Part shown: positions 1 to 12,742 of the stretch, piece by piece
How the letters are laid out: each line of letters starts with the position of its first letter
Numbering within the stretch: position 1 is the first letter of the stretch
Assembly (NCBI GenBank): GCA_051439605.1
Contig: JBFRWN010000093.1
Span: 1-12,742, forward strand
From: Synechococcus sp.
GTDB taxonomy: Bacteria; Cyanobacteriota; Cyanobacteriia; Thermostichales; PCC-7336
Direction: 5' to 3'
DNA: 12,742 nucleotides
Program-made: the position numbers and the translations under genes
The notes under the pieces: generated by a model
Databases searched by the model: none
What the model was told of the DNA's origin: nothing
What the model saw: only the letters and a program-made list of their open reading frames with translations

Positions 1-348
1 CCGCCGCCACACTCCGACGGAGTCGTCCCGGCTAGCGGAGGCGAGGGTACTGCCGTCGGGGCTAAACGTCACCGCCCTGATCGAACTGGAATGACCTTGG
101 AGAGAGGCGATGGAAGAGCCGTCCCGCTGCCACAATCTGACGGTGCCGTCACCGCCAGCGGAGGCGATGGTGCTGCCGTCGGGGCTAAACGTCACCGTCC
201 AGACCGAACGGGAATGACCTTCGAGGGTGGTAAGGGGAGAGCCGTCCTTATTCCACAATCTGACGGTGCTGTCCCGGCTAGCAGAGGCAATGGTGTTGCC
301 GTCGGGGCTAAAGGTCACCTCGCTGACCGGAGCGGAATGTCCGTCTAA
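1..348 (-). repeat. 123-bp tandem DNA repeats encoding WD40 units (about 3 copies visible)
   Basis: GCCGTCGGGGCTAAA(C/G)GTCACC recurs at 52, 175 and 298, a period of 123 nt (41 aa). Confidence 0.9.
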
Positions 349-2442
349 GCGATTAAACTCCCATAGCTCGCGATTTTCCGCCTGAACTAAAACTGCCTTG
401 ACTTGATTGAGGATTTTTAAATCATTTCTACTGGCTCCTTGTAGTTCCCTACCCGCTCGGACGGCCCAAGCCAAAGCATCAAACCCTCTGTCAGCGGTTA
501 AGTGAGTCGCACTTATCTGTGCCAATGCCCTTGCGGTTTGGTTTTGTGCATTGACTGCTTGTTTATTCGCCCACCATGCCAAACCCGAAACAACTGCCAA
601 ACCAACGCTGAGACTGCCAATGATTTCTAACGATAAGTTCCTGCGAGCGCGTTCTCGCTGACGCTGAGACTTGATACAGCTCTCTAAATAAGACTGTTCA
701 AGCGACCCCTCTGTTAGAGCAAACCGTTCTTGCCCTACCAATGCTCGTGCATCCCACAATCGCCCATTACGGTGGACGAGCATATTGTCAATTCTCCCCG
801 CCTGCTCCCACTCTTCAGCCGCTCTTTTAATCCCGTCATCCAACCGCAGGTTATCTCGATCCTCCCGCAGCCAATTGGTTAATGTCCGCCACCTGCGCAG
901 CAAAGCCTCGTGGGCTACCTCCAATGTTTCCCGCCCCTCGCGATCCGACACCAGGAGTCGAGCATCCACAAATTTCTCGAGCAGCGGTTCCGCCAACCGG
1001 GGCATCTCGTCGCGATACGCCAGCCTGCGAACGTACTGTCCTTCTTGATTGATATGTACCATTTTGGGAATAAAGGCATTCCGCAATGCATCTAATTCCT
1101 CCTGACTGGGCGGTGGATAGGCAAGTACACCATCAGCCGCCCGGCTGACAGAAGCCTCCAATCTTCCTATCCGTTCGTATTCTTCGTGTTCGAGTACTCC
1201 ATTCTCGCAACCGACCTCGTACAGTTGCCGCAACGTAAACGCCAACAGCGGTAAAGCATCGGGCGTTTTGGCATCTGCCTGAAGCCTCGCTACCAATCCC
1301 GGTTCAAACGTGACGTCCGCCAGCTGGGCGGGCTTCTCAATCAGTTCGGGGAGGTTGTCCAGTGGAATCTTACGAACTGGCACGCTTTCGTAGCGAATCT
1401 CGCCTAAAACCGGATGATTTTGAAATTCCGCCAGAAAATCCGATCGCATGGTGGCTAACACCATCAGTTGGCGATCTGCGACCTCTAATGCCACTCGCAG
1501 CAACTGAAGAAATTGACCTGCAGCAGTGGGGGCGTTGGCAGCCATTAGCTCTTCCGCTTGGTCAATCGTCAGCAGTACCGTTGCCTCTCGGCGGTTTGCC
1601 GAAGCCTGCAAGTCCCCTGCCAGTTCAGTCAGGACCTTGCCGTTTGGCGGATCTGCCTCGGCTGCTGCTGTTAGCTCGGACAGAATCGAACTCCATTCGC
1701 GGGGTGCTTGGAAGGTTTTAAATCCCTCAGCTAGTACTTTTGCTAATTCTTCTAACGGATCTTTTCGAGATCGGAAAGGGCTCAAAGGAATCCAATTGGA
1801 GCGATCTTTGCGCAGGCGAGGTAACACCCCCGCCCGCACTAGCGAAGATTTACCGCTACCGGAAGCCCCCCAAAATAAGACCAAACGAGGTTCGGCAGCC
1901 CCCTTATCGCGCAAATAATTGAGCTTTTCCAGAGCAGTATCGATATCGCGATCGCGCCCGAAGAATATAGCCGCATCTTCTTCTTCAAAGTGATGCAAAC
2001 CTGGATAAGGAGAGCGCTCAGAGTCCCAACAAAATGAGTCTTTCGGGTCAAGGCCATTAACCTTAAGGCCATCTGCGAGCCGTTGATATCCTTGCTTCGG
2101 ATTTACTGTGAGATCCACGTGCTGTAGGTTAGGAAAAATTGGTCTGTCATTACAAGGTGCTACCTTTACGACAAAGACAGCTTTACCTTTTTCATCTGCC
2201 TGTATGACTTCTGCAAAACACCACTTGGACTCCAACCAGTTCGGGGTGACTAAAGCAATCACCGCCTTACATTGGCGTAACTTCTGATAAAGAACCTGCT
2301 TCCACTCTGTTCCCGCTTGGATACCAGCATCGGGATCGAAATCTAAAAACAGCGACTGGTAGCCCTGCTTTTCCAGCCAAGTTTTAAGCGATTCGGCTGC
2401 AGCATTATCCTTACTGCTGTGGCTGATGAAAATGCTACTCAT
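1..2442 (-). CDS. TIR domain + STAND (nSTAND1-like) NTPase + transmembrane helix + WD40 repeat protein (NLR-like), 3' end outside the window
   Basis: Hand translation from ATG at 2442: [79 protein letters not shown] (TIR). Then [23 protein letters not shown], Walker [10 protein letters not shown] (1843-1869), Walker [11 protein letters not shown] (~1545-1575), [12 protein letters not shown], a hydrophobic stretch [18 protein letters not shown] (~570-625), and WD40 repeats ([30 protein letters not shown]). The segments I translated share one frame from 2442 to 1. Its absence from the ORF track fits having no stop codon in the window. Confidence 0.93.
1948..1955. other. HIP1 octamer GCGATCGC (also at 7376-7383 and 11882-11889)
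   Basis: Three exact copies plus several CGATCG cores, a typical cyanobacterial genome signature. Confidence 0.7.
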
Positions 2443-2978
2443 CAAGTCTAACGATCGCTGCAGCTCTCAGCCTACAAGCAAGTCTCAAGATAGGGGAGTA
2501 TGCGATCGTTATCTACATAATGGGAATTGAGAGTCAGAATTGATCGGATAATTTTGGCTCTTCAGTACAGTTTATGCTGAATCTGTAAATCTAAGCTAAA
2601 TTAAAATCTAGAAGTTAGGTTTAGAAAGATTAGGGTCCTTATCAGCAACATAACTAGGTTTAATAATCCATTAAAGACTGAATTTATAGGATATGGGTAG
2701 TCTTTGATCGGACTAAAGTTCCCTTTAAATACCCTCTAACTCTGTCCGGCGTAGCTGCTAGAGATTTGTTCTGCGGACCCATCTTGAGTCATTGAAGATT
2801 ACTTGACTTGGAAGATGTTAATTCACGATAAACTTCAACTTACAGGGCATGGTTCAAGCCAAGGTAACACTTTTGATTGTCCATCAAACCCTCAACCCTC
2901 TAACAAATAAGTGTTTAAGAGAACTGATAACTGCTAAGAGTATTGCCCTATCGCTGGGGGCTTTGAATCACGCCGATA

Positions 2979-3032
2979 TATCTCCCTCACCCCTCGAAAG
3001 CTCCCTTCTACAAGCGAGGGGTGAGGGAGATA
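2979..3032. repeat. Perfect 18-bp inverted repeat with 18-nt loop (REP-like hairpin)
   Basis: TATCTCCCTCACCCCTCG (2979-2996) and its exact reverse complement CGAGGGGTGAGGGAGATA (3015-3032). Confidence 0.9.
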
Positions 3033-3570
3033 AAGCTTGCTGTGGCTCCTTCTTTAGCCTCTAATGTCACCCCTACAGCGTTGGAGGAAACTCTATCCAA
3101 GGACTACTATTGACATCGGCAATAACACAACTGCGTAGGGAATAAAGAGCGCTGGCTTAGAAGCGATTGGAGAAATAAAGTGTAGGTTTTTCAGCAGTAA
3201 CGAGAATAGACATGCACGGTCGAGCCTTGAATCATTTATCTAAGCATCCTGAATAAAACTGAATTTAGCATAAATTATATACACACTTTTTCCCAATATA
3301 TATCAATAGACAACAAGTAGCATTAAATTGGATGTGAAGGAATGGTTTCAAGGAACAATTATTTGTTTGCCTTGTTGAGCAACAGTAAAATTATAGCAAT
3401 TGCAAGTCAAAGACAAGTTAAATAATCGTTTGCTTAAACTTAGTTATCAGCTAAGGCTACTCAATCATACTCTCAAAATTTATGAACTTATTAAGACAAT
3501 CATTTCGTTATAGATTTTCAATGCTTTATGTTGAATTTGCACTGTAATTTCATAAAGGGAATTGCGAACA

Positions 3571-4416
3571 ATGAGCTCTATAAGTTCTCAGTTGTTAGAA
3601 ACAACGAATGAAGAGACTAGCATCGAAGCCAAGTCAAGATATCGAGTATGGCTCAAAAAGATGCCCTCGGATAACGAGCGATGCAAGATCGATCAATACA
3701 ACTATTGCATTTTAGGAATCAGCTTAGAAAACCCTAGTTTTTCAAGCGAAAAGTTATTAGCAATGACAGATTGGATAGCAACTCATTTCCAGAAATGTTA
3801 CGTTTTGATAGGAGATAGCTTGCATCGGATCACCCTACAACTCGATCAAAAACTAAGCGACAAACAAGCACTTGATCGAGCAATCCTTATGGGCAAAGAG
3901 TACATCAATATTCATATGAACATCTTTAGACATTATGAAAATAATTGTCATTTTGAGTTTATCTATTGCTCAAAGATCCAACAAAAGAAAGAGTATAGAG
4001 AATACTATAAACAAATAAAAGATTTGTTTGATAAAAATAGAGAATTCAAGAATTCTGTAAATTCTTTTTCTAGGGAATTTGTTAGACGCCGCATTCCCCT
4101 TAACAAGGAAAGTCATTCTTTGGATAAAATATTAGCCAATTCAAACAGGTCTTTTTCTAAAGGATCTTTCAACGGTCAGATTCATTTCAAGGACAAAGGC
4201 AAATTCTCCGAATCATATATAGAATTGTGCGATGAATATTTACTTGAAGAGCTAGCAATTTTTTCTTGTCTTTATAAGGATCGAGTATGCCCTATGTTCT
4301 ATCCAGGATCTTTTTCGATCTTCGAAGAGATCTACAAAGGAGAGCATGCAGAAATTCCTGCTTGCCTAAACAATATAATTTATGGAACCTTACGTCTCAA
4401 GAGACGTAAAAATTAG
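3571..4416 (+). CDS. tRNA-dependent cyclodipeptide synthase (CDPS), XYP subfamily
   Basis: Motifs ILGISLENPSFS (AlbC GxSxxN, catalytic Ser37 and Asn40 equivalents), VLIGDSLHRITL, EYLLEELAIF (Tyr178/Glu182 equivalents) and FYPG (Tyr202-Pro203, XYP type). ATG 3571 is preferred over TTG 3562 because AAGGGA at 3555-3560 lies 10 nt upstream of it. Confidence 0.88.
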   Translation: MSSISSQLLETTNEETSIEAKSRYRVWLKKMPSDNERCKIDQYNYCILGISLENPSFSSEKLLAMTDWIATHFQKCYVLIGDSLHRITLQLDQKLSDKQALDRAILMGKEYINIHMNIFRHYENNCHFEFIYCSKIQQKKEYREYYKQIKDLFDKNREFKNSVNSFSREFVRRRIPLNKESHSLDKILANSNRSFSKGSFNGQIHFKDKGKFSESYIELCDEYLLEELAIFSCLYKDRVCPMFYPGSFSIFEEIYKGEHAEIPACLNNIIYGTLRLKRRKN

Positions 4417-4521
4417 CGCTTCATTAAAAGCTTACAATAAATATATTCCTTTAAATTATTAAGATTGAATAGTCTCAGTAACTGTAAAAAAGATCAAAAG
4501 TAGGGAGTAACTAACCATCCT

Positions 4522-4527
4522 AAGGAG
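4522..4527 (+). promoter_or_regulatory. Shine-Dalgarno sequence of the SIR2-like/TIR gene
   Basis: AAGGAG 9 nt upstream of ATG 4537. Confidence 0.7.
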
Positions 4528-4536
4528 TTAAGTGTA

Positions 4537-6132
4537 ATGCCAAGTGATCGCCAACAATCTGTAGATAACTTTGGACACTACCAAGACGTAGTTGAAGCAA
4601 TTACGCAAGGAACAGTTATTCCCATTCTCAGTTCGGGAGTCAACCACTGTGGTCGCCCAAAAAAAAATGGAAAACTAGTTAATTGGCAAGCTTGTAAGTT
4701 CCCTCCAACTGAGGAAGAACTAGCTCTGTACTTGCTAAGGGAAGCGGAGTTAGAAAATGAATATCTTTGCGATACTTTAACCTGCGATACAGATAGAGAT
4801 TCACGAGAAAGATGCCAACTTAATAGGGAAGATGTAGTTACAAAGATCACCCTTGCCAGTGTTTCCCAATATATTGCCCTATGTAAAGCAAAATGGCTTA
4901 GGAATACTCTTAAGAACGTTATACAGTCATCATATCAACCTACCCCAGTTCACCAGTTCCTAGCAGAACTTCCTAACATTCTGGAAGAAAAATGCTATGC
5001 TCCCCCTTATCCTCTAACTGTAACTACCTGTTTGGACAGTGTACTAGAACAGGCATTCATCTCTAAAAACCAGCCTTTCGATCTAGTGGCTTTTATTAGT
5101 ACTCCAGAAGGGGGGCACTTCGAGCATAAAAAATATACACTCACTGAGAATGGTGTGAAGTCGGAACCAAAAGAACATATAAGGATTCCCGACGCCAACT
5201 ATGAAGGTATATCGCTCGCAGATAATCCTGTGATTCTCAAACTGTATGGAGGAGTTGAGTTTGCCCATGCAAAGTTTTGCAGAAAGATTACTATTCCCGA
5301 AGTCACCATTGCCGAAGATCAATTGCTTGATTACCTCTCTCAACCAAACATTGAAGAACTACTTCCGAAAAACTTGTTATCTATACTCAGAGATCGAGAT
5401 CGTAACCTATGGTTTCAAGAATATAGCCCTAGTTGCTGGAATCTGCGTATCATCCTTCATCGCATCTGGAGAGAACAGTTATACAATCCTGTGAAGCAGT
5501 GGTGGGCGATTGAGGAGAATCCAGAACACTTAGACCCAAAGTTTTGGGAGGATAAATATCAAGTGGAGCTTGTAAACGTCGATTCTATGGAGACTTATAT
5601 CACTGATATAGAAAATCAATTACGCAGCCTAAAATCAACAAACTGTTCACTTGACAAAGTTTCAGCTACTTCAAAGGAAGTGAGAGATAAAGTATTTATC
5701 AGCTACAGTCACCAAGATAAAGGATGGCTTGAGAAACTAAAGAGAATGCTGGCTCCTTTAACTAATACTGGCATAATTGATGGTGATGATATCTGGGATG
5801 ACACAAAAATCAAACCTGGTGAAGAGTGGAGAAAGAAAATTGAAGAAGCTCTAGACTTGGCGAAAGTCGCTATTTTAATGGTAAGTCCAAATTTTCTATC
5901 ATCAGACTTTATTGACAAACATGAACTTCCACCTCTGCTAGAAGCGGCTAAAGAAAAAGGACTGACAATCTTCTGGATTTATGTCAGTAGCTGTAATTAC
6001 CAGTTTACACCGATTCGCGAATATCAAGCCGCTCACGACGTTGCTAAATCCTTAGATCGATTGGAACCTGCAGAGCAAAACTTTATGCTGACAGAAATAG
6101 TTAAAAATCTTCATACAGTCCTTAAAAAGTAG
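4537..6132 (+). CDS. SIR2-like (SIR2_2 type, degenerate motifs) domain fused to a C-terminal TIR domain
   Basis: The N-terminal ~365 aa follow SIR2-like motif order: VIPILSSGVN (cf. VPFLGAG), PTPVHQFLAEL, VTTCLDSVLEQAF (cf. TTNYD), VILKLYG (cf. LKLHG), LWFQEYSPSCWNLRIIL (cf. FLGYSLxDWNLR). C-terminal TIR: KVFISYSHQD...IWDDTKIKPGEEWRKKIEEAL...AILMVSPNFLSSDFIDKHELP. Confidence 0.85.
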   Translation: MPSDRQQSVDNFGHYQDVVEAITQGTVIPILSSGVNHCGRPKKNGKLVNWQACKFPPTEEELALYLLREAELENEYLCDTLTCDTDRDSRERCQLNREDVVTKITLASVSQYIALCKAKWLRNTLKNVIQSSYQPTPVHQFLAELPNILEEKCYAPPYPLTVTTCLDSVLEQAFISKNQPFDLVAFISTPEGGHFEHKKYTLTENGVKSEPKEHIRIPDANYEGISLADNPVILKLYGGVEFAHAKFCRKITIPEVTIAEDQLLDYLSQPNIEELLPKNLLSILRDRDRNLWFQEYSPSCWNLRIILHRIWREQLYNPVKQWWAIEENPEHLDPKFWEDKYQVELVNVDSMETYITDIENQLRSLKSTNCSLDKVSATSKEVRDKVFISYSHQDKGWLEKLKRMLAPLTNTGIIDGDDIWDDTKIKPGEEWRKKIEEALDLAKVAILMVSPNFLSSDFIDKHELPPLLEAAKEKGLTIFWIYVSSCNYQFTPIREYQAAHDVAKSLDRLEPAEQNFMLTEIVKNLHTVLKK

Positions 6133-6186
6133 TAGCTGATCGCTTTATCTACTTTATTGAATCTATTTGTCAGGGGGTACTGACCG

Positions 6187-9100
6187 ATGCAAAGCTCAAT
6201 TCAACAACGGACTGACCAGCCTTACAAAGGTTTTGAACCTTTTGCTAGGGAGGATGCGCAACTTTTCTTTGGAAGAGAGAAAGAAATTGAGCGTATCGTT
6301 AACTACCTTAAAAGTTCTCGCATAACAGTCCTTTCCGGAACTAGTGGAATAGGCAAGAGTTCTCTCCTACAAGCAGGGGTTTACTCTTCCTTGCATCGAG
6401 AATCCCTAAATAATATCAAACGCTATGGTGTACCTAAATTTGCCGTCGTTGTCTTTGACGATTGGCAGGGCGATACCCTCAAGAAATTGATCGATCAAAT
6501 TCAAAATGAGATTGAAGAGTTAAGCAAAAAGAAATTTTCACCATGGACTTCAACTCGCGATCTTTGCGAAGTCTCTCGGCAGTGTATTCATTCCCTCGGC
6601 AAAGATAGAAAAGAAGGAACACTTTTTATTATTCTCGATCAATTTGAGGAGTATTTTCGGTATCATCCCCAACCAGAAGAGGGAAAAGGAAGTTTCGAGG
6701 TACAGTTCCCCAAAGTAGTAAACAAACTTGGACTAGGGGTAAATTTTCTTATCTCCATCCGCGAGGATATGATCGCGAAACTTGCTCGCTTCCGAGGAGC
6801 TATCCCTAAAATCCTCCAGAACTGGCTGCGACTCGAACCCCTCGATAAAGATTCTGCTTGCGACGCGATTTTAAACCCTATCTATAAAGTTTACAATTAT
6901 CAACATCAGGAAGCAAGAATCAGCGTAGAGCCAGCATTGGTTGAGAGAATATTAACAGAAATCAATTCTGATACTAAGTTTAAAAATGGATATGAGAATG
7001 GAGATTCAAAGACAAGAGATTTATTTAGATCTACAACATTTCAACCTTCTTACTTGCAAGTCTTGATGCAGGTCTTGTGGGAAGAAGAAACGACAAAGAA
7101 TTCTCGTAAACTTAATTTACAAACATTACAGGAAATGGGAGGTGCGAAGGCCGTTCTTGCAAGCTACTTCGAAAATAAATTAGAACAGCTTGCCCAAAAC
7201 TCAGATCTTCGATTCAAAGAAATAGTGGCGATGTTTATCGGTTTTCTGGTAACTCCCGGAGGTACAAAGATTTCCTATCCCCTTGAGGATTTAGCCACAA
7301 AGGCAGACATCGAGGAGAGCCAACTACGATCCGTGCTAACAGCACTTTCCCAACAACACCTTATCAACCTTGTTTGCGATCGCGATAAACTATGTTATGA
7401 AATATCCTACGATATCCTGATTCCAGTTATTCTTGAATGGCACGATACTTACTGGAAGAAAAGAAATGAGGCCAAGCTTATAGCTGAAAAAGAGTTGAGT
7501 CTTGCAGGCCCCCAAGCATTGCAAGACTTCTTAAACACTTCGCAATTAGGTGCACTTCAGAGCCTTGTACAAGCAGGGGAAGACTGTAAACAGTACATTG
7601 ATCGCGGTTTATTGTCTAAGAAATATTCAACTGTTTCAATGGAGATCGTCCTTCAACAAATATTGGATAACATTCAAGAGACTAGCCAATTAGAAAGCCA
7701 TAAAGGGGCGGTGTGTAATGTTACCTTTGACCCCGAAGGAAGATTTCTCGTGAGTAGCTCCGAAGATGGTACAGCTTGCCTGTGGGACTTGAGCGACAAT
7801 TCTTCAATGATTTGTGAGGGACATCGCAATTGGATCTGGGGACTGACTTTTAGTCCCGATGGGATGTTATTCGCCACTGCATCGGATGACAAAACTGTTC
7901 GCCTGTGGGATCTCCAAGGTCACGAGCAATTCCATTTTCCCGATCTTCCTAGCGCTGTTAAATCAGTTGATTTTAGCCGCGATGGACATTTTCTAGCTGC
8001 TGGCTGCATTGGTGGGACAGTTCATTTGTGGAACTTAGAAGGAGATCGGTTATCAGAATTTACAGCCCATCTAGCACCTGTCTTGTGCGTCAGATTTAGT
8101 CCCGATAGCAACTCTCTGGTCACTGGCTCGGCAGATGGCACGATTTGCTGGTGGAACCTGGACGGAGAAAAGCAGAAGGAATGGAAAGGACATCGCAAAG
8201 CTGTTTGGTGCGTCAGTTTTTCTCCGGAGGGGAACTATCTTGCATCCTGTAGTGCGGATAAAACCATTAAGCTGTGGGATTCAACGACAGGTAGCGAGTT
8301 GAAAACTCTAAGCGGTCATAAAAGCTGGGTTTTGAGCGTCTGCTTTAGCTCTGACGGGCAATTTCTCGCCAGTGGATCCGAAGATTGCACAGCTCGCGTT
8401 TGGGACGTAGAACGAGGCATCGAAGTAACAGAATTCGTTCACGCTGGTCCTGTGAATAGAGTTAGCTTTAGTCCCAACGGAGATCGACTAGCTACTGCCT
8501 CCGCCGATCGCAAGGTTCACCTGTGGGCGTGGCCAGACAATCGCAAGTTTTTCTTCAAACAGCAAGAGGAAGTCTGTTTCGGAGTTAGCTTCAATCCGGA
8601 TGGTCAGTCTCTTGCTACCGGAGCATCTGATGGAACTGTCTGCTTGTGGGATTGCATGGGAAATCTTCTCCAAGATTTCAAGGCTCACAAAAGCTGGGTT
8701 AAGCAAGTTGCTTTCGACCTTGACGGGAAACGCCTCGCTACGGGCTCAGCTGATGGCACTATCGGTCTCTGGGACCTAAAAGGCAACGAGTTAGCCCGAT
8801 TCGGAGAACATCGAGCGCCATTCTGGAGCGTCAGTTTTAGTCCTAACGGACAGTATCTCGCGAGCGGCTCGGGGGACGGGGTTATCGTGCTGTGGAACTT
8901 ACAAAGTGACGTAGCAAAGTCATTTTTAGGTCGCTTGGGAGCGATTTGGAGTATCGGTTTCAGTCCCGATGGACAGTTGCTTGCCAGTGGTTCGGAAGAT
9001 GGAACTGTCCGACTGTGGGATTTGCAGGGTAAGGAGCTGGTTAAATTTCATCGGCCTCACGGACCCATTTTGAGTGTTAGTTTTCATCCCGATCCTGGGA

Positions 9101-9483
9101 AACAACTTCTAGTTAGCAGCTCATCTGAGGGCACAATATGTCTGTGGGATCTGCAGACAGGGCAGTTGCTCGCAGAATTTCAAGCTCATCAAGTCCCAAT
9201 ATGGAGTGTCAGTTTTAGTCCTGGCGGACAATATTTTGCCAGTGGCTCAACTGACCGCACTGCCTGTTTGTGGGATCTCGAAGCCTGTTTGAGGGATCTT
9301 AAAGACAAGAAAGTAGCCGTATTTCGAGGTCACAAGGGACCAGTCAGGAGTCTCAGCTTTAGTTCGGATGGCCAATTTTTAGCAACGGCTTCATCGGATG
9401 GCACAGCAAGGCTATGGCGAGCGCAGCTTGAAGATTTCGAGCATTTGCTGGCCAGGGGACACAAATGGTTGAGCGCATCTTAG
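6187..9483 (+). CDS. STAND (nSTAND1-like) NTPase with 14 C-terminal WD40 repeats and no N-terminal effector domain
   Basis: Begins almost directly with PYKGFEPFAREDAQLFFGRE. Walker A GTSGIGKSS, Walker B FIILDQFEE, ISIRED, PSYLQV. Fourteen countable WD40 units (FSPDG...LASGSxDGTVRLWD) at ~7690-9420, consistent with two 7-bladed propellers. Confidence 0.95.
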   Translation: MQSSIQQRTDQPYKGFEPFAREDAQLFFGREKEIERIVNYLKSSRITVLSGTSGIGKSSLLQAGVYSSLHRESLNNIKRYGVPKFAVVVFDDWQGDTLKKLIDQIQNEIEELSKKKFSPWTSTRDLCEVSRQCIHSLGKDRKEGTLFIILDQFEEYFRYHPQPEEGKGSFEVQFPKVVNKLGLGVNFLISIREDMIAKLARFRGAIPKILQNWLRLEPLDKDSACDAILNPIYKVYNYQHQEARISVEPALVERILTEINSDTKFKNGYENGDSKTRDLFRSTTFQPSYLQVLMQVLWEEETTKNSRKLNLQTLQEMGGAKAVLASYFENKLEQLAQNSDLRFKEIVAMFIGFLVTPGGTKISYPLEDLATKADIEESQLRSVLTALSQQHLINLVCDRDKLCYEISYDILIPVILEWHDTYWKKRNEAKLIAEKELSLAGPQALQDFLNTSQLGALQSLVQAGEDCKQYIDRGLLSKKYSTVSMEIVLQQILDNIQETSQLESHKGAVCNVTFDPEGRFLVSSSEDGTACLWDLSDNSSMICEGHRNWIWGLTFSPDGMLFATASDDKTVRLWDLQGHEQFHFPDLPSAVKSVDFSRDGHFLAAGCIGGTVHLWNLEGDRLSEFTAHLAPVLCVRFSPDSNSLVTGSADGTICWWNLDGEKQKEWKGHRKAVWCVSFSPEGNYLASCSADKTIKLWDSTTGSELKTLSGHKSWVLSVCFSSDGQFLASGSEDCTARVWDVERGIEVTEFVHAGPVNRVSFSPNGDRLATASADRKVHLWAWPDNRKFFFKQQEEVCFGVSFNPDGQSLATGASDGTVCLWDCMGNLLQDFKAHKSWVKQVAFDLDGKRLATGSADGTIGLWDLKGNELARFGEHRAPFWSVSFSPNGQYLASGSGDGVIVLWNLQSDVAKSFLGRLGAIWSIGFSPDGQLLASGSEDGTVRLWDLQGKELVKFHRPHGPILSVSFHPDPGKQLLVSSSSEGTICLWDLQTGQLLAEFQAHQVPIWSVSFSPGGQYFASGSTDRTACLWDLEACLRDLKDKKVAVFRGHKGPVRSLSFSSDGQFLATASSDGTARLWRAQLEDFEHLLARGHKWLSAS

Positions 9484-9555
9484 TGTTTTAGACGATCGGG
9501 CTTCGCGGTCATCTTTGTTGGAATGGAAGCAAAGTAAAACTTATGGCATGGAGAG

Positions 9556-9582
9556 GCTGAATAAGCTGAATAGGTTGAATAG
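9556..9582 (+). repeat. Three 9-bp tandem repeats
   Basis: GCTGAATAA GCTGAATAG GTTGAATAG. Confidence 0.8.
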
Positions 9583-9660
9583 GCCTTTAGCAAAATCGAA
9601 TTGCTCAAAGACAGCATCACAGACGAGAAGAAGTTGTCTAAGCTAAAGGGTTTTCAGGAA

Positions 9661-9756
9661 TATAGCGGTTTTCATTGGAGTGAGGTACAAGACTGTATCT
9701 ACAACTTTTGTATAGCAAGACTTTGGGTGTACCTCATTGATGCCGAAACCGCTATA
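9661..9756. mobile_element. MITE (92 bp plus TA target duplication), probably IS630-family derived
   Basis: 29-nt imperfect terminal inverted repeats, TATAGCGGTTTTCATTGGAGTGAGGTACA and TGTACCTCATTGATGCCGAAACCGCTATA (21/29 matches, in blocks of 11 and 9 plus one). TA flanks both sides and there is no ORF inside. Confidence 0.82.
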
Positions 9757-10144
9757 TCTGAATAAAACTTGGTTTATTTAGTCAATTACTGAGGGCGGGA
9801 GAAAGCGAATAAAACCTTTATGAGTCAATTGGCGGAATCCAACATCGATATACTTATCAATGCCCAACAGAAAAGAATTTATCAGACTATCCAACTAGAG
9901 TAAAATGCAGAACTAATATTACTCTTGGCATTCACTCGAATGTCTTAAAGCCTTTACAAGTAAAGCGCTAAAACTAACACAATAATCTGATACGCCTTCC
10001 ATCTCTACTCGACTTACCTAATAAATATGGGTTACAAATACTAAATAAAACTGAGCTTTACTGAGGCATTGACGTATTAGTTTAGTAACAGATTTTGTTT
10101 ATGAGCTCCTAGACATTATAAACACTAAACACTAGGTGACAAAT

Positions 10145-10567
10145 ATGAGTCTCACAAAACCCATTCTTTTCTCAATTTTTCTGGGAATCGCCACTACTCA
10201 AATGATAATTCCAATGAAATCTTATGGAGATGCAGTTTGCCTAACTGGATCGTATGTAAGTGCTGGAACAAGTGCTGATTTAGGCCGCTTTCGCGAACCT
10301 TACCGATATACTTTACCTCCCGGAAAGTCTCCAAGTGACATTGTCGGTATGGCTGTAGATGGCGAAAATAATTATAATTTTGTTTGGTTTAGAGATGGAA
10401 CGGTAAGTGCTGGAACAAGTGCTGATTTAGACCGCTTTCGCGAACCTTACCGATATAATTTGCCAGGTCCAAATATCAAGACAAGTGACATTGTCGGTAT
10501 GGCTATAGATGGTGAAAATAATTATAATTTTGTTTGGTTTGTTGGAGGAGATTCTAAAATATGTTGA
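10145..10567 (+). CDS. Small putative secreted protein with a signal peptide and two ~49-aa tandem repeats
   Basis: ATG 10145 is preceded by AGGTG. The N-terminus MSLTKPILFSIFLGIATTQMIIPMKSYG is signal-like. Two copies of VSAGTSADLxRFREPYRYxLP...SDIVGMAxDGENNYNFVWF follow. Confidence 0.8.
   Translation: MSLTKPILFSIFLGIATTQMIIPMKSYGDAVCLTGSYVSAGTSADLGRFREPYRYTLPPGKSPSDIVGMAVDGENNYNFVWFRDGTVSAGTSADLDRFREPYRYNLPGPNIKTSDIVGMAIDGENNYNFVWFVGGDSKIC
10256..10540 (+). repeat. Near-identical direct repeat, 147-nt period, 2 copies
   Basis: Copies at 10256-10390 and 10403-10540 both start GTAAGTGCTGGAACAAGTGCTGATTTAG and end AATTATAATTTTGTTTGGTTT. Confidence 0.92.
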
Positions 10568-10574
10568 TCTCAGA

Positions 10575-11115
10575 TGATAACAACGAACATTGTGGAAGCA
10601 GTTAGCTTGACCATGAAGGGAGTGAAAGTGTTTAAGTTGACACCATCCCCGACCAGGCCGATCGATCCAAATATCCTTTTTCAGACAAATGCGGTAGTGC
10701 CAGTGCCATTGCTGGGTGAGGGCTCTCATAAAGTCGGTATGGACAAAACCACGGTCGGCTAACAGAACAACTTTGACTCCTGCGGGCAAGCAGCGGCTTG
10801 AGAGAGGACCAGTTGGTCTTCAATGAAAGCCACCGAAGCACTGGTGCGACCCTCGCCAAGCCACTGGCAAGGCCCCCCTGCGATGAACGACTGCCAATCA
10901 GATGAGGCAATACTCATCCCAGTCCCAGAACAAAGACGTATCCAGACACAGATAGAGAATCTTCACTCCAGTCTGCCTACGCAACTCGAAGCAGTGGCTT
11001 GTAGAGTTGATGGATGTTGATGCGAGGGTTATTGAGCCAGCGACTGGTTCGCCGTTATTTGCCTTGGGCGTATCGCCTCAGCAATGGACGTAGGGCAGCC
11101 AGCGGGTGAGATTAG
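10575..11115 (-). pseudogene. IS4-family (DDE) transposase fragment with stops and frameshifts
   Basis: Minus-strand pieces NLTRWLPYVHC*, RWLNNPRINIHQLYKPLLRVA*ADWSE, YLCLDTSLFWD, EYCLI*LAVVHR and PAGVKVVLLADRGFVHTDFMRAL...WHWHYRICLKKDIWI. LDTS and LADRGF would carry the first two catalytic Asp residues. Truncated at both ends; boundaries approximate. Confidence 0.85.
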
Positions 11116-11351
11116 TCAAGCCTGCAATCCTTGCCTCACATTGCTTTCAGACGACTGATCTTCACTTTTGTCCGTCAGACAGCGATCAACCTCAATGCCA
11201 ATGTTTTCTTTGCAGAAAAGCAACATCTTAAGAATGCGTATACAAACTTTTGGAGTAATACTTTCAGTCTCCCAAGAATTCCTACAGAAACTCCACGTCT
11301 CTACGTGGACGTGGCTTGTCACCCAAAAACAGAGAAATACTACTTTTTCCC

Positions 11352-12742
11352 TTAGAAGGGCGATAGGTTTATCGAGAAATAAATTCCCTGCTCCTGCAGC
11401 GTCCGATCGCGATCCTCTCTCTCCAATAGTGGAATGCCCCAATCCAATCGCGCACTAAACTTATCGCTCAGCCGCAACTGCGCTCCCAGCCCAACCCCTA
11501 ATAAGTCCTGATTATCCGGGTCGGGCCGATCGCCAACATTCCATCCCAGCCCATAGTCGATAAACGGAATGAATTGAAATACACCGTCCACCTCCGGAAT
11601 CCGCAACACCGGAATTGCTGTCTCTGCAGAAACGAACCAACCACTATCTGTCAGTAACGCATCCTGACGATATCCCCTGACGCTATTCAGCCCCCCCAGC
11701 GTAATCTGCTCCTGAGACAACAACGGCCGATCCGCAAGCTGCACGTCCGATCGCAGCACAAACAACGTTTCAGGTGCTAGACGCCGCACGTACTGCGCCT
11801 GTCCCCGCCAAGCCCAAAACTGACTATCTGGGGAGCTCGAATTATCCGTCGCATCCAAAGCATTCAACCCAGCACTCACCTGCGATCGCGCAGCAAACAC
11901 ATACCGAGCCCCTCGCTGCGTCCAATCCTGAGACAAGCGCAAAGCCGTAATTCGAATCCGACCATCATCGTTGGCTCCCTCAGACAGCCGCACCCCCTGG
12001 CCAAAAATCTTTGTCTGACTCACCTGACCAGACAAAGAAACCCCCGCTGCTAACTCCCGTGTCGGATTTCGGATAATGGGTTGACGAAATCCCGCGCTCC
12101 AGTAGTGAGACTGACCCGTTAAATCGATCCGATCGAACGGGTCCTCAACCACCTCCGTATCGCTCAAGCCCCCCGTAAACTCAAATGTCCCGTTCAGCCC
12201 GTTAAACGGAACGCGATAGGAAAAATCACCCACATTGCTGCCATCCGTATTGGTATATCTGGCTGTTATCTTGTCGCCAAAACCCAACACGTTCCCTTGA
12301 CGGACATCCAACCCGCGCCGAATCGTGCCCACGCTCGGCACCCGACCGTTATTCGTAAACGCCGAAATCTCCCACGGATTCGCTTCCTCAACTCGAACCG
12401 TTAAAACACTCAACCCCGAACGAGACCCCGCCGACAGTTCGGCAGAAACCGACTCGATTAGCGGATCCAATTGCAACAACTGCAACGCTTCCAAAATTCG
12501 GTCTTGATTGAGAGCTCCCTCCGTAGCCACCCGCAACCGACTGCGAACGTACCCCTTCCACAGCCTGCGAGTCCCCGTCACCTCGATCCCTTCCAGCTCC
12601 CCCTCGACAATGCTAACTCTGACCACTGCATTTGTTGGTGACAGCGTTTGGTCGGCAACAATCACCGCCCCAGAGTTGAGGTAACCCGCCTGCACGTAGG
12701 CCCGTTCGATCGCCTTTTCAGCCTCAAGTAACTCCACAAACG
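11352..12742 (-). CDS. ShlB/FhaC/HecB family (TpsB, Omp85 superfamily) outer-membrane transporter, 5' end outside the window
   Basis: POTRA motifs (YVQAGYLNSGA, VRVSIVEG, LEALQLLQLDPLIESVSAELSAG), SVRGYRQD loop motif and a C-terminal Phe (YFSINLSPF). The frame stays open to the window edge, so GTG 12737 is probably not the true start. Confidence 0.93.
   Translation of the reverse strand, partial: FVELLEAEKAIERAYVQAGYLNSGAVIVADQTLSPTNAVVRVSIVEGELEGIEVTGTRRLWKGYVRSRLRVATEGALNQDRILEALQLLQLDPLIESVSAELSAGSRSGLSVLTVRVEEANPWEISAFTNNGRVPSVGTIRRGLDVRQGNVLGFGDKITARYTNTDGSNVGDFSYRVPFNGLNGTFEFTGGLSDTEVVEDPFDRIDLTGQSHYWSAGFRQPIIRNPTRELAAGVSLSGQVSQTKIFGQGVRLSEGANDDGRIRITALRLSQDWTQRGARYVFAARSQVSAGLNALDATDNSSSPDSQFWAWRGQAQYVRRLAPETLFVLRSDVQLADRPLLSQEQITLGGLNSVRGYRQDALLTDSGWFVSAETAIPVLRIPEVDGVFQFIPFIDYGLGWNVGDRPDPDNQDLLGVGLGAQLRLSDKFSARLDWGIPLLEREDRDRTLQEQGIYFSINLSPF

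Follow-up and report, generated by a model that had tools for sequence, protein, structure and literature searches.

A cyclodipeptide synthase kept beside an NLR-like SIR2-TIR/STAND cassette in Synechococcus sp.: a candidate small-molecule input to a conflict system

Results

The window, by which we mean the whole 12,742-nt stretch analyzed, carries three co-oriented plus-strand genes between positions 3571 and 9483. These encode a cyclodipeptide synthase (CDPS) of the XYP subfamily, BcmA-like (3571..4416; matches to Pfam, TIGR04539 and PDB 9j61), a 531-aa two-domain SIR2-like and TIR protein (4537..6132; Pfam SIR2_2 and TIR_2), and a 1098-aa nSTAND1 NTPase with 14 WD40 repeats (6187..9483; Pfam nSTAND1 and WD40). 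The CDPS open reading frame may begin at a TTG at 3562, giving 284 aa, or at an ATG at 3571. An earlier note on this DNA had described three genes in one orientation, separated by 120 and 54 nt, and we obtained the same ORF coordinates. Terminator-like sites were absent from the gap between the CDPS and SIR2-TIR genes (plus strand, 4417..4536) and from that between the SIR2-TIR and STAND genes (plus strand, 6133..6186), and a terminator-like hairpin, a match to consensus only, lies 11 nt past the STAND stop codon (plus strand, 9494..9510). This pattern lends weak support to the possibility that the three genes share one transcript. The same note had reported the window to be free of tailoring enzymes and exporters, and in our scan of the six long ORFs, too, none encoded a P450, cyclodipeptide oxidase, methyltransferase, 2OG-oxygenase or exporter. 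A second TIR-nSTAND1-WD40 gene, here fused, lies on the minus strand at 1-2445. The region around the cassette is an island low in GC (0.41 for positions 2500-10500 versus 0.513 for the genome), and equally low values occurred in only 0.5% of 1020 8-kb genome windows.

The CDPS exceeded the cut-offs of both family models (Pfam CDPS, 8.7e-12 and 45.7 bits against 27; NCBIfam TIGR04539, 93.6 bits against 45) and matched SsBcmA (PDB 9j61) with an E value of 8.6e-42. It resembles SsBcmA and the XYP CDPSs producing cLI/cLL (PDB 9j61; PMC11580168; PMC5816076, in its available part) in fold family, by sequence, and in the catalytic Ser, Tyr, Glu and Tyr-Pro. All of the residues previously claimed for this enzyme, including the Asn, could be located on the alignment to SsBcmA, at S54, N57, Y226, E230 and Y247-P248, with residue roles taken from PMC11580168, and the S, Y, E, Y and P were conserved in 29/29 complete sequences. 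Compared with SsBcmA, the P1 pocket was identical at 7/8 positions (IGLGCIFM versus FGLGCIFM) and the P2 pocket at 4/7, the remaining changes being conservative. The intact catalytic residues and BcmA-like pocket predict a cyclo(Leu-Xaa) product. An insert of ~30 aa (~residues 180-215) is common to the window CDPS and its closest relative, P0008. Several cyanobacterial XYP CDPSs are reported as inactive in E. coli in the available part of PMC5816076.

Unlike SsBcmA, the clade of the window CDPS bears an N-terminal YbaK-like domain of roughly 150 aa, present in 19/25 CDPS homologues, of 371-392 aa. The whole of this domain, normal for the clade, is missing from the window CDPS, and no remnant was found upstream; by comparison with its relatives, the window copy has lost the entire domain. 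Where the YbaK-like domain is present, its catalytic Lys was replaced by E, D or Q in 20/20 sequences, and because of this loss the domain is likely to bind tRNA ends rather than to provide a second, tRNA-discharging activity. In a sister clade of YbaK-CDPSs from Methylococcaceae, the neighbors are PAS-GGDEF-EAL and peptide ABC transporter genes. No YbaK-like domain on a CDPS appeared among the matches listed (12/29) in the accessible part of the 2018 overview (PMC5816076).

The second gene matched SIR2_2 (1.8e-6) and TIR_2 (2.5e-12) in Pfam, with a SIR2-like domain at ~residues 1-365 and a TIR domain at ~residues 380-531. The claim that the SIR2 domain is degenerate was borne out: TTC165LD stands in place of TTNYD and KLY237G in place of KLHG, so that the canonical Asn and His are lacking (C165, Y237), and a conserved Cys cluster is present. 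Alignments of the family showed that the catalytic His is missing from the SIR2 domain in all members, and the catalytic Asn from the TIR-fused forms, while the TIR Glu is invariant; in the window protein it is E463, in a TIR that aligns with AbTIR 'YELDG' and was assigned by PADLOC to the ThsB type (1.9e-15). The AlphaFold model (pLDDT 66) matched ThsA, SIR2/HerA, DSR2, KomC and Avs5, and KLYG aligned to ThsA KLHG and TTN/C.D to KomC TTNYD, both alignments being weak. Judged by motifs, the SIR2 domain is probably dead and the TIR domain live. The effector carried on the SIR2-like protein varies among relatives: the window and soil bacteria have a TIR, Nostocaceae have a calcineurin-like phosphoesterase, and relatives that have no CDPS carry a CHAT protease.

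The third gene encodes an nSTAND1 domain (1.7e-39 / 2e-40) followed by 14 WD40 stretches, about two propellers, whose repeats can also be seen in the DNA. Its Walker A motif spans G51-S58 (K57, script search) and its Walker B motif reads LFIILDQFEE, and the protein has no N-terminal effector domain. PADLOC gave no Avs match at the locus.

In a CDPS tree of 37 rows, all STAND-linked CDPSs fell within one 19-row group, with a moderate support of 82/83. In 15 of these 19 rows, a co-oriented STAND and/or SIR2-like gene lies directly beside the CDPS (14 nSTAND1/SIR2-like, and one AAA_35 STAND pair, L004); the other four are on contigs of 1.8-3.4 kb, too short to judge. STAND or SIR2-like neighbors were found for none of the 18 rows outside the group, and other CDPS clades have unrelated gene contexts. 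Three loci outside the tree (L039, L054 and L055) also have a SIR2-like gene adjoining the CDPS, one of them (L039) interrupted by a TnpB insertion. Complete triads occur at 12 loci, spread over Nostocaceae, Prochloraceae and soil contigs of higher GC and arranged in three different orders; the Nostocaceae loci, as close kin, count as about one observation. At several soil loci the CDPS and SIR2-TIR genes overlap or sit 1-6 nt apart. The three groups of the CDPS tree reappear in the SIR2-like tree. Decay is evident in the closest full relative (L005), whose SIR2-STAND fusion has no Walker A motif. Because both families are rare (a CDPS in 3/401 and a SIR2-like domain in 4/401 sampled cyanobacterial genomes), chance adjacency is unlikely. 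The check suggested in the earlier note, on whether close CDPS homologues keep these neighbors, thus supports its proposal of a CDPS belonging to the SIR2-TIR/STAND module: the neighbors are kept in Nostocaceae, Prochloraceae and soil metagenome contigs. By these comparisons, the CDPS clade is co-inherited with two partners, an nSTAND1-WD40 NTPase that has no effector and a His-less SIR2-like protein bearing a swappable one.

The genome of the window also contains a paralogous cassette (L004), consisting of Pkinase-AAA_35, AAA_35-WD40 and YbaK-CDPS genes with gaps of 68 and 12 nt. It encodes no NADase, the CDPS being its sole non-kinase enzyme, and this CDPS could itself be the output. Pairs without a CDPS are SIR2-TIR/nSTAND1 in L033 and CHAT-SIR2/nSTAND1 in L034/L035; in the SIR2-like tree, both fall within CDPS-linked relatives. 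The earlier note had held that such pairs, together with unrelated neighbors of the CDPS homologues, would speak against the module; the pairs do exist, but the CDPSs of the clade showed no unrelated neighbors. In L034/L035, one lineage represented by two genomes of one genus, the STAND gene is followed, at spacings of 5 and 23 nt, by a RiPP cassette of a 91-aa gene and a GrrM/OscB-type rSAM maturase (552 bits). Since the SIR2-like/STAND pair is also found without it, the CDPS is, on this distribution, an accessory part of the system, and cannot be an obligatory sensor-effector relay.

Discussion

The cassette combines features of several known systems. BcmA has 2OG oxygenases and a bicyclomycin P450 as neighbors, whereas the window CDPS adjoins SIR2-like/TIR and STAND-WD40 genes without tailoring genes. 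Like Thoeris (ThsB TIR plus ThsA SIR2-SLOG), the cassette has a ThsB-type TIR and a ThsA-like SIR2 fold (top Foldseek matches); unlike Thoeris, the two are fused in one protein without a SLOG or Macro sensor, the SIR2 domain has no catalytic His (nor Asn in TIR-fused forms), and the unit includes a STAND-WD40 NTPase and a CDPS. The association of a repeat-sensor STAND NTPase with SIR2 recalls Avs5/SIR2-STAND proteins and Apaf-1-like WD40 STANDs, and WD40 sensors have been reported in cyanobacterial STANDs (available parts of PMC11897194 and PMC13581612). From these proteins, as the partial sources present them, the cassette differs in that the effector sits on a protein of its own, the motifs mark the SIR2 domain as non-catalytic, the STAND belongs to the nSTAND1 clade, and a CDPS is present. 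The cassette shares its NTPase clade, its type of host and the exchange of effectors (TIR, calcineurin-like phosphoesterase, caspase-like protease) with the nSTAND1/effector-adaptor conflict systems described for multicellular bacteria (Kaur et al. 2020, PMC7159879; 2021, PMC8195603), in which the adaptor is Death-like or EAD as opposed to SIR2-like; the terms 'cyclodipeptide', 'CDPS' and 'YbaK' are absent from both papers. By analogy only, Panoptes (PMC12657218) and Kongming, with its KomC SIR2 (PDB 8zsf, 8zsi), are similar in that, as far as the available sources describe them, a dedicated enzyme's small molecule determines the state of an effector, NAD-consuming or otherwise; their signals are nucleotides, while the candidate signal here is a tRNA-derived cyclic dipeptide.

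The CDPS very probably works as part of the STAND system. Our best explanation, which we put close to but short of an even chance, is that the locus is an NLR-like (STAND) conflict cassette of three genes in which the tRNA-dependent CDPS is a dedicated accessory and its cyclodipeptide a ligand that tunes the TIR switch. The WD40 propellers would sense a trigger, upon which the NTPase would oligomerize, and the catalytically dead SIR2-like domain may serve as an adaptor or scaffold that gathers TIR domains, which through E463 could cleave NAD+ or produce an NAD-derived signal. The CDPS would convert charged tRNAs into cyclo(Leu-Xaa), a diffusible compound whose most likely role would be as a small-molecule input tuning the switch; it might, for example, report aminoacyl-tRNA supply or cell health, keeping the system off or priming it. 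That the CDPS product acts as a ligand or regulator is tentative, if quite conceivable. A signaling role is favored by the PAS-GGDEF-EAL and peptide ABC transporter neighbors of the Methylococcaceae sister clade, by the release of CDPS products from E. coli cells and by the Lys-less state of the YbaK-like domain; the reported inactivity of several cyanobacterial XYP CDPSs in E. coli weighs against it, and the cassette contains no domain known to have a pocket for cyclodipeptides.

We regard killing as a less likely role than ligand input. The CDPS could be a second effector that, when the STAND fires, uses up aminoacyl-tRNAs, Leu-tRNA above all, and brings translation to a halt while NAD+ is lost, assisted in most relatives by the tRNA-end-binding YbaK-like domain. 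Both the CDPS and this domain act on aminoacyl-tRNA, several effectors are common in STAND systems, and the lone CDPS of the paralogous cassette points the same way. We nevertheless consider it unlikely, and the evidence leans against a simple drain of aminoacyl-tRNA: without its Lys the YbaK-like domain would not deacylate, E. coli routinely serves to overproduce CDPSs whose products are to be analyzed (PMC5816076, in part), which suggests that the host survives, and the CDPS has no adaptor domain and is never replaced at its position, while TIR, phosphoesterase and CHAT are exchanged on the SIR2-like protein. The effector-less WD40 STANDs, the constant partner of the CDPS clade, could instead guard the CDPS, firing when an invader factor that hits aaRS-like or tRNA-binding proteins disturbs the CDPS or its tRNA complex. 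Propellers usually bind protein, the fold of CDPSs is similar to that of the catalytic domains in class-I aaRSs (PMC11580168), and tight gene spacing suggests matched protein amounts; however, a pure decoy would not need catalytic and pocket residues conserved in 29/29 sequences, and in some lineages the pair does without a CDPS, making such a bait improbable.

It is also conceivable, but rather improbable, that the cyclodipeptide is an output, a diffusible alarm or kin signal to filament or community neighbors when, or unless, the switch fires. Cyclodipeptides leave E. coli cells for the supernatant (available part of PMC5816076), the named carriers are filamentous or colonial cyanobacteria, and the RiPP cassette would supply, in the same place, another secreted product derived from a peptide, although it comes from a single lineage and candidates for an exporter and a receptor are lacking. 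Least probable, in our estimation, is that the CDPS is an independent secondary-metabolite or signaling gene that merely shares a variable island with defense-type genes. The low GC of the island, the unrelated contexts of other CDPS clades and the pairs without a CDPS would fit, but the neighbors recur in 15/15 informative clade members versus 0/18 outside, and the link holds in each of three gene orders, in two GC classes and with a second STAND type, and includes loci where the genes overlap or nearly touch.

In the literature searched, we found no description of a CDPS within an NLR-like TIR/STAND system. The kept linkage of the CDPS suggests that a peptide-derived small molecule may take part in a bacterial NLR-like system of the immune type.

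Genomic organization of the cassette

The window is an entire contig (C93, 12,742 bp) within a 4.9-Mb genome of 143 contigs. Its + strand carries a cyclodipeptide synthase (CDPS) gene (3562/3571–4416; ORF call, Pfam and TIGR04539), a gene for a SIR2_2 plus TIR_2 protein (4537–6132; Pfam) and a gene for an nSTAND1 NTPase with 14 WD40 repeats (6187–9483; Pfam), and the ORF coordinates agree with the earlier note's description of three co-oriented genes with gaps of 120 and 54 nt. A consensus-match scan detected no terminator-like site in either intergenic gap, and placed one, by consensus match only, 11 nt past the last stop codon of the cassette.

Divergent to the CDPS and about 1.1 kb away, a gene encoding a fused TIR_2 (4e-20)-nSTAND1 (1e-90)-WD40 protein occupies the - strand (1–2445) and runs off the contig, with a genome-like GC content of 0.53; the cassette therefore neighbours another STAND gene, in this case an effector-fused, NLR-like one. 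All ORFs in 2446–3561 are shorter than 72 aa, and this 1.1-kb non-coding stretch 5' of the CDPS contains a perfect 18-nt inverted repeat with an 18-nt spacer (2979–3032). On the other side of the cassette, a ShlB/FhaC-type transporter gene, identified by domain annotation (11352–12740, - strand), adjoins a 143-aa ORF (10136–10567, + strand) that is built from two tandem repeat units, has a hydrophobic stretch at its N-terminal end and matches no family; the corresponding DNA repeat units are 62 and 59 nt long, 95–97% identical, and spaced at 147–150 nt. An Rfam search and a tRNA scan of the window found no RNA families or tRNAs, and a repeat search found no direct repeats flanking the island, returning just the WD40 repeats and short matches at chance level.

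The GC content of 2500–10500 is 0.41, compared to 0.513 for the genome, and just 0.5% of 1020 8-kb windows are equally low. Within the cassette, GC rises from 0.35 in the CDPS gene to 0.40 in the SIR2-TIR gene, 0.41 in the N-terminal part of the STAND gene and 0.50 in its WD40 part. The paralogous CDPS at a second locus of the same genome (L004) is also AT-rich (0.40), beside STAND genes at 0.50–0.53. Either the CDPS genes have kept a foreign or AT-rich composition, or homogenisation has drawn the WD40 regions towards WD40 genes elsewhere in the genome.

Conservation of the CDPS neighbourhood

We compared 19 genome loci and 20 metagenome loci, together with loci of the window's own and of the sampled genomes, all annotated with Pfam and with local HMMs for the CDPS, YbaK-like, SIR2-like, nSTAND1 and TIR parts. 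The comparison showed a co-inherited unit composed of a CDPS, a protein joining the putative SIR2-like adaptor to a variable effector, and an effector-less STAND-WD40 protein. The CDPS tree comprised 37 rows, after removal of duplicates and near-duplicates (L036, L038, L039, L049, L052) and of CDPS fragments shorter than 150 aa (L054, L055), and every STAND-linked row fell inside one 19-row group with moderate support (82/83). Cassette-type neighbours were present in 15 of the 19 rows, and the remaining four lie on contigs of 1.8–3.4 kb on which neither gene is visible; at L042 and L047 one flank was negative and the other cut. Outside this group, none of 18 rows (a BcmA-like clade, a Methylococcaceae clade, two long branches and six distant CDPSs) had a SIR2-like or nSTAND1 match in its flanks by the local HMMs. 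The earlier note's proposal that the CDPS is part of the module is supported by the neighbours of its close homologues. Three further positive loci (L039, L054, L055) stand outside the tree, and the full three-gene set was found at 12 loci. The linkage labels were given after inspection of the loci, and the Nostocaceae rows are closely related to one another, which leaves about five independent observations of linkage: the window with Prochloraceae, the Nostocaceae, the soil group, the L040 group and the AAA_35 paralog.

Gene order and effector vary within the group. Five Nostocaceae loci (L006–L010, from Anabaena, three Nostoc and Amazonocrinis) encode a calcineurin-like phosphoesterase-SIR2_2 protein (~720 aa), nSTAND1-WD40 (1185–1346 aa) and YbaK-CDPS (383–394 aa), in that order. 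Soil-type metagenome contigs (GC 0.49–0.57) have the window's architecture, with YbaK-CDPS followed by SIR2-TIR (527–538 aa) and nSTAND1-WD40 at L044, L045, L046 and L054, and the same order interrupted by a contig end at L041, L053 and L055; the order at L048 is SIR2-TIR, nSTAND1-WD40, CDPS, and L040 has (nSTAND1-)WD40 followed by CDPS. At several of the soil loci, the CDPS gene overlaps the SIR2-TIR gene or is separated from it by 1–6 nt. A Prochloraceae MAG (L005) places YbaK-CDPS before a SIR2-nSTAND1-WD40 fusion (11199–14996) that has decayed, the SIR2-like part being joined to STAND at the Walker B region, with TIR and Walker A gone; in its near-copy L039 (3865–6010) the SIR2-like gene is cut to 307 aa beside a TnpB/IS605-type gene. 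The YbaK-CDPS of L040 (2530–3681) is likewise a decayed copy, split into ORFs of 83 and 293 aa. The paralogous cassette of the window's own genome (L004; G000:C44, 9836–16644, - strand) encodes a Ser/Thr kinase-AAA_35 protein (639 aa), an AAA_35-WD40 protein (1217 aa) and YbaK-CDPS (384 aa), with gaps of 68 and 12 nt and without SIR2 or TIR. Its CDPS is 36–45% identical to that of the window across two matched segments, and it is the single AAA_35-type CDPS cassette found.

Both families are rare: among 401 sampled cyanobacterial genomes, 3 had a member of the CDPS family and 4 had one of the SIR2-like family. Four more co-occurrences of CDPS and SIR2-TIR genes are suggested solely by longest contigs of equal size (7506, 7177, 7070 and 8655 bp).

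The Methylococcaceae YbaK-CDPS sister clade has other neighbours. A PAS-PAS-GGDEF-EAL gene is present at L011 and L016 and, judging by gene size, at L018 (/L052); a peptide-type ABC permease is found at L013 (/L049) and L016, and a solute-binding protein at L016, the only locus that combines GGDEF-EAL and ABC transporter neighbours. These loci look like a make-and-sense or import circuit. At a Rhizobiaceae MAG locus (L023, 6095–7153), a 352-aa TIR-like protein (3e-14, local TIR HMM) is encoded ~1.4 kb from a distant, non-clade CDPS.

Cassettes without a CDPS were also identified. At L033, SIR2-TIR (552 aa) and nSTAND1 (1264 aa), in that order, are flanked by cytochrome oxidase genes on one side and a CpcD-domain gene on the other, and two genomes of one genus (L034, 8793–16667; L035, 8709–16564) have Trypco2, CHAT-SIR2 and nSTAND1. 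In the latter pair, a 91-aa gene and a gene for a GrrM/OscB-type cyclophane-forming radical SAM/SPASM peptide maturase (552 bits, cut-off 310) lie 3' of nSTAND1, at 5 and 23 nt, followed by a gene for a 345-aa protein without clear family. This RiPP cassette occupies the position held elsewhere by the CDPS, in one lineage only. In a quick-method tree of the SIR2-like domain, the CDPS-less rows nest among cyanobacterial CDPS-linked rows, and on this sequence evidence the CDPS is therefore judged dispensable, with more than one loss or gain in its history. The earlier note had held that SIR2-like/STAND pairs lacking a CDPS, together with CDPS homologues in unrelated neighbourhoods, would speak against membership of the CDPS in the module; such pairs do exist, and unrelated neighbours were not found in the CDPS clade.

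The cyclodipeptide synthase and the YbaK-like domain

The window CDPS exceeds the family cut-offs of PF16715 (45.7 bits, cut-off 27) and TIGR04539 (93.6 bits, cut-off 45), and its closest solved relative is SsBcmA (PDB 9j61, E 8.6e-42). As the residue criterion for the CDPS family we used S37, Y178, E182 and Y202 of AlbC, which we take to be its catalytic and cyclising residues. Alignment to SsBcmA places S43, N46, Y185 and E189 at S54, N57, Y226 and E230 of the window protein, and the cyclising Tyr-Pro at Y247-P248, which are the residues that had been described as kept; N57 at X and Y247-P248 also supply the X-Y-P signature of the XYP subfamily. SsBcmA is an XYP-subfamily cyclo(Leu-Ile/Val) synthase of bicyclomycin biosynthesis, according to the available part of PMC11580168, whose numbering plus 8 gives the chain numbering of 9j61 by our own mapping. 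The P1 pocket (F39, G41, L71, G73, C125, I192, F193 and M204 in SsBcmA) corresponds to I50, G52, L82, G84, C136, I233, F234 and M245, and the P2 pocket (F158, D161, Y162, K165, G208, F210 and S211) to F169, E172, F173, R176, G249, F251 and S252. Because the five catalytic positions are conserved in 29 of 29 complete family sequences, and the P1 pocket is hydrophobic and BcmA-like throughout the family, the enzyme looks active and its predicted product, which a CDPS would make from two aminoacyl-tRNAs, is cyclo(Leu-Xaa). According to the accessible portion of PMC5816076, however, tests in E. coli showed no activity for several XYP CDPSs from cyanobacteria. A search for CDPS fusion proteins longer than 497 aa found none, which is weak evidence by the tool's own account, and a complex prediction for the CDPS with the SIR2-TIR protein (score 0.00) spoke neither for nor against an interaction.

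Most CDPS homologues are longer than the window protein: 19 of 25, leaving out the window's own gene call, are 371–392 aa in size, and 15 have a precomputed match to PF04073 (tRNA_edit, aminoacyl-tRNA editing, YbaK-type) ahead of the CDPS domain. A family-specific HMM detected this N-domain in the soil members too. The nearest match to it is the stand-alone protein 3op6 (2.1e-26), with E. coli YbaK (2dxa) a weaker one. K46 is the catalytic Lys in H. influenzae YbaK and in ProXp-ala, according to the available sections of PMC3532385 and PMC9425024. The equivalent position, placed by alignment to 'YKTLL' of 2dxa and to 3op6, is Glu, Asp or Gln in 20 of 20 domain-bearing rows of the CDPS alignment, and the G-x-x-P-P-F-G loop, our GXXXP loop criterion, is retained. 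We read the domain as a probable binder of aminoacyl-tRNA ends that no longer deacylates them. The window CDPS has no Pfam match to it, and its nearest relative (P0008, 281 aa, 73% identical) shares both the absence of the entire domain and an insert of ~30 aa. A tblastn search of the window with seven YbaK-like N-domains recovered no remnant 5' of the CDPS, the best match (E 0.07) being to the CDPS start only.

The SIR2-like/TIR and STAND proteins

The SIR2-like domain has a mean column identity of 57% in the alignment of SIR2-like proteins. The motif aligned with KLHG of SeThsA is KLYG in all six cyanobacterial rows of this alignment, and among the SIR2-TIR rows it is KLYG in the window and L033 and KLNG in six metagenome rows. 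The motif aligned with TTNYD of KomC is TTNFD in Nostocaceae, and T[TA]C.D in the eight SIR2-TIR proteins, with the variant STC.D in L045, which is one of the eight. The PDB alignments behind this mapping are weak (E 0.004 and, for ThsA, 0.22). The Asn and His of these motifs are presumably the catalytic pair of ThsA, and PDB titles such as 'DSR2 H171A' and 'KomC(H146N)' mark the His as the usual knock-out site. The aligned motifs show a domain that appears to lack the canonical catalytic residues, with Tyr or Asn in place of His and Cys in place of Asn in the SIR2-TIR proteins, in agreement with its earlier description as degenerate. An AlphaFold model of the SIR2-TIR protein, built on an 8-row alignment with medium confidence (pLDDT 66), matched ThsA (7e-11), SIR2/HerA (4e-8), DSR2 (1e-7), KomC (1e-6) and Avs5 (1e-6) in Foldseek, and the modelled SIR2 fold is of the defence type.

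The SIR2-like family forms 68 clusters in a collection of 5.8 billion proteins, occurring alone and fused to TIR, CHAT, calcineurin-like phosphoesterase and BTAD/SARP DNA-binding domains. A constant SIR2-like domain with swappable partners, adjoining an effector-less STAND protein, is the pattern to be expected of an adaptor or scaffold. Distant members (P0093–P0099, one from a Gaiellaceae MAG) carry a fused transcription activator domain of the BTAD/SARP winged-helix type, and in these regulators the SIR2-like domain is possibly a ligand or adaptor module. The TIR domain is of the ThsB type (PADLOC ThsB1, 1.9e-15), and its E463 does not vary across the 8 rows. At the aligned position the NAD+ hydrolase AbTIR has the Glu of its 'YELDG' motif, and we assume this Glu to be catalytic.

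The STAND protein has an nSTAND1 domain (1.7e-39) with Walker A GTSGIGKS at 51–58, LFIILDQFEE, and 14 C-terminal WD40 repeats. It begins at the NTPase (nSTAND1 from residue 12), with no effector domain fused. PADLOC returned for it a WD40-driven HEAT-ARM_XIII match and a weak PDC-S01 match, without an Avs match, and nothing for the CDPS; the cassette is therefore not a catalogued system. We rejected a role for the STAND protein as a transcription regulator of a metabolite cluster (LAL/SARP type), given that the window contains no DNA-binding domain or tailoring genes.

Possible roles of the CDPS

We propose that the WD40 sensor and NTPase switch would assemble the SIR2-like/TIR protein, that the assembled TIR would consume NAD+ or produce an NAD-derived signal, and that the CDPS may tune this switch by making a cyclo(Leu-Xaa) ligand. 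We favour this ligand role tentatively, at somewhat less than even confidence, because product specificity is conserved, genes for PAS-GGDEF-EAL proteins and peptide transporters neighbour the CDPS sister clade, CDPS products leave cells (in E. coli, by the available text of PMC5816076), the CDPS is not swapped in the manner of an effector, and the putative tRNA-binding helper domain (YbaK-like) would not discharge tRNA. Since the SIR2-like/STAND pair works without a CDPS, the enzyme must act as a modulator rather than as an indispensable relay.

The same observations bear on the other explanations. The constancy of the CDPS beside changing effectors and the likely loss of deacylation in its helper domain were reasons to prefer a ligand over a co-effector that drains aminoacyl-tRNA, which we regard as unlikely; the paralogous cassette (L004), lacking a NADase, keeps alive the readings in which the CDPS is an output. 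Escape of the products from cells is shared ground between the ligand and a released alarm or kin signal, itself an improbable role. It is about as improbable that the CDPS is a guarded bait, and least probable of all that it is not coupled to the cassette, a reading to be set beside both the CDPS-less loci and the conserved neighbourhoods. Returning to the ligand, it is conceivable, though rather doubtful, that an NLR-like immune switch uses a tRNA-derived cyclic dipeptide as its messenger or as an 'all-is-well' signal. Charged tRNAs would then be turned continuously into fast-escaping cyclo(Leu-Xaa) by the CDPS, the product level would inform the STAND-WD40/SIR2-like complex of translation health or the presence of kin, and loss or surge of the product would license the TIR NADase.

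Relation to known systems and significance

All parts belong to known families: an XYP CDPS, a TIR domain, a defence-type SIR2 fold and an nSTAND1 STAND protein with WD40 repeats. The cassette resembles Thoeris in its ThsB-type TIR, but it is not Thoeris, because no SLOG or Macro domain is found by Pfam and the SIR2 domain, unlike the ThsA effector, appears dead by its motifs. Like Avs and bacterial NLR-like proteins, the STAND NTPase combines Walker A/B motifs with a C-terminal repeat sensor, but it does not qualify as an Avs, given that it carries no fused effector and that PADLOC gave no such match. The fold is common to the defence sirtuins (DSR, SIR2/HerA, Avs5 SIR2), but the catalytic His is missing in the window domain. 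Among the matches listed in our literature searches, no link of CDPSs to STAND, SIR2, TIR or defence was found, and term searches within the available portions of PMC7159879, PMC8195603 and PMC13581612 found no description of a CDPS-STAND association. We class as the new point the presence of a tRNA-dependent cyclodipeptide synthase module in an NLR-like conflict system.

The three-gene cassette is a compact, testable system. Its analysis also defined two further domains, a His-less SIR2-like domain that is apparently a general adaptor for swappable effectors, and a Lys-less YbaK-like domain fused to CDPSs. At present, STAND systems of the bacterial NLR-like kind are understood as sensor-NTPase-effector devices, and the small-molecule signals of prokaryotic immunity are, to our knowledge, nucleotides. 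A conserved CDPS in such cassettes, catalytically intact by sequence, would add a peptide-derived, tRNA-dependent small molecule to the immune repertoire, and CDPSs would gain a role beyond natural-product pathways. If the cyclic dipeptide does act as such a messenger or 'all-is-well' signal, it would be the first non-nucleotide, peptide-based small-molecule signal of a prokaryotic STAND system, and the RiPP cassette of L034/L035 would indicate that peptide-signal-coupled NLRs form a broader class.
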